Of a stretch of DNA of 64,000 bases, positions 1 through 64,000 are shown one piece after another. This DNA comes from Eubacteriales bacterium (GTDB lineage: Bacteria > Bacillota > Clostridia > Oscillospirales > CAG-272). The notes beneath the pieces were generated by a model. The model was not told where the DNA came from. It saw nothing but the letters and a program-made list of their open reading frames with translations, and did no database searches. The stretch lies in the NCBI GenBank assembly GCA_045576095.1, contig JAZNFP010000003.1:3993-67992 (forward strand), in the 5' to 3' direction. The position numbers were made by a program, and so were the translations under genes. Position 1 is the stretch's first letter; each line of letters begins with the position of its first letter.

Positions 1-401
1 GGAAGCGAGTCCGAAACGGCATCGTCGGTAACGGTCACAAAGGAAAGAAGCTCCCTTGCCTCCCCGACGCTTCGGCATCTGCCGAGCAGCCAGGGAATCA
101 GCTCGAACGAGGCAACGCACCTCCCCCTCGCCTCTGCCTTGCGGTAAACGGCATAGGACGGAAAGCGGAGCGCCGCCATGGCAATCCCTGCCTCGTTTAC
201 CGCATCGTAATAGAGCGGTCTGCCGTCAAACAGATGTGCCATGCCAAGCATGGACAGACTCTCGCGCCTCTCTCCCCCGTACAGAAAGCGCCATGGAAAA
301 AGCCTGGGGGCGAGCACGACCGTCTCGCCGTACGGCTCCTCGATGTCGAGCGTTCGGCAGAACCACCGTTTTCCCCGGTCCAACGCAAGTGCAGTACACA
401 T
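1..401 (-). CDS. choloylglycine hydrolase / linear amide C-N hydrolase family (Ntn hydrolase), N-terminal ~133 codons only; the gene runs off the left edge of the window
   Basis: My own minus-strand translation from the ATG at 401-399 gives MCTALALDRGKRWFCRTLDIEEPYGETVVLAPRLFPWRFLYGGERRESLSMLGMAHLFDGRPLYYDAVNEAGIAMAALRFPSYAVY... The Met-Cys2 N-terminus is the Ntn nucleophile. Order matches remembered bile-salt-hydrolase N-termini (MCTGLAL..GRNMDIE..NEKGL..LNFP). GGGGGA lies just upstream. The ORF is missing from the track because it has no stop inside the window. Confidence 0.75.
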   Translation of the reverse strand, partial: MCTALALDRGKRWFCRTLDIEEPYGETVVLAPRLFPWRFLYGGERRESLSMLGMAHLFDGRPLYYDAVNEAGIAMAALRFPSYAVYRKAEARGRCVASFELIPWLLGRCRSVGEARELLSFVTVTDDAVSDSL

Positions 402-540
402 AAGTCCCCCTTTGCTTTCCGTTTCCGATAGCCTTGCCCGATGCCGCCGCATTCATACGCGACTTTTTTTCTTTTTTCAGAATGAAGCGGGATTCCGAGC
501 GGCATTCTAAAACCATCACCGAAAAAGGAAGGACAAGCAA

Positions 541-975
541 ATGATTGAACCCGATACCATAAAGCTTTTGCGCGAATGCGATGCGGGCGTGAAGATGGGA
601 ATTTCCTCGATCACGGACGTTGTCAAATACGCCGGCTCCGAGGATCTGCGCCGCCTGCTCACCGACTCGCGCACCGACCACGAAACGATTGAGACCGAGC
701 TTCGATCCCTGCTCGACCGCTACGGCGACGACGGCAAGGCTCCGAGCGCAATCGCCAAGGGGATGTCACACATGAAAACAGGCATGAAGCTCGCCATGAA
801 CGAGTCCGATGCAACGATCGCGGACCTGATGACCGACGGCTGTGATATGGGTGTGAAATCCCTGTCGCGCTATCTGAATCAGTATAAGGCAGCCGAGGAG
901 GACGCCAAGGATATCGCCAAGCGCCTGATTACGATCGAGGATCAGCTCGGCACCGATCTGCGTGGCTTCCTCTGA
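541..975 (+). CDS. hypothetical all-helical protein (possibly a ferritin-like four-helix-bundle family); function unknown
   Basis: 144-aa ORF preceded by AAAGGAAGGA. The composition looks coding and helix-forming, and a terminator follows. I do not recognise a specific family. Confidence 0.5.
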   Translation: MIEPDTIKLLRECDAGVKMGISSITDVVKYAGSEDLRRLLTDSRTDHETIETELRSLLDRYGDDGKAPSAIAKGMSHMKTGMKLAMNESDATIADLMTDGCDMGVKSLSRYLNQYKAAEEDAKDIAKRLITIEDQLGTDLRGFL

Positions 976-1021
976 CGCCGCCGTCGGATTTGACGCGACC
1001 GTAACGCCAAAAAAAGGAAAC

Positions 1022-1068
1022 GGGCTCTCCCGAATGCAACCGCATTTGAGAGAGCCTTTTCGGTTTTT
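1022..1068. terminator. bidirectional intrinsic terminator between convergent genes
   Basis: Stem GGGCTCTC...GAGAGCC with an inner AATGC/GCATT stem. It is followed by TTTTCGGTTTTT on the + strand and by a T-rich run on the - strand. Confidence 0.6.
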
Positions 1069-1070
1069 CG

Positions 1071-1415
1071 TCAGCTTTGCCCGTTCGTTTTTTCGCCCTT
1101 TTCGGCACCGCCGAGTCCGACGGCGGCGTCAACGGGAAGCGAAAAGGCAATGCCCTGCGCGGGAGTATCCTGTCCGACCGCGTTGTAAAGCGCGTGCAGA
1201 ATTGAGTCGCGCAAGCCCGACTCAACGAGAATCAGGATCATCTCCTTTTCGGGCTGGATGGTGATCTGAAAGAGGCGCTCCGCCTCCTTGCTTGCCGTGC
1301 CGCGCGCATGGGCGACGGTGCCTCCGCGTGCACCGAATTTTCTGGCGGCGTCCATCGCCGTATCGCTATAGCCTGCATTGAGGATGCAAACGATCAGCTC
1401 GTGCCGATAGGTCAT
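1071..1415 (-). CDS. PII-like (GlnB-fold) signalling protein, DUF1538-associated
   Basis: 114 aa, the size of a PII protein, with a beta-alpha-beta pattern (ELIVCILNAGYSDTAMDAARKFGARGGTV...MILILVESGLRDSILHALYNAV). Its ATGA start overlaps the stop of the upstream PII-like gene. It is the last gene of the operon. Confidence 0.65.
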   Translation of the reverse strand: MTYRHELIVCILNAGYSDTAMDAARKFGARGGTVAHARGTASKEAERLFQITIQPEKEMILILVESGLRDSILHALYNAVGQDTPAQGIAFSLPVDAAVGLGGAEKGEKTNGQS

Positions 1416-1813
1416 GTCCGATCTCCCTTCGTTTCAAGATACTTACGGTTGTTGCAAAGGAACTGATAGACCGCAACGCCGATCGTTGCCGTCATGGGAA
1501 CCGTAAAGGCAACGCCCTTACCGTTTTTCAGGGTTGCAAACTTCCCCTCAAGCGCCGCGAGCACGTCGCTTGCGCGATCCTCTCGAACCACTCCGAACAA
1601 AATCGCCTTTTCGGTTTCGGCAAGTCCGAGGAAGCGAAGGGTCTGGGCATCCGCCGTTCCCTTTGCGGCAAGACCGAGCTGAAGATTGATCTCAAAGCCG
1701 TGCAGAAAATCGACGTAAAATTCCGCCTTCTCGCGGTTGACGATCAGGCAAAGGAGCTTGAGCTTCTGCGGTGCCGTTGCCGCAGTCTTGGTTTTCGGTT
1801 TCCGTTCTGCCAT
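1412..1813 (-). CDS. PII-like (GlnB-fold) protein, DUF1538-associated, with a Lys/Thr/Ala-rich N-terminal tail
   Basis: 133 aa (LKLLCLIVNREKAEFYVDFLHGF...AILFGVVREDRASDVLAALEGKF). A GGAGGGGG Shine-Dalgarno fills the 11-nt gap after the DUF1538 stop. Confidence 0.6.
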   Translation of the reverse strand: MAERKPKTKTAATAPQKLKLLCLIVNREKAEFYVDFLHGFEINLQLGLAAKGTADAQTLRFLGLAETEKAILFGVVREDRASDVLAALEGKFATLKNGKGVAFTVPMTATIGVAVYQFLCNNRKYLETKGDRT

Positions 1814-1824
1814 GTTCCCCCTCC

Positions 1825-3399
1825 TTACAGAAAGCTGATGATCTGCTCATCCTCGGCGTCAAGAATCCGACGCATCGTGATCCTGTCGCGTACCGCCTTC
1901 GTCATCACTGCCTGAAAGCCGAGCAGCTGAATACTGATCAAGGGCGTCATGGCGACCATGGCAACGATGCCAAAGCCGAGCGAAAGAACGCTGTCGGCAC
2001 CGTGCAACGCACAGCAGACACCGACCGAGAAGGGCAAAATAAAGCTCGAGGTCAGAGGACCGCTGGCGACACCGCCCGAGTCGAAGGCAATCGCGGTATA
2101 GATGCCCGGCACGAAGAAGGAAAGCCCAAGGGAGAGAAAGTAGCCGGGAATCAGGTAGTAAAGAATGCTGAAATCAAACAGGATGCGAAGCATGGAAAGA
2201 GAGAGCGCGATACCGACGCCAAGCGAAAGCGCGATCATCATGGACCTTTTGCTGACCATGCGATCGGTGACCTCCTCAACCTGACGGTTGAGGACGTGAA
2301 TCGCCGGCTCGGCAAGCACGACGACCATGCCGAGAAAAAGCGCGAAGAAGGGGAGCGCAGCCGAGCTTGCCTCGGCGATCTCGAGACCGAGACGGTATCC
2401 GACCGGCATGAAGCCGACGGTAACCGAGGCAAGGAAGGCAACGAGCCCGACGAAGGTATAAAGGATCCCGATGCCGATCTGAAGGAGTCTCTGCCGCGGC
2501 AGGCGCAGCACCGTCAGCTCGAGCAAGACGAAGAACAGAACGATCAGTCCGAGCGCAAGCCCGACCTCCTTTGCCGTCTCAAGAACGGTGTGGAGCAGAT
2601 TCATGCCAAGCCCGTCGGTGATCGAATAGGCGGGGTCCTCGTAGGCGAAGCTTCCGCTCGCCGAGGTGCCGAGCGCAAGAACGGCAAGAATCGGTCCGAC
2701 CGAGCAGAGCGCAATCACGCCGAAGCTGTTTTCCCCGACGTTGCGACCGCCGATGTTTGAGGCAATACCGACGCCGAGCGCCATGATAAAGGGCACCGTA
2801 ATCGGTCCGGTCGTCACGCCGCCCGAATCGAAGGCGAGCGCCAGAAAGTCACCGTTGCCCGACACGATCAGAAGCGAGGCAAAGGCAAAGAGCACGAAGT
2901 AGAAGAACATCAGCATCGACGAAAGATGCAGATTGAAAAGCATTTTCAGAATGGAAAGGACGAGGAAAACGCCCACCCCAACCCCAACCGTTACGATCAG
3001 AAGCGTGCCGTTCATCACGGCGCCGACCTGCTCGGCGAGCACCGAAAGATCGGGCTCGGCAACCGTAATCAGAATCCCCATCAGGGCAGAGACCGAAAGC
3101 AGAAGCTTAATGCTCCCCGAACGGGTCAAACCCGCCCCGACAAGCTCTCCCATCGGCGTCATGGCAAGATCGGCGCCGAGATTAAAGAGCCCGATGCCAA
3201 GGACGAGCGCAACGGCGCAAAGAAGAAACACGCCAAGCTCAAGAGGAGACAGCGAAACGAAGGGCGTCAGATAGATCAGAAGAACGATTCCGACAACCGG
3301 CAGAACCGACACGAGCGATTCCTTGAGCTTTTTCAGCAGAATTGCGTACAACTTATACCTCCGTTTCGCCCTTCGGGCAAGAATTTTATCCGAACGCAA
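1825..3399 (-). CDS. DUF1538-family integral membrane protein with an internally duplicated domain
   Basis: 524 aa and highly hydrophobic. The motif AFDSGGV(T/A)(T/S)GP(I/L)T occurs once in each half (AFDSGGVTTGPITVPFIMALGVG and AFDSGGVASGPLTSSFILPFSVG). The TTG start overlaps the ZIP gene's 3' end by 14 nt. Confidence 0.75.
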   Translation of the reverse strand: MRSDKILARRAKRRYKLYAILLKKLKESLVSVLPVVGIVLLIYLTPFVSLSPLELGVFLLCAVALVLGIGLFNLGADLAMTPMGELVGAGLTRSGSIKLLLSVSALMGILITVAEPDLSVLAEQVGAVMNGTLLIVTVGVGVGVFLVLSILKMLFNLHLSSMLMFFYFVLFAFASLLIVSGNGDFLALAFDSGGVTTGPITVPFIMALGVGIASNIGGRNVGENSFGVIALCSVGPILAVLALGTSASGSFAYEDPAYSITDGLGMNLLHTVLETAKEVGLALGLIVLFFVLLELTVLRLPRQRLLQIGIGILYTFVGLVAFLASVTVGFMPVGYRLGLEIAEASSAALPFFALFLGMVVVLAEPAIHVLNRQVEEVTDRMVSKRSMMIALSLGVGIALSLSMLRILFDFSILYYLIPGYFLSLGLSFFVPGIYTAIAFDSGGVASGPLTSSFILPFSVGVCCALHGADSVLSLGFGIVAMVAMTPLISIQLLGFQAVMTKAVRDRITMRRILDAEDEQIISFL

Positions 3400-4150
3400 C
3401 GTCCAGAACCATCATCAGTGAAAATCCAAGGGAAACCCCGAGCACGCCGAAAAGATACCCCCGTCCCGTTTGCGATGCGGGCACGAGCTCTCTGACCACG
3501 ACGTGAAGCATCGCGCCTGCGGCAAACGAGAGCAGATACGGAAGCACGGGAGAAAGATACGCCGAAAGCAGGAGCATCACGGCACCCCCGAGCGGCTCAA
3601 CGGCACCCGAAAGCACGCCCACCCAAAACGATCGGGCGCGCGAGGCGCCGCCGCTTGCCATCGGCATCGAAACGACAGCCCCCTCGGGCAGATTCTGCAG
3701 GGCAATCCCCAAGGAAAGCGTCAGCGCCGATGCAACCGAAGCCCCTTCGGCGCCGCCAAGGAGCGCGGCGTACACAACGCCGACCGCCATCCCCTCGGGA
3801 AGGTTATGCAGCGTAACCGAAAAAAACAGCATCGAATACCGCTCGCCCCCCTGCCCTGCCTCGGACTCGGGAAAAAAGAGGTCGATTGCCGAAAGAAACG
3901 CCACGCCGAGGAGCAGTCCGACGGTTGCCGGAAACCAGCCGATGCCGCCGCTTGCCTCGGTCATTTCAATCGAAGGAACGAGAAGCGACCAGACCGATGC
4001 CGCAATCATGACCCCCGAGGCAAAGCCGAAAAGCAGCTTCTCGACCGATTCAGAGGGGCTTTTGCGAAAGAGGAATACACTCGCCGCTCCGAGCGAGGTT
4101 CCCAAAAACGGAATCAAAAGTCCGATCAGAGCAGACAAGGAAAGGGGCAT
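3386..4150 (-). CDS. ZIP family divalent-metal transporter (ZupT-like)
   Basis: Multi-TM protein with the ZIP signature repeated (HNLPEGMAVG and QNLPEGAVVS). ATG at 4150 gives MPLSLSALIG... The track ORF begins at an upstream TTG (4174) that would overlap the regulator gene. Confidence 0.8.
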   Translation of the reverse strand: MPLSLSALIGLLIPFLGTSLGAASVFLFRKSPSESVEKLLFGFASGVMIAASVWSLLVPSIEMTEASGGIGWFPATVGLLLGVAFLSAIDLFFPESEAGQGGERYSMLFFSVTLHNLPEGMAVGVVYAALLGGAEGASVASALTLSLGIALQNLPEGAVVSMPMASGGASRARSFWVGVLSGAVEPLGGAVMLLLSAYLSPVLPYLLSFAAGAMLHVVVRELVPASQTGRGYLFGVLGVSLGFSLMMVLDVAFG

Positions 4151-4154
4151 TGCT

Positions 4155-4538
4155 TTACCCGTCCCTCTCCCCAAGTGAAAGCAGATGCTCCTTTATCCTC
4201 AAAAAAGTGCCGTCGCTGATATCGTGCTCAATCTTACAGGCATCGGCAGAGGCGACGTCGTCGGGAACGCCGATGCGCGAAAAAAACTCGGTCAGAACGC
4301 GATGCCGCTCATACACCTTCTGGGCGCGCGCCTCCCCCTCGGGAGTCAGCGTAATGTAGCCGTCGCGGTCAACGAGAATCATATTCCCCTCGCGGAGATT
4401 GGCGAGCGCCCGGCTGATGCTCGGCTTGGAATAGCCGGTCAGCTTGACAACGTCGATCGCACGAACGCTCCCGAGCCGCTGGCGAAGCACGAGAATGTCC
4501 TCGAGGTACATCTCACCCGATTCTTGAATCTTACTCAC
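4155..4538 (-). CDS. DtxR/IdeR/MntR-family metal-dependent transcriptional repressor, two-domain form without SH3
   Basis: 127 aa, GTG start with AAGGAG 8 nt upstream. N-terminal wHTH (GYSKPSISRALANLRE). GEM10YL, ERH79R and AC101KIE104H105 line up with the DtxR primary-site ligands Met10/Cys102/Glu105/His106 as I remember them. Confidence 0.85.
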   Translation of the reverse strand: MSKIQESGEMYLEDILVLRQRLGSVRAIDVVKLTGYSKPSISRALANLREGNMILVDRDGYITLTPEGEARAQKVYERHRVLTEFFSRIGVPDDVASADACKIEHDISDGTFLRIKEHLLSLGERDG

Positions 4539-4670
4539 AGAAAAGCTCCTTTTCCCTCTCCCGACAAAGCGTCGGGAGGATTTCGGGGCGCAACCGTTGC
4601 AGAGCCCCTTTTCAGCCTATGCCGCAAAAAGAGGATCGGTGCGGTGAAGACGAACCGTCCGCATATACTC

Positions 4671-4682
4671 CGCTAACTGTTA
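4671..4682 (-). promoter_or_regulatory. candidate operator: the 12-mer TAACAGTTAGCG abutting the -10 box
   Basis: The minus strand reads TATAATAACAGTTAGCG. The same 12-mer follows the feoA -10 box at 4840-4851. Confidence 0.5.
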
Positions 4683-4710
4683 TTATAACATACCTTGTCA
4701 AAAAAAACAA
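4682..4710 (-). promoter_or_regulatory. predicted sigma-A promoter of the regulator-ZIP-DUF1538-PII operon
   Basis: On the minus strand, TTGTTT-17 nt-TATAAT, followed directly by AACAGTTAGCG (see operator features). Confidence 0.5.
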
Positions 4711-4752
4711 CCGCTCTTCCCCACGCTTTTCCCATTTTTACAAACTTCTTCC

Positions 4753-4799
4753 AAACCGACCGCGCCCCCGCGCGAGAAAACTTTTCGGTCGGTTTTTTG
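4753..4799 (+). terminator. terminator-like hairpin in the divergent intergenic region; role unclear
   Basis: ACCGACCG...CGGTCGGT stem (8 bp, ~23-nt GC-rich loop) followed by TTTTTT on the + strand, immediately upstream of the feoA -35 box. Confidence 0.35.
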
Positions 4800-4808
4800 A
4801 AAAAACGC

Positions 4809-4837
4809 TTGACAAAATCGGCTCGAATCGCTATAAT
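4809..4837 (+). promoter_or_regulatory. consensus sigma-A promoter of feoAB
   Basis: TTGACA (4809-4814), 17 nt, TATAAT (4832-4837). Confidence 0.7.
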
Positions 4838-4838
4838 A

Positions 4839-4897
4839 CTAACAGTTAGCGCTTGCTAACTATATTTGCTGCCCAGCGGTTAGCCAAGGCTAACCGC
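4839..4897 (+). promoter_or_regulatory. array of GTTAG/CTAAC dyads (candidate DtxR-family operators) in the feoA 5' leader
   Basis: CTAAC-A-GTTAG (4839-4849), GTTAG-CGCTTG-CTAAC (4845-4860), and the perfect 22-bp palindrome GCGGTTAGCC-AA-GGCTAACCGC (4876-4897). The GGTTAG/CTAACC half-sites resemble the IdeR/DtxR iron box TTAGGTTAGGCTAACCTAA. Confidence 0.55.
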
Positions 4898-4927
4898 CAA
4901 TCAACCGACGGTACGAGGAAACAGACG

Positions 4928-5149
4928 ATGAAAACGCTAAAGGAACTGAAGGTCGGAAAAACGGCGCGCGTGATCAAGCTTCACGGCGAGGGCGCCGTCC
5001 GACGGAGGCTGATGGATATGGGGCTGACGCGCGGAACCGAGGTTACGGTTCGCCGTGTGGCGCCCTTTGGGGACCCGATCGAGCTGACGCTTCGCGGCTA
5101 CGAGCTTTCGCTTCGCCGCGCCGACGCCGAGATGGTCGAAATCGAGTAA
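4928..5149 (+). CDS. feoA: FeoA family ferrous iron transport protein
   Basis: 73 aa from the internal ATG ([41 protein letters not shown]...). SH3-like FeoA signature, GAGGAAA SD. The upstream part of the track ORF covers the operator region. Confidence 0.85.
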
Positions 5150-5166
5150 AAAAGGGGGGGAAGCCG

Positions 5167-7308
5167 ATGGAAAGCAAGCCGATCCGAATTGCCCTCGCAG
5201 GAAACCCGAATTCGGGAAAAACGACTCTGTTCAACGCATTGACCGGCTCAAGTCAGTACGTCGGGAACTGGCCCGGCGTAACGGTTGAAAAGAAGGAGGG
5301 GCGGCTTCGCCACTACGGCGACGTCATCGTCACCGACCTTCCCGGCATCTATTCCCTTTCGCCCTATACGCCCGAGGAGATCGTTGCCAGGCGCTATCTC
5401 GTCGGGGAGCGCCCCGATGCGATTCTGAACATCGTTGACGGCACCAATCTGGAGCGGAATCTCTATCTGACAACCCAGCTGACCGAGCTCGGAATCCCGG
5501 TCGTCATCGTGATCAATATGATGGACGTCGTGCGTAAGCGCCACGACGAGATTGATACCGCTCGGCTCTCCCGCGCCCTCGGATGCCCGATCTTCGAGGC
5601 GTCGGCGCTGAAAAACGACGGCGTATTCGAGGCGGCAGCGGCGGCGATCCGGGCTGCGCAAGGGGGCGAGATGCTTCCCGCGCATAACTTCCGAGGAGTC
5701 GTTGAGCACGCGCTGGCGCACATCGAGGAGGCCGCCGTGCATCATTTGCCGCCCGAGAGACAGCGCTGGTATGCCATTAAGCTATTTGAGCGCGACGAGC
5801 GCGTCCTAAAGGAGCTGTCGCTTTCCGACGAGGTGCTCTCGCATCTCGAGGAGGATATCCGCTCTGCCGAGCGCGAATGCGACGACGATGCCGAGAGCAT
5901 CATCACCAACGAGCGCTACGACTATATTGCCTCGGTTCTTCGGGACTGCTACAGGAAGCGAAGCACGATCGAGAAAACGGTCTCGGATAAAATCGACCGC
6001 GTCGTTACCAACCGCTTTGCCGCCATTCCGATCTTTCTGGCAATCATGTTCCTGGTTTATTACGTTTCGGTCTCCACGCTCGGAACGATGGCAACCGACT
6101 GGACGAACGACGTCCTGTTCGGAAAACGGATCCTGCCCGCGCTTTCGGCTGGGCTTGAGGCGATCGGGTGCTGGGGTTGGCTGCGCTCACTGCTCGTGGA
6201 CGGCATCGTCGGCGGTGTCGGAGCGGTGCTCGGCTTCGTTCCGCAAATGCTGATTCTCTTTGCCATGCTCGGCTTCCTTGAGGCGTCGGGCTATATGTCG
6301 CGCGTTGCCTTCGTGCTCGACCGCGTGTTCCGCCGCTTCGGTCTGTCCGGAAAATCCTTTATCCCGATGCTCGTCGGCGTCGGATGCAGCGTTCCCGGGA
6401 TCATGGCAAGCCGCACGATCGAAAGCGAGCGCGACCGCCGCATGACGGTTATGACAACGAGCTTTATCCCCTGCGGTGCAAAGCTCCCCCTGATCGGCAT
6501 GATCGCGGGCGTTGCCTTCGGGCGCGAATCGGCGCTCGTCTCGACCGCGGCTTACCTGATCGGGATTGCCGCCGTGATTTTGAGCGGATTGATCCTCAAA
6601 AAGACCCGTCGGTTTGCGGGGGATCCCGCGCCCTTCATCATGGAGCTTCCCTCCTACCACCTGCCGACCGCAAAAAATCTGCTTCTGACGACCTGGGAGC
6701 GCGGCTGGTCCTTCATCAAAAAGGCGGGAACCGTCATTTTGCTTTCGACCGTCGTTCTCTGGTTCCTGCAAAGCTTCGGCTTCGAGGGGGGATTCGGATG
6801 GGTGAGCGATGCGAGCCACTCGATCCTCGCCTATCTCGGCAAGCCTCTTGCCGTTCTCTTTCTGCCCCTCGGCTTCGGCTTCTGGCAGGCGGCGGTTGCC
6901 TCTCTCACGGGACTGCTCGCCAAGGAAAACGTCGTTGCGACCTTCGGCGTCCTTTACGGAGCCGCCGAGGTTGCCGAAAACGGCGCCGAGATCTGGGGAG
7001 CGCTCTCGGGGGATTTCGGGAGTTCCGTCGCGGCTCTCTCCTTCCTCATCTTTAACCTGCTCTGCGCGCCCTGCTTTGCGGCAATCGGCGCGATCCGCCG
7101 CGAGATGAACAGCTCCTCCTGGACCGCCTTTGCCATCGGCTATCAATGCGTGTTCGCCTATGCGACGTCGCTCGTCGTTTACCAGACGGGGACGCTTGTG
7201 ACCTCGGGCTTTTCGGTCGCGCGGATTCCCGGGCTGATCGGCGCCGCCGCCGTCCTCGGGCTTGCCGCTTGGCTGCTCGTCCGCAGCCCCTCGCAGAAAA
7301 GGGGGTGA
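5167..7308 (+). CDS. feoB: ferrous iron transporter FeoB
   Basis: 713 aa. N-terminal G-domain ([31 protein letters not shown]) followed by a polytopic membrane domain. Confidence 0.95.
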
Positions 7309-7312
7309 TCCG

Positions 7313-7486
7313 ATGGCGTTTTTAACCGAAAATCTCGGAAGCATTCTTCTCTGCGTTGCTCTCGCCGCCGTTCTGACGCTCGTGGCGGTGCGGCTTCTTC
7401 GGAACCGACGCTCGGGCGGCTCGGGCTGCGGATGCGGCTGCTCGGGCTGTGCGATGCGAGACAAATGCCACCAAGAGGAAAAATAA
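7313..7486 (+). CDS. FeoB-associated Cys-rich small membrane protein
   Basis: 57 aa from the ATG at 7313: one TM helix (GSILLCVALAAVLTLVAV) and then GGSGCGCGCSGCAMRDKC. Starts 5 nt after the feoB stop. Confidence 0.7.
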   Translation: MAFLTENLGSILLCVALAAVLTLVAVRLLRNRRSGGSGCGCGCSGCAMRDKCHQEEK

Positions 7487-7492
7487 TCCCCG

Positions 7493-7541
7493 AAGGGAAC
7501 GGCTCGCGTGCGGCGGTTGCCGTCGGACCGTTCCTTTTTTC
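7493..7541 (+). terminator. intrinsic terminator of the feo operon
   Basis: GGAACGG...CCGTTCC stem with a GC-rich interior, followed by TTTTTT (7535-7540). Confidence 0.65.
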
Positions 7542-7553
7542 GAGTCCATCCGC

Positions 7554-7582
7554 TTGCCATTTCCGAGTATATATCATATAGT
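7554..7582 (+). promoter_or_regulatory. predicted sigma-A promoter of mgtC
   Basis: TTGCCA-17 nt-TATAGT. Confidence 0.5.
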
Positions 7583-7610
7583 AGTAAAATCAAAGTCAAA
7601 GGAGACTGTC

Positions 7611-8345
7611 ATGCCGTTTTTCATAGGTGCTCCCCTTTCCTTTTCCTTCTCCGCGCTTTCCGAGTATCTCATGGAGCTGAATTTCGTTACGATTTTGCTT
7701 CGCCTTTTTCTGGCCACCGTCTGTGCGGGCGTGCTCGGCGTCGAGCGCCAGAGAAAGAGTCGACCGGCAGGGCTTCGGACGCATATCGTCGTTTGCCTCG
7801 GCTCGGCACTGGTAATGATGATCAGCACGCATCTGGCAAACCAAGGCATGACAACCGACGTTGCACGGCTTGGCGCACAGGTCATCTCGGGCATCGGCTT
7901 TCTCGGTGCGGGAACGATCATTCTGACCGGCAAGCACGGGAAGCCTCAGGTCAAGGGTCTGACGACGGCGGCAAGCCTTTGGACCTGTGCCTGCATGGGG
8001 CTTGCCATCGGATGCGGCTTCTACGTCGGAGCGCTTGCAACCTGTCTTTTCGTTCTCTTCGCCGTAACGGCGCTCAACCGTATCGACAAGTATTTTTACT
8101 CAAAAAGCCGCTCAATCGACCTTCAGCTCGAGCTTCATTCGCCGAACGACCTGCCGTCTGCCTGCGCGTATCTTAAGGGGCGCGGCGTTGAGATTCGGGA
8201 TTTGCAGGTTCAAAAGCGCACGGAATACGGCGAGATTCACGTCTACGCCGCGCTTGAGCTCCGTCTGCACAACGCCAAGGAAAAAACCGATCTGATCGTC
8301 GGTCTTTCGGCGCTCTCGGGAATCGTTGGCATCGAGGAAATGTAA
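7611..8345 (+). CDS. mgtC: MgtC/SapB family membrane protein
   Basis: ATG at 7611 with an AAAGGAG SD. Carries the family motif LRLFLATVCAGVLGVERQ and GIGFLGAGTI. The track ORF has a spurious 54-aa N-terminal extension. Confidence 0.85.
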   Translation: MPFFIGAPLSFSFSALSEYLMELNFVTILLRLFLATVCAGVLGVERQRKSRPAGLRTHIVVCLGSALVMMISTHLANQGMTTDVARLGAQVISGIGFLGAGTIILTGKHGKPQVKGLTTAASLWTCACMGLAIGCGFYVGALATCLFVLFAVTALNRIDKYFYSKSRSIDLQLELHSPNDLPSACAYLKGRGVEIRDLQVQKRTEYGEIHVYAALELRLHNAKEKTDLIVGLSALSGIVGIEEM

Positions 8346-8400
8346 CCGCCCGAGAGCCAAATCCAATGTGGATTTTCCGTAAAAGCCGAAACGGTACGAA

Positions 8401-8438
8401 GAAAGCGGGTGCCGCGCAAATGCGCGGCACCCGCTTTC
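8401..8438. terminator. perfect 17-bp hairpin between convergent mgtC and aroQ
   Basis: GAAAGCGGGTGCCGCGC-AAAT-GCGCGGCACCCGCTTTC. The flanking T-runs are weak on both strands. Confidence 0.6.
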
Positions 8439-8442
8439 TCGA

Positions 8443-8877
8443 TTACCCCCCAAGGTGCGAAATGAGAAGGTCGATCGCTTCAAGATATCCCGAAAAGCCC
8501 TTCCCCGAAATGCACCCGAGACAGGCGGGGCGCAGATAGGAAATCTGCCGAAACTCCTCTCTTGCCGAAACGTCCGAGAGATGCACCTCAACGGTCGGAA
8601 TCCCGATCGCCTTGACAGCATCGGCAATAGCAACGCTCGTATGCGTATAGGCGGCAGGATTAAAGACGATCCCGTCGTACTCCCCGATCGCACCGTGCAA
8701 AGCGTCAATCAGCGCCCCCTCGTGATTGCTCTGAAAAACCGAGTGCAGAACGCCAAGCCCGTCACAGTGCCGTCGGATCGTCTCGCACAGCTCCCGATAG
8801 CTCTCGGTGCCGTAGATTCCCGGCTCGCGGATTCCGAGCAGATTAAGGTTTGGTCCGTTTAATATCAGGATGCGCAT
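8443..8877 (-). CDS. aroQ: type II 3-dehydroquinate dehydratase
   Basis: MRILILNGPNLNLLGIREPGIYG... with HLSDV (canonical HISN) and the C-terminal AroQ pattern. The ATG at 8877 overlaps the upstream gene by 35 nt. Confidence 0.9.
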   Translation of the reverse strand: MRILILNGPNLNLLGIREPGIYGTESYRELCETIRRHCDGLGVLHSVFQSNHEGALIDALHGAIGEYDGIVFNPAAYTHTSVAIADAVKAIGIPTVEVHLSDVSAREEFRQISYLRPACLGCISGKGFSGYLEAIDLLISHLGG

Positions 8878-10087
8878 AGAAATCCTCCAGAATCGCGTCG
8901 GCACAGTCCATCGGCGTGCCGCTGTTTTCAAGTGTCAGATCGGCAAATGAGAGATAGTGCGGAAGACGGGTACGGTACATTCTCCGAAGATCGGCGCCGA
9001 GCGAAAGCGGTCTGCCCTGCCGCGAGAGCAGCTCAAGCTCGCGCAAAAGAAAATAAACCTTCCCGTTCTGCACGAGCGGATATCGGTTTTTGGCATCGAG
9101 CACGGCGCCTCCGCCGGTTGCGATAATCACTCCCGACTCCCGTCCCGCCAAGGCAATCGCCTCGCTCTCGTGACGGCGGAAGGCCGCCTCGCCTTCGGCT
9201 TCGATGATCTCGGACGGGCTTTTTCCGGTTCTCTCCTTGACGATGGTGTCGGTATCGAGCACGCGCCGACCGGTTTTCTCGGCAAGCGAGGCGGCAACCG
9301 TCGTTTTTCCGCAGCCGGGCATCCCGACGAGCACGACGTTCTGCTTTTGTCGCATCAGCTCGTGCAGAATCCGCGCGATCTCCACCTCGGCAACGGGGGT
9401 TCCCGTAAAGAAGCCTGCCGCCACCGCCGCCTGTGCAACCAGCATGGCAAGTCCGCCCGAGGCGGGTACGCGCGCGCGCTCGGCACGGTCAACGAGTCTG
9501 GTGCGAAGAGGGTTGTAGATCACGTCGAGCACGCCCGAAAGGTGCGGAAAGCGCGACGGATCCAGCAGGGCTTCTCCGTTGTGCGGATACATTCCGACCG
9601 GCGTTGCGTTGACGATCACCTCGCTGTCACAGTGCCGTGCGAGGGACTCGTAGCCGTTTTCGCCGCTCCGTGACAAAACGACGATCTCTCGCGCGCCCGC
9701 ATCACGTGCAACCGCTTGTGCGGTCAGCGAGGTGCCGCCGCTCCCGAGAATGAGCACCTTGCGCCCCGAAAAGGAAACTCCCGCGCGGTGCGCCATCCAA
9801 AGGAAGCCCGCATAATCGGTATTGTGCCCGATGAGCCGCCCCGCTCGGTTTTCAACGGTATTGACGCTTCCGATCCGCCGCGCGGTCTCGTCAAGCTCGT
9901 CAAGATACGGAATCACCGCCTTCTTATAGGGGATCGTAACGTTCAGACCCTCAAAATCGCGTGATGCAAGGAAGGCACCGAGCTCCGAGGGGGCAAGCTC
10001 CTTGAGCTCGTAGTCGTAGCGGCCGAAGCGGCGGTGAATCTCGGGCGAATGGCTGTGTCCGAGCGTCTCTCCAATCAGATAATACAT
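8843..10087 (-). CDS. aroE: bifunctional shikimate dehydrogenase / shikimate kinase (AroE-AroK fusion)
   Basis: The N-terminal ~270 aa are AroE-like (GHSHSPEIH, NVTIPYK, GHNTDYAGF, LGSGGTS). The C-terminal part is a shikimate kinase (NVVLVGMPGCGKTTVA...LDTD...ATGGGAV). Confidence 0.9.
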   Translation of the reverse strand: MYYLIGETLGHSHSPEIHRRFGRYDYELKELAPSELGAFLASRDFEGLNVTIPYKKAVIPYLDELDETARRIGSVNTVENRAGRLIGHNTDYAGFLWMAHRAGVSFSGRKVLILGSGGTSLTAQAVARDAGAREIVVLSRSGENGYESLARHCDSEVIVNATPVGMYPHNGEALLDPSRFPHLSGVLDVIYNPLRTRLVDRAERARVPASGGLAMLVAQAAVAAGFFTGTPVAEVEIARILHELMRQKQNVVLVGMPGCGKTTVAASLAEKTGRRVLDTDTIVKERTGKSPSEIIEAEGEAAFRRHESEAIALAGRESGVIIATGGGAVLDAKNRYPLVQNGKVYFLLRELELLSRQGRPLSLGADLRRMYRTRLPHYLSFADLTLENSGTPMDCADAILEDFYAHPDIKRTKP

Positions 10088-10098
10088 CGCCTCACCCC

Positions 10099-11235
10099 TT
10101 ATAGCTCGGCGTAGCAGCCGAGATAGCCGATGCCCCCAACCGAATACTCGAGATCGTCAAGCACCGATGCCGCAGCCTCGCGGCTCGGCGCCTCAAAGTC
10201 CAGATAGAACCGCACCTCGAAATCGGTTCCGACAATGGGGCGGGATTCAATTTTGAGCAGATTGCAGCCGCCGATCGCAAGCTTAGAGATAACGGCGTAA
10301 AGCGATCCCGGCGTGTGCGGAAGCGTCAGAGTCAGCGAAATCCGCGTGGCTCCCCCGTAGATGGCTCCGCCCTTTGCGATGCAGATAAAGCGCGTAAAAT
10401 TCCCGTCGCTGTTCTGGATCTTAACCGAAAGCCGCTCGAGCCCGTAAAGCGCCGCGCAGGCGGCGGAGGCAATCACGGCAACGTCGCGGCGGCCAAGTGA
10501 GACGAGCTCCGCGGCGGCAAGCGCGGTATTCTCGGCAGGGATCGCCCTGATCTCGGGATGTGCCTCAAGGAAGCGGCTGCACTGTCCGAGCGCCTGGGGA
10601 TGCGAACGGATCTCGCGGATCTCGCCGAGTCCGACTCCGGGGGGAACGAGAAGTGCATGATCAACCTTCAGCTTCAGGGAGCGGACGATGCGGAAGCGAT
10701 GCGACTGCATCAGATCGAGCACGGCGCTGACCGAGCCGTGCGTGCTGTTTTCGATCGGAAGAACGCCAAAGTCGCAAAGACCGCTCTCTACCGCCGAGAA
10801 AACGCCCTCAAAGCTCTTGAAATAGACGATATGCTGCTCCCCGAACAGCCGATCGCAGGCGATCTGTGAGTACGCCCCCTCACTCCCCTGACAGGCGACC
10901 CGTCCGCTTCTCGGAAATTCCGAGGGGGTTTTTTGAGCAGACTCCAAAAATTCTCTTGAAAGGCTCCCCTTCGGTGCAATAAGACGCGACTGATAGGCGC
11001 GACTAATCTCCATCATCGAGGAAAAAAGGCTTCTTGCATAAGCGCAAAGCTCGCTCGGAACGCTCTCGGCAACCTCTGCCAGAATTTCGCGCTCGCGGGC
11101 AGGATCAAGGATCGCAAGCCCCTTTTCCTTTTTATACGCGGCAACCTCTGCCGACAGGCGCATCCTCTCGCAAAAGAGCGCTCTCATTTCGCCGTTGATG
11201 CGGTCAATATCGGCTCGGCATTTCTCGAGATTCAT
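10099..11235 (-). CDS. pheA: bifunctional chorismate mutase / prephenate dehydratase with a C-terminal ACT domain
   Basis: From the ATG at 11235: MNLEKCRADIDRINGEMRALFCERMRLSAEVAAYKK (chorismate mutase helix), then RVACQGSEGAYS...PIENSTHGSV (prephenate dehydratase), then an ACT-like tail. The track ORF's 53-aa Arg-rich extension is discarded. Confidence 0.85.
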   Translation of the reverse strand: MNLEKCRADIDRINGEMRALFCERMRLSAEVAAYKKEKGLAILDPAREREILAEVAESVPSELCAYARSLFSSMMEISRAYQSRLIAPKGSLSREFLESAQKTPSEFPRSGRVACQGSEGAYSQIACDRLFGEQHIVYFKSFEGVFSAVESGLCDFGVLPIENSTHGSVSAVLDLMQSHRFRIVRSLKLKVDHALLVPPGVGLGEIREIRSHPQALGQCSRFLEAHPEIRAIPAENTALAAAELVSLGRRDVAVIASAACAALYGLERLSVKIQNSDGNFTRFICIAKGGAIYGGATRISLTLTLPHTPGSLYAVISKLAIGGCNLLKIESRPIVGTDFEVRFYLDFEAPSREAAASVLDDLEYSVGGIGYLGCYAEL

Positions 11236-12322
11236 TCTTTTCCTCCTCGGTCTCCAAAATCGCTTCCAGCAAAACGATCGAGGCAATCGCCTCAACGCAC
11301 GGCACCGCGCGAAGGGCAATGCAGGGATCGTGCCTGCCCCCGACTCTGACCGTCGTCTCCCGCATCGCTGAAAGCGAAACGGTTTTCTGTTCACGCGAAA
11401 TCGACGCCGTCGGCTTCATGGCAACGCGGAAGAGCAGCGGCATTCCGGTCGAAATTCCGCCGACGATACCGCCGGCATGATTGCTTTCGGTTGCAACGCG
11501 GCCGTCTCTGATGCAAAAGGGGTCGTTATGTGCCGAGCCGCTCATGGCGGTGGGGGCAAAGCCGTCTCCGCACTCGATGCCGCGCACGCCGCCGAGCACG
11601 AAGATTGCACCGGCAAGCAGATTTTCAAGGCCCCGTCCGAGCGGCGAGCCGATCCCGGCAGGCAATCCGATCGCTCCGCATTCAACGATGCCGCCGATCG
11701 AATCCCCCGATTCCGCAGCAGAACGGATCTCGCGCTTCATCGCTTCCCCGACGGCGTCGTCCAAAACCGGAAAGTCCTTCCTGCCCGGGGAAAGCAGCTC
11801 GTCCTCTGTGAGTGCAAGGGTGAGGTATCTGCGCTCACGGATTCCCCCGACCGCCTCAAGATGCGCACCGACCGAAATTCCGCGAAGCGAGAGCGCCTGC
11901 CTTGCAAGCTCGCCAACGGCAACAAGAGGAGCAGTCAGGCGCGCCGAAAAATGGCCGCCGCCGCGGAGATCAATCTCCCTGCCGTAGCGCATTTGCGCCG
12001 TATAGTCGGCATGTGAAGGACGGGGTGTGTCGCAAAATCCGTGATAATCCCCCGAGCGTTGGTTTTGGTTCAGAATTCTTACCGTGATCGGATCCCCCGT
12101 CGTAACCCCCGACGCGATGCCCGACAAAAAGATCGGCTCGTCGCTCTCACGGCGAGGCGTTGCAAGTGCGCCGCCGCCGCGGCGGCGCTCCATCGCATGG
12201 GAAAGCGCCTTGAAATCAACGGCAAGCCCCATCGGGAAGCCGGAAACCGTTGCTTCAACGAACGCACCGTGCGACTCGCCGACAAGCGAGACCGAAAGGC
12301 GTTTTCCAAATTCAGATCTCAT
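11204..12322 (-). CDS. aroC: chorismate synthase
   Basis: FGKRLSVSLVGESHGAFVEATVSGFPMGL...RPSHADY...GGGHFSARLTAP are typical AroC blocks. Confidence 0.9.
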   Translation of the reverse strand: MRSEFGKRLSVSLVGESHGAFVEATVSGFPMGLAVDFKALSHAMERRRGGGALATPRRESDEPIFLSGIASGVTTGDPITVRILNQNQRSGDYHGFCDTPRPSHADYTAQMRYGREIDLRGGGHFSARLTAPLVAVGELARQALSLRGISVGAHLEAVGGIRERRYLTLALTEDELLSPGRKDFPVLDDAVGEAMKREIRSAAESGDSIGGIVECGAIGLPAGIGSPLGRGLENLLAGAIFVLGGVRGIECGDGFAPTAMSGSAHNDPFCIRDGRVATESNHAGGIVGGISTGMPLLFRVAMKPTASISREQKTVSLSAMRETTVRVGGRHDPCIALRAVPCVEAIASIVLLEAILETEEEKNESREMPSRY

Positions 12323-13574
12323 GGGACTCTCCTTTCAGGCTTGCAAAATCATCAAAGAAGGCGGGATAGGATTTTGATACGGCGTCGGCTCCGCAGATGA
12401 CCGTCTCGCCGTCGCAAAGCGCACGCGCAACCGCCGCCGCCATGACGATCCGATGGTCGCCCGCACCGTCGATCACGCCGCCCGAAAGGCGCTTGCCGCC
12501 GCGCACGGTCATGCCGTCCTCGGTTGCCCAAACGCTTGCGCCAAGGGCGCGAAGCATGGCGTGGGTCGAGGAAATGCGGTCGCTCTCCTTATGGCGGAGA
12601 CGGGCGCCGCCAAAGAGATGGCTTTCGCCCTCGCACGCCGAGGCGAGCACGCACAGGATCGGAAAAAGATCGGGGCATCCCGATACGTCGAAATCAAAGG
12701 CAGAAAGCCGCTCGGGGCGCACGACCCGAAGCACCCCGTTTTCAAAGCGGGGCGAAGCCCCGGCAAGCCGAAGCGCGTCGAGCACGGCGCGGTCGGCCTG
12801 CAGGCTCGCTTCCGAGAGTCCCGCGACCGAAACCTCTCCGCCGATCGCGCCCGAAACGAGGTGGAAGGCTGCGTTCGACCAATCCCCCTCAACGGTGTAT
12901 CGGCCGGGCGAGCGATAGCCGGCATCGGGAGCAAGACGGTACTCGCCCCCCGCGGTGCGAACCGAAACCCCGAATGCCGACAGCACCGAGCACGTCACGT
13001 CAACGTAGGCGGCGCTCTCAAGAGGCGTCGTCAGAGCAACCGTCGCCTCTCCGTCAAGGAGCGGCAGGGCAAGCAAAAGCCCCGTGACGAACTGTGAGCT
13101 GATATTTCCGGCAAGCTCGTAGCGCCCCGCACCGAGAGTCCCTCGGATACGGAGCGGAAGCCCCTCGCCGATCACCTCGACGCCATGCGCCTTAAGCTCC
13201 TCGGTCAAGGGTGCGAGCGGTCTTTCGCCGAGCCGTCCGCGCCCGAGAAAGGTCGTGTCAACCCCCATTGCGGCGGCAACCGGAATGAGAAAGCGCAGAG
13301 TCGAGCCGCTCTCCCCGGCATCAACCGTGGCGCGTGCCGGCGGCTCCGCGCGCCGCACGGTATACCCAAGGGGCGTGCGTTGAATCTCGGCACCGAGCGC
13401 AGAGAGGCAGGAAACCGTTGCGGAAATATCCTCCGAGATGCCGCAAAAGCAAAGCTCGGTCGGCTCGTCGCACAGAGAAGCCGCGATCAGGGCGCGGTGC
13501 AGCTCGCTTTTCGAGGCAATGGCGTTCACCCGCCCGAAGCACGCGGGGGAAACGATCCGACGTTTGACAGGCAT
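12312..13574 (-). CDS. aroA: 3-phosphoshikimate 1-carboxyvinyltransferase (EPSP synthase)
   Basis: From the ATG at 13574: GRVNAIASKSELHRALIAASL, LGERPLAPL, GDHRIVMAAAV. AAAGGAG SD. Confidence 0.9.
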   Translation of the reverse strand: MPVKRRIVSPACFGRVNAIASKSELHRALIAASLCDEPTELCFCGISEDISATVSCLSALGAEIQRTPLGYTVRRAEPPARATVDAGESGSTLRFLIPVAAAMGVDTTFLGRGRLGERPLAPLTEELKAHGVEVIGEGLPLRIRGTLGAGRYELAGNISSQFVTGLLLALPLLDGEATVALTTPLESAAYVDVTCSVLSAFGVSVRTAGGEYRLAPDAGYRSPGRYTVEGDWSNAAFHLVSGAIGGEVSVAGLSEASLQADRAVLDALRLAGASPRFENGVLRVVRPERLSAFDFDVSGCPDLFPILCVLASACEGESHLFGGARLRHKESDRISSTHAMLRALGASVWATEDGMTVRGGKRLSGGVIDGAGDHRIVMAAAVARALCDGETVICGADAVSKSYPAFFDDFASLKGESHEI

Positions 13575-13609
13575 ACGGCACTCCTTTCGTTTTCTGAGAA
13601 ATGGGGAGA

Positions 13610-14647
13610 TCAGATTCGGAAATACCGCTCGAGCTCGGACATTGGTATCCGCTCGGCGCGGCATTCGCCAAGACGTCTCGGCAAAATGAGCGTGATCTCG
13701 TCTCCCATGCGCTTTTTATCGCTCTTCATGGCGGAAATCAGCTCCTCGGTGGTGGCAAGCACAGCGTTTGGCAAGCCCCGATAGGTGATGCACCCCACCA
13801 GATCGTCAAGGAAGTTCTCCCGACAGTAGCCCATGCGAAGCGCGCCGCGCGTGGCAACGATCATGCCGACGGCAACCGCCTGTCCGTGGGTAAATTCATG
13901 CTCGGTCAGCTTCTCGATCGCGTGCCCGACGGTGTGCCCGAAATTGAGCAGCGCTCTGACGCCCTCGTCGCGCTCGTCGGCGCGAACGACGTCCCCCTTA
14001 ATGGCAACCGAGCGGCGGATGACCTCTTCGATATCGTGATCGGCGTAAAGCATCTCGAAAAGCCCTCTGTCAAAGGCAACGCCGTACTTGATCGCCTCTG
14101 CCATACCGTCGGCGTACTGCTCCTCTGTGAGCGTCTGAAGAACGTCGGGGTCGCAAAGCACGAGCGACGGCTGCCAGAAGGCACCGATCTGGTTCTTGTA
14201 GCCGAGGAGATTGACACCGGTTTTTCCGCCGACCGATGAGTCGAGTGCGGCAAGCAGCGTCGTTGGAATCTGCACGAAGCGAATGCCGCGCAGATAGGTC
14301 GCGGCGGCAAAGCCCGCGACGTCCCCGACGATTCCGCCGCCGAGCGCGACGACGAGATCGGCGCGCGTGATCTCCCCGCGAAGCATCGCCTCCTGCAGGC
14401 GCACGACCGTCTCGGGGGTTTTGTTTTCTTCGCCGCCCGGGAAGGAGAGACGAAGCACGCGGTGCCCCGCCGACGCAAGCGAGCGCTCAACGCGGTCCCC
14501 GTAGAGTCGATCAACCGTCCCGTCGGAAATCAGAGCAACCCGAAGAGTGCCGAGTCCCCTTTGGATCAGCGGACCGACCAAGTCAAGAAGGCCTCGCTCG
14601 ATCAGGACGTCATAGGGCGCCTTGGTTTCAATACGTACGTGTTTCAT
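13610..14647 (-). CDS. aroB: 3-dehydroquinate synthase
   Basis: GEENKT, GGGIVGDVAGFAAATYLRGIRFVQIPTTLLA, FGHTVGHAIE. GGAGGA SD. Confidence 0.9.
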   Translation of the reverse strand: MKHVRIETKAPYDVLIERGLLDLVGPLIQRGLGTLRVALISDGTVDRLYGDRVERSLASAGHRVLRLSFPGGEENKTPETVVRLQEAMLRGEITRADLVVALGGGIVGDVAGFAAATYLRGIRFVQIPTTLLAALDSSVGGKTGVNLLGYKNQIGAFWQPSLVLCDPDVLQTLTEEQYADGMAEAIKYGVAFDRGLFEMLYADHDIEEVIRRSVAIKGDVVRADERDEGVRALLNFGHTVGHAIEKLTEHEFTHGQAVAVGMIVATRGALRMGYCRENFLDDLVGCITYRGLPNAVLATTEELISAMKSDKKRMGDEITLILPRRLGECRAERIPMSELERYFRI

Positions 14648-14682
14648 TTCCGTCCTCCGCCGCTCGTTCGTTTTCTTCCATA

Positions 14683-14711
14683 ATTATACTTGGATTTTCT
14701 GGAGCTGTCAA
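14683..14711 (-). promoter_or_regulatory. consensus sigma-A promoter internal to the aro operon, in the tyrA-aroB gap
   Basis: The minus strand reads TTGACA-GCTCCAGAAAATCCAAG(17)-TATAAT. The -35 hexamer contains the tyrA TGA stop codon. Confidence 0.55.
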
Positions 14712-15544
14712 CCGCCATATTCCCTCTTTCGCGCCGCCCCTCTCGAGAGCAGCTCACGGAGACCCGCCTCATCCCCCTCGGAGATGACCGCGCGGAACTG
14801 TGAAAGGCTCCCGATCAGGCGGTCAAGCTCGCAAAGCAAGGGCTCGCGGTTCGAGATGAGAATCTCACTCCACATCTCGGCGTTGATTTGGGCAACTCTC
14901 GTCATATCCCGGAAGGATCCTGCCGAAAAGCCTCGCTGCTCCTCTGCCGTCGGAGAGGAGATATAGGCGCTTGAGAGCACGTGTGCAAGCTGCGAGGTAT
15001 AGGCGATGATACGGTCGTGATCGGCAGGGGACGAGAAGATGACCTTGGAAAAGCCGAGGGAGAGAAAAAACGCCTTGAGGTCGGAAAGCACCTCGATGGA
15101 CACGTCGCCCTCGGGCGTGAGAATCATCGAGGCGCCGATGAAGAGATCGTCCCGCGCCGCCTCAATGCCCCAGACCTCGCGCCCCGCCATCGGATGTCCT
15201 CCGACGAAATGAAAGCCGTAGGTGCGCGAAAGCTCGCCCGCCGCCTCGCAGATCTCGCGCTTGATGCCCGCGAGGTCAACAACGACAGTGTGCGGAGAGA
15301 GCTCCCCTGCGTGCTCCTTCAGCCATGCGATTGCGGCGCGCGGATAGAGCGCCAGCAAAAGAAGATCCACCTCGCCGAGCGAGCTTTCGTCGAGCAGCCC
15401 GTCGTAGAGACCGAGCAGCCGAGCGCGGTCAAGCGTCTGCGGCGAGCGCTCCGAGACGAGAATCCGATCGCTCGGTCGGTCGGCTCGGATCGACATGGCA
15501 AACGAGCCGCCGATCAGTCCGAGTCCAACGATTCCGAAGGTCAT
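14708..15544 (-). CDS. tyrA: prephenate dehydrogenase
   Basis: From the ATG at 15544: MTFGIVGLGLIGGSFA (Rossmann fold), GGHPMAG. ATGA overlap with the aroF stop. Confidence 0.85.
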   Translation of the reverse strand: MTFGIVGLGLIGGSFAMSIRADRPSDRILVSERSPQTLDRARLLGLYDGLLDESSLGEVDLLLLALYPRAAIAWLKEHAGELSPHTVVVDLAGIKREICEAAGELSRTYGFHFVGGHPMAGREVWGIEAARDDLFIGASMILTPEGDVSIEVLSDLKAFFLSLGFSKVIFSSPADHDRIIAYTSQLAHVLSSAYISSPTAEEQRGFSAGSFRDMTRVAQINAEMWSEILISNREPLLCELDRLIGSLSQFRAVISEGDEAGLRELLSRGAARKREYGG

Positions 15545-16542
15545 AGCAGGCACCCCCGTACCGCGTTCACGCGCTTCATCAGCTCGGCGAAGGCATCGGG
15601 TGTCAGTGACTGCGGACCATCGCAAAGCGCGGCGGCAGGATCGTTATGCACCTCGATCATCAGTCCGTTTGCCCCTGCCGCAACGGCGGCAAGCGCCATC
15701 GGAGCAACGTAGCGCGCATAGCCCGTCGCGTGAGAGGGATCGACGACGATCGGCAGGTGCGTCATCTGACGGAGCGCCGGGATTGCCGAGAGATCGAGCG
15801 TGTTCCGCGTTGCCGTCTCGAAGGTTCGGATGCCGCGCTCACAGAGAATGACCTCTTCGTTTCCTCCCGCCATGATGTACTCGGCACTCATGACAAGCTC
15901 CTGCAGAGTGCTCGAAAGTCCACGCTTTAAGAGAATCGGCTTGCGAAGCGCGCCGACCTCCTTCAGCAGCTCGAAGTTCTGCATATTCCGCGCGCCGATC
16001 TGGATCACGTCAACCTCCTCGAAAAGCGGAATCTGCGACGGATCCATCAGCTCGGTCACGATCGGAAGCCCGGTTCTGCGCTTTGCCTCAAGGAGCATAC
16101 GAATCCCCTCGGCGCGAAGCCCCTGAAAGGCGTAGGGCGAGGTTCTCGGCTTGAAGGCGCCGCCGCGCAGAAGCCCCGCACCCGATGCCTTCACCGCCTC
16201 TGCCACCGCCGAAAGCTGTGCCTCGGACTCGACCGAGCAGGGGCCCGCGATGACGGCAAAGGAGTCACCGCCGATCTCGGCGTCACCGATCCGAACGACG
16301 GTGTCATTCGGATGAAACTTGCGGTTTGCCTTCTTGTAGGGCTCCTGCACACGCTTGACGTCCTCAACGATCTCAAGTGCACGCAAAAGATCAATGTCGA
16401 TATGCGAGGTGTCGCCGATCAGACCGAGAATCGTTCTGTGTGCGCCCTCCGTCGCCTGTACCGAAACCCCCTGCTTCCCGAGCCATTCGACCAAAAGCCC
16501 GATCTGCTCCTTTTTCTCCTGATCCTTCAAAATAACGATCAT
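15541..16542 (-). CDS. aroF: 3-deoxy-7-phosphoheptulonate (DAHP) synthase, class I-beta, with an N-terminal ferredoxin-like regulatory domain
   Basis: GPCSVES...KPRTSPY...GLPIVTE...DPSH. An ~80-aa N-terminal domain as in Thermotoga-type enzymes. The ATG at 16542 has AAAGGAG 8 nt upstream; the track start is at 16560. Confidence 0.9.
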   Translation of the reverse strand: MIVILKDQEKKEQIGLLVEWLGKQGVSVQATEGAHRTILGLIGDTSHIDIDLLRALEIVEDVKRVQEPYKKANRKFHPNDTVVRIGDAEIGGDSFAVIAGPCSVESEAQLSAVAEAVKASGAGLLRGGAFKPRTSPYAFQGLRAEGIRMLLEAKRRTGLPIVTELMDPSQIPLFEEVDVIQIGARNMQNFELLKEVGALRKPILLKRGLSSTLQELVMSAEYIMAGGNEEVILCERGIRTFETATRNTLDLSAIPALRQMTHLPIVVDPSHATGYARYVAPMALAAVAAGANGLMIEVHNDPAAALCDGPQSLTPDAFAELMKRVNAVRGCLL

Positions 16543-16578
16543 ACCCTGACTCCTTTGCATTTAAGACTTGAGATTCCG

Positions 16579-16617
16579 CCGAAAAAGAAAACTCCCACAG
16601 CGTTTGCTGTGGGAGTC
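16579..16617 (-). terminator. intrinsic terminator (candidate attenuator) in the aroF 5' leader
   Basis: The minus strand reads CTCCCACAGC-AAAC-GCTGTGGGAG (perfect 10-bp stem) followed by TTTTCTTTTTC. It ends ~38 nt before the aroF ATG. Confidence 0.75.
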
Positions 16618-16636
16618 GGCAAGCGATATCTGCTTT

Positions 16637-16741
16637 TTATCTGCCGTTCTGACCACACAACGCCGAAAAGGCTCTGCCCGAATAATCGTAGGCAAAGCCA
16701 AAGTAAAAATAATACTTCGCGTCGTTGTGCAGAACCGTCAT
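16637..16741 (-). CDS. candidate Tyr/Phe-rich leader peptide of the aro operon (34 aa)
   Basis: My own translation: MTVLHNDAKYYFYFGFAYDYSGRAFSALCGQNGR, stop TAA. GGGGAAG lies 5 nt upstream of the ATG. Residues 10-20 are 8/11 aromatic. It sits between the promoter and the terminator and is below the 60-aa track cutoff. Confidence 0.6.
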   Translation of the reverse strand: MTVLHNDAKYYFYFGFAYDYSGRAFSALCGQNGR

Positions 16742-16780
16742 TTCATCTTCCCCTTCGGAATCTCCTTGTGGATTGATGAA

Positions 16781-16809
16781 ACTATAGCACTCTGAGCGCG
16801 ATTTGTAAA
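16781..16809 (-). promoter_or_regulatory. predicted sigma-A promoter of the aro leader and operon
   Basis: On the minus strand, TTTACA-17 nt-TATAGT. Confidence 0.55.
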
Positions 16810-16866
16810 GTGGTTTTTTTCAAAGTTCACAAAAAATTCATATTTAAAGAGCGGCACGGCACGGAC

Positions 16867-16895
16867 TTTACAAAGGCTTTCCTTTATGATATAAT
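16867..16895 (+). promoter_or_regulatory. predicted sigma-A promoter of yifB/comM
   Basis: TTTACA-17 nt-TATAAT. Confidence 0.55.
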
Positions 16896-16963
16896 TGTGA
16901 ACAAACGGCAACAGAAAATCAACCCTCCGCGGCGAACAGCCTGCGGAGACTCGGAGGTATGAG

Positions 16964-18508
16964 ATGCTCTCGAAAATTTATTCCGCAGGGCTCGTCGGAA
17001 TCGACGGCTTTGAGGTCACGGTCGAATGCAGCGGCTGGGATCGGATCCCCACCTTCGAGCTCGTCGGTCTTCCCGATGCGGCGGTGAAGGAAGCCAAGGA
17101 GCGCGTGCGCGCCGCCTGCGAAAACACGGGGATCTTCTTCCCGTCGATGGAGCTTTGCGTCAATCTGGCGCCCGCAAGTCTGAAAAAGGAGGGCTCGTCC
17201 TTTGATCTCGCCATCCTTGCCGGTATCCTGCAATGCGACGGAAAAATTCCGCGCTCGCTCTCCTTTGAGGACAAGTGTCTGATCGGCGAGCTTTCGCTCT
17301 CGGGCGAGCTGCGCGCCGTGGACGGCGTGCTTCCGATGAGCCTTGCCGCCAAGGCGGCGGGACGGCGCGAGCTTTTCGTTCCGATTGAAAACGCCAAGGA
17401 GGCGGCGGTTGCCTCGGGCATCACGGTGTACGGCGTTGGCCACGTGCGCGATCTTTTGCTCCATCTCCGAGGAGAACGGAGGCTCGAGCCGACGACCTTT
17501 GACGTTTCGACCTTCCGCGCCTGTCCGAGCAAGACCGCCCCCGATTTCTCCGAGGTACGAGGGCAAGCAAGGGCAAAGCGCGCGATGGAAATCGCCGCGG
17601 CAGGCGGGCACAACGTCCTTTTGATCGGGCCGCCCGGCTCGGGCAAGTCCATGCTTGCAAAGCGCCTGCCGAGCATCCTTCCCGATCTCACCTTTGATGA
17701 GGCGATTGAGATCACGAAGGTGCATTCGGTCTTGGGGCTGGTCCGTCGGGAAAACCTCGTCACGAGCCGACCCTTCCGCTCTCCGCACCATACGGTCAGC
17801 CCTGCCGGCATGATCGGCGGCGGCAGCTATCCGCAGCCGGGCGAAATTTCGCTCTCGCATCACGGCGTTCTCTTTCTCGACGAGCTCCCCGAATTTCCGA
17901 AGCAAATCACCGAGGCGCTCCGCCAGCCGCTTGAGGACGGCTGCGTAACCGTCACGCGCGCGCGGCAAAAGGTGACCTACCCCTCGTCGTTCATGCTTGT
18001 TTGCGCCATGAACCCCTGCCGATGCGGCTACTACGGAGACCCCTCGCGCGAATGCACCTGCACACCCGAGTCGGTCAGACGCTATCTCTCACGCATCAGC
18101 GGTCCTCTGCTTGACCGCATTGATATTCAGGTTGAGGTCCCTGCCGTCAGCTACGACGAGCTCAGCGCCCCGCCCTCGGACGAGGAGCGCTCCGAGACCG
18201 TCAAGGCGCGTGCCGATGCCGCAAGGCGCTTTTCGGCAAGGCGCGCCGAGCAGCTCGGCGAGACGGCAACGCCGAACGCGCGCCTCACCTCGGCACAGCT
18301 GCGCCGTCATTGCAGACTCGACAGCGGCGCCGAGGCGGTTCTTCGCTCGGCATTCGAGGAGCTCGGTATGTCGGCACGCGGACACGACAGGATCCTGCGC
18401 GTGGCACGAACGATCGCCGATCTTGCAGAAAGCGAGCTGATCTCGGCAAGGCATATTGCCGAGGCGATCGGACTCCGCTCGCTGGATCGCAAATATTTTG
18501 CTCATTAA
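16964..18508 (+). CDS. yifB: YifB/ComM family Mg-chelatase-like AAA+ ATPase
   Basis: [23 protein letters not shown]..., Walker [24 protein letters not shown], and a C-terminal ChlI-like region. Confidence 0.9.
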
Positions 18509-18512
18509 ATTC

Positions 18513-18577
18513 AAAGAGCGGCTCTTTCACGCGACGTCCTCACGGACGATTCACGAAAAAGAGCCGCTCTTTTTTGG
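18513..18577. terminator. long-range hairpin terminator between convergent yifB and the his operon
   Basis: AAAGAGCGGCTCTTT (18513-18527) pairs with AAAGAGCCGCTCTTT (18558-18572). It is followed by TTTTT on the + strand, and the inner CGTCC/GGACG forms a second hairpin. Confidence 0.55.
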
Positions 18578-18595
18578 GTTTCCCTTACCGTCGGC

Positions 18596-19411
18596 TTAAA
18601 GAAGCGAATGCTCACGGAAGGCGTCGCCGAAGCGCTCGTCAACCGAGGTGCAGCCGAGGGCAAGAAGGCGCTCGGCGCTCCCTTCAAAGGCATAGCCGAC
18701 GTTCTCGGGCGTATGGGCGTCGGAGCTGAAAACGAAGCGTGCGCCGAGGTCGAGCGCTGCCGAAATCAATCGGTCCGAGGGATATGCCTCGCTTCGGTAG
18801 CCGCGGGAAATCGCGCCGCTGTTGATCTCCAGACGGGGCGCAACCCGAACGGTTGCGGCAAGGGCGTCGCACGCCGCGCCGTAATAATAGTCCGAGCGCG
18901 TATTGATCGGAGAGCCGAGCTCCTCAAATTTCGTAAGCAGATCGAAATGCCCGACGATCTCGGGGCGAAGCCGCGCCGCCATATCAACGACCGAGGCAAA
19001 ATAAGCATCGATCAACGCGTGCTCGTTCCCCCCGTAGCCGACCGACAGCGCACGAGAAAGCTCCTCGGGACTCAAATCAACGTCGAAAAGACCGCTCGGC
19101 GTGTTAAAATAGTGCACCGAGCCGATCACGTAATCGGCCTCAGAGCGCCGCTCCCCTGCAAGCGCGTCGATCTCAAGACCGATCTGCACCGAGATCCTGT
19201 CGGCATAAAGCGCCTTCAGGCGCCGAAGTTCGGCGAAATACCCCGGCTCGTCGGTCATGCAGTACCGCCTGTCAAAGGGCGTGCAGGCGTGCCCCGAAAT
19301 TCCGACCGTATGATATCCGCGCAGAATCGCGCCGAGAACCGTTTGCTCGGGCGTTCCCTTTCCGTCACAAAAGGCAGTATGCGTGTGCAGGTCCGATTTC
19401 GGAAGCCTCAT
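18596..19411 (-). CDS. hisJ: histidinol-phosphatase, PHP family
   Basis: DLHTHTAFCDGKGTPEQ...GISGH...SDAH. PHP metal-binding motifs. Last gene of the his operon. Confidence 0.8.
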   Translation of the reverse strand: MRLPKSDLHTHTAFCDGKGTPEQTVLGAILRGYHTVGISGHACTPFDRRYCMTDEPGYFAELRRLKALYADRISVQIGLEIDALAGERRSEADYVIGSVHYFNTPSGLFDVDLSPEELSRALSVGYGGNEHALIDAYFASVVDMAARLRPEIVGHFDLLTKFEELGSPINTRSDYYYGAACDALAATVRVAPRLEINSGAISRGYRSEAYPSDRLISAALDLGARFVFSSDAHTPENVGYAFEGSAERLLALGCTSVDERFGDAFREHSLL

Positions 19412-20064
19412 TATTTCATCTTCTCCTGCTTGACCTTGTGATCAACGATCTGCCGCCGCGCCAGCTCCTCGCGGATGTCGTCGGGGGCAATGCCCATCTC
19501 AACCATCAGGACGAGGGCGTGGTAGCAGAGATCGGCAAGCTCGTAAACCGTTTCCTCACGGCTCTCGGCCTTGGCGCCGATGATGACCTCGGTGCATTCC
19601 TCACCGACCTTCTTCAGGATCTTGTCAAGACCCTTTTGGAAGAGGTAGGTGGTGTACGAGCCCTCGGGCATGCTCTCGCGGCGTCCCGAGATCAGACGGT
19701 AGAGATCGTCGACCGTAAAGGGCTTCACCGCCTCTCCCTCGGCAGAGACGATCGGGCGGTGGAAGCAGCTGACGGCACCCGTATGGCAGGCGGGGCCGTC
19801 CTTTTTGACGCGCACGACGAGTGCATCGCCGTCGCAGTCCGCCGTCACGTCAACAACGTGCTGATAATTGCCCGAGGTCTCGCCCTTGAGCCAAAGCTCC
19901 CCTCTCGAGCGGCTGAAAAAGCAGGTGAGGCGCCGCTCAAGCGTGATCTGAAGGCTCTCTCGGTTCATGTACGCGAGAGTCAGGACTTCGCCGGTGTAGG
20001 CATCCTGAACGATGGCGGGGATCAGTCCCTTTTCGTCAAATTTGAGTTCTTCGATATTCAGCAT
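19411..20064 (-). CDS. hisI: bifunctional phosphoribosyl-AMP cyclohydrolase / phosphoribosyl-ATP diphosphatase HisIE
   Basis: [15 protein letters not shown]...[16 protein letters not shown]...CDGDAL...CH, then a HisE tail ([11 protein letters not shown]...[11 protein letters not shown]). The ATG at 20064 has a GGAAAGGA SD. The track start is a GTG at 20088 overlapping the hisF stop. Confidence 0.85.
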
Positions 20065-20084
20065 AACAGCAGTCCTTTCCATTT

Positions 20085-20843
20085 TCACACTCTCACGTTC
20101 ACGCCCTCGGCATGAAGGCGGCTTTTCAGCTCGCGGATTCCCACCTTTTTGTGGTGAAAGATGGACGCCGCAAGCCCCGCATCAACACGGGGGAGCGCGT
20201 TAAAAAGCTTGATAAAATCTTCGATGCAGCCGGCACCTCCCGATGCAACGACGGGGATCGAGACCGCCTCGGAGACAGCACGGAGCATTTCGAGATCAAA
20301 GCCGCGCTTGACTCCGTCGGTGTCGATGCTGTTGAGCACGATCTCGCCCGCGCCCGACGCCTCGCCGCGCCTTGCCCACTCGATTGCCTCAAGCCCCGTA
20401 TCGTCTCGGCCGCCTCTTGCGAACACGCGGAATTCGCCCGAAACGCGCTTAACGTCCATGGACAGGACGACGCACTGATCGCCATAGCGCTTTGCCGCCT
20501 CCGCGATCAGCTCGGGACGGCGGATGGCGCCCGAATTGACGCTCACCTTATCCGCCCCGCTTTTCAGAACGAGATCGAAATCGGAAAGCGAGTTAATCCC
20601 GCCGCCAACCGTCAGGGGGATGAAGATCTCACTCGCCACGCGGCGGAGAATGTCAGTAAAGATGCCACGCCCCTCGGCAGATGCCGTTATATCGTAGAAA
20701 ACGAGCTCGTCGGCTCCCGATTCGTTATAGAAGCGAGCGAGCGCAACGGGATCCTCAACATCGTAAAGCCCCTCGAAATTGGTCCCCTTCACAACGCGCC
20801 CTGCGCGTACGTCAAGGCATGGAATGATTCTCTTTGCAAGCAT
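20085..20843 (-). CDS. hisF: imidazole glycerol phosphate synthase, cyclase subunit
   Basis: [12 protein letters not shown]...[13 protein letters not shown]...LTVGGGI...ASGGAG. Confidence 0.95.
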
Positions 20844-20848
20844 TGTCG

Positions 20849-21565
20849 TTATTCCCCTGCCTCTCTGAGCGCATCCTCCAGTCGGATTGCGCCGGTATAG
20901 ATGGATTTTCCCAAAATCGCACCGTAAACCCCCATCTCGGAAAGGGCTTTGATCTCACCGAGAGAGGAAATGCCGCCCGATGCGATCACGTTCAGTCCGC
21001 GGAGCTCCCCGAGCCTTCGGTAGGCGGGGAGATTGGTTCCCTGCATCGCACCGTCGCAGGCAATATCGGTATAGATCACGGTCGAGATGCCCCGACCGTA
21101 CATTTCACGGCAGAATTCAAAGGAATCGACCTCGCTGACCGAAAGCCAGCCGTGTGTCGCAACGCGGCCATCCTTGGCGTCAACCCCAACGGCAACGGCG
21201 TCGCCGAAGCGGCGCGCGGCGCGCTCTGCAAAATCGGGATTCTCAAGTGCCGCCGTTCCCAAAATAACGCGTCCGGCACCGATCTCCAGGTATCGCGCAA
21301 TCCGCTCCTCGTCGCGGATTCCTCCGCCGACCTCAACGAACAGGCCCGAGGCGGCGATCATCCGACCGATCAAATCAAAGTTGGCAAGCGTTCCGTCCTT
21401 GGCGCCGTCGAGATCGACGATATGCATACACGCGGCACCCGCCCGGCGAAAGGAGACGGCAACCGAAACCGGATCGCTTGCATAGACCGTCATATCGTCG
21501 TAGTTGCCGCGCAGGAGCCGAACCGCCTGCCCCCCTCGGATATCCACTGCGGGAAAAATTTTCAC
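20849..21565 (-). CDS. hisA: ProFAR isomerase HisA
   Basis: MKIFPAVDIRGGQAVRL..G......HIVDLDGA...GGGIR...SGGISS. GTG start overlaps the hisH stop. Confidence 0.9.
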   Translation of the reverse strand: MKIFPAVDIRGGQAVRLLRGNYDDMTVYASDPVSVAVSFRRAGAACMHIVDLDGAKDGTLANFDLIGRMIAASGLFVEVGGGIRDEERIARYLEIGAGRVILGTAALENPDFAERAARRFGDAVAVGVDAKDGRVATHGWLSVSEVDSFEFCREMYGRGISTVIYTDIACDGAMQGTNLPAYRRLGELRGLNVIASGGISSLGEIKALSEMGVYGAILGKSIYTGAIRLEDALREAGE

Positions 21566-22185
21566 GATACCCCTCCCTTCAGCTCACAGAAGGCACGAAG
21601 GATCGAAAGCCCGACCTCGCCGCTTTTCTCGGGGTGAAACTGCGTGCCGTGGACGTTGCCGCACGATACCGCGCCAACGATCTCGCATCCGTACTCCGAG
21701 GTCGCGCAAACGGCATCCCCTGCGCCGCGCGCACAAAAGGAATGCACGTAGTATACGTAATCTCCCTCTCGGACGTAACGCAGGATCGGCGAGGGTCGGC
21801 GAATCGCAAGGCTGTTCCAGCCCATATGCGGAATCTTGTAGGGGAAGTCCCCCTCCTCGTCGATTCTTCGCACCTCTCCCCGAAGCAGTCCGAGCCCTCG
21901 GTGCTCTCCGTACTCCAGGCTTCTCTCAAAAAGCAGCTGCATCCCAAGGCAGATGCCGAGAAGCGGAATTCCTTTCTCCACCGCCGCATACAGAACCTCG
22001 GCAAGTCCCGAGGAAAAAAGCCGCTCGGCGGCGTCTCCGAAGGCACCGACCCCCGGCAGAATGATCCGATCCGCCGAAAGGAGTCTTGCGGGATCTGCCG
22101 TCACGACCGCCTCCTCGCCGACCCGACGAAGCGAGCCGACGAGAGAGGAGAGGTTTCCGACGCCGTAATCAACGACACAGGTCAT
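21562..22185 (-). CDS. hisH: imidazole glycerol phosphate synthase, glutamine amidotransferase subunit
   Basis: From the ATG at 22185: MTCVVDYGVGNLSSL...LPGVGAFG...GICLGMQLL...QFHPEKS. The track ORF has a 32-aa extension. Confidence 0.9.
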   Translation of the reverse strand: MTCVVDYGVGNLSSLVGSLRRVGEEAVVTADPARLLSADRIILPGVGAFGDAAERLFSSGLAEVLYAAVEKGIPLLGICLGMQLLFERSLEYGEHRGLGLLRGEVRRIDEEGDFPYKIPHMGWNSLAIRRPSPILRYVREGDYVYYVHSFCARGAGDAVCATSEYGCEIVGAVSCGNVHGTQFHPEKSGEVGLSILRAFCELKGGVS

Positions 22186-22772
22186 CAGAGGACCCCCTTC
22201 GTCGAGGGAAGCGCCCCGCGGTTGCGAGGATCGATCTCGACGGCATCGCGCAAAGCCCGCGCAAGGCATTTGAAGATGCACTCAATGATGTGGTGCGTAT
22301 TACGGCCGGCAAGCTGACGGACGTGCAGCGTCACCCCCGCGCTCCGCGAGAAGGCGGAAAGGAACTCCTCGACGAGCTCGGTATCAAACTCCCCGACGCG
22401 TGCCGAGGGCAGCTCGACCTCGTAGCCGAGGTATCCGCGCCCCGAGAGATCAATCGCCACGAGAATCAGCGCCTCGTCCATCGGCAGGATCCGATCGCCG
22501 TAGCGGCGGATGCCGATCTTGTCGCCGAGCGCCTCTCTCAAGGCCTCACCGAGGCAAATGCCGATATCCTCCGCCGAATGATGGCAATCGACGTCAAGAT
22601 CGCCCTTGCAGGACAGCGTCAGATCAAACGAGCCGTGCCTTGCAAAGAGCGCGAGCATATGGTTCAGAAAGCCGATTCCGCTCGCCAGGCTGTATCTGCC
22701 GCTTCCGTCAAGCGAAAGCGAAAGCTTGATTTCGGTTTCTCCCGTTTTTCTTTCAATATTCGATACTCTCAT
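22185..22772 (-). CDS. hisB: imidazoleglycerol-phosphate dehydratase
   Basis: RKTGETEI...GIGFLNHML...DCHHSAEDIGI...GRNTHHIIE. Confidence 0.95.
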   Translation of the reverse strand: MRVSNIERKTGETEIKLSLSLDGSGRYSLASGIGFLNHMLALFARHGSFDLTLSCKGDLDVDCHHSAEDIGICLGEALREALGDKIGIRRYGDRILPMDEALILVAIDLSGRGYLGYEVELPSARVGEFDTELVEEFLSAFSRSAGVTLHVRQLAGRNTHHIIECIFKCLARALRDAVEIDPRNRGALPSTKGVL

Positions 22773-22776
22773 ACCG

Positions 22777-23841
22777 TCAACCTCCGACGATTTCTTTGAG
22801 CTGTGAGATCAGATATGCCATGTCGGCCTCGCTCCCAACCGTAATGCGTGCATAGTCGCTTATCCGCTCGTCCCTGAAATGACGGACGATGATGCCCCTC
22901 TCACGCAGAGCGGCAGCGAGCGTCTCACCCGAAATTTTGGGATGGCGCGCCAAAATAAAGTTCGCTCGGCTCGGCGGAAATTCAAAGCCGAGCTCGGCAA
23001 GAGCCGCCTTCGTGCTCTCGCGCACGCGCATGATCTCGTGCCGCGTCTGTTCAAAATAAGCGGTGTCCGAGATCGCCTCGGCGCCCGCAAGCAGGCTCAG
23101 GCGATTGACGTTGTAGGGATTGAAGCTGTTGCGAACCGTCTCAAGATCGGCAACAAGCGACGGCGCACCGATCGCAAAGCCGATGCGCGCCCCCGCAAGC
23201 GAGCGAGATTTCGAGAAGGTCTGCACGACGAGCAGATTGTCGTATTGCCGGGTCAGCGCAACCGCGCTCTCGGCACCGAAATCAACGTACGCCTCGTCGA
23301 TGACAACGAGTCGCTCGGGATCCGCCGAAACGATCCGCTCGATCTCGCAAAGAGGAAGCGCTACTCCGGTCTGGGCGTTGGGGTTGGCAAGCACGACGGT
23401 CTCGCGCCCCGAAAGGAAGGCCTCGACGTCCACCGAAAAATCCTCTCGGAGAGGACGAACCTTCATCGGAATGCCGTAAAGCCCCGACAGCACGGGGTAA
23501 AAGCCGTAGGTAACGTCGGGCGTCTGCATCCCGATCTCGCGGTCGCAGAAGGCGTCGAGTGCAAAGGCAAGGATCTCGTCCGAGCCGTTGGAGCAAACGA
23601 CAGAAGCCGGCGAAATTCCGAAATGCTCGGCGATCGCACAGCGAAGCCCCTCTGCCGTGGGATCGGAATAGAGCCCGAGACGCTCGGTTTCCTTACCGTT
23701 TATTGCCGCCAAAACGCGGGGCGAGGGGGGAAAGGGCGACTCGTTGGTGTTGAGCTTAATCAGCCGCCTGACCGATTTCGGCTGCTCTCCCGGAACGTAC
23801 GGTACGAGGGCCTTGAGTCCCTGTCGGAGAAAGCGGCTCAT
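22777..23841 (-). CDS. hisC: histidinol-phosphate aminotransferase
   Basis: KLNTNESPFPPSP...IDEAYVDF...QTFSKSRSLAG.R.G. Confidence 0.9.
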   Translation of the reverse strand: MSRFLRQGLKALVPYVPGEQPKSVRRLIKLNTNESPFPPSPRVLAAINGKETERLGLYSDPTAEGLRCAIAEHFGISPASVVCSNGSDEILAFALDAFCDREIGMQTPDVTYGFYPVLSGLYGIPMKVRPLREDFSVDVEAFLSGRETVVLANPNAQTGVALPLCEIERIVSADPERLVVIDEAYVDFGAESAVALTRQYDNLLVVQTFSKSRSLAGARIGFAIGAPSLVADLETVRNSFNPYNVNRLSLLAGAEAISDTAYFEQTRHEIMRVRESTKAALAELGFEFPPSRANFILARHPKISGETLAAALRERGIIVRHFRDERISDYARITVGSEADMAYLISQLKEIVGG

Positions 23842-25133
23842 TTCGTCTCGCCCTCCCCGTCGGCAAAGCGGATGAGCGCGGCGCGGGCGTGCGCCGAAAG
23901 TCCCTCGCGCTCGGCAAAGTCGGCAACGCGGTCCTTAACGGCGCGAAGCTGCTCCTCGGGATAGTAGAGATAGGAATGCTTTTTCACGAAATCGTCCACC
24001 GAAAGGGGCGAGGAGAAGCGCGCGCTTCCGCTCGTCGGCAGCGTGTGGTTCGTGCCGGCGAGATAGTCGCCGAGCGACTCGGGCGTGTATCGGCCAAGGA
24101 ACACCGAGCCTGCGTTCTTCACCTTTTTGAGCGCCTCAAACGGCTCGGAAAGACAGAGCTCAAGATGCTCGGGAGCGATCCGGTTGCTGATCTCCAGCGC
24201 CTTGTCGATGCTGTCCATCACGATGATTTTGCCGTTAGACTCGATCGAGGCACGGGCGATCTCCTCGCGCGGCAGGCGAGAGAGCTGCTCCTCAAGCTCG
24301 GACGAGACCGCCTCGGCAAGGCTCTCGCTGTCGGTCACGAGCACAGCCGTTGCCAGCTTGTCGTGCTCGGCCTGGGAAAGCAGGTCGGCGGCAACGAAGC
24401 GGGGATCGGCTTCCCCGTCGGCAACGATCAAAATCTCACTCGGCCCCGCGATCATATCAATGCCGACGACGCCGAACACCATTCTCTTGGCGATGGCAAC
24501 GAAGATGTTGCCGGGGCCGACAATCTTATCGACGCGCGGTACGCTCTCGGTACCGTAAGCAAGCGCCCCGATCGCCTGCGCACCGCCGCACTTGAAGATG
24601 CGGTCAACTCCCGCGAGATATGCGGCGGCAAGAATCTCGTCCCTGACGCTTCCGTCGGCGGCAGGGGGGGTTACCATCACGATCTCGCCTACTCCCGCGA
24701 TCTTGGCGGGAACAGCGTTCATCAGAACCGTCGAGGGATAGCTGGCGGTACCGCCCGGCACGTAGATGCCGACGCGGGCAAGCGGCGTAAAGCGCTGCCC
24801 GAGGACGATTCCGCCGTCGCGGCGAAGCTCAAAGTCGTTGCGCTTTTGCGCCGTGTGGAAATAGGCAATGTTATCCTTGGCAATCCGAAGGGTTTTCAGA
24901 AAATCGGCAGGCACGCGCGAAAGCGCCCCCTCGATCTCCTCCCGCGTTACCTCAAGAGAGGCAAGCTTGCAGCGATCGAACCGCTCGCAGTAAGCGAGCA
25001 CCGCCGCATCGCCCCGTTCCCTGACCTCGCCGAGGATCTCGCGAACCGTCTCCTCATACTCTCGCGGATAGTCGTTGATCTCTCGCGAGAGTATGTCGGC
25101 GTCTGCCAAAGCGCCCTTGTATATTTTGATCAT
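23838..25133 (-). CDS. hisD: histidinol dehydrogenase
   Basis: From the ATG at 25133 (MIKIYKG...): VGIYVPGGTASYPSTVLM, AGPSEILIVAD, SQAEHD, GDY.AG.NH.LPT. GAAAGGAAA SD. 36 aa of the track extension are discarded. Confidence 0.9.
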   Translation of the reverse strand: MIKIYKGALADADILSREINDYPREYEETVREILGEVRERGDAAVLAYCERFDRCKLASLEVTREEIEGALSRVPADFLKTLRIAKDNIAYFHTAQKRNDFELRRDGGIVLGQRFTPLARVGIYVPGGTASYPSTVLMNAVPAKIAGVGEIVMVTPPAADGSVRDEILAAAYLAGVDRIFKCGGAQAIGALAYGTESVPRVDKIVGPGNIFVAIAKRMVFGVVGIDMIAGPSEILIVADGEADPRFVAADLLSQAEHDKLATAVLVTDSESLAEAVSSELEEQLSRLPREEIARASIESNGKIIVMDSIDKALEISNRIAPEHLELCLSEPFEALKKVKNAGSVFLGRYTPESLGDYLAGTNHTLPTSGSARFSSPLSVDDFVKKHSYLYYPEEQLRAVKDRVADFAEREGLSAHARAALIRFADGEGETK

Positions 25134-25137
25134 GATC

Positions 25138-25782
25138 TTATTTTCCTTTCCCGACCGAGCCTGGCTCGATCGCCGCCTTGAGCTTTCCCGCAAGCTCTGC
25201 AATCTCGTTGCCCAAAAACTGTCTCGACGAGGGGTTTGCAATCAGTCTGGCGCTGATCGGCAGAATCTCCTCGCAGACGCGCAGACGGTTTTCGCGCAGG
25301 GTGCTTCCCGTCTCGACGATATCGACGATGACGTCCGAAAGCCCGAGCAGCGGCGCGAGCTCGATCGAGCCGTACAGCTTGATGATCTCGATCTCGCGAT
25401 TCTTTTTGGCGTAATGGCGCTTGGCAATCTCGACGAACTTGGTCGCCACGCGAAGCGGTCTCGTCACGTCGTCGCGAAAGCCCTCCTTGGCGGCAACCGC
25501 CATCCGGCAGGAGCCGATCCCAAGATCGAGCAGCTCGTGCACCACGGGCGAATACTCAAGGAGAATATCGCGCCCCGCAACGCCAACGTCCGCCGCGCCG
25601 TTCTCCACGTAGATCGGAACGTCGGACGGCTTGACGAGAAAGTAACGCACGCCGTTCTCCTCGTTTTCAAATACGAGCTTTCGGCTGTCTCCGAGAAGCT
25701 CGGGGCATCCGTATCCGACCGACTCGAGAAGGCGGTATACCTTATCCCCGAGTCTGCCCTTCGGTAATGCAACGCTCAGCAT
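25138..25782 (-). CDS. hisG: ATP phosphoribosyltransferase, short (HisZ-dependent) form
   Basis: 214 aa. LSVALPKGRL...DVGVAGRD...DIVETGSTLREN. Confidence 0.9.
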   Translation of the reverse strand: MLSVALPKGRLGDKVYRLLESVGYGCPELLGDSRKLVFENEENGVRYFLVKPSDVPIYVENGAADVGVAGRDILLEYSPVVHELLDLGIGSCRMAVAAKEGFRDDVTRPLRVATKFVEIAKRHYAKKNREIEIIKLYGSIELAPLLGLSDVIVDIVETGSTLRENRLRVCEEILPISARLIANPSSRQFLGNEIAELAGKLKAAIEPGSVGKGK

Positions 25783-26876
25783 AAGCCATCCTCCCCCATC
25801 CGTTTGATCTCCCGAGCACGAAAGCCCTCGGGCACGCTCCTTGCAATTCGAACCGGTCCCGACGCGCGCAGCGCGGCGGCGGCGCGGCAGACGGCGCTCG
25901 GATCGTCGCTTTCCCGATAGAGGAGCAGGTAGCTTGCATCGTACTCCGCATCCCCGCCGAGGAAATAGCTGAGCTCGTTCAGATACACGGCAAAGCCGAG
26001 CGCCGAGATGCTCTTCCCGAGCTTGGCGGCAAGCCGATCGTAGCGGCCGCCGCTCAAAACCGCCTTCGGAACGCCGTCGATATAGCCCGAAAAGACGATG
26101 CCGTTATAGTATTGGATATCGCTAACCACCGAGAAATCGAGACGAACGCGGTCGCCGTAGCCAAGACGGGCAAGCTCCGAGAAAAGCTGCTCGAGCTCGC
26201 CTGCCGCCGCCTTTGCCTCCTCGCTCGTTGCCAGAACGCGCGCCGCGGCAAGACGGTCGGTATCATTGACGTCAAAGGCGAGCAGCGCCGCAAGCGCCTG
26301 CACGCGATCCTTGGCAACCCCGAGCTCTCCCAGCAAACGAACGAGCTCGTGCGACCCCGCCGTTTTAAAGCATGCGTAAAGCTTCGATGTTGCCGAAGCG
26401 CCGAGTCCGAGCGAGCGGAAAACGGCGTCGAGCAGACCCATATGCGAGACAGCAAGCACCGATCTTTCCGAAATGAGAGACAGGCTCTCCAGCGCAAGCG
26501 AAAGGACCTCGAGCGTTCCGACGGCGTCAACGCCGCCGAGCATCTCCAGACCAACCTGCTCAATCTCGCGGTACTCCTTGGTTTTTTTGTCAAGACGGTA
26601 AACGCTCTCGGCGTAAAAAAGCTTCTCCCCCTCGGTCTCGCTCGCTCCCGTATTCTTAACGATCGAAAGCGTTACGTCGGGCTTGAGCGCAAGAAGACGT
26701 CCGTCAAGTCCGTTAAAGGCAAGCACGTGCTCGCTGACGAGAAAGTTCTTGTTCTCCAGATAAAGCGAATACTCCTCAAACTTCCGCATGCGGAATTTGC
26801 GATAGCCGAGCGACCCGTAAATCGCACAGAGATCTCTCGAAAGCTCCGCCAAATCGTAAGTGCTGTTAAGCTTCAT
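25776..26876 (-). CDS. hisZ: ATP phosphoribosyltransferase regulatory subunit HisZ
   Basis: From the ATG at 26876 (MKLNSTYDLAELSRDLCAIYGSLGYRKFRMRKFEEY...), with a class-II aaRS-like fold pattern (LALKPDVTLSIV, YYNGIVFSGY). The track ORF's upstream 122 aa overlap the regulator gene in another frame. Confidence 0.85.
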   Translation of the reverse strand: MKLNSTYDLAELSRDLCAIYGSLGYRKFRMRKFEEYSLYLENKNFLVSEHVLAFNGLDGRLLALKPDVTLSIVKNTGASETEGEKLFYAESVYRLDKKTKEYREIEQVGLEMLGGVDAVGTLEVLSLALESLSLISERSVLAVSHMGLLDAVFRSLGLGASATSKLYACFKTAGSHELVRLLGELGVAKDRVQALAALLAFDVNDTDRLAAARVLATSEEAKAAAGELEQLFSELARLGYGDRVRLDFSVVSDIQYYNGIVFSGYIDGVPKAVLSGGRYDRLAAKLGKSISALGFAVYLNELSYFLGGDAEYDASYLLLYRESDDPSAVCRAAAALRASGPVRIARSVPEGFRAREIKRMGEDGLC

Positions 26877-27201
26877 GTTCGTTTTCCTTTCCGCGCGGTT
26901 CCTCCCGCTCTGTGAACTCCCGAAGCACCTTTGCATAGCCTCCGCTTCCGCGCTGAATGCAACGGGAGATCCTTGACAGGGTTGTCGAGGAGATCTCGGT
27001 TCTGGAGATGATCTCCTGATAGGTATCGCCGCGCAGAAGATACTCGGCGCACTCGGTTCTCGTCGCCATCTGCTCGAGCTCGCGGAAGGTGCAAACGTCC
27101 TCAAGAAAGGCGGCAACCTCCTCGGGTGTCTTAAGCTCGGAGAGGATCCGATAAACCTTTTGAAGTCGGGTATCGTTGCTCGGTCTTGATCGATGCTGCA
27201 T
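26866..27201 (-). CDS. YerC/YecD-family TrpR-like DNA-binding protein; candidate histidine-operon regulator
   Basis: 111 aa. LKTPEEVAAFLEDVCTFRELEQMATRTECAEYLLRGDTYQEIISRTEISSTTLSRISRCIQRGSGGY matches the YerC/TrpR-related family pattern. GGAGGA SD. Its 3' end overlaps the hisZ start by 11 nt. Confidence 0.75.
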   Translation of the reverse strand: MQHRSRPSNDTRLQKVYRILSELKTPEEVAAFLEDVCTFRELEQMATRTECAEYLLRGDTYQEIISRTEISSTTLSRISRCIQRGSGGYAKVLREFTEREEPRGKENEHEA

Positions 27202-27233
27202 ACGGTGATTCCTCCGTTTTTTCTTACCGCTAC

Positions 27234-27262
27234 ATTATACACGATTACTTTATCAATGTAAA
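27234..27262 (-). promoter_or_regulatory. predicted sigma-A promoter of the his operon
   Basis: On the minus strand, TTTACA-17 nt-TATAAT. The -35 lies within the tandem GCTTTAC-T-GCTTTAC repeat (27258-27272). Confidence 0.55.
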
Positions 27263-27315
27263 GCAGTAAAGCGAAAATTTTTCAAAAAATTTTTAAAAAC
27301 CGAGCAAAAACGACC

Positions 27316-27344
27316 TTGACGGCACCCTTTCCCTGCGGTATAAT
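27316..27344 (+). promoter_or_regulatory. predicted sigma-A promoter of the DUF445 gene
   Basis: TTGACG-17 nt-TATAAT. Confidence 0.6.
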
Positions 27345-27372
27345 GGAAAAAACCTCAAAAAAGGAGCCCGTC

Positions 27373-28260
27373 ATGATCCCTTTGTCGCTTCTCGTCGGTC
27401 CCGCTGTCGGTGCGGTCATCGGCTATCTGACCAATTATCTTGCCGTCAAGATGCTTTTTCGCCCGTATACCGAAAAGCGGATCGGCGCTCTTGCGCTCCC
27501 CTTTACCCCCGGCGTCATTCCGCGCCGCCGCGATGAGCTTGCGCGAGCACTCGGAGATGCCGTCGGAAAGCGCCTGGTAACGCGGCAGGACCTGGCAAGC
27601 GTTCTCGTTTCAAACGAAAGCGTCGATGCTTTGACCGAAAAGCTCCTCACGGTAACGGCGAAAGAGGGCGGTCGCTCGCTCGGCGAGCGGCTCGGAGAGC
27701 TGATGGGAAGCGAACAAAGTCTTACGGCGCGAAATCGAGTCAACGGCGCGATCGCCGAGGCGATCACCGAGGCCCTTTCGGCGGCGAAGCTCGGAGAGTT
27801 GCTTTTGAGGGAGGGTGCAACCGCCCTTCGCGAGGCAAATCCGATGCTCGGTATGTTCCTCGGGGATGCACTGATCGAGCAGCTGTCGCCCGCCGTTGAC
27901 GAGTCGGTCAAGCGCTATCTCGCAGAGCGCGGACAAAGCGAGCTGCTTTCCGCGGTTGCGCTCCGAAGCGATGCGTTGCTGGATCGGGATGCCGCCTCCC
28001 TCCTTGCGGAGATCGGGCTCGATGCCGCCGCACAAAGGTCGCTTTTGAAGGAAATTCTCCGCCGCCTACTCGACGCCTGTCTCCCGACTCTGCTCGATCG
28101 CATCGACCTTTCGGACATCACGGCGCAAAAGATCCGCGAAATGGAGATGCGTGAGCTTGAGGCTCTCGTGCTTTCGGTCATGCGGCGCGAGCTTCGGGCG
28201 GTTGTCAACCTCGGTGCCGTGATCGGATTCGCACTCGGGTTTCTGACCGCCGTCTTCTGA
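27373..28260 (+). CDS. DUF445 family membrane-associated protein
   Basis: ATG at 27373 with an AAGGAG SD. The N-terminal GAVIGYLTNYLAVKMLFRP is typical of DUF445. It ends with a C-terminal hydrophobic helix. Confidence 0.7.
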   Translation: MIPLSLLVGPAVGAVIGYLTNYLAVKMLFRPYTEKRIGALALPFTPGVIPRRRDELARALGDAVGKRLVTRQDLASVLVSNESVDALTEKLLTVTAKEGGRSLGERLGELMGSEQSLTARNRVNGAIAEAITEALSAAKLGELLLREGATALREANPMLGMFLGDALIEQLSPAVDESVKRYLAERGQSELLSAVALRSDALLDRDAASLLAEIGLDAAAQRSLLKEILRRLLDACLPTLLDRIDLSDITAQKIREMEMRELEALVLSVMRRELRAVVNLGAVIGFALGFLTAVF

Positions 28261-28291
28261 TCGCAATCCTACATATTATATCATAAAACAG

Positions 28292-28333
28292 GCCGCCGTG
28301 CAATGCCTTTTGGCGTTGCACGGCGGTTTTTTT
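28292..28333 (+). terminator. intrinsic terminator between DUF445 and convergent spoIIE
   Basis: GCCGCCGTGCAA...TTGCACGGCGG followed by TTTTTTT. Confidence 0.7.
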
Positions 28334-28353
28334 ATTGGATTTTTGAAGCTTCG

Positions 28354-30828
28354 TCAAACGATCGGCTCCGCCTCAAGCTCTCTTGCCCTCGGCGGCTCGG
28401 GCTCCGAGCGTCGGTTTCCCTCGCCGTCCTCGCACTCGGAATCGGCTTCCCCGTCGAGTGCAAGCTCCGACACACGGATGAGCGCAACCGACATATCGTC
28501 TCTTCGGTCGTGCGTTCCTGCCGCAACGCCGACGATCCGCTCGGCGATCGGCGAAAGCTCCTCTCCGAATTCGCCCGAGAGAATTTCCATGAGCCACGGT
28601 GCATCCTCACCGCTCTGACAAATCCCATCCGAAAGCATCACGATGACGTCCCCCGGCTCGACGTCAAAGCGAATCTTCTCGGCATCCAGCGATTCGGTCA
28701 GACCGATCGGCACGGTTTTGGAGCGAATCCGAAAGAGGTTGTCCCCGCGCTTGATGTAGGAAGGAGCGGCGCCGCTCTTGATGAAGCTCGCCTGTCCGTT
28801 CAGAAGGTCAAGCTCGAGTAGATCAACGGTTGCTCCGCTCTCCTCTCCGCCCATGCGGATCAGGTTGTTGAGAAGCTTCAGAGTCGTCGTTTTGGCATTG
28901 CCCGCGCCGAGCATCCGCTCAAGGAAAACCGAGCAAACGCCCGAGGTCAGAGCCGCGCGGGAGCCGTGCCCCATCCCATCCGAGAGAAGTGCGTAGAAAT
29001 AGTCTCGGTCGTTTTCAAAGAAGGTCACGGTATCTCCGGAAACGCTGCTCGTATCGGCGGCGCGATAGGCACGGCAGGTGTTGGCGGTAAAGCGACGCGT
29101 GCTTTTCATTTCAATTGTAACGGTTCCGTCCGACACCTCAAAGGACGGGGGCGATAAGCGGGTTCCGCAAAGCTCCGAAAATTCACGGCTCAGCTCCTCG
29201 GAAAGTGCCGCCGCACCCTGCCAGTGGCTTGCGCCGGCAACGATCCATCGGCGACGCTCACCGTAAACGGCAACCGCCGCGCCCTCAACGCCGTGCCTCT
29301 CCATAACCTCGCGCATTGCCGATGCGAGCTCGGCATCCTCGCTGTTTTCCGCCTTGACTGAGCTGACCGCCTCGCACAGAAGACGCGAGAGCAACTCGTA
29401 ATCGCGCGAGAGCGCATCGGTCACGCTTGCCGTCCCATGGGAACGAAGGAGCTTTGCACACTCCTGCTTGCAATCCTTAAAAATTTCCTCCGCATTGCTG
29501 CAGGCGGCGCCAAAGCCTTCGGGAAGCGCACCGCCTGCCAGCCCCGCCTCGCTTGAAAACGACTCGGAAACGGCACGAACGGCATCCTCGCCCGCGCATT
29601 TCCCTCGCTCCGCGCAATCGTCGCAATGCTTGGCACGGGCTTGCTCGCAGGCAAGGCGCAGCTCCTCGGGGTCGGGAGCGCACGACTCGGTTACCCGGCG
29701 GAAAACGTCGGCGAGCGAGGCGAAGGTCTCTGCCATCTCGCTCATGCGGTCTACCGTGACGCGACGATGCTGCTCAACCGAGCGCTGAACGGCCTCGGCG
29801 GCGGCTGCCGATTCGGCTCTTTTCTCAAGGATACGCGAGCCCGAGCCAATCCGTCCGAGAATCGGCCAGATCAAAAGCGAGACGATCAGAAGCTCGGGGG
29901 TAACTGTCAAAAACCCCGTGAGTCCCGCGACGTACGAGCCCCATACCGCTCCCGATGCCACTCCGAGGGCAAGCGCGTAAAAGGCGCCGATCTCAAAGAG
30001 AAGCCCCGAAGCGAGTCCGAGCAGGGCAAAGGTCGGCGCATAGACCGCCGACGCACCGAGCGAAATCAGAAGTCCCGCAACCGCCCCGTACAGTGCGCCG
30101 AGACGCTTCGATACGTACAGGGTCGCCGCCGCCGCAAACAGGTACGGAAGCATTAGCCCGAAAAAGGTAACGCCGCGAAGCGAAAGCACTGTGAAAAAGC
30201 AAAGCGACAATGCGCCAAGCTGCATATGAAGCAGCTCGCCGCGCTCGCGCTCGGGCATCGGCTCGGCGGGGTCGTCCCGTCCGAGCAGCTCGCCCATCGT
30301 CAGCTGTGCATCCAGCACCCCCGTAAACAGAAGGGTTGCTACGGTACAGGAAATTACCGTCGCCACGGAAAAGAGAAGCGTCGCGGTGGTCGCTCCGGTG
30401 ATGAAGAGCTGATAGAGCGCCGCGGCAAACCCAACGATCGTTGCGATGGCGGCACGTAGCTGCGGAAACTCCATGAAAACCCCCGGTGAATCGGGGAGAA
30501 CGCGCCGACCTGATCCGGGAAGGCTTGCCAAAATCCGCATCGCCACGGTCAGCATCATCAGTCCCGCGTATATGTATCCGACGCTTCCCATTCCCGCCGC
30601 CGCGAGCACGCCGCCCAGAAGTCCCGCAATCGCCGACCAGCCCCGAAGCGCCGCAAGGCAGGCGATCCCAAGGGGATACGCTCCGAAAAGCAGAGGCGTG
30701 CGCGCCAAAAGAAACACGGTGATCGCCGCGGCGATATCCGAGGCGAGCACGTAGCCCGGGTGTGCCGCGTTTCGCTTTGAAAAGAACGCCGAGATTCCGC
30801 TCGGCCTCTTATTTGTGTGAACATCCAT
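28354..30828 (-). CDS. spoIIE: stage II sporulation protein E (PP2C phosphatase with a polytopic N-terminal membrane domain)
   Basis: About 320 aa of TM helices, a central domain, and a C-terminal PP2C (LLSDGMGHGSRAA...DLLELDL...FIKSGAAPSYIKRG...VMLSDGI). Start set at M13 (30828) because the first ATG lies inside the predicted -10 box. The start is uncertain. Confidence 0.85.
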   Translation of the reverse strand: MDVHTNKRPSGISAFFSKRNAAHPGYVLASDIAAAITVFLLARTPLLFGAYPLGIACLAALRGWSAIAGLLGGVLAAAGMGSVGYIYAGLMMLTVAMRILASLPGSGRRVLPDSPGVFMEFPQLRAAIATIVGFAAALYQLFITGATTATLLFSVATVISCTVATLLFTGVLDAQLTMGELLGRDDPAEPMPERERGELLHMQLGALSLCFFTVLSLRGVTFFGLMLPYLFAAAATLYVSKRLGALYGAVAGLLISLGASAVYAPTFALLGLASGLLFEIGAFYALALGVASGAVWGSYVAGLTGFLTVTPELLIVSLLIWPILGRIGSGSRILEKRAESAAAAEAVQRSVEQHRRVTVDRMSEMAETFASLADVFRRVTESCAPDPEELRLACEQARAKHCDDCAERGKCAGEDAVRAVSESFSSEAGLAGGALPEGFGAACSNAEEIFKDCKQECAKLLRSHGTASVTDALSRDYELLSRLLCEAVSSVKAENSEDAELASAMREVMERHGVEGAAVAVYGERRRWIVAGASHWQGAAALSEELSREFSELCGTRLSPPSFEVSDGTVTIEMKSTRRFTANTCRAYRAADTSSVSGDTVTFFENDRDYFYALLSDGMGHGSRAALTSGVCSVFLERMLGAGNAKTTTLKLLNNLIRMGGEESGATVDLLELDLLNGQASFIKSGAAPSYIKRGDNLFRIRSKTVPIGLTESLDAEKIRFDVEPGDVIVMLSDGICQSGEDAPWLMEILSGEFGEELSPIAERIVGVAAGTHDRRDDMSVALIRVSELALDGEADSECEDGEGNRRSEPEPPRARELEAEPIV

Positions 30829-30862
30829 TGCTTGTCCCATCCTTTTTCTTGATTTTGCCAAC

Positions 30863-30895
30863 ATTGTACCACCTCTCCGCAGGAGAATTTGTCAG
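30863..30895 (-). promoter_or_regulatory. predicted spoIIE promoter with an over-long spacer
   Basis: The minus strand reads CTGACA-21 nt-TACAAT. No acceptable -35 is present at 17-nt spacing. Confidence 0.4.
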
Positions 30896-31026
30896 ATCGG
30901 GGTGGCGACGAAGCGAGAATTTTCACACAAAATCAAGAAAAAAAAGAGGGGGGCGCGTCGTCATGGCAATTTGCTGACGAAACGCGCCCCAAACCGACGA
31001 ATCGGGTTGCTTTTTGCGATGAAAAA

Positions 31027-32385
31027 TCAGTTCCGAAGCGAATGAATCGGCGCGGGAATACGACCGCCGCGACCAATGAAGCGCTCACAGGAGAAGCCCG
31101 ACAGCGGCATGATCGGCGCATGGCCGAGAAGTCCGCCGAACTCAACTGACTCCCCCACGCCCTTTCCGTAGACGGGAACGAGCCGAACCGCGGTCGTCTT
31201 GTTGTTGACGACGCCGATGGAGATCTCGTCGGCAATCACGCCGCTGACGGTTGCCGCCGAAATATCGCCGGGAACGGCGATCATGTCGAGACCGACCGAG
31301 CAAACGGCGGTCATCGCCTCAAGCTTTTCGATCGAAAGCGCACCGACCTCGACCGCCTCGATCATGCCGGCATCCTCCGAAACCGGAATGAAGGCACCCG
31401 AAAGGCCGCCGACGTGCGAGGACGCCATGACGCCGCCCTTCTTCACCGCGTCGTTGAGAAGCGCCAGCGCCGCTGTCGTGCCATGTGTTCCGCAACGCTC
31501 AAGTCCCATATTCTCGAGGATCCGCGCAACCGAATCGCCCTGTGCAGGCGTAGGCGCGAGAGAGAGATCAACGATTCCGTAGGGGGCGCCGAGTCTCTTC
31601 GATGCTTCGTAGGCAATCAGCTGCCCGACGCGCGTGATCTTGAAGGCAATCTTCTTGACGATATCGGCAAGCTCGCTGAAATCGACCTCTCCCGCTCTCT
31701 TGATGGCAGAGGCAACGACACCGGGGCCCGAAACACCGACGTTGATGACGGTATCCGGCTCGCCGATTCCGTGCACGGCACCTGCCATAAAGGGGTTATC
31801 CTCGGGCATATTGGCAAAGACGACGAGCTTTGCACAGCCGATGGAATCCTTATCCCTTGTGAGATACGCAGTCTTCATGACCGTCTCGCCCATCAGACGG
31901 ACGGCGTCCATGTTGATGCCTGCCTTGGTGGTTGCCACGTTGACGGAGGAGCAGACGCGCGTCGTTGCGGCAAGCGCCTCGGGAATTGCGGCGATCAGAT
32001 TTTTGGCACCGGGCATCATTCCCTTCTGCACGTGTGCACCGAAGCCGCCGATAAAGTTGATCCCAAGCTCGACGGCAGCACGCTCGAGCACCTCGGCAAG
32101 CCGCACGTAGCATTCGGGGGAAAGTCCGCCGCCCACGTAGGAGATGGGCGTTACCGAAACGCGGCGGTTGATGATCGGAATTCCGTAGGTACGCTCAAGC
32201 TCGGAGCAAACCGAAACGAGATTTTTCGCCGAGCGCGTGATCTTATCATAGATCTTTTCTTCAAGTCTTTTCGGATCGTCCGAGAGACAATCGAAAAGCG
32301 AAACTCCCATCGTAACGGTTCGAATATCAAGATTCTCCTCTCGGATCATCTGTATGGTTTCAAGAATATCTGCGGTATTGAGCAT
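31027..32385 (-). CDS. UPF0210 (DUF711/PFL4705-like) family protein
   Basis: From [30 protein letters not shown]..., the typical UPF0210 N-terminus, ~452 aa. Followed by a long GC-rich terminator at about 30945-31000 on the minus strand. Confidence 0.8.
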
Positions 32386-32405
32386 GCTGATTTCCTTTCG
32401 ATCTG

Positions 32406-32675
32406 TCAAACGTGATGCATGGTATTGAAAATATCCTCGTGCATGGCGCGGATCTCAAGTCCCTTTTCTGCACCGCGCGCCGAAAGCGCCTCGGCAAACT
32501 CCGAGAAGCCGATCTTCAGGCTCTCAAGCTCGACGAGCATAATCATAGCAAAATATTCGCGCATGACGCTTTGCGTGATATCCACGATGTTTGCACCGTA
32601 GGTCGCGCAGATGCTGCTGACCTCGGCAATGATTCCGATACTGTCCTTTCCGATAACGGTGACGACTGCTTTCAT
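32406..32675 (-). CDS. ACT domain protein (UPF0237 family)
   Basis: From [48 protein letters not shown], 89 aa. Its stop lies 21 nt upstream of the UPF0210 start. Confidence 0.8.
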
Positions 32676-32713
32676 TTGGGCTTCCTCTCTCTTCGATTTC
32701 TGTTTACCCATCT

Positions 32714-32742
32714 ATTATACACGATCTCGCCGCCAAATGCAA
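32714..32742 (-). promoter_or_regulatory. predicted sigma-A promoter of the ACT-UPF0210 pair
   Basis: On the minus strand, TTGCAT-17 nt-TATAAT. Confidence 0.55.
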
Positions 32743-32792
32743 TACGAATATACGCTTATCAAAGAAAAAAGTTCCGCTTTCTTTCGGGGCGG

Positions 32793-32821
32793 TTGAAATA
32801 GCGAGGCTTGTATGCTATAAT
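32793..32821 (+). promoter_or_regulatory. predicted sigma-A promoter of alr-truB
   Basis: TTGAAA-17 nt-TATAAT. Confidence 0.55.
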
Positions 32822-32890
32822 AAAGTAACGTCATATCGCCGCTCCCTGCCGTCATACGATAGCGTAGCACCGAAGAAAGGAAGCTTGGCG

Positions 32891-33997
32891 ATGGATAGAG
32901 AAGCGTTTGCCGTCTGTAGCGAGACGGCGCTGACAGACAATTTCCGGCGCCTTTTGAGCATGGCGGCGGGCGCGCGGCTGATCGCCGTCGTAAAGGCGAA
33001 CGCCTATGGGCACGGCGTGTCCTTCGTTGCCAAGACGCTTGCGGGGGCGGGGGCGGACCTCTTTGCCGTTGCGAGGCTGTCCGAGGCAATCGCGCTCCGC
33101 CGCATCGTCCCCCGCGCGGACGTTCTGATTCTCGGGAGCACGCCGCCGAGCCTTGCGCCGCAGCTTGCCGAGCACCGACTGATCCAGACGGTGCAAGACC
33201 TCGACTACGCAAAGGCGCTGTCGAAAGCGTCAAGAGAGCCGATCCGCACGCACCTGAAGCTCGACGTCGGAATGGGGCGGTTTGGAATTTCTATTTCCAA
33301 ATCCGATTCTTTTGAAAAAGCGCTGCTTGCACTGAAGCAGCCTCGCCTCGCCTTCGAGGGCATCTTTTCCCATCTCCCGTCAGCCGACCTGCCCGACACC
33401 GAGGAGACCGATCGCGAGCGCCGGAGCTTTCGTCGCTTTACCGAGCGTCTCTCGGCGGCGTACCGCCCTCTGCCAAGGCACCTTCTGGCAAGCGCAGGGC
33501 TTCTGCGATACGGCGGCGGCGGAGACGCCTTCGTTCGCCCCGGTCTTGCTCTTTACGGTTACCCACCGAGCGATGCCTTTTCAGGGAGGGGATTTTCTCC
33601 CGTTTTGCGCCTATACGCTCCCGTGCTTGCGATTCGTGAGCTTTCCAAGGGAGAACGCATCGGCTACGGCGGCACCTTTGCCGCGCCAAGGAGCATGCGC
33701 GTGGCGTTGCTCGGCATCGGCTACGGGGACGGTCTCCCTCGCGCACTCAGCGGCGCTCCCGTTCGTCTCGGCGGCCATTTTTGTCCGATCGTCGGGCGGA
33801 TCTGCATGGATCTCGCCTTCTGCGCGCTTCCCGACGCCGCTCGCGTACAAATCGGCGATCTTGCCCTGGTGTTCGGGGATACCGAGAGAACGCTCCTTCG
33901 TCTTGCTGCGCACGCCCGTACCATCCCCTACGAGCTTCTGACCTCGCTTTCCGCGCGGCTCTGCCGCGAAGTCTCATCCCGAAAGGATCTTCCATGA
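32891..33997 (+). CDS. alr: alanine racemase
   Basis: AVVKANAYGHG (PLP lysine motif), GYGGTF, GRICMD. The ATG at 32891 has AGGAAG 7 nt upstream; the track starts at a TTG at 32885. Confidence 0.85.
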   Translation: MDREAFAVCSETALTDNFRRLLSMAAGARLIAVVKANAYGHGVSFVAKTLAGAGADLFAVARLSEAIALRRIVPRADVLILGSTPPSLAPQLAEHRLIQTVQDLDYAKALSKASREPIRTHLKLDVGMGRFGISISKSDSFEKALLALKQPRLAFEGIFSHLPSADLPDTEETDRERRSFRRFTERLSAAYRPLPRHLLASAGLLRYGGGGDAFVRPGLALYGYPPSDAFSGRGFSPVLRLYAPVLAIRELSKGERIGYGGTFAAPRSMRVALLGIGYGDGLPRALSGAPVRLGGHFCPIVGRICMDLAFCALPDAARVQIGDLALVFGDTERTLLRLAAHARTIPYELLTSLSARLCREVSSRKDLP

Positions 33998-34893
33998 AAA
34001 AAAACGGACTGCTTCTGCTGAACAAGCCCGAGGGTATTACCTCGCACACTGCCGTTCGCATCGTACGGCGCCTCGTCGGCGCCGACAAGGCCGGACATAC
34101 CGGCACGCTCGACCCCATGGCAACCGGCGTGCTCCCGATCCTCGTCGGCCGCGGCGTAAAGGCAAGCGAATACCTGACCGAGGCGGACAAGCATTACGTT
34201 GCCGTGATGCGTCTCGGCCTCACCACCGATACCGAGGATATCACGGGGCGCGTTTTGAGCAATTCAAGCGACGTCCCCTCCTCGGACCGTGTCTTCCGCG
34301 CAATCAAGAGCTTCGTCGGCGACATTGAGCAAACGCCGCCAATGTACTCTGCCGTTCGCATCGGAGGCAAGCGCCTGATGGAGCTTGCCCGCGAGGGAAA
34401 GGTGATCGACCGTCCGTCCCGAAGAGTCTCGGTTTACAGCATAGAGCCGATTGCGCTCTCGGAGCGCGAGTATTCGCTTGACGTCGTTTGCTCAAAGGGG
34501 ACCTACATCCGCACGCTCTGTGCCGACATCGGCCGCGCGCTCGGCTGCGGCGCAGTGATGAGCGCGCTCTGCCGTACCGAGACCTGCGGATACACGCTCG
34601 CGCAAGCCCATACGCCGAGCGAGCTTGAGGCGATGAGCGCGGCAGAGCTTGACGATGCAATTTTGCCGATCTCCGAGATTTTCCCAAACGCTCCGGCATA
34701 CACCCCCGCACCCTTCTTCGTGCATCTGACGAAAAACGGGCTCTCGGTCGAGCTTCGCAAGCTTTCGGCTCTGCCCTGCACAAGAGAGGGCGAGCGCCTG
34801 CGCCTTTTCGACGAAGCGGGAGTATTTTACGCGCTTGCCGAGATCACGCGGCGCGAGGGCAGCCTGACGCTCACGCCGCTCAAGCAATTTTAA
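33994..34893 (+). CDS. truB: tRNA pseudouridine(55) synthase
   Basis: MKKNGLLLLNKPEGITSHTAV...GHTGTLDPMATGVL. ATGA overlap with the alr stop. The track ORF carries a 71-aa spurious extension. Confidence 0.9.
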   Translation: MKKNGLLLLNKPEGITSHTAVRIVRRLVGADKAGHTGTLDPMATGVLPILVGRGVKASEYLTEADKHYVAVMRLGLTTDTEDITGRVLSNSSDVPSSDRVFRAIKSFVGDIEQTPPMYSAVRIGGKRLMELAREGKVIDRPSRRVSVYSIEPIALSEREYSLDVVCSKGTYIRTLCADIGRALGCGAVMSALCRTETCGYTLAQAHTPSELEAMSAAELDDAILPISEIFPNAPAYTPAPFFVHLTKNGLSVELRKLSALPCTREGERLRLFDEAGVFYALAEITRREGSLTLTPLKQF

Positions 34894-34926
34894 CCAATCG
34901 CCCATATTTCACGAAGGGAGTCCGAT

Positions 34927-37900
34927 ATGGCAACCGAACGCCGATGGACCGAGGCGCAGAGCGCCGCGATCCGCGAAAGAAACCGCACCCTTCTGCTCTC
35001 TGCCGCTGCGGGCTCCGGAAAGACCGCAACGCTGACACAGCGCGTGATCGAGAGCATCACCGACGAAAACAGCCCGACCGACGTCACGCGTCTTCTCGTC
35101 GTAACCTTTACCAACGCCGCGGCGGGTGAGCTGCGCGATCGCATCTCGGGCGCGATCGGCGAGGCTTTGAAGAGGTCGCCGGGGAATCTCCGCCTTGCAA
35201 AGCAGCTGCTTCTCCTTCCCGACGCCGATATCTGCACCATCGACGGCTTTTGCCGCAAGCTGATCCGCGAGCACACGGCCGAGCTCGGGCTTTCTCCCGA
35301 TTTCCGAATCGGAGACGAGGCCGAGGTTGACTGCATCATGCGCTCGGTCATGGAGCAGCTCGTCAAAGGTGCCTACGAGGGGGAAGAGGCGTTTGCCGAC
35401 GAGGCGAGCTTCTGCCGCTTTGCCGACCACCTCGTCAGCTCGAAAAACGAAGCCTCCCTGATCGACATTCTCTGCCTGCTCTACGAAAAAACCGACGGCT
35501 TCCCGGGCGGCGCCGACTTTTACCGGAGCTATGCCGAGTTCGTTCGGTCGCAGATCGGACTGCCGCCACAGGAAACGCCATGGGGAAAGCGGCTTTGTCT
35601 CTCTGCCGAACGCCTTGCAAGGGAATATCGCCAAGCGCTTGCCCATGCCAGAGAGGCCATTGCCGATACGCCCGGCGCCGAGGCGAAGTACGGTCCTGCC
35701 GCCGATGCGGACCTTGCCTACCTTGACCGCCTTTTGGCAGCGAGCGAGACGGGCTACAGCGCCATTCGGGAATGCCTCTCGGACTATCATCCGCTCTCGC
35801 TGAAGGCGCTTTCCAGGCCAAGCGAGGAGACCGAGCGCTTGAAGGAGCTTCGCACGCGCTGGAAGGCCAAGCGAAAGGAGCTTTGCGATCGCTTCCTCTA
35901 CACGGCGGACGAATGGACTCCCTTCCTTTCGGAGTTTGCCGAGGTCACGGCCTGCCTGTCGGGGCTCATGGCGCGCTTTGAAGAGCTGTTCTCCGCCGAA
36001 AAACGGCGCAGGAATCTTCTCAGCTTCGGGGATCTTGAGCATTTTGCGCTTTCGCTTCTGACCCACAACGGAACGCCCACGCCACTGGCGAGCGAGATCG
36101 GCTCGCACTACGACGCCGTTTACGTGGACGAGTATCAGGACGTCAACTCGGTCCAGCACAGCATATTTGAGGCGATCGCCGGGGAGCGCAACCGCTTTAT
36201 GGTCGGCGATATCAAGCAAAGCATCTACTCCTTCCGCCTCGCCGAGCCCGATATTTTTGCATCCCTGCGCGCGACGTATCCGCCGCTTGCCGAAGCGGGA
36301 GACTCCCCCTGCGCCTCGATTTTTATGAGCGAAAATTTCCGTTGCGACGAGTCGGTCATCGACTTTGTCAACGCGATATTCGACCGTCTTCTCGGCGCGG
36401 CGGGCGAGTCGATCGGCTATCGCCCCGAGGACCGTCTGACCTTTGCCAAGGCAAAGCCCGAGGGGGTCGAGCCGACCCCCGCCGTGCTTGCACTCTTTCA
36501 CAAGGAGAAAAGCGCGGCGGACGATGATGAGGAAGGGGGACAAGCCGAGCGGGAGACGACAGATCCCGAGCCGCTTTGGGTCGCCGATGAGATCGAGCGG
36601 CTTCTGCAAGGCGGCCGCCTTGCAAACGGAAAGCCGATCGAGCCCTCTGATATTGCCATTTTGCTCCGCTCGACGAAGAGCCGCGCCGCGCTTTACCGCG
36701 ACGCGCTTCGGAAAAAGGGAATCGCCGCCGTCTCGGAGGATAAGGACGACTTTTTCTTGAATCCCGAGATCCTGCTTGCGCTCTGCCTTCTCAATACCGT
36801 GGACAACCCCCGACGCGACGTTTACCTCTCGGGGCTGCTTCTTTCTCCGCTTTACCGCTTTCTCCCCGAGGAGCTCGCCGAGATCCGACGGGAATCCGAA
36901 AAAAGCCTTCCGCTTTACGATGCGCTCCTTGCCTACGTTGAGCGACACCCCTCGTTTGAGAAGGGCGTTCATTTCCTAAAGCGCCTAGGCTTTTTGCGCG
37001 AATCGGCAGAGGGAATGCCGATCGACCGCCTGCTTTTGCTCCTCTTCTCCGAAACGGGGCTCCTTTCGGTCGGCGGCGCCGACGGAAAGGGCGGACGGCA
37101 GAATCTGCTTCTTCTCTATCATTACGCCAGAAGCTTTGCCGCCTCGTCCTTCAAGGGGCTCTACCAATTCATCGAGTACGTCAACGAAATCATCCGAAAC
37201 CGCCGAACCTTCCGCTCGGTCAGCGAATCGACAGCCGATCCGATGGCGGTCCGTATCCTGACGATTCACGGCTCGAAGGGGCTTGAGTTCCCCGTTTGCT
37301 TCGTCGCCGATTGCGGAAAGAGCCTATCGCCAAAGGATCTTCGCAACACTTGGCTCTTTGACGGAAAGCTCGGCTTTGCCCTCCTGCTCCGCGATGCCAG
37401 CGGCTTTGCCAGAGTCAACAACCCGATCCGCACGGCGGTTGCCGACAGAATCTCCGAAAGGACGGCAGAGGAGGAGCTCCGTCTCCTTTATGTCGCTCTT
37501 ACACGCGCACGCGAACGCCTTTACGTGACGGGATGCGTGCCGGCAACTCAGAGCTTTGAGAATTTTCTCTCCAAATGCCGCCTGAACCGACATATCCTCT
37601 CGGGCTCAACGGTGCGCGACGCCGCATCCTATCTCGAATGGGTGCTGTCCGCCCTCGGCGAGGACGGTGGGGGGGTTGCAAAGATTCTCGTGGATCCGCC
37701 ATTTTCCGAGGAAAGCGCGGAGGAAGGCAGGACCGACGGAGCCGACGAACCCGAAAAGGAGGACGCCGCTCTCGTTTCTCTTTTCCGCGAGCGCTTTTCC
37801 TTCGTTTATCCGAACGCGCATCTCAACAGGCTTCCCGGCAAGCTCTCCGTCTCTCGCCTCTCCCCATCGGTGCTTGACGAAAGCAACGACACGGCAGCTC

Positions 37901-38553
37901 ACCTTGAAGTCGCAAAAGAGCTTGAAAACGACCGAACCCCCCCTCGTCTCCCGCTCTTTTACGGAGGGGAGGACCCTTCTATCGGCGCCAAGCGAGGAAC
38001 GGCGACGCATGAGTTCCTGCAATTCTGCGACCTTGCCGCACTCCGTCAAGGCGACGTTTCATCAGAGCTCCGGCGACTCGTTTCCGAGAAATTTCTTCCT
38101 CCCTACAAGGCGGAGCTCGTCCGCACGCAGGAGCTTCGGCGCTTTGCCGCCTCCCCCCTGCTCGGCGAAATGCTTTCGGCAAAGCGGCTTTATCGGGAGC
38201 TTCGCTTTAACTCGATGCTTCCCGCCGCGCTCTTTACCGAGGATACGGAGCTTCGTGCGGCGGTTGGCGATCGGAGCATTCTGGTGCAGGGCGTGATCGA
38301 CTGTCTCTTTGAAACGGCATCGGGCGAGCTCGTTCTCGTCGATTATAAAACCGATCGGCTTGACGCGAAAAATCCGATTCAATCGAAGCGCGAGCTCGTC
38401 CTTCGGCACAGGCAGCAGCTTCTTTACTACGCCATGGCGGTTCAGCGTATGCTCGGGCGCACACCCGATCGCGTTCTTCTCTATTCGCTCTGCCTCTCGG
38501 ACACCGCCGAGCTTGACCCTGCCGATCTCGCGCTTCTCCGAGATGCGACGTAG
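34927..38553 (+). CDS. addA: helicase-exonuclease AddAB subunit AddA (UvrD-like helicase + RecB-family nuclease)
   Basis: 1208 aa. WTEAQSAAI...SAAAGSGKTATL (Walker A), VDEYQD, TIHGSKGLEF, and the C-terminal nuclease motif QGVIDCLFE...LVLVDYKTD. Confidence 0.85.
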   Translation: MATERRWTEAQSAAIRERNRTLLLSAAAGSGKTATLTQRVIESITDENSPTDVTRLLVVTFTNAAAGELRDRISGAIGEALKRSPGNLRLAKQLLLLPDADICTIDGFCRKLIREHTAELGLSPDFRIGDEAEVDCIMRSVMEQLVKGAYEGEEAFADEASFCRFADHLVSSKNEASLIDILCLLYEKTDGFPGGADFYRSYAEFVRSQIGLPPQETPWGKRLCLSAERLAREYRQALAHAREAIADTPGAEAKYGPAADADLAYLDRLLAASETGYSAIRECLSDYHPLSLKALSRPSEETERLKELRTRWKAKRKELCDRFLYTADEWTPFLSEFAEVTACLSGLMARFEELFSAEKRRRNLLSFGDLEHFALSLLTHNGTPTPLASEIGSHYDAVYVDEYQDVNSVQHSIFEAIAGERNRFMVGDIKQSIYSFRLAEPDIFASLRATYPPLAEAGDSPCASIFMSENFRCDESVIDFVNAIFDRLLGAAGESIGYRPEDRLTFAKAKPEGVEPTPAVLALFHKEKSAADDDEEGGQAERETTDPEPLWVADEIERLLQGGRLANGKPIEPSDIAILLRSTKSRAALYRDALRKKGIAAVSEDKDDFFLNPEILLALCLLNTVDNPRRDVYLSGLLLSPLYRFLPEELAEIRRESEKSLPLYDALLAYVERHPSFEKGVHFLKRLGFLRESAEGMPIDRLLLLLFSETGLLSVGGADGKGGRQNLLLLYHYARSFAASSFKGLYQFIEYVNEIIRNRRTFRSVSESTADPMAVRILTIHGSKGLEFPVCFVADCGKSLSPKDLRNTWLFDGKLGFALLLRDASGFARVNNPIRTAVADRISERTAEEELRLLYVALTRARERLYVTGCVPATQSFENFLSKCRLNRHILSGSTVRDAASYLEWVLSALGEDGGGVAKILVDPPFSEESAEEGRTDGADEPEKEDAALVSLFRERFSFVYPNAHLNRLPGKLSVSRLSPSVLDESNDTAAHLEVAKELENDRTPPRLPLFYGGEDPSIGAKRGTATHEFLQFCDLAALRQGDVSSELRRLVSEKFLPPYKAELVRTQELRRFAASPLLGEMLSAKRLYRELRFNSMLPAALFTEDTELRAAVGDRSILVQGVIDCLFETASGELVLVDYKTDRLDAKNPIQSKRELVLRHRQQLLYYAMAVQRMLGRTPDRVLLYSLCLSDTAELDPADLALLRDAT

Positions 38554-38576
38554 TGGATTTTCCGCTCCTTGCCGTA

Positions 38577-38605
38577 TTGACAAACCCCCATTTTCTATGT
38601 ATAAT
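38577..38605 (+). promoter_or_regulatory. consensus sigma-A promoter of alaS
   Basis: TTGACA-17 nt-TATAAT. A CCGCCG-CACG-CGGCGG hairpin sits in the short leader. Confidence 0.65.
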
Positions 38606-38672
38606 ACTGTATTGTATTTGAAATCGTTATCCGCCGCACGCGGCGGGTCTTGAAAGGAACGGTATCGGTCTG

Positions 38673-41300
38673 ATGAAATGGACTTCGCTGAACGACTTGA
38701 GAGAAAAGTATCTCTCGTTTTTTGAGAGCAAGGGGCATCTGCGCCTTCCGAGCTTCCCGCTCGTTCCGATCGGAGATAAATCGCTTCTCCTGATCAACTC
38801 GGGCATGGCTCCGATGAAAAAGTATTTTACGGGCGAGGAGGTTCCGCCGCGCACGCGCGTGACCACCTGCCAAAAGTGCATCCGCACACCCGATCTCGAG
38901 CGCGTCGGACATACGGCGCGGCACGGCACCTTCTTTGAGATGCTCGGAAACTTCTCCTTCGGGGACTACTTCAAAAGCGAGGCAATCGCTTGGGCTTGGG
39001 AGTTTTTGACCTCTCCCGACTGGCTCGGTATCCCAAAGGAGCTTCTCTGGCCCTCGATCTACGAGAAGGACGAGGAGGCGTTCGTTCTCTGGAACGAGGT
39101 CATCGGCGTTCCGAAGGAGCAGATCACCCGTCTCGGCAAGGCCGATAACTTCTGGGAGCACGGCTCGGGTCCCTGCGGTCCCTGCTCGGAGATCTATTTC
39201 GATCGCGGAATCAAGTACGGCTGCGGCAAGCCCGACTGCCGTCCCGGCTGCGACTGCGACCGCTATATGGAGATCTGGAACAACGTTTTCTCCCAGTTTA
39301 ATAACGACGGAAACGGAAACTATACCGAGCTCGTGCAAAAGAACATCGATACGGGGATGGGCCTTGAGCGTCTCGCCTGCGTCATGCAGGGTGTAGACAA
39401 TATGTTCGAGGTAGATACCAACCGCCGCATTCTCGAGACGGTCTGCAACATTGCGGGAAAGACCTACGGAGACGACAAGGCAAACGACGTTTCGATCCGC
39501 GTTTGCACCGATCATATCAAAAGCGCCATGTTCATGATCTGCGACGGCGTCATTCCCTCGAACGAGGGCCGCGGCTACGTGCTTCGCCGCATCATCCGCC
39601 GCGCCTGCCGACACGGAAAGCTGCTTGGCGTTGATCGGCCGTTCCTCGCCGAGCTCTGCTGTGTTGCGATGGGAGAAAACGCTTCGGCATATCCCGAGCT
39701 TTCTGTCAAGCGCGACTATATCCTCAAGGTTCTTTCCATCGAGGAGGAGCGCTTTGACGCGACCATCGACGCGGGGCTTTCGATTCTCTCAACGATGATG
39801 GAGAAGGCCAAGGCAAGCGGACTCTCGATTCTTTCGGGCGAGGACGCCTTCAAGCTCTACGATACCTTCGGATTCCCGATTGACCTCACCCGAGAGATCG
39901 TTGAGGAAAACGGACTTTCGCTTGATCACGATACCTTCCTTTCCCTGATGAACGAGCAAAGAACGCGCGCCAGAGCCGCACGCGGAAGCGTTGGCGGCTG
40001 GGCAAGCGGCTCGGGAAGCCTTCTCGGCGATCTCCCCGTAACCGAGTTCGTCGGCTATACCGATACCCACTGCAAGGGCAAGGTGCTTGCCATCGTTGCA
40101 AACGATATGCTCGTTGACGAGCTGAGCGAGGGTGAGTGCTCGATTGTCCTTGACCGAACCGTTTTCTACGGAGAGGGGGGCGGTCAGGTCGGAGATATCG
40201 GAACGATCGTCGGAGACGGCGTTTCGCTTACCGTTGACGACACCAAAAAGACCGACGGCATTTACGTGCATCTTTGCACGCTGGAAAAGGGTGCGGTTAA
40301 GGTTGGAGACGAGCTGACGCTGTCTCTTGACAAGCCGAGACGAGACGCTATTTGCCGCAACCACTCCGCCTGCCATCTTCTCCAGGCTGCTCTGCGAGAG
40401 GTGCTCGGCTCGCACGTCGAGCAGGCGGGATCCTACGTGGATGCCGAGCGCTGCCGCTTTGACTTCTCGCATTATTCGGCGATGACTGCCGAGGAGATTG
40501 CCCGCGTTGAGGAGATCGTCAACCGCCGTATCCTGCTTTCCGAGACGGTCGAAACCTCTCTGACGGATATGGAAACGGCACGTGCAAACGGCGCTATGGC
40601 GCTCTTCGGAGAAAAGTACGGCAAGATCGTCCGTATGGTCAGGATGGGAGACTTTTCGACCGAGCTTTGCGGCGGAACGCACGTTTCGAGTACCGGCAAT
40701 ATTGGACTTTTCCGAGTGACCTCCGAAAGCTCGGTGGCTGCCGGCGTTCGCCGCATCGAGGCGGTGACGGGACTTGGCGTTCTGAAGCTTCTCACCGAGC
40801 GCGAGACGCTCATTCACGAAACCGCACACGAGCTGAAGGCGGCAAGCGACAGGGATATCCTCCGTCGCGCCGCGCAGCTAGACGTTGAGCTCCGCGAGCT
40901 TCGCCGCTCTCTCGAGTCTGCCGAGGCAAAGCTTGCATCGGCAAAGCTTGATTCTCTGCTCGACAGCGCCACGAGCGTCGGCTCTCTCCGTCTTCTGACC
41001 GCAAGGCTCGATATGAAGCCCGATGCCGCCCGCAGCATCTGCGACGGCATTAAGGCAAAATTCGGGAATATGGTTGCGGTTTTTGCCACCGTCTCGGACG
41101 GCAAGCTCAACTTCGTTGCCGTTTGCGGTGCCGACGCCGTCAAGGCGGGTGCACATGCCGGTAACATCCTCAAAACCATCAGCGTCATTGCGGGCGGAAA
41201 GGGGGGCGGACGTCCCGACAGCGCCATGAGCGGCGGACGCGATCTCGACAAGATCGACCAGGCCCTTGCCGCCGTTGCCGCTCTTCTTCCGAACGCATAA
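38673..41300 (+). CDS. alaS: alanine--tRNA ligase
   Basis: 875 aa. FFESKGH..LPS, HTFFEMLGNFSFGDYFK, the editing-domain HSACHLLQ motif, and a C-terminal DHHA1-like region ending GGKGGGRPD. Confidence 0.95.
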   Translation: MKWTSLNDLREKYLSFFESKGHLRLPSFPLVPIGDKSLLLINSGMAPMKKYFTGEEVPPRTRVTTCQKCIRTPDLERVGHTARHGTFFEMLGNFSFGDYFKSEAIAWAWEFLTSPDWLGIPKELLWPSIYEKDEEAFVLWNEVIGVPKEQITRLGKADNFWEHGSGPCGPCSEIYFDRGIKYGCGKPDCRPGCDCDRYMEIWNNVFSQFNNDGNGNYTELVQKNIDTGMGLERLACVMQGVDNMFEVDTNRRILETVCNIAGKTYGDDKANDVSIRVCTDHIKSAMFMICDGVIPSNEGRGYVLRRIIRRACRHGKLLGVDRPFLAELCCVAMGENASAYPELSVKRDYILKVLSIEEERFDATIDAGLSILSTMMEKAKASGLSILSGEDAFKLYDTFGFPIDLTREIVEENGLSLDHDTFLSLMNEQRTRARAARGSVGGWASGSGSLLGDLPVTEFVGYTDTHCKGKVLAIVANDMLVDELSEGECSIVLDRTVFYGEGGGQVGDIGTIVGDGVSLTVDDTKKTDGIYVHLCTLEKGAVKVGDELTLSLDKPRRDAICRNHSACHLLQAALREVLGSHVEQAGSYVDAERCRFDFSHYSAMTAEEIARVEEIVNRRILLSETVETSLTDMETARANGAMALFGEKYGKIVRMVRMGDFSTELCGGTHVSSTGNIGLFRVTSESSVAAGVRRIEAVTGLGVLKLLTERETLIHETAHELKAASDRDILRRAAQLDVELRELRRSLESAEAKLASAKLDSLLDSATSVGSLRLLTARLDMKPDAARSICDGIKAKFGNMVAVFATVSDGKLNFVAVCGADAVKAGAHAGNILKTISVIAGGKGGGRPDSAMSGGRDLDKIDQALAAVAALLPNA

Positions 41301-41314
41301 GAACAAATCAAAAA

Positions 41315-42733
41315 ATGAGACGAATTTTCTCAAAGCCCTTTCAACTGATTTTTTCGACAAGATACATGATCAAGCCGAAAAATCTGTTGGCAGACGATCT
41401 GAATTCCAAATCCATGTACGCCATCTTTTTAAGGATGGCGTACCCTGCTTTACTCGAGTCAATTCTGATCGGCATTATCTCCTTCGTGGATACGCTGATG
41501 GTCAGCTCGCTTGGCGAAGCGTCGATTGCCGCCGTCGGACTGACGACGCAGCCGCGCATGATCTTCTACGCCGTGATTACCTCTCTCTCCATCGGCGTCA
41601 ACGCAGTCTGCGCCAGGCGAAAGGGGCAGCAAAACAGAGAGGGCGCCAACCGCGTGCTCACCGAAGCGCTCCCCATCGTCTTTCTCCTTGCGCTTGTCTT
41701 TTTTACGATCTCGCTTCTCTTCTCCGAGCCGCTGCTTCGCTTTGCGGGCGCCAAGGACGATACCATCGTCGAGGCGGTTTCCTATTATCGCATCACGATG
41801 CTCGGCATGATCTTCACCTCGGTCTCTCTGACCGTCAACGCGGCACAGCGCGGATGCGGAAAAACGCGCATTTCAATGACGACCAATCTCGTTGCCAACG
41901 TCGTCAACGTGATCTTGAACGCGCTTCTCATCAACGGTCTCCTCTTCTTGCCGAGGCTTGGGGTTACGGGAGCCGCGATCGCCACTGCGATGGGCAATTT
42001 TTCTGCCATGCTGATGTCGCTTCTTTCGGTAAGAAAAAAGAACGGCTATCTCTTTTTGAGCCTTCGCCGCCTCTTTTCCTTCCGTTTTCAGAGTCTTTCG
42101 CCCGTGTTCCGCGTATTTTTCGGTGCCGCCTGTGAGCAGGTTTTTCTCCGAATTGGCTTTTTCACCTTTGCCAAAACCATCGCCGATCTCGGAACCGTCG
42201 AGTTTGCAACGCATCAGATTGCCATGACTCTGCTCGGACTCATTTATACCGTCGGCGACGGGCTTTCGGTTGCCACCTCGGCGCTCGTCGGACAAAATCT
42301 GGGGAAAAGACGCCCCGATCACGCACTCGTGTACGGGAAGATCTCCCAGCGAATCGGGTGGATCTTCTCAACCGTCATCTTCATCTCCTGCGTCCTTCTT
42401 CGGCGTCCGCTGTTTCTGCTCTTTTCCGACGATCCCACCGTCGTCAATACGGGGGAGAGGCTTGCGGTCATGATCGCCCTGATCTCGGTCGCACAGATCC
42501 AGCAGGTGATGTTCTCGGGATGCCTGCGCGGTGCGGGAGACACGCGCTATATGGCGTTCGTTTCACTCGTCTCGGTCGGTCTGCTCCGTCCTATCCTTGC
42601 ATACGTTCTCTGTTATCCGATCGGATTTGGTCTGATCGGAGCCTGGATCTCTCTGATCATCGATCAGTTTCTTCGCTTTGCACTTTCTGCCACGAGATTC
42701 TACGGGCAAAGATGGAGCAAGGTCAACCTCTGA
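41315..42733 (+). CDS. MATE family efflux transporter
   Basis: 12-TM profile with an N-terminal pattern like LRMAYPALLESIL...FVDTLMV. The start is ambiguous (41315 or 41366, MIKPKN...) and neither has a clear SD. Confidence 0.8.
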   Translation: MRRIFSKPFQLIFSTRYMIKPKNLLADDLNSKSMYAIFLRMAYPALLESILIGIISFVDTLMVSSLGEASIAAVGLTTQPRMIFYAVITSLSIGVNAVCARRKGQQNREGANRVLTEALPIVFLLALVFFTISLLFSEPLLRFAGAKDDTIVEAVSYYRITMLGMIFTSVSLTVNAAQRGCGKTRISMTTNLVANVVNVILNALLINGLLFLPRLGVTGAAIATAMGNFSAMLMSLLSVRKKNGYLFLSLRRLFSFRFQSLSPVFRVFFGAACEQVFLRIGFFTFAKTIADLGTVEFATHQIAMTLLGLIYTVGDGLSVATSALVGQNLGKRRPDHALVYGKISQRIGWIFSTVIFISCVLLRRPLFLLFSDDPTVVNTGERLAVMIALISVAQIQQVMFSGCLRGAGDTRYMAFVSLVSVGLLRPILAYVLCYPIGFGLIGAWISLIIDQFLRFALSATRFYGQRWSKVNL

Positions 42734-42742
42734 AAATCAAAT

Positions 42743-42780
42743 AAAAAGGCGCTCGAGCATTTTGCTTGGGCGCCTTTTTA
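42743..42780. terminator. bidirectional intrinsic terminator (MATE / pyrR, convergent)
   Basis: 12-bp stem GGCGCTCGAGCA-TTT-TGCTTGGGCGCC (including G-U pairs), flanked by AAAAA upstream and TTTTT downstream. Confidence 0.75.
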
Positions 42781-43329
42781 TATTTCCTCTTCTTCCCTTT
42801 TTTGAAGGATCACGACCGCCTCCTCGCCGTCACACTCCAAAAGGCGAACCGAAATCATCTCGGCGTGAGAGGTGGGAACGTTCTTGCCGACGAAATCCGC
42901 GCGGAAGGGCAGCTCCCGCAGTCCTCGGTCGATCAAAACCGCCAGACGAACGGCCGCGGGGCGTCCCAGGCGAAAGATTCCGTCGAGCGCCGCACGTACC
43001 GTCCGTCCCGTAAAGATGACGTCGTCAATGAGCACGACGGTCTTTCGGTCAACCGAAACCGAAACAGGCTCTATTTCGGCAATTTTCGTCGTCAGATCGT
43101 CTCGGTAATCGGTGACGTCCATCTCGACGACCGGTAAAGAAACCCCCTCGATCCGCTCGATATTTTCGGCAATCCGCTTTGCGAGGGGATAACCCCTGCG
43201 CTTGACACCGATCAGAAGGAGATTTTCGGCTCCGCCGTTCTTTTCCAGAATTTCGTGCGCAATCCGCATCAGAGCCCTGCCGATGGCAGAGGCGTCCATC
43301 AGCCTCGCTTTTTCCTCATACCGCTGCAT
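42778..43329 (-). CDS. pyrR: bifunctional pyrimidine regulatory protein PyrR / uracil phosphoribosyltransferase
   Basis: [17 protein letters not shown]...[17 protein letters not shown]...[19 protein letters not shown] (PRPP-binding loop). Confidence 0.9.
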
Positions 43330-43358
43330 ATCCGTCTCTCCGTTTTTTTATCAATCCA

Positions 43359-43387
43359 ATTATATCTGCAAACCGCGCGAAAGTCAA
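43359..43387 (-). promoter_or_regulatory. predicted sigma-A promoter of pyrR
   Basis: On the minus strand, TTGACT-17 nt-TATAAT. Confidence 0.55.
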
Positions 43388-43491
43388 CTCCATTTTCCGA
43401 TTTCTTCGGCTTTGGCGTATGAAGGAGAAAAAAAAAGAAAAAAATAAGATCGTGCCTTTCCTTTTTACTTTTCCAGAAAGGAGCTTCTCTT

Positions 43492-43938
43492 ATGAAATTT
43501 GACGTTTCTTCATACAAAACACTCGTAGCAACGCGAGCCTCCTCCTCTCCGCTCCTGTCGAACTGTATCCGCGCATTTTCCGTGGGAGGACTCATCTGCG
43601 CCATCGGCGAGGGGCTTTCCCATCTTTACCGCCGGCTCGGAGCAGAGCGTGAGCTTTCCTTTACGCTCGTCTCGGTTACCCTGGTGCTGATTGCTGCAAT
43701 TTTAACGGGCCTTGGGATCTTTGATCGGATTGCACAGCGAGCCGGTGCCGGTACGCTCGTCCCGATTACCGGCTTTGCCAACTCGATTGTTTCTCCTGCC
43801 ATTGATACCAAGGCGGAAGGACTGATTCTCGGCGTGGGTGCCAAAATCTTCAGTATATCGGGTCCCGTCCTTCTCTACGCGCTTCTCTCGGGCGTTCTTT
43901 ACGGAACGGTTTATTACCTGATCACACACGTTTTTTGA
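43492..43938 (+). CDS. spoVAC: stage V sporulation protein AC
   Basis: 148 aa membrane protein. FSVGGLICAIGEG...GAGTLVPITGFANS is the SpoVAC pattern. AAAGGAG SD. Confidence 0.85.
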   Translation: MKFDVSSYKTLVATRASSSPLLSNCIRAFSVGGLICAIGEGLSHLYRRLGAERELSFTLVSVTLVLIAAILTGLGIFDRIAQRAGAGTLVPITGFANSIVSPAIDTKAEGLILGVGAKIFSISGPVLLYALLSGVLYGTVYYLITHVF

Positions 43939-43945
43939 GGTAACG

Positions 43946-44968
43946 ATGCAAAAGCCGATCTTTTTTGAAAAGCCAATCTATATCCTGTCTCACGCCAGCG
44001 CCGTCGGCGGCGAGGAGAAAAGAGGACCGCTCGGCGACCGCTTCGATTTTTGCGATCCGAGCAATCGCTTCGGCGCGAAAACCTGGGAGCTTTCCGAGAG
44101 CGAGCTCTCAAGAATCACGCTGTCCCTCGCACTCAAAAAGGCAGGGGTTTCTCATCGGGATCCCGATCTTCTGCTTGCGGGAGATCTTCAAAACCAATGC
44201 GTTGCTTCCTCGTCGGCACACGCCTGTCTCAAAATTCCCTATCTCGGCCTTTACGGTGCCTGCTCAACGTCGGCAGAGGGGCTTTATATCGGCTCATCTC
44301 TGCTTTCGTCCCGCGGCGGGCTTCATCTCGTCGCCGTGGTTACAACCTCTCACTTCTGTGCCGCCGAGCGCCAATTCCGCCTTCCTCTGGAATACGGCGG
44401 ACAAAGACCCCCGACCGCTCAATGGACGGCAACCGCAGGGGGCGCCTTTCTCATCACCGACCAAACGCCGAAAAAGCCGTCCGCAAAAATCATGGGGGGG
44501 ATGGCAGGAGTCCCGATAGACAGCCAAATTAAGGATGCCTCAAATATGGGGGCAGCCATGGCACCCGCCGCCGCACACACCCTTCTTTCCTTCTTTGAAA
44601 AAACAAAAAGCGACCCCTTGGATTTTGATGCGATCGTCACGGGTGATCTCGGATACGAGGGAAGCGAGCTGATGAAGGGAATCCTCTGCGATAACGGAGC
44701 TCCGCTTCTGAAAAATCATCTTGATTGCGGCACTCTCCTCTATAACCCATCCATTCAGGACGTTCATGCGGGGGGTTCTGGCTGCGGATGCAGCGCTTCG
44801 GTGCTTTCGGCACATTTTCTGCCTCTGCTTGAGAAGGGAGAGATCAAGCGAATGCTGTTTCTTGCGACAGGCGCTCTGATGAGCCCCTCCAGCGTTTTGC
44901 AGGGGCAGCCGATCGTCGGCGTTGCACCCTTGATCGTTTTACAGGGAAATGAGGAGGGAGAAGCGTAA
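43946..44968 (+). CDS. spoVAD: stage V sporulation protein AD
   Basis: 340 aa with a thiolase-like fold (GLYGACSTS...). Sits in the typical position between spoVAC and spoVAE. Confidence 0.85.
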   Translation: MQKPIFFEKPIYILSHASAVGGEEKRGPLGDRFDFCDPSNRFGAKTWELSESELSRITLSLALKKAGVSHRDPDLLLAGDLQNQCVASSSAHACLKIPYLGLYGACSTSAEGLYIGSSLLSSRGGLHLVAVVTTSHFCAAERQFRLPLEYGGQRPPTAQWTATAGGAFLITDQTPKKPSAKIMGGMAGVPIDSQIKDASNMGAAMAPAAAHTLLSFFEKTKSDPLDFDAIVTGDLGYEGSELMKGILCDNGAPLLKNHLDCGTLLYNPSIQDVHAGGSGCGCSASVLSAHFLPLLEKGEIKRMLFLATGALMSPSSVLQGQPIVGVAPLIVLQGNEEGEA

Positions 44969-45336
44969 TGATTCTGATAGATCTGATCAAGGCCTTTGCC
45001 GTTGGAGGTGCCTTCTGCGCGATCGCGCAGATTCTGATTGATCTCACCAAGCTGACGCCGGCGCGTATTCTGGTTCTGTACGTTTCCGTCGGCGTTTTTC
45101 TCGGAGCGGTCGGCCTTTTCGAGCCCCTTCTGGATTTTGCGGGCTGCGGAGCCTCGGTACCGCTCGTCGGCTTTGGCGGAATCGTTGCAAAGGGAGTTCG
45201 GGAGGCGATTGATAAGGACGGCGCCATCGGAATTCTTGGCGGCGGACTCACCGCAGCCTCCGTCGGCATCACGGCGTCTCTTCTTTTCGGCTATCTCGTT
45301 GCGATTCTGTTCCGCGGCGGTCCGAAGAAAATGTAA
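44968..45336 (+). CDS. spoVAE: stage V sporulation protein AE (AEB-type)
   Basis: 122 aa. AFAVGGAFCAIAQILID...GASVPLVGFG. Overlaps the spoVAD stop. Confidence 0.8.
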   Translation: MILIDLIKAFAVGGAFCAIAQILIDLTKLTPARILVLYVSVGVFLGAVGLFEPLLDFAGCGASVPLVGFGGIVAKGVREAIDKDGAIGILGGGLTAASVGITASLLFGYLVAILFRGGPKKM

Positions 45337-45341
45337 AGAAA

Positions 45342-45373
45342 AGAGAGCAAGCACGGACTCGTGCTTGCTCTCT
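45342..45373. terminator. bidirectional terminator (spoVA operon / GT2 gene)
   Basis: Perfect 14-bp stem AGAGAGCAAGCACG-GACT-CGTGCTTGCTCTCT, with A-rich and T-rich flanks. Confidence 0.75.
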
Positions 45374-45387
45374 TTCATTTACACGTT

Positions 45388-46095
45388 TCATCCTTTGATT
45401 CTCTTTTTTATTTTTCTGACGTCCCGAATCATTCTTACACTGTCGCGGAAAAAATGAATCGTTGAGGGACGGTGGTTCACGATCTTGACGGGATACTCCT
45501 CAATCCTTCTTCCGAGGCGGCGGGCAATCAAAATGATCTCCAGATCAAAGGCGAAGCGATCAACCTCTGCAAGAGAAAAGATTTTTTGTGCCGCCTCGCG
45601 GCGAAACGCCTTGATACCGCTTTGAGAATCGCTGAGTCCAAGACCCCCGTAGACCGAAAGAAAGCGGAGATACCCCTTTGAGAGAAGCTTTCTCGGAAGG
45701 GTATAGCCCGCGTAGCCCTCGGGATGCTTCGAGCGCGAGCCGATCAGAACGTCAACCGATGGATTTTTCTCCATATATCCGAAAAACTCTCCGATGATCT
45801 CGCTGCCGTATGCAAGATCACAATCGGTAAACAGCACGATCTCTCCTCTCGCCTGCAAAACGCCGGTTCTTACGGCACAGCCCTTTCCTCGGTTCGGAAG
45901 ATAAGAAACGATCCGAGTATGCCCGTCCTGCTTTTTCTTTAACAGGTCAAGGCTTTTATCCGTCGAGCCGTCATCAATATAGATCACCTCGTAATCCTCG
46001 CCAAAGCGCTCTTTCAGAGAAAGAGAGAGCTCGTCCATCGTTTTTTCAATAATTTTTTCCTCGTTATAGAGCGGAATACAAAGAGAAATCTTCAT
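45388..46095 (-). CDS. family 2 glycosyltransferase (polyprenyl-phosphate glycosyltransferase-like)
   Basis: ISLCIPLYNEEK...VIYIDDGSTDKS...NRGKG.A...TDCDLAY (DXD). Confidence 0.8.
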   Translation of the reverse strand: MKISLCIPLYNEEKIIEKTMDELSLSLKERFGEDYEVIYIDDGSTDKSLDLLKKKQDGHTRIVSYLPNRGKGCAVRTGVLQARGEIVLFTDCDLAYGSEIIGEFFGYMEKNPSVDVLIGSRSKHPEGYAGYTLPRKLLSKGYLRFLSVYGGLGLSDSQSGIKAFRREAAQKIFSLAEVDRFAFDLEIILIARRLGRRIEEYPVKIVNHRPSTIHFFRDSVRMIRDVRKIKKRIKG

Positions 46096-46183
46096 TCGGA
46101 CCGTTCCTTTGATACGTTTTTTTTATTATATCAAAAATCCCAAAAAAACGCAACACAAAAAAATGCTCGGATTCCGAAAAAAC

Positions 46184-46192
46184 TTATCCACA
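46184..46192 (+). promoter_or_regulatory. perfect DnaA box TTATCCACA
   Basis: Exact 9/9 match to the consensus, 4 nt upstream of the dnaA -35 hexamer. Confidence 0.8.
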
Positions 46193-46196
46193 TCTG

Positions 46197-46225
46197 TTGA
46201 AAAATTTAATCTACTATGTTATAAT
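46197..46225 (+). promoter_or_regulatory. predicted sigma-A promoter of dnaA
   Basis: TTGAAA-17 nt-TATAAT. Confidence 0.6.
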
Positions 46226-46261
46226 ATTATAAATTAAGTTTTATTTAAGTGAGGAATGAAG

Positions 46262-47659
46262 ATGGACGCATTAAACGACGTCGGAAAAGCAGTGCTTTCG
46301 GTTCTTCAAAATACGTTTGCGTCTACGATATACGAGCTTTGGTTTCAGGATCTGAAGCTCATAGGACTGAGCGAAAGCGAAGCGGTTTTCCAGATTAACA
46401 ATTCCTTTAAGCAGAAGATTCTGCAGAGCCGTCACGCAGACAATCTCAAAAGAGCGCTCGCAGAGGTCATCGGGTACGATGCGGAGATCAAGATCGTCTC
46501 AAGCGAGGGAGAGGACGGCTTTACGATCCCGACCTTCGAAAAGAAGCAGGAGACCTCTCCCCCGCCCGCCGAGGAAGCCGAATCCTTCAATACCGCGGCT
46601 GCCATTGAAAGCAGAACGATCGTTGAGGAATACACCTTTGATAATTTCATCGTCGGAGATTCCAATAAATTTACACACGCCGCATGTATGGCGGTTGCCA
46701 TGTCGTCCATCAACAAGGGAAAGAGTCAAACAGGGTATAACCCGATCTACAATCCTCTTTTCATTTACGGACCGAGCGGTGTCGGAAAAACTCATCTTCT
46801 CTTTGCGGTAACAAACGAAATCAAGCGCAATAATCCAAACGTCCGTCTGATGTATAAGAAGGGAGAGGAATTTACCAACGAGCTGATTTCCAGCATCAAA
46901 AACTCAACGCAGCCGGCTTTCCGCGAAAAATACCGCACGGTAGACGTTCTGCTTATCGACGATATTCAGTTCATTGCGGGCAAGGAAGCAACGCAGGAGG
47001 AATTTTTCCATACCTTTACTGCCTTGTACGAGGAGGAAAAGCAGATCATTCTCACCTCCGACCGACCGCCGAAGGATATCAAAACTCTTGAGGACAGGCT
47101 CCGCACCCGATTTGAATGGGGTCTGCTTGCCGACATACAGCCGCCGAGCTTTGAGCTCCGAACGGCAATCATTAATAAAAAGGCGGAAACGCTCGGCGTT
47201 GACATTTCCCCCGACGTCGTGGAATATCTTGCCACAAAGCTCCAAAATAACATACGGCAGATTGAGGGCTCGATCAAAAAAATTGCGGCGATCAGCCTTC
47301 TGACCCGCTCTCCCGTCACCATCGAGCTTTCCCGCCGCGCGATCTCGGACGTTCTTTCGGGCAATGAGCCTGTGAATATTACGGTTGATCGCATTCTCGC
47401 CGCCGTTTCAAAGCGCTACGGAATCTCCACCGAGGATATCAAGGCAAAAAAGAGATCCGCCGATATCGTCAATGCAAGACACATTTGCATTTATCTGATC
47501 CGCCAGCTGACCGATATTTCCTTTAATTCGATCGGTGAATTTTTCAGCCGCGATCATGCAACGATCATCTCTGCATTCAAAAAGGTAGAATCGAACGTTT
47601 CCACCAATCAGAACTTTGCAAGTGAGATTGAAGAGCTGATGGCAGAGCTGAAAAATTAA
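46262..47659 (+). CDS. dnaA: chromosomal replication initiator protein DnaA
   Basis: FIYGPSGVGKTHLL (Walker A), LLIDDIQF, and the C-terminal box-binding domain (VNARHICIYLIRQLTDISFNSIGEFFSRDHATI). The ATG at 46262 is 6 nt after GAGGA; the track start is 46256. Confidence 0.95.
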   Translation: MDALNDVGKAVLSVLQNTFASTIYELWFQDLKLIGLSESEAVFQINNSFKQKILQSRHADNLKRALAEVIGYDAEIKIVSSEGEDGFTIPTFEKKQETSPPPAEEAESFNTAAAIESRTIVEEYTFDNFIVGDSNKFTHAACMAVAMSSINKGKSQTGYNPIYNPLFIYGPSGVGKTHLLFAVTNEIKRNNPNVRLMYKKGEEFTNELISSIKNSTQPAFREKYRTVDVLLIDDIQFIAGKEATQEEFFHTFTALYEEEKQIILTSDRPPKDIKTLEDRLRTRFEWGLLADIQPPSFELRTAIINKKAETLGVDISPDVVEYLATKLQNNIRQIEGSIKKIAAISLLTRSPVTIELSRRAISDVLSGNEPVNITVDRILAAVSKRYGISTEDIKAKKRSADIVNARHICIYLIRQLTDISFNSIGEFFSRDHATIISAFKKVESNVSTNQNFASEIEELMAELKN

Positions 47660-47974
47660 ACGGTGGACAAACGGTTGATTCAACCGTGGAAACGCGGTGG
47701 AAAAAAAGTGGATGACCGAAAAGAGAGAAAATAGGAAAAGTTATCCTCTCCGTCCACTTTTTAGAAACCCTCTCTCCACAGTGCAGAGTCTTGTAAAAAG
47801 AGGTAAATTTTTCTGTCTGCATAAGGTATTTCCGAGTTTTCCCGATTTTCCACCGTTCCTGATACTACCTCTGCTGTTTCCCTTATCCTTATCGTTATCT
47901 TTTCGTTTTCGTAAATAAAATGAACGGCTCAAAAATGCCGCATGGTTGATTGTTTCAACCGAAAGGAGCTTTCA
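47660..47974. other. oriC, right part (dnaA-dnaN spacer) with clustered degenerate DnaA boxes and an AT-rich stretch
   Basis: Nine-mers with 2 mismatches to TTATCCACA or its complement at 47662, 47696, 47707, 47741, 47772, 47846 and 47883. AT-rich stretch at about 47895-47935 (TTATCTTTTCGTTTTCGTAAATAAAATG). Confidence 0.65.
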
Positions 47975-49123
47975 ATGAAAATCGTTTTCTCAAAGCAAAG
48001 TCTGATGGAAAAGCTCGTTCCCACGATGAGCACCGTTTCCGGAAAGAATACCATTACCTCTATTGAAGGAATTTTGATTGAAACGGTCGGAGAAAATACC
48101 GTCCGTCTTTCCTCTTACGATATGAATAAGGGAATCCGTACCACAACGGAGGCAGTTTCGGTCATTGAGGAAGGAAGCTATATTATCAACGCACAGCGCC
48201 TGTTCCAGATCGTAAAGCTTCTCGGCGAGGACGAAATCACCCTTGAGGTTGATGCAAAGCTCAACGTCACGATCTCCTCGGGAAATTCCAGCTTCTCTCT
48301 CTTTGCGCTCAACGGCTCGGATTTTCCGAACCTTCCCGAGCTGACGGGAGATAAGGGATTTTCGGTCAGTACATCGGTTTTGAAGACCATGATTTCCAAG
48401 GTTCTTCATTCGGTTGCCGAGCAGGATAACCGTCAGATGCTCTGCGGTGCCTATTTCGTCATTGAGAAAGGACAGATGGAGATCGTATCCTGCGACGGAT
48501 ATACGCTTTCGCGTTGCATCGTAACGAGTGAGATCAATGACATCGGACGCGTTGCCAGCACAAAATTCTCCTTCATCATTCCCGGACATGCGCTTACCGA
48601 GCTGATCCGTATTCTCCCCGATAAGGACGAGCTGGTTTCAATTTATCTTTCGAGAAAGCACGCAATCGTCGAGATGAACGGGATCACCTTCTTTACGAGA
48701 ATGATCGACAGCGAATACATCGACTATCATCGGATTCTTCCGAAGGATCAGAGCATCTTTGTCAAGATCAACCGCGCAAGATTTCTTGAAGGACTTGAGA
48801 GAGCCAACCTCGTTGCCGAGGAGAAAATTCAGGGAAGCGGAAAGAGCTACGTCCGTCTCTCAATTTTGGAAAACGACTTCTCTCTTTCGTCCAACTCTGT
48901 CAACGGAAACGTTTTCGATACCATGTCCTGCTCTCACGAGGGAGCCGATATCACGATCGGCTTCAATTGCCGTTTCCTGATTAACAGCGTACGTGCCGCA
49001 GAGGGAGAGGAGCTTTTGATAACCCTGAAATCTCCGACCCAGTCGATTACGGTGGAGCCTTCCGAGCAGAAGAAAAACTTCAGCAGCTTCTATATGATTC
49101 TGCCGGTTCGTATGACCGAATGA
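47975..49123 (+). CDS. dnaN: DNA polymerase III beta sliding clamp
   Basis: MKIVFSKQSLMEKLVP..., three-domain length (382 aa), AAGGAG SD, position after dnaA. Confidence 0.9.
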   Translation: MKIVFSKQSLMEKLVPTMSTVSGKNTITSIEGILIETVGENTVRLSSYDMNKGIRTTTEAVSVIEEGSYIINAQRLFQIVKLLGEDEITLEVDAKLNVTISSGNSSFSLFALNGSDFPNLPELTGDKGFSVSTSVLKTMISKVLHSVAEQDNRQMLCGAYFVIEKGQMEIVSCDGYTLSRCIVTSEINDIGRVASTKFSFIIPGHALTELIRILPDKDELVSIYLSRKHAIVEMNGITFFTRMIDSEYIDYHRILPKDQSIFVKINRARFLEGLERANLVAEEKIQGSGKSYVRLSILENDFSLSSNSVNGNVFDTMSCSHEGADITIGFNCRFLINSVRAAEGEELLITLKSPTQSITVEPSEQKKNFSSFYMILPVRMTE

Positions 49124-50217
49124 TCTTAAACCGACTTCGTGCAGAAAATTACAGGAATATTCTCTCGGCGAATCTTTCCTTCGAAAATGGCGTCAATCTT
49201 CTGTTCGGTGAAAACGCACAGGGAAAAACAAACGCTCTTGAATGCATTTATTCCTTTGCAAGAGGAAAAAGCTTTCGCGGAACGTCGGATGGCGATCTCG
49301 TTCGCTTTGGCGCAAGAGGATTTTCAAGCGAAATCACCTTTACGAACCGTGAAAGGCAGCAAACGCTTTCCTATTGCTACGAGGATGGGGAGAGAAAAAG
49401 GCTTCGCAACGGCGTGAGTCTGACAAAGCAGACCGATATGATCGGTCATTTCCGTGCCGTTCTCTTTTATCCCGAACATTTGCAGCTGATTAAAGGAGGC
49501 CCCTCGGAGAGACGAAGCTTTCTCAACGTGGCGATCTCTCAGTGTTATCCCGCTTATATGAAGCTGTACGCCGATTACAATCGGGTTCTTGAGAATAGAA
49601 ACTGTCTTCTGAAGCTTGCACAAAAGGGACTTGTATGCGACAAGGCAGAGCTTGACAGCTGGACCGAGGCTCTCTGCTCATCTGCCGCCGCCGTTTTGAC
49701 TTATCGCCGTCTTTATCTGGAAAAGCTCGGTGAGTTCGCTTCCCCTCTCCTTTCGGATATTTCCGGAAAAAAAGAATCGCTTTCTCTTTCCTACGAAAGC
49801 GACGTCTCAGAGACCAATGAAAACGATATAAGGGATGCTTATCGCATTCTTTTCGAAAAAAATCAAACGAGGGAGATTGCGGCGGGATGCTCTCTGTTCG
49901 GGGTTCATCGCGACGATCTCGGCGTTTTTCTCAACGGAATCAGCGCAAGAAGCTTTGCCTCTCAAGGACAGCAGCGCTCCATCGTTTTGGCGCTTAAGCT
50001 TGCAGAGGGCGAGGTTTCGAAAAGCTTGACGGGGGAATATCCTGTATTTTTGTTTGACGACGTATTAAGCGAGCTCGACGAGCATCGACGAGCATATGTT
50101 TTGTCAGATCCGGGCGACCGTCAATTTATTTTAACCGCCTGTGAGGATTCGGGCTTTGACCTTGGAAGCGTGAATATGCTTTTGGTTTCCGAGGGTGTCT
50201 TTACGAAGAAGGAATAG
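49120..50217 (+). CDS. recF: DNA replication and repair protein RecF
   Basis: L.AENYRN...LFGENAQGKTN (Walker A), SQGQQRS (signature motif), LFDDVLSELD (Walker B). ATGA overlap with dnaN. Confidence 0.9.
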   Translation: MILNRLRAENYRNILSANLSFENGVNLLFGENAQGKTNALECIYSFARGKSFRGTSDGDLVRFGARGFSSEITFTNRERQQTLSYCYEDGERKRLRNGVSLTKQTDMIGHFRAVLFYPEHLQLIKGGPSERRSFLNVAISQCYPAYMKLYADYNRVLENRNCLLKLAQKGLVCDKAELDSWTEALCSSAAAVLTYRRLYLEKLGEFASPLLSDISGKKESLSLSYESDVSETNENDIRDAYRILFEKNQTREIAAGCSLFGVHRDDLGVFLNGISARSFASQGQQRSIVLALKLAEGEVSKSLTGEYPVFLFDDVLSELDEHRRAYVLSDPGDRQFILTACEDSGFDLGSVNMLLVSEGVFTKKE

Positions 50218-50221
50218 ACGG

Positions 50222-52512
<2,291 letters not shown>

Positions 52513-52527
52513 AGGGGGAAGCCGTAT

Positions 52528-55095
52528 ATGGAAAAAAATCTCACGGGAGACATCTCTTATCCCGAACAGAAAATCGTTGGGCGCAATATGGAAAAGGAGC
52601 TGAAAAACTCCTTTATCGAGTATTCGATGAGCGTCATTACGAGCCGCGCGCTTCCCGACGTCCGAGACGGAATGAAGCCCGGTCAGCGCCGTATTCTTTA
52701 TGCTATGTACGAGGATCGGCTTACCTACGATAAGCCCTTCCGTAAATCGGCAACCACGGTTGGTAACGTGCTCGGCCGCTATCATCCGCATGGAGATGCG
52801 GCTGTTTATCAGACGATGGTTCGTATGGCACAGCCCTTTTCTCTGCGTTATCCTCTGATCGAGGGGCACGGAAACTTCGGTAACATTGACGGTGACGGTG
52901 CCGCCGCCTACCGATATACCGAGGCGAGAATGGCAAAGCTTGCCGATCAGATGATGTCGGATATTGAAAAGAACGTCGTTAATTTCCGTCCGAACTTTGA
53001 TAACTCGAGAAAGGAGCCCGAGGTTCTTCCCTCCCGCTTCCCGAACCTGCTTGTCAACGGCTCGGTCGGTATTGCTGTCGGTATGGCGACCAATATTCCG
53101 CCGCATAACCTCGGTGAGGTGATCGACGGTATCGTTTACCGTATGGATCATCCCGACTGCTCGGTCAGCGAGCTGATGGAATGTATTAAGGGTCCCGATT
53201 TTCCGACTGCCGGCGTGATTTACGGCTCGCGCGGAATGCTCGATGCCTATACGACCGGAAAGGGACGCGTGATCGTCCGTGCCAGAGCAAAAATCGAGGA
53301 AGAGAACCGCCGCATTATCGTTACCGAGATTCCCTACGCCGTCAACAAGAGCTTTCTTGTCGAGGGGATTGCCAATCTTGTCAAGGATAAAAAGATTGAG
53401 GGCATCACTGATCTGCGCGATGAATCGGGCCGTGCGGGAATGAGGATCGTTATCGAGTATCGCCGCGATGCAAACGCCGAGGTCATCCTAAATCAGCTCT
53501 ACAAGTATTCGCAGCTGCAGGAGACCTTTGCCGTCAATATGCTGGTGCTTGTCGGCGGAGAGCCGCGCATTCTTTCGCTTCCCGAAATTCTTGATCAGTA
53601 TATCACCTATCAGGAGGGCATCATCGTTCGCCGAACGCAGTTCGATCTGGATCGCGCACAACGGGAGATGCATATCTTTGAGGGATATAAAATCGCCATT
53701 GACCATATTGACGAGGTCATCAATACGATCAGACGAAGCGAGTCGATTCCCGATGCCAAGGCAAAGCTCATGGAAAAATTTTCTCTGACCGATCCGCAGG
53801 CACAGGCAATCGTTGAGATGACGCTGGGACGCCTTTCGGGAATGGAGAGACAGAAGGTAGAGGAACGGATCCTGAAGCTGACCGCGCAGGTAAACGATCT
53901 GAAGGGGATCCTTGCCGATATCGGCCGCGTGCGCGAGATCGTCAAGAGCGAGCTTTATACCATGAAGGAGAAGTTCGGGGATGAGCGCCGCACCGAGCTT
54001 GTCGAGGCAAGTGACGAAATTGACATCGAGGATCTCATTCCCCGTCATACCTGCGTCATTACGACGACCGAGAGCGGCTACATCAAGCGTCAGCCCGCCG
54101 ATACCTACTCGGCACAGAACCGAGGCGGAAAGGGCATCATCGGCATGACGACCAAGGAAGAGGATTACGTCGATAACGTTATTATTACGAGCAGCCATTC
54201 GCTTCTGATGTTCTTTACGAGCGAGGGCCGCGTGTACACCAAGAAGGCGTACCGTATTCCCGAGGCTTCGCGGACCGCAAAGGGCTCGAACATCGTCAAT
54301 ATTCTCGAGCTTGGCGAAAACGAGAGGATTACCTCGATCATCAGCGTGGACGAGTTCTGTGAGAATGAGTATCTCGTGATGGTCACCAAGAGAGGTATCA
54401 TCAAAAAGACCTCGATCATGGAGTATGAGTATCAGAGAAGATCGGGTAAGATTGCTCTGACGCTCGATGAGGGAGACGAGCTTCTCTTCGTACGCCGCAC
54501 GGACGGAAACGGAGAGCTGATCATTGCAACGAGAAACGGTAACGCAGTCAAGTTCCGCGAGGATACCGTGCGTGCGATGGGACGCGGCGCAAGAGGCGTT
54601 CGCGGAATTTCGCTCGATGCAGACGATTTTGTCGTCGGAGTTGCACTCGTTGAGGAGAATAAAAAGCTCGTTACGGTCACCGAGGGCGGCTTTGGAAAGC
54701 GTACCGATTATGACGATTTTCGTCTGATGATGCATCGCGGCGGAAAGGGTGTCAAGTGTCACAATATTACCGAAAAAACCGGTAAGCTTGCGGCAATCGC
54801 CTCGGTTGAGGAAAAGGACGATCTGATGATGATTACCAACGAGGGAACCATCATCCGTATTCCGATCGACGGTATTCCGATCTACTCAAGAAGCGCCGGG
54901 GGCGTGATCGTGATGCGCCTTGCCGAAACATCAACGATCGTCAATATTGCGCGGATTGCCTATGAGGAGCCGAAGATTTTTGAGGGAGAGTCGGACGAAA
55001 ATACGGAGAGCGAGAACGAAAAGCCTGCCGAGAATGCACCTGCCGCACTCTCAAGCGAAACCGAAAAGGAAGCTTATCAAAATGAGAACGCTTAA
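52528..55095 (+). CDS. gyrA: DNA gyrase subunit A
   Basis: [44 protein letters not shown] (QRDR), [11 protein letters not shown] (catalytic Tyr), and C-terminal beta-pinwheel repeats. Confidence 0.97.
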
Positions 55096-55747
55096 ATCCG
55101 TTTCCATCTGCCTTCTTCTTCTCTGTACCGTTTTCTCGGTTGTTGCCTGTCAAAAAAAGGACGTGATCCACAGTGAGGCGGAGATCCTTGCGGCAGCAGA
55201 GGAAAAGATATCCGAGTCGGTTCTCTGGAACAGAATTTTCTTCATAGAGGGATTTCCGATTCTTGAGGGGGGTCGCACAACGGGAAATTATCAGGAGGTC
55301 GATCCCGCATATCTTGAGAGCATCGGAATGTCGCGTATTTCTGAGATCATTTCCTACGGGGAGACGCTTTACTCAAGCTCGATGATGGCGCTTTTTGAGG
55401 AAACGCTGTTCAACTCCATCAAGAACGGAGTCGGTGGCGTTTCCACGTCAGCGGTATGCTTTGATTATACCGAAAGGATCGACGGAGCCGATCGATTCAT
55501 TTGCGTGATGGTCGATTCGAACGAATCTCCCCGATTTTTTGCATCCGAGGTTGAATATCTGTTTGATACGATGCAGGTGGAATTCAACCGCAACGGACGC
55601 GCAACCGTCTCGCTGTCGGTGAAAAAGCTCGGTGCGGAGCAAGGGGAAGATACTCTTCGTCGGCTTCGGGTCAATCTTTCGCTTGAAAATGAAGTCTGGC
55701 TTCTGGATTCCTATACCTTCGTCGTATTTCCGAGCGAGGAGTCTTAA
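55082..55747 (+). CDS. hypothetical lipoprotein
   Basis: From the ATG at 55082: [27 protein letters not shown] (signal peptide plus lipobox Cys). Overlaps the last 14 nt of gyrA in another frame. Confidence 0.6.
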   Translation: MRTLKSVSICLLLLCTVFSVVACQKKDVIHSEAEILAAAEEKISESVLWNRIFFIEGFPILEGGRTTGNYQEVDPAYLESIGMSRISEIISYGETLYSSSMMALFEETLFNSIKNGVGGVSTSAVCFDYTERIDGADRFICVMVDSNESPRFFASEVEYLFDTMQVEFNRNGRATVSLSVKKLGAEQGEDTLRRLRVNLSLENEVWLLDSYTFVVFPSEES

Positions 55748-55770
55748 TTCAAAAGGGAAAGGAGAGCCCC

Positions 55771-56250
55771 ATGCGCTTTTCTGAAAAGCTGATTCTTTTG
55801 CGAAAAAGAAAGGGAATGACGCAGCAGGAGTTTGCGGTTGCGGTTGGCGTATCGAGACAGTCTGTTTATAAATGGGAAAGCGGTCAGTCTTATCCCGAGG
55901 CAGAAAAGCTGATGGAGATCCGCCGTCTGTACGGTGTCAGCATCGATCATCTTCTCGATGAATCTATTTCTTTTCCTTTCCCGTCCCATGCGGAGTCAGC
56001 CTCGTTTATTGAGATAAAAAAAGAAGTATTGACAACACCCCCTTCGGTTTCAACCGAAAAGAAAGAGCCTGTGGCTTCATTGGATGCGTCGGAGTCTCTC
56101 ACTCCGGCGGAGCCTGAGCCAAGGGTAACACAAACAAAGAGAATCGAGGTACACCGTCCCGTTTCGACGGTCGTTTCGGTTCGAAAAAAGAAAAAGATGC
56201 CAAGCACGCTGAAGGAGATCGTCGGTACGTTTTTTGGAAAGCGCCGATAA
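55771..56250 (+). CDS. XRE-family helix-turn-helix transcriptional regulator with a disordered C-terminal half
   Basis: LILLRKRKGMTQQEFAVAVGVSRQSVYKWESGQSYPEAEKLMEIRRLYGVSIDHLL. GGAAAGGAG SD. Confidence 0.8.
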   Translation: MRFSEKLILLRKRKGMTQQEFAVAVGVSRQSVYKWESGQSYPEAEKLMEIRRLYGVSIDHLLDESISFPFPSHAESASFIEIKKEVLTTPPSVSTEKKEPVASLDASESLTPAEPEPRVTQTKRIEVHRPVSTVVSVRKKKKMPSTLKEIVGTFFGKRR

Positions 56251-56339
56251 GAAACCTTTGCCCGTGCCGTGCATAATGCAGATGCTCACGGTCGATACTT
56301 TTCGGTAGAGATGTTATCTTTTACCGAAAGGAGCATGAT

Positions 56340-56624
56340 ATGGTGAAGGGCTGTGAGCGCAGAGTCGTGTATTTGAAAAACACCGACAGTACGGTGTTTG
56401 AGGAGGCATTCTTCGTGATGAAGGATGCAAAAAATGAAAAACCCCCCTCTTGTCTGGAAATGGTGAGGGAGGCAAATCGGATATTGAATGAAAATATGAC
56501 CGTTGAGGGGACGTCCTGCGAGCCATCACGCCCCTCCTTATCCATTTGGCAGGCAGGGCTCTCCTTTCTTTCGGGAGCCGCCCTGGCAAGCAGCTTGTTC
56601 GCTTTGTTTTTCTGCCTTTTATGA
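56340..56624 (+). CDS. hypothetical small protein with a C-terminal transmembrane anchor
   Basis: 94 aa. A soluble N-terminal part (RRVVYLKNTDSTVFEEAFFVMK...MVREANRILNEN) and a hydrophobic tail (LSFLSGAALASSLFALFFCLL). AAAGGAG SD. I cannot assign a family. Confidence 0.5.
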   Translation: MVKGCERRVVYLKNTDSTVFEEAFFVMKDAKNEKPPSCLEMVREANRILNENMTVEGTSCEPSRPSLSIWQAGLSFLSGAALASSLFALFFCLL

Positions 56625-56666
56625 AAACGGTAGCAGGTGCGGCTCGTTTTGACAGAAAGGAAATCT

Positions 56667-58565
56667 ATGCCTAAAACACAAAAAGGAAAGCAGCAGTCCG
56701 AGCGGGAGACCAAAAAGGAAGAAAAAAAGAAAAAGTCCCTTTCTCCCGTCGGAATGCGAGCCAAGGGGAAATCCCCCTCGGCGCCGCAAAGAAAAAAGGA
56801 AAAGACGATGCAAGCGGCAGGCAATGCGACAAAGGCTCCCCTGCGTTCAAAGAACGTCAGGCCGAAGAAGCCGACCGAAAACCGCATCAAGCGCCAGGGA
56901 AAGGGAGGCGGAACCCTGCGCGTCATTCCTCTCGGCGGTCTCGGTGAGATCGGAAAGAACATGACGGTCATCGAGTACGGCGAGGATATCGTGATCGTGG
57001 ATGCCGGCCTCAGCTTCCCCGACGAGGAGATGCCGGGCGTCGATCTCGTCATTCCCGACGTTTCGTATCTTGTCAAGAACGCCGAGCGAGTGCGCGGCAT
57101 TCTGATTACGCATGGGCACGAGGATCATATCGGCGGGATACCCTACGTTTTGCAGTCGCTCGACGTTCCTATTTACGGTACGCGGCTTGCGCTCGGCATC
57201 ATTGAGAATAAGCTCTCCGAAACCTCTCTCCCCTTCCGCCCCCGTCTGATCTCGGTTGAGGCGGGAGACAGCGTTTCACTCGGTCGGCTCTCATGTGAGT
57301 TCATTCACGTCAACCACTCGATCGCCGATGCCTGCAGTATTGCAATCTATACGCCGCTCGGAACGGTTTTCTGTACGGGTGACTTCAAGCTTGACGTCTC
57401 GCCCATCGACGGAAGACTGATGGATCTGACGAGAATCGGACAGATCGGAAACGAGGGCGTCCTTCTGATGCTTGGAGAATCGACCAATGCCGAGCGTGCG
57501 GGCTTTACCCCCTCCGAGCGAACGGTCGGTCTTTCGCTCGACCGTATCTTTATGAGCAATCCCGATAAGCGTCTTGTGATTGCAACCTTTTCGTCCAACG
57601 TCCATCGCGTGCAGCAGATTATCAATGCCAGCGCCAAGTACGGCCGTCGTGTCGCGATCGTCGGACGCAGTATGGTGAACGTCGTCGGCGCGGCGGTATC
57701 TCTCGGATATATGGACGTTCCCGAGGGGGTTTTGATTGATCTTTCCGATATTCGGCGGTATAAGCCGGAGCAGCTGACGATCGTTACGACCGGAAGCCAG
57801 GGGGAGCCGATGTCGGCGCTTTCCCGCATGGCGTTCTCGGAGCATAATCAGGTAAAGCTCAGCACCTCGGATCTCGTGATTCTGAGTGCAAGCGCAATTC
57901 CCGGCAACGAGAAGCTGGTCGGTAAGGTCGTGAATGCACTCATTAAAAACGGAATCAAGGTCGTCAACGATTCGGTTGCCGACGTGCACGTTTCGGGCCA
58001 TGCCTGCCGCGAGGAGCTGAAGCTCATGCTGGGGCTTGTCCGTCCGACCTATTTCATGCCGGTGCACGGCGAGGAGCGGCATCTTTACGCGCACAAGGAG
58101 ATTGCCGAGTTTATGGGAATCGACCCGTCTCATATCTTTATTTCCCAGATCGGACGAGTGCTTGAAATCGACGAACGCGGCGCAAGGCTTGCCGCAACGG
58201 TTCCGTCGGGAAAGGTGCTTGTTGACGGCTCCGGTGTCGGAGACGTCGGCTCGGTCGTTTTGCGCGACCGAAAGCTGCTTGCCCAGGACGGTCTGATCGT
58301 CGTTGTGACAACGGTGGATCCGGTTGATCGCGCGATCATTTCGGGACCCGATATCGTCTCGCGCGGCTTCGTTTACGTGCGCGACAATGAGGAAATGATC
58401 AGCGAGGCAAGAAAAATCGCAACCGACTGCATCACAGACTGTCTGGAGAACGACAACACCGATTGGATGCAGATCAAGGGGGCGATCCGAGACGAGCTTT
58501 CCCGCTATTTCTTCAAGGTTACCAAGCGTAAGCCGATGATTCTTCCCGTGATCATGGACATTTGA
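56667..58565 (+). CDS. rnj: ribonuclease J with a ~85-aa Lys-rich N-terminal extension
   Basis: Metallo-beta-lactamase/beta-CASP core: RVIPLGGLGEIGKNM, ITHGHEDHIGG, HVSGHA. The extension reads MPKTQKGKQQSERETKKEEKKKKSLSP... Confidence 0.9.
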   Translation: MPKTQKGKQQSERETKKEEKKKKSLSPVGMRAKGKSPSAPQRKKEKTMQAAGNATKAPLRSKNVRPKKPTENRIKRQGKGGGTLRVIPLGGLGEIGKNMTVIEYGEDIVIVDAGLSFPDEEMPGVDLVIPDVSYLVKNAERVRGILITHGHEDHIGGIPYVLQSLDVPIYGTRLALGIIENKLSETSLPFRPRLISVEAGDSVSLGRLSCEFIHVNHSIADACSIAIYTPLGTVFCTGDFKLDVSPIDGRLMDLTRIGQIGNEGVLLMLGESTNAERAGFTPSERTVGLSLDRIFMSNPDKRLVIATFSSNVHRVQQIINASAKYGRRVAIVGRSMVNVVGAAVSLGYMDVPEGVLIDLSDIRRYKPEQLTIVTTGSQGEPMSALSRMAFSEHNQVKLSTSDLVILSASAIPGNEKLVGKVVNALIKNGIKVVNDSVADVHVSGHACREELKLMLGLVRPTYFMPVHGEERHLYAHKEIAEFMGIDPSHIFISQIGRVLEIDERGARLAATVPSGKVLVDGSGVGDVGSVVLRDRKLLAQDGLIVVVTTVDPVDRAIISGPDIVSRGFVYVRDNEEMISEARKIATDCITDCLENDNTDWMQIKGAIRDELSRYFFKVTKRKPMILPVIMDI

Positions 58566-58576
58566 CAGGAGAGAGT

Positions 58577-59461
58577 ATGATGAAAAAGGTTACGAAGGCG
58601 ATTATTCCCGCCGCGGGACTCGGAACGAGAATGCTTCCGATTTCGCACGCCATCCCGAAGGAGGCGCTTCCGATCGTCGATCTTCCGGCGATCAGCTTTC
58701 TCGTGCGCGAGGCGGTGGAAAGCGGAATCACCGATATTCTGATCGTGACGGGCCGTGATAAGGATGCGATCGAGGACTTTTTCGACTATTCTCCCGAATA
58801 CGATGCGGCTCTGCTCGGGAAGGGCAGAGACGACGAGGTTCGCCGTTTGCACGAGCTTGCCGATATGGCTAACCTCTATTTTCTCCGTCAGAAAACGACC
58901 AAGGGCCTCGGGCATGCGGTCGGCCGCGCGCGGAGCTTCGTCGGAGACGAGCCCTTTGCGGTGCTTTACGGAGACGACCTCGTGTTTTCCAAAACGCCGG
59001 TTTGCCGTCAAATGATCGACGCCTATGAGAAATACGGTCGCTCGGTCGTCGGCGTCAAGCCCGTTTCCCCCGAGCAGCTTATGAAGTATTGCTCTCTGAA
59101 GGTCGAGCCGATCCCGGGGAGCGAGAATGCTTATTTCTGCGACGATATGATTGAAAAGCCCAAAAAGGGGCAGGAATACTCGAATCTTTCGATCCTCGGC
59201 CGAGTATTGCTCGAGCCCTCGATCTTTGACGTAATCGATGCGCTTCTCCCGGGGGCGGGCGGCGAGATCCAGCTGACCGATGCGATGGCAGAGGTTGCCC
59301 GTACGCGGGGCGTGACGGCTCTTGAGTTTGAGGGAACGAGATACGATCTCGGCTCCAAGCTCGGCTGGATGATGGCGAACGTAACGCGTGCCGCAGAGCA
59401 CGAGGAGATCGGGGCGGAGTTCCGCTCGTTCCTGAAGGACTTTTGCAAAGCCCTCAAATGA
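58577..59461 (+). CDS. galU: UTP--glucose-1-phosphate uridylyltransferase
   Basis: KAIIPAAGLGTRMLPISHAIPKEALPIVD...QKTTKGLGHAV...VLYGDDL. GGAGAGA SD. Confidence 0.9.
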   Translation: MMKKVTKAIIPAAGLGTRMLPISHAIPKEALPIVDLPAISFLVREAVESGITDILIVTGRDKDAIEDFFDYSPEYDAALLGKGRDDEVRRLHELADMANLYFLRQKTTKGLGHAVGRARSFVGDEPFAVLYGDDLVFSKTPVCRQMIDAYEKYGRSVVGVKPVSPEQLMKYCSLKVEPIPGSENAYFCDDMIEKPKKGQEYSNLSILGRVLLEPSIFDVIDALLPGAGGEIQLTDAMAEVARTRGVTALEFEGTRYDLGSKLGWMMANVTRAAEHEEIGAEFRSFLKDFCKALK

Positions 59462-59898
59462 TTTCGGTCAGAGCAGCGGGAGAGCGGGACCTCTCCTTTT
59501 TAACCGAGACCGAGGCTCTGGTTTTCTCGGATGCCTGGAGCGAGGGGGCGCTTGCCCGACATCTTTCATTCGAATACGCGATCTCGCTGATCATAACCGA
59601 CGGAGAGACGCCGCTCGGCTATCTGCTCGGCTCCTTGATTTTACCCGAGAGCGAGCTTTACCGTATTGCCGTCTGTCCGTTTGCCCGTCGGCGCGGCATC
59701 GGCAAGCGACTGCTCACGCACTTTCTTCATCTTCTTCGGGAAAGGGGCGCAGAGAGCGTTTACCTTGAGGTGAGAGAGAGCAATCTTCCCGCACGTGCGC
59801 TTTACGAATCCCTCGGATTTGAGACGGTTGGGATCCGAAAGAACTATTACCGCCGCCCCGATGAGAACGCGGCGATCCTTGTGAAAGGACTTGTATGA
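59458..59898 (+). CDS. rimI: ribosomal-protein-alanine N-acetyltransferase (GNAT)
   Basis: The acetyl-CoA motif RRRGIGKRLL and LEVRESNLPARALYESLGF. ATGA overlaps on both sides. Lies directly upstream of tsaD. Confidence 0.75.
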   Translation: MISVRAAGERDLSFLTETEALVFSDAWSEGALARHLSFEYAISLIITDGETPLGYLLGSLILPESELYRIAVCPFARRRGIGKRLLTHFLHLLRERGAESVYLEVRESNLPARALYESLGFETVGIRKNYYRRPDENAAILVKGLV

Positions 59899-60986
59899 TC
59901 ATACTTGGCTTTGAAAGCTCCTGTGATGAGACCTCTGTTGCCGTTGTCAAACGAGAGGAGAGCGGTGAGCTTCGGATTTTGTCGAATATCGTTGCCTCGC
60001 AGGTGCCGATCCATCGAAAGTACGGCGGCGTGGTTCCCGAGATCGCCTCGAGAGCACACGTTGAGGCGATCTCCGAGATCACGCATCGCGCGCTGGAGAC
60101 GGCGGGCGTGACGGTCGGGGAAATTGATCTCGTTTCGGTGACCGATCACCCCGGACTGATCGGCGCTCTGCTCGTTGCCGTCAATTTTGCCAAGGGCTTT
60201 GCCTTTGCCAATCGAAAGCCGCTGGTCGGAGTCAGCCATATTCAGGGACATATCGCCGCCTGCTATCTTGCGGGGAACGGTGAGGTGCCGAAGCCTCCCT
60301 TTCTGTCACTCGTTGTCTCGGGGGGACATACCTCGATTTATCGCGTGGCATCCTATACCGAGCTTGAGGAGATCGGCGGAACGAGAGACGATGCAATGGG
60401 AGAGTCCTTTGACAAGATCGGACGGATCATCGGGATCCCCTACCCTGCGGGGGCGGGCTTTGACGCACTTGCCGCCGAGGGCATGAGAATGGCAACGGGG
60501 CTGCCTGCCCCGACGCTTTCCGATTTTAGCCGCTCGGCAGCGGCAAAGGATCCGTCCCTTTCCCTGCCATCCCCCGCACTTGCAGGGGATACGCTGGATT
60601 TCTCCTTTTCGGGTCTGAAAACCGCGGCGATCAATCTGATTCATCGGACCGAGCAAAGGGGAGAGACGCTTCGGCGCGAGCTGCTTGCGGCGGTGTACAC
60701 GCGAGAGGCGGTTGAGGCGGTGGCAGCCAAGCTCCGTCTTGCGCTTTCGCGCTATCCCGGCGAGGGACTTGCCGTTGCGGGCGGTGTTGCCGCAAACTCG
60801 CATCTTCGGAAACGGCTTGCCGAGCTGACACTTGAGCTTGGCGTACCTCTTTTTATTCCACCCCTTTCGCTTTGCGGAGACAACGCTGCGATGATCGCCG
60901 CGGCAGGATACTACGAGTATCTTGCGGGACATCTTGCAGACAGCTCGCTTTCGGCATCGGCCTTGGACGACCCACGTGCGATTTGA
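59895..60986 (+). CDS. tsaD: tRNA N6-adenosine threonylcarbamoyltransferase TsaD
   Basis: MIILGFESSCDETSVAVV...VSHIQGHI...GGHT...GGVAANS.LR. Confidence 0.9.
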   Translation: MIILGFESSCDETSVAVVKREESGELRILSNIVASQVPIHRKYGGVVPEIASRAHVEAISEITHRALETAGVTVGEIDLVSVTDHPGLIGALLVAVNFAKGFAFANRKPLVGVSHIQGHIAACYLAGNGEVPKPPFLSLVVSGGHTSIYRVASYTELEEIGGTRDDAMGESFDKIGRIIGIPYPAGAGFDALAAEGMRMATGLPAPTLSDFSRSAAAKDPSLSLPSPALAGDTLDFSFSGLKTAAINLIHRTEQRGETLRRELLAAVYTREAVEAVAAKLRLALSRYPGEGLAVAGGVAANSHLRKRLAELTLELGVPLFIPPLSLCGDNAAMIAAAGYYEYLAGHLADSSLSASALDDPRAI

Positions 60987-61020
60987 TTCTTCACATAAAA
61001 ATGAAAAGTAGGGAAAACAA

Positions 61021-61740
61021 GTGGAACATATTGATAAGGTAGCAGGCACGTTCGGAAAACGCGGAGAAAGCGGAGAGCTTCTTCGCAGCAGCGTTTCGCC
61101 TGCCGTCATCCGTCGGCTTCCGCGCTATCACCGTTACCTCGGCGAGCTGCTTCGGAACAACCGACTGCGAATCAGCTCCTCGGAGCTTTCGAAGATGATG
61201 AAGGTGACAGCCTCGCAGATCCGTCAGGATCTCAATTGCTTCGGGGGCTTCGGTCAGCAGGGCTACGGGTACAACGTCAAGTATCTGTACAGCAAGATCA
61301 GCGAGCTTCTCGGCGTATCCGCCGGGCTTTGTGCGATCGTTGTCGGTGCGGGAAATCTCGGACGAGCTCTCGTTTCCAGCCACATGTTTGAAAGAAGGGG
61401 CGTGACGCGCATGGCTCTCTTTGACGTCGATGCATCGCTCATCGGTCGGGAGATCTCGGGGCTTTTGGTCCATTCGGTCGAGCATCTGGAAAGCTACTGC
61501 GAGCAGAGCAAGCCGGATATCGCAGTGCTTACCACACCAAAGGAAGCGGCGTACGAGGTCGCTGTCCGTCTTGCCAAGTCCGGCATCCGCGGCATCTGGA
61601 ACTTCTCCAATATGGAGCTTCGTCTCGAGGAATATCCCGAGGTCATCATTCAAAACATTCATCTCGGCGATTCGCTGATGACCCTTTGCTACGAGATCGT
61701 ATCGTCAGGCGAGCCGAGCCATGCAAGAAATGGAAAATAA
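61021..61740 (+). CDS. rex: redox-sensing transcriptional repressor Rex
   Basis: ISPAVIRRLPRYHRYLGELL...ISSSELS...ASQIRQDLNCFGGFGQQGYGYNV, then a Rossmann fold (VVGAGNLGRAL). GTG start. Confidence 0.85.
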   Translation: MEHIDKVAGTFGKRGESGELLRSSVSPAVIRRLPRYHRYLGELLRNNRLRISSSELSKMMKVTASQIRQDLNCFGGFGQQGYGYNVKYLYSKISELLGVSAGLCAIVVGAGNLGRALVSSHMFERRGVTRMALFDVDASLIGREISGLLVHSVEHLESYCEQSKPDIAVLTTPKEAAYEVAVRLAKSGIRGIWNFSNMELRLEEYPEVIIQNIHLGDSLMTLCYEIVSSGEPSHARNGK

Positions 61741-62701
61741 GCCTCTTTGTTATGAAATCAAGGGCGAGCGCGGCGGCGTTATTCCCTCGCTCGGCGGAAG
61801 AAATCTTCTGCGCGAGGCGTCGGGGGACGATCTGCGGGTGCTTCTCGTTCTCCTTGAGCGCGGCGGCAGAGCTTCTGTTGAGGAGCTTTCGGATCTCGTC
61901 GGCTGCAGCGCCGGCCGCGTTTTGGCATCGATCGACTATTGGATCGAGGGCGGGATTCTATGCAAGGGAGAGACTCCTAAAAAATCGGCGCCGCTCCGCT
62001 CGGCATCCGAGCTTTCGGACGTCACGGGAGAGGAGGTTGCCGAGATCGTTTCGCGCCGCGGTCTCTCGGGGCTGATCGACGAGGCGCAGGCAATTTACGG
62101 AAAGGTGTTCAACACCTCGGAGATTTCGGTCATCGCGGGACTTTCCGAGCAGCTTGAGCTTGAGGATGGGTACATTCTCTTGCTTTTGTCCTATTGCATA
62201 CGCCGAGGAAAGCGCTCGCTCCGCTATGCCGAAAAAACCGCCTTCTCGCTTTATGAGTCGGGGATTGACACGCTTCCGATGCTTGAGGAGCATATCCGTC
62301 GTCGCGAGCTTGCCGCATCGGGCATCGGCGTACTCAGACGGATGTTCGGAATCGGGGAGCGCGCTCTGACCAAGCGTGAGGAGGACGCCTTTACGCGCTG
62401 GCTTGCCGAGTGGGGCTATTCGACCGATGCCGTCGGCATCGCCTACGATATTACCGTAAATACCAGCGGTAAGGCGTCCGTTGCCTACGCGGACAAGATC
62501 CTTGCCAAGTGGTATGCGGCGGGTTGCCGCACCGAGGATCAGATCGAAGCCTTCATCGCTCGGGAAAAGCAGGGATTTTCTTCAAAAACCCCTGCCAAAA
62601 AGGCAGACAAGCCGAAGGTGGACGGAATCGGGAGCTTTGATACCGATGAGTTTTTCCTGAAAGCGCTCGAGCGGAGCTACGGTCCGAAAGGAGAGAAATG
62701 A
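61721..62701 (+). CDS. DnaD-domain replication initiation protein (DnaB_2/DnaD family)
   Basis: Two DnaD-like repeats (SYCIRRGKRSLRYAEKTA...; ASVAYADKILAKWYAAGCRTEDQIEAFI). Overlaps the rex 3' end by 20 nt. Confidence 0.7.
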   Translation: MQEMENKPLCYEIKGERGGVIPSLGGRNLLREASGDDLRVLLVLLERGGRASVEELSDLVGCSAGRVLASIDYWIEGGILCKGETPKKSAPLRSASELSDVTGEEVAEIVSRRGLSGLIDEAQAIYGKVFNTSEISVIAGLSEQLELEDGYILLLLSYCIRRGKRSLRYAEKTAFSLYESGIDTLPMLEEHIRRRELAASGIGVLRRMFGIGERALTKREEDAFTRWLAEWGYSTDAVGIAYDITVNTSGKASVAYADKILAKWYAAGCRTEDQIEAFIAREKQGFSSKTPAKKADKPKVDGIGSFDTDEFFLKALERSYGPKGEK

Positions 62702-62705
62702 GCAG

Positions 62706-63677
62706 ATGGCATATAAGGTAGAAAACTACAGACTCGTGCGGGAGCGCTTTGAGGAGAAGCGGCACCGCGCCGTACGCGAGGCAGAGCTTCGCCGCGAGGA
62801 GATCCACAGGATCTGTCCCGAGATCGGCGTGATCGACGAGGCGCTTGCCAAGACAGGGATGCAGATCTTTATGGCTGCCTGCGGCGGGGATGAGGCAGGT
62901 GTGCAAGAGAGAATTGCGCGCATCCGCACCGAGAACGAGCAGCTGCTCTCGGAGCGTCGCGCTCTGCTCTGTGCGCTCGGATATCCGAGCGATTATACCG
63001 ACGCGAGCTACGAGTGTCCGAATTGCAAGGACAGCGGATTCGTCAATTGCCGTATGTGCGAGTGTATGCACAGAGAGCTGGTGCTCGAGGGCTTCCGCTC
63101 TTCGGGAATCGGACGGCTCATCGACCGTCAGAGCTTTGAGAACTTCTCGCTGGATTACTATCGCGCAAACGAGTCCGATTACCAAAGAATGAAGGTAAAT
63201 CTTGAGGCGGCAATAGAATTTTCCGAAACCGCCCCCCCTGCCTACGCCAATCTTTTGCTCTGCGGCTCGACGGGACTTGGGAAAACGCATCTCTCAAGCG
63301 CTATCGCGCGTCGTGTGATCGAGCGCGGCTTTGACGTTCGGTACGAGAGCGTGCAAAACGTGCTCTCTGATTTTGAGCACGACCGTTTCCGCTCGGGCTA
63401 CGGTGCCGAGCCCGACGAGCGCAGTCGCGTTTATCTCGATACCGAGCTTTTGATCCTTGACGATCTCGGGACCGAGATGACCAACACCTTCACGGTGTCG
63501 ATCCTTTATCGGATCGTCAATACCCGCATCAATCAAGGCCGTCCGACCGTGATCAGCACCAATCTCACCCAGAGTGAGCTCCGCGAGCGCTACGGCGACC
63601 GCGTGGCGAGCCGTATCTTTGGCGAGTACCGTCCGCTTCTTTTCTGCGGACGGGACGTGCGCTTCCAGATGATTTAA
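62706..63677 (+). CDS. DnaC/DnaI-like helicase loader ATPase
   Basis: Zn-ribbon-like CPNCKDSGFVNCRMCEC, Walker A LLCGSTGLGKTHL, Walker B LLILDDLGTE, ISTNL. Confidence 0.8.
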   Translation: MAYKVENYRLVRERFEEKRHRAVREAELRREEIHRICPEIGVIDEALAKTGMQIFMAACGGDEAGVQERIARIRTENEQLLSERRALLCALGYPSDYTDASYECPNCKDSGFVNCRMCECMHRELVLEGFRSSGIGRLIDRQSFENFSLDYYRANESDYQRMKVNLEAAIEFSETAPPAYANLLLCGSTGLGKTHLSSAIARRVIERGFDVRYESVQNVLSDFEHDRFRSGYGAEPDERSRVYLDTELLILDDLGTEMTNTFTVSILYRIVNTRINQGRPTVISTNLTQSELRERYGDRVASRIFGEYRPLLFCGRDVRFQMI

Positions 63678-63692
63678 GGCTCAATTCAAGCG

Positions 63693-63740
63693 AAAGAGGC
63701 TGTTTCCCCGTGAAATCGCAAGGGGGAAACAGCCTCTTTT
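63693..63740. terminator. bidirectional intrinsic terminator
   Basis: 17-bp stem AAAGAGGCTGTTTCCCC...GGGGAAACAGCCTCTTT followed by a T-run. Confidence 0.75.
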
Positions 63741-63763
63741 GGATTTGCCCGGCTTCGGTGCGG

Positions 63764-64000
63764 TCAGGTCAGAAAAAGCGGTCTCATCTGCTTCGCCGCC
63801 AAAGCCGCCGTCAGGCATTCGGGAATCAGCGAAAAATCGGCAACGAGCGAGTAAGGCTTGGTGACGGGATCATCCTGGCGCATCGGTACGAAAAAGGTCA
63901 TTTTTCTTGTCAACAGGCGGGCAATATTGGAAAGGTTTGCCGACATCGAATCGTTTGACGCCAGTGAGATCAGCAGCGGTCGGTCGCATCGGAGATGCGC
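63764..64000 (-). CDS. dpaB: dipicolinate synthase subunit B (flavoprotein), C-terminal part; the 5' end lies beyond the window
   Basis: The frame stays open to the right edge: ...RPLLISLASNDSMSANLSNIARLLTRKMTFFVPMRQDDPVTKPYSLVADFSLIPECL..GKQ-like tail. This parallels the B. subtilis SpoVFB C-terminus (AVSTNDALGLN..NIYFVPFGQD..KPNS.VA). Confidence 0.7.
   Translation of the reverse strand, partial: AHLRCDRPLLISLASNDSMSANLSNIARLLTRKMTFFVPMRQDDPVTKPYSLVADFSLIPECLTAALAAKQMRPLFLT

Follow-up and report, generated by a model that had tools for sequence, protein, structure and literature searches.

A predicted tyrosine- and phenylalanine-responsive leader-peptide attenuator upstream of the aroF operon of a Clostridia genome

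Introduction

How the transcription of an operon for aromatic amino acid synthesis is controlled, when a short open reading frame (ORF) rich in Tyr and Phe codons and an intrinsic terminator lie between its promoter and its first gene, is the question raised by the aroF locus described here. The initial annotation of the window (the whole 64-kb stretch of DNA that was analysed) had proposed attenuation of the pheL/trpL/hisL type, an interpretation that is well supported by the comparison of sequences from related genomes. On that basis the element is very probably a classical leader-peptide transcription attenuator that senses charged tRNA-Tyr and tRNA-Phe and controls aroF-tyrA-aro-pheA.

The leader transcript and the aroF operon

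All features of the locus, namely the leader element with its promoter and terminator and the aroF operon, are found on the minus strand. Those of the transcript and of the genes are the following.

16781-16809, minus strand: sigma-70-type promoter of the leader transcript, with -35 TTTACA (16809-16804), a 17-nt spacer and a TG-extended -10 TATAGT (16786-16781)
16750-16755, minus strand: Shine-Dalgarno (SD) site of the leader ORF, AAGGGG, 8 nt before the ATG
16637-16741, minus strand: leader ORF, 34 codons plus stop, encoding MTVLHNDAKYYFYFGFAYDYSGRAFSALCGQNGR (ORF reading, with homologous ORFs in related loci; predicted translation)
16682-16714, minus strand: regulatory codon run, codons 10-20 (YYFYFGFAYDY), with 5 Tyr and 3 Phe codons; proposed ribosome stalling site
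16580-16617, minus strand: intrinsic terminator (segments 3 and 4), a 12-bp stem GACUCCCACAGC/GCUGUGGGAGUU with loop AAAC (stem-loop 16617-16590) and the U tract UUCUUUUUCG (16589-16580)
8843-16542, minus strand: regulated operon aroF, tyrA, aroB, aroA, aroC, pheA, aroE/aroK (Pfam scan)

The TTTACA-17-TATAGT promoter is present as first described at 16809-16781; it matches the consensus at 10 of 12 positions, has TG before the -10, and would place the transcript start near 16774. The 34-codon ORF was also found where it had been reported, with 5 Tyr, 4 Phe and no Trp, and ends at a stop codon in 16639-16637. The leader of this biosynthetic operon thus holds a short ORF with its own ribosome-binding site, which is predicted to be translated. 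A mini-ORF (ATG AAA TGA, in ATGAAATGA) pointed out in the initial annotation does exist, yet out of frame and at an unfavourable distance from the SD site; since a comparable out-of-frame ATG, at most 12 nt upstream of the leader start, occurs in only 2 of the 43 curated leaders described below, it was rejected as a functional part and is treated as incidental.

The terminator separates the leader ORF from the operon's first structural gene. The perfect 10-bp hairpin originally claimed is there and is extended by two further pairs, giving a stem of 12 pairs, 7 of them G-C, with an AAAC loop and TTCTTTTTCG behind it; folded by itself, the stem has an energy of -21.9 kcal/mol. The ATG of aroF (16542) follows the U tract at a distance of about 38 nt and is preceded by the SD site AAGGAG (16555-16550, 8 nt upstream). 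An in-frame ATG upstream, at 16560, is also given by the ORF lister; in alignments with homologues, the match begins at residue 1 of the protein read from 16542. The gene encodes a DAHP synthase with an FXD domain, whereas pheA of the same operon encodes chorismate mutase plus prephenate dehydratase. As the initial annotation had it, tyrA and pheA are both present and the Pfam scan detected no trp genes in the operon. The gene order aroF-tyrA-aroB-aroA is common to most related loci. A promoter scan of the window found no separate promoter between the terminator and aroF; a perfect consensus promoter was found before aroB (14711-14683), which may let the distal genes escape the attenuator.

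Conservation of the leader ORF among related aroF loci

The window was compared with 80 related aroF loci, giving 81 upstream regions, among them 43 curated leaders. Conservation of the ORF and of its aromatic run in orthologous leaders had been named beforehand as a point on which the attenuator reading could fail, and both are conserved: a stop-free stretch of 8 codons with at least 5 Tyr, Phe or Trp codons occurs in 64 of the 81 aroF upstream regions, compared with 1 of 81 shuffled regions. In the curated leaders the run lies in an ORF of 14-42 aa that starts with ATG (rarely TTG) and has a strong SD site, a promoter upstream and a terminator of 10-16 bp downstream. The promoter matches at least 9 of 12 consensus positions, often all 12, in 39 of the 43, and its -10 is about 20-45 nt before the leader ATG; the pairing energy of the SD site to the 3' end of 16S rRNA averages -7.05 kcal/mol in the 43 leaders, against -1.86 for other ATGs of the same regions (p = 9e-18). 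The reading frame itself is also marked, with 374 aromatic codons in frame versus 124 and 153 in the other two frames, and no stop in frame versus 51 and 81.

What is kept within these peptides is the aromatic run alone, of 5-11 codons in the family, both the length (14-42 aa) and the C-terminus being variable. Synonymous codons are mixed (TAT 66, TAC 100, TTT 169, TTC 37). Run, frame, start codon with SD site, promoter and terminator recur in dozens of Clostridia metagenome-assembled genomes (MAGs) and isolates whose AroF proteins are only 62-72% identical, and the element always directly precedes aroF in the same orientation, at 14-100 nt from the aroF start apart from one outlier at 302 nt.

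The codons clustered in the window are those for the operon's own amino acids, 8 of 11 in the run being Tyr or Phe and the operon carrying tyrA and pheA. The correspondence between aromatic content and operon content noted initially, with Tyr and Phe but no Trp, holds across the leaders, in which Phe makes up 19% of codons, Tyr 15% and Trp 0.2% (2 of about 1080). The Tyr fraction of the leader is 0.48 where tyrA is the next gene and 0.27 where aroB or pheA is next (p = 1e-4, with phylogeny ignored and with tyrA possibly lying further down some operons), and one aroF-pheA operon (L039) has a Phe-only leader.

RNA structure of the leader

The leader of the window folds with a minimum free energy of -94.1 kcal/mol (z = -7.7), a value that none of 200 shuffles equalled. 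Upstream of the terminator the following structural features were delimited.

16719-16735, minus strand: segment 1, GUUCUGCACAACGACGC, codons 3-8, forming the 5' strand of hairpin P1 (folds; covariation of P1)
16670-16718, minus strand: inner hairpins (P2 region) within P1, built from the aromatic codons plus downstream sequence (folds, covariation)
16646-16663, minus strand: segment 2, the 3' strand of P1, GCGUUGUGUGGUCAGAAC, which pairs with segment 1 (anti-antiterminator) or, via 16662-16650, with the terminator 5' arm (candidate antiterminator)
16618-16645, minus strand: small spacer hairpin GGCAGAUAAAAAGCAGAUAUCGCUUGCC, which holds the stop codon of the leader ORF and would lie inside the antiterminator helix if that forms (folds)

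P1 (16735-16719 with 16663-16646) has the form of an anti-antiterminator hairpin 1:2 whose 5' strand could be covered by a ribosome. In the window segment 1 ends 4 nt before the first Tyr codon, and a ribosome stalled at the first aromatic codons would be expected to cover it; among the 43 leaders, the best pairing of segment 1 stops where the aromatic codons begin (median gap -1 nt, in part because the search region had its limit there). The hairpins of the P2 region would be melted by a translating ribosome.

RNAalifold on plain MAFFT alignments recovered the terminator only, because variable spacers misalign P1, and was replaced by per-sequence folds, a hand-built structure and a covariance model. 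In the resulting family alignment 84.8% of cells are paired versus 69.9% in shuffles, none of 500 reaching the observed value, and the covariation score is 0.505 versus 0.221 in shuffles and 0.09-0.15 when partners are slid by 1-3 columns. Compensatory changes occur at all 11 stem pairs of the aligned terminator (94.6% of cells paired, 41 sequences) and, on both sides, in 5 of the 6 pairs of the P1 main helix; the P2 helix also covaries, for example UACUAUUAC:GUAAUAGUG versus UACUUUUAC:GUAAAAGU. The sequence of the spacer hairpin is not conserved and the spacer is variable in the family. A further long-range helix, joining the region of the leader SD site to sequence beyond the terminator, was discarded as a part of the family mechanism, since its z score, -3.5 in the window, averages -0.18 in the family.

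The covariance model (P1, P2 and terminator) was built from 18 leaders of other genomes, with the window sequence excluded. It matches the window once in 64 kb, at 16581-16749 on the minus strand and over the full model length (47.8 bits, E = 5e-8), and at E < 1e-3 it recovers 40 further copies, each of them immediately before aroF. Known families did not account for the element. Rfam gave no T-box or other family in the whole window at gathering score, only chance snoRNA-like matches and no Phe_leader in the region 16300-17100 at E <= 10, and no match in 20 member loci; no T-box was detected before aroF in 40 related loci scanned (20 member and 20 non-member), while the scan did detect a true T-box elsewhere, in L072. 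T-box, Phe_leader, leu/phe leader and all known riboswitches were ruled out by these scans, which bear out the initial impression that the aroF leader carries no T-box. No Pfam or NCBIfam family was matched above threshold by the leader peptides, and no earlier description of a Clostridia aroF element was found in the literature searched, which mostly leaves out subscription journals.

Such a degree of structure could also suit an RNA that works independently of translation, with P1 and P2 acting as a riboswitch or as a TRAP-like protein site (UAC/UUU triplets) and the ORF being incidental. The z score of -7.7, the covariation of P1 and P2, and the fact that the aromatic codons are base-paired in P2 as a triplet-periodic UACUUU repeat are all consistent with this explanation. 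However, a protein- or ligand-binding RNA needs neither the in-frame ATG (rarely TTG) with its strong SD site, conserved 20-45 nt from the promoter, nor a frame kept free of the stops that occur in the other two; substitutions preserve the class of amino acid (Tyr/Phe swaps, synonymous third positions) and not the nucleotides, and the Tyr/Phe composition tracks the content of the operon. The conserved positions are codons and switch segments, no conserved unpaired junction or loop resembling a ligand pocket was seen, and no Rfam family is matched, all of which makes a translation-independent RNA very unlikely.

A second alternative takes the ORF as translated and supposes that the aromatic peptide itself stalls the ribosome from the exit tunnel, as arrest peptides of the TnaC, SecM or ErmCL type do, possibly through free Tyr or Phe rather than uncharged tRNA. 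Aromatic residues are common in arrest peptides, and a partly conserved motif, FAAEYFYFYF, is present in many members. The conservation of its FAAE part is nevertheless explained at the RNA level, as UUUGCAGCUGAA supplies the 5' side of P1 and covaries with the strand opposite, and the window has LHNDAK in the place of FAAE with the pairing kept. Moreover, the run varies freely in length, order and spacing, whereas arrest peptides have strict motifs, and arrest by a plentiful amino acid would mean that Tyr or Phe induces the genes, the opposite of what suits a biosynthetic operon; nascent-peptide arrest is accordingly less likely still.

Least likely of the three is a gene for a small functional aromatic-rich protein followed by an unregulated terminator or RNA-stability hairpin, in which case aroF would have its promoter elsewhere or would depend on constitutive leakage past the hairpin. 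Short peptides of hydrophobic or aromatic character can have functions of their own, and the ORF is real and well equipped for translation. Against this reading, neither peptide length nor any part outside the run is conserved, and of the 43 leaders 20 have their stop codon ahead of segment 2, 11 inside it and 12 beyond it. The peptides also lack a Pfam or NCBIfam match above threshold, the element is always directly upstream of aroF on the same strand, and the window offers no separate promoter between terminator and aroF.

The proposed switch

Leader-peptide attenuation requires that segment 2 have two partners. The 3' strand of P1, CGUUGUGUGGUCA (16662-16650), is complementary both to codons 3-8 (16735-16719) and to the terminator 5' arm (16617-16605), and the second pairing is proposed, with moderate confidence, as the antiterminator. 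A pairing of TGTGG with CCACA had been suggested by eye for this role; these motifs are the core of the proposed pairing. Per locus (n = 43) the duplex energies are better than those of shuffles, with a mean z of -1.8 for segments 1:2 and of -2.0 for segments 2:3, and in 81% of loci the two pairings draw on the same segment 2 nucleotides. The 2:3 duplex of the window has an energy of -12.3 kcal/mol and is not significantly better than shuffles (z = -0.9).

In folds of window transcripts ending before the terminator 3' arm, the antiterminator appears only when a ribosome footprint is placed on Tyr10 or Tyr13. The fraction of the terminator 5' arm paired upstream in such cut transcripts is 0.70 with a stalled ribosome, versus 0.60 for free RNA and 0.52 with the ribosome at the stop codon (p = 0.004 and 0.0003); the corresponding fractions for the window are 0.79, 0.34 and 0.32. 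In a fixed-register alignment, pairing of the antiterminator stands at 69%, where column shuffles give 67% and 22 of the 500 attain the alignment's own value; its covariation score is modest, 0.218 versus 0.186 (7 of 500). The backing from this alignment is marginal; the register probably differs between members, and the per-locus comparison of duplexes gives a clearer result. In equilibrium folds of the full-length leader the terminator (-21.9 kcal/mol) wins every time, even with a ribosome footprint imposed. A purely thermodynamic switch was therefore rejected, and the model needs kinetic, co-transcriptional control. With a ribosome stalled late in the run (Tyr20), segment 2 stays unfreed in the simple model. 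The antiterminator is the weakest link of the attenuator model.

According to this model, transcription would begin some 35 nt upstream of the leader ATG, and the strong SD site would recruit a ribosome. When Tyr and Phe are plentiful, it would pass the 8 aromatic codons and reach the stop codon at 16639-16637, with segment 2 (16663-16646) either covered by the ribosome or paired again with segment 1 (16735-16719) in P1; the terminator (16617-16590) with its U tract would then form and transcription would end about 40 nt before aroF. When Tyr-tRNA or Phe-tRNA is scarce, the ribosome would stall in the run (16714-16682), covering segment 1 and melting the inner hairpins, and the freed segment 2 would pair with the terminator 5' arm (16617-16605) before the 3' arm is transcribed. 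With the antiterminator formed, RNA polymerase would read through into aroF. Stalling, the kinetic choice between the two structures and a readthrough response to Tyr and Phe are thus what the model predicts.

Significance and comparison with known systems

There is perhaps an even chance that the window element belongs to a large, so far uncatalogued family of dual Tyr/Phe attenuators which, instead of T-boxes, are the main regulators of aro/shikimate genes across gut and rumen Clostridia (Oscillospiraceae, Lachnospiraceae, Acutalibacteraceae, Christensenellaceae, Anaerovoracaceae), with a codon mix tuned to the genes (rich in Tyr where tyrA is present, Phe-only for aroF-pheA, Tyr-only at a stand-alone aroF) and with copies that moved together with aroF into non-Firmicutes (MAGs labelled Victivallaceae and Thermoguttaceae). 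The mechanism is textbook, and no new principle is therefore opened; the widespread Clostridia Tyr/Phe version at aroF has no match in Rfam, Pfam or NCBIfam. Its description supplies a missing regulatory annotation for the aromatic amino acid operon of many abundant, mostly uncultured gut and rumen Clostridia, and enlarges, by a well-populated example, the small set of classical leader-peptide attenuators known from Firmicutes. As the Tyr/Phe mix of the leader appears to follow the genes controlled, the family also provides a natural experiment on the codon-stalling model. In practical terms, it may yield compact Tyr/Phe-responsive parts for the engineering of anaerobes and a marker to predict which MAGs control their own synthesis of aromatic amino acids.

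The window element occupies the genomic position of the T-box (RF00230), the usual amino-acid-responsive terminator/antiterminator leader of biosynthetic operons in Firmicutes. Unlike the T-box, which senses uncharged tRNA directly and has no ORF, it has a leader ORF and does not match RF00230. With E. coli pheL-pheA (Rfam Phe_leader), trpL and hisL it shares regulatory codons at or next to segment 1 and a run of end-product codons with an intrinsic terminator between that run and the first gene, and its proposed logic, with 2:3 as the candidate antiterminator, is the four-segment scheme of that class (1:2, 2:3, 3:4). In contrast to pheL, which controls pheA alone, it is proposed to sense two amino acids and to control the common pathway together with the Tyr and Phe branches; its regulatory codons also form the 5' strand of the inner hairpin P2, its host is a Gram-positive anaerobe, and no sequence or structure similarity to pheL is detectable (no Rfam match at E <= 10).

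The novelty that the initial annotation attached to leader-peptide attenuation in Firmicutes was overstated. Leader-peptide attenuators have already been reported or predicted there for the His leader of hisS/hisZ in Bacilli (PMC2965389) and for the Leu leader of leuA in Streptococcus and Lactococcus (PMC5314783), and aroF has its own precedents. These His and Leu leaders show that classical leader-peptide attenuation occurs alongside T-boxes in Firmicutes; they differ from the window element in amino acids, genes and sequence families.

The first of the aroF precedents is the uORFC-13-1 motif, found exclusively upstream of aroF and comprising promoter-like boxes, a ribosome-binding site, a start codon and a U-rich Phe stretch, together with an adjacent intrinsic terminator and one more base-paired element (Brewer et al. 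2021, RNA Biol 18:2417; PMC8632094). It was proposed to be a ribosome-mediated attenuator, a prediction made for a Firmicutes-related lineage from 24 representatives, all from Acholeplasma and unidentified environmental sequences, and it is described as having 'at least one' Phe codon, with Tyr unmentioned (PMC8632094). The window element resembles it (PMC8632094) in lying directly upstream of aroF and in having an upstream ORF with Phe codons and an adjacent terminator; it differs in that the Clostridia family spans many Clostridia orders and has mixed Tyr/Phe runs, a distinction drawn from the description of the motif, whose alignment is absent from Rfam 15.

The second is the aroR leader upstream of the aroF operon of Corynebacterium glutamicum, in which, as summarized in PMC11802643, stalling at Phe-Tyr-Phe relieves termination and a response to Phe limitation was found experimentally (Neshat et al. 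2014, J Biotechnol 190:55); Tyr supply is reported in the same summary not to matter. Both systems, as far as that summary describes aroR, place a leader peptide gene with Phe and Tyr codons directly upstream of an operon that starts with a DAHP synthase gene. Compared by this description only, the actinobacterial aroR has three regulatory codons whereas the Clostridia leaders have runs of 5-11, in which Tyr codons match Phe codons in frequency and track tyrA.

Organization of the aroF leader and operon

The element that precedes aroF in the window is very probably a Tyr/Phe-sensing ribosome-mediated attenuator. The layout described in the initial annotation (promoter, leader ORF, hairpin and distance to aroF) proved exact on the minus strand when the sequence was re-read; the hairpin, claimed as a perfect 10-bp stem, is present, with a stem here of 12 bp. 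The features are the following:

16964, plus strand, ATG of a divergent comM/yifB-like gene (Pfam)
16867-16895, plus strand, promoter of the comM/yifB-like gene, TTTACA-17-TATAAT with TG (promoter scan)
16809-16781, minus strand, leader promoter TTTACA-17-TATAGT (promoter scan: 10/12 matches, TG before the -10)
16755-16750, minus strand, leader Shine-Dalgarno (SD) AAGGGG, 8 nt upstream of the ATG at 16741
16741-16637, minus strand, leader ORF of 34 codons, MTVLHNDAKYYFYFGFAYDYSGRAFSALCGQNGR (sequence)
16735-16719 : 16663-16646, minus strand, large hairpin P1 (single-sequence fold)
16718-16670, minus strand, inner hairpins (single-sequence fold)
16617-16590, minus strand, terminator, a G+C-rich 12-bp stem-loop followed by TTCTTTTTCG (terminator scan)
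16542, minus strand, aroF start ATG, with AAGGAG 8 nt upstream and 38 nt past the U tract
14683-14711, minus strand, perfect consensus promoter TTGACA-17-TATAAT, overlapping the tyrA stop codon

About 20 nt separate the end of the leader ORF from the terminator stem-loop, and AroF homologues align from residue 1 of the 16542 start. According to Pfam, the genes downstream are, in order, aroF (DAHP synthase with a ferredoxin-like domain), tyrA, aroB, aroA, aroC, pheA (chorismate mutase plus prephenate dehydratase) and an aroE/aroK fusion; no trp genes were found in the operon by the Pfam scan of the window. The comM/yifB-like promoter and the leader promoter share an intergenic region of 420 nt and point away from each other. 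The promoter at 14683-14711 is followed by GGAGG and then by the aroB ATG at 14647, and could allow attenuator-independent transcription of aroB-aroA-aroC-pheA-aroE/K, which would leave attenuation control mainly on aroF-tyrA. A mini-ORF, ATG AAA TGA (16738-16746, minus strand), overlaps the leader start, out of frame and with poor SD spacing; it is probably incidental, since a comparable out-of-frame upstream ATG occurs in only 2 of 43 related leaders.

Conservation of the leader peptide

An AroF protein search with one genome per GTDB species yielded 80 loci of 62-72% identity, most of them MAGs with the label Oscillospiraceae, Lachnospiraceae or unclassified Clostridia, plus a few isolates. 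The initial annotation had named lack of conservation of the leader ORF as a refutation of its own proposal, and the ORF passed this comparison: at least 5 Tyr/Phe/Trp codons within a stop-free 8-codon stretch were present in 64 of the 81 upstream regions (window included) versus 1/81 shuffled. The peptides are alike in kind and not in detail, as in MKRNIFAAEYFYFYFINKS, MNILNFAAEYFYFYFFGFIQRG, MSILVFAAAYYYFYFMCTKSKSDFCCN and MSSSRFGYYYYYVLCSLCRA. The ORF statistics are based on the 43 leaders that meet strict automatic criteria, which are 14-42 aa long and contain 19% Phe, 15% Tyr and 0.2% Trp, with mixed synonymous codons (TAT 66, TAC 100, TTT 169, TTC 37). Aromatic codons number 374 in the coding frame versus 124 and 153 in the other two, and stops 0 versus 51 and 81. 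Pairing to the 16S rRNA 3' end averages -7.05 kcal/mol at leader starts versus -1.86 kcal/mol at other ATGs of the same regions (p = 9e-18). A promoter with at least 9/12 matches, often a perfect TTGACA-17-TATAAT, precedes 39 of the 43, its -10 some 20-45 nt before the ATG. A strong terminator of 10-16 bp begins 14-60 nt past the leader stop and ends 14-100 nt before aroF, with a single outlier at 302 nt.

RNA architecture

The window leader (236 nt) folds at -94.1 kcal/mol (z = -7.7 vs dinucleotide shuffles), and single-sequence folds of many members share the same architecture of P1, inner hairpins (P2) and terminator, with a variable spacer between P1/P2 and the terminator. The 5' strand of P1 (segment 1) consists of the codons directly before the aromatic run, often UUU GCA GCU GAA, which accounts for the recurring 'FAAE' in the peptides; 40-60 nt further downstream comes its 3' strand (segment 2), usually UUUUGCUGCAAA. 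The 5' side of P2 is made up of the aromatic codons, and their purine-rich partner co-varies with them, UACUAUUAC pairing with GUAAUAGUG versus UACUUUUAC with GUAAAAGU. Because RNAalifold, given a plain MAFFT alignment, found no more than the terminator, a covariance model, R1, was built from 18 well-aligned leaders, the window left out, with P1, P2 and terminator specified. R1 matches the window at 16581-16749, minus strand (47.8 bits, E = 5e-8), with no second copy in the window, and found 40 more copies at E < 1e-3, all 40 directly upstream of aroF. In the 41-sequence alignment, whose fitting to the tested structure somewhat inflates these figures, 84.8% of cells are paired versus 69.9% in shuffles (0/500 equal it), the covariation score is 0.505 versus 0.221 shuffled and 0.09-0.15 with partners slid 1-3 columns, and two-sided changes occur in 11/11 terminator pairs and 5/6 pairs of the P1 main helix. 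Even so, the contrast with slid partners and the compensatory types of pair remain clear.

The window also contains a long-range helix (minus strand, 16746-16764 with 16571-16589; duplex -24.3 kcal/mol, z = -3.5 vs shuffles) between the leader 5' UTR and SD region, GAGAUUCCG..GGGGAAGA, and the terminator U tract and sequence beyond, UUUUCUUU..CGGAAUCUC. It is window-specific, with no conservation across the family of Clostridia aroF leaders (mean z -0.18), and could block translation of the leader or make readthrough transcripts more stable.

The same kind of leader was also seen before aroF in MAGs with the labels Victivallaceae, Thermoguttaceae and Alloprevotella (L039, L053, L054, L055, L050). 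R1 matches are E = 4.6e-4 and 3.6e-5 in the Victivallaceae-labelled MAGs and E = 1.3e-5 in the Alloprevotella-labelled L050 (3.7-kb contig), and are weak in the Thermoguttaceae-labelled ones (E = 0.67 and 0.018). Horizontal transfer with aroF or mis-binned Clostridia contigs could explain these occurrences.

Candidate antiterminator and proposed mechanism

No convincing antiterminator had been seen by eye in the initial annotation; a candidate pairing of segment 2 with the terminator 5' arm (segment 3) can now be located. In most members the apex of that arm and the loop read (C)GCAG(U/C)GAAA(C/U), a sequence that is similar to segment 1 and complementary to segment 2. Terminator loops of the related loci are unusually conserved (GTGAAAC, GTAAAAC; alignment A4, columns 264-275). 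Such conservation is unexpected in a plain terminator, and an antiterminator pairing of loop and arm apex with segment 2 (UUUUGCUGC) would explain it. The best duplexes per locus (n=43) gave mean z scores versus shuffles of -1.8 for spacer with segment 1 and -2.0 for spacer with terminator 5' arm and loop, both means far from zero, and the two duplexes use overlapping segment 2 nucleotides in 81% of loci. The motif common to segment 1 and the terminator arm, GCAGC, is replaced in the window by CACA(A/G)C in both places, segments 2 and 4 (the terminator 3' arm) being altered to match, and the candidate antiterminator pairs 16662-16650 with 16617-16605 (-12.3 kcal/mol). The predicted antiterminator is regarded as moderately supported, since fixed-register support in the model alignment is marginal (pairing 69% vs 35-51% for slid partners and 67% for column shuffles; covariation 0.218 vs 0.186).

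Transcripts were also folded after being cut before the terminator 3' arm, with the ribosome in different positions.

Fraction of the terminator 5' arm paired upstream
No ribosome: family average 0.60; window 0.34
Ribosome footprint on aromatic run: family average 0.70; window 0.79
Ribosome at stop codon: family average 0.52; window 0.32

The differences between ribosome states are significant (p = 0.004 and 0.0003), and in explicit window structures the antiterminator requires a footprint at Tyr10 or Tyr13 to form. The terminator (-21.9 kcal/mol) prevails in every equilibrium fold of the full-length leader, so the decision must be kinetic, as in other attenuators.

Classical attenuation is the best reading, and we infer ribosome stalling, kinetic competition and a response in vivo. 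When Tyr-tRNA and Phe-tRNA are abundant, the ribosome would pass through the aromatic run, after which segment 2 would either pair with segment 1 again or lie under the ribosome, and in both cases the terminator would form. Both routes seem to be used, because the leader stop falls before (20), within (11) or after (12) segment 2 in the 43 leaders. If either charged tRNA runs low, the ribosome would stall at the start of the aromatic run; as segment 1 extends up to the first aromatic codon (a median gap of -1 nt, due in part to the limit of the search region at that point), the footprint would mask it, and segment 2 would pair with the terminator 5' arm, allowing polymerase readthrough into aroF.

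Amino acid specificity and alternative explanations

The near absence of Trp codons from the leaders supports amino acid specificity. The Tyr share of leader aromatics is 0.48 where tyrA follows aroF (n=39) and 0.27 where aroB or pheA does (n=13), a contrast with p = 1e-4 before any correction for phylogeny. The leader of an aroF-pheA operon (L039) is Phe-only, and those of two stand-alone aroF genes (L003, L052) are Tyr-only or almost.

A nascent-peptide arrest element is unlikely: the aromatic run is too variable, and RNA pairing explains the sole conserved non-aromatic residues, 'FAAE', which the window lacks. The strong leader structure agrees with a translation-independent riboswitch or a TRAP-like protein site, yet this explanation is also unlikely, as it leaves unexplained the conserved start codon, SD and open frame, the class-preserving substitutions and the tracking of operon content. 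Least credible is a stand-alone micropeptide gene, which explains neither the free length and unconserved C-terminus nor the constant location before aroF; the leader peptides had no above-threshold match in Pfam or NCBIfam.

As the initial annotation had held, a T-box is not found: the Rfam scan of the entire window gave no family at gathering score, T-box or other known leader, and at E <= 10 the local leader region gave chance snoRNA-like matches only. A true T-box leader (93.6 bits, Rfam) was detected at 5259-5503 of L072, a locus without an aromatic leader, where it comes after aroF-tyrA and a short pheA-like match; the scan would therefore have detected T-boxes before aroF if present.

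Comparison with known systems

The window element matches none of the Rfam leader families, and no description of the Clostridia element was found in the full-text literature searched, which takes in few subscription journals; the sequence family is well populated and apparently uncatalogued. It is useful for annotation and physiology of gut Clostridia, and the Tyr/Phe mix of its leaders makes them an elegant natural test case for codon tuning. The mechanism is textbook, sharing its logic with E. coli pheL, trpL and hisL, and the association with aroF has precedents. Use of leader-peptide attenuation by Firmicutes has already been reported or predicted for His leader peptides in Bacilli (PMC2965389) and Leu leader peptides in Streptococcus and Lactococcus (PMC5314783). 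The closest precedent in a Firmicutes-related lineage, here compared by description only, is the uORFC-13-1 motif, whose 24 predicted representatives lie before aroF in Acholeplasma or in unidentified environmental sequences (PMC8632094); that its authors' searches reported it from these sequences only suggests that the two families are at least not trivially alignable. The closest functional precedent is the aroR leader (Phe-Tyr-Phe) upstream of the C. glutamicum aroF operon, which responds experimentally to Phe limitation (Neshat 2014, as summarised in PMC11802643).
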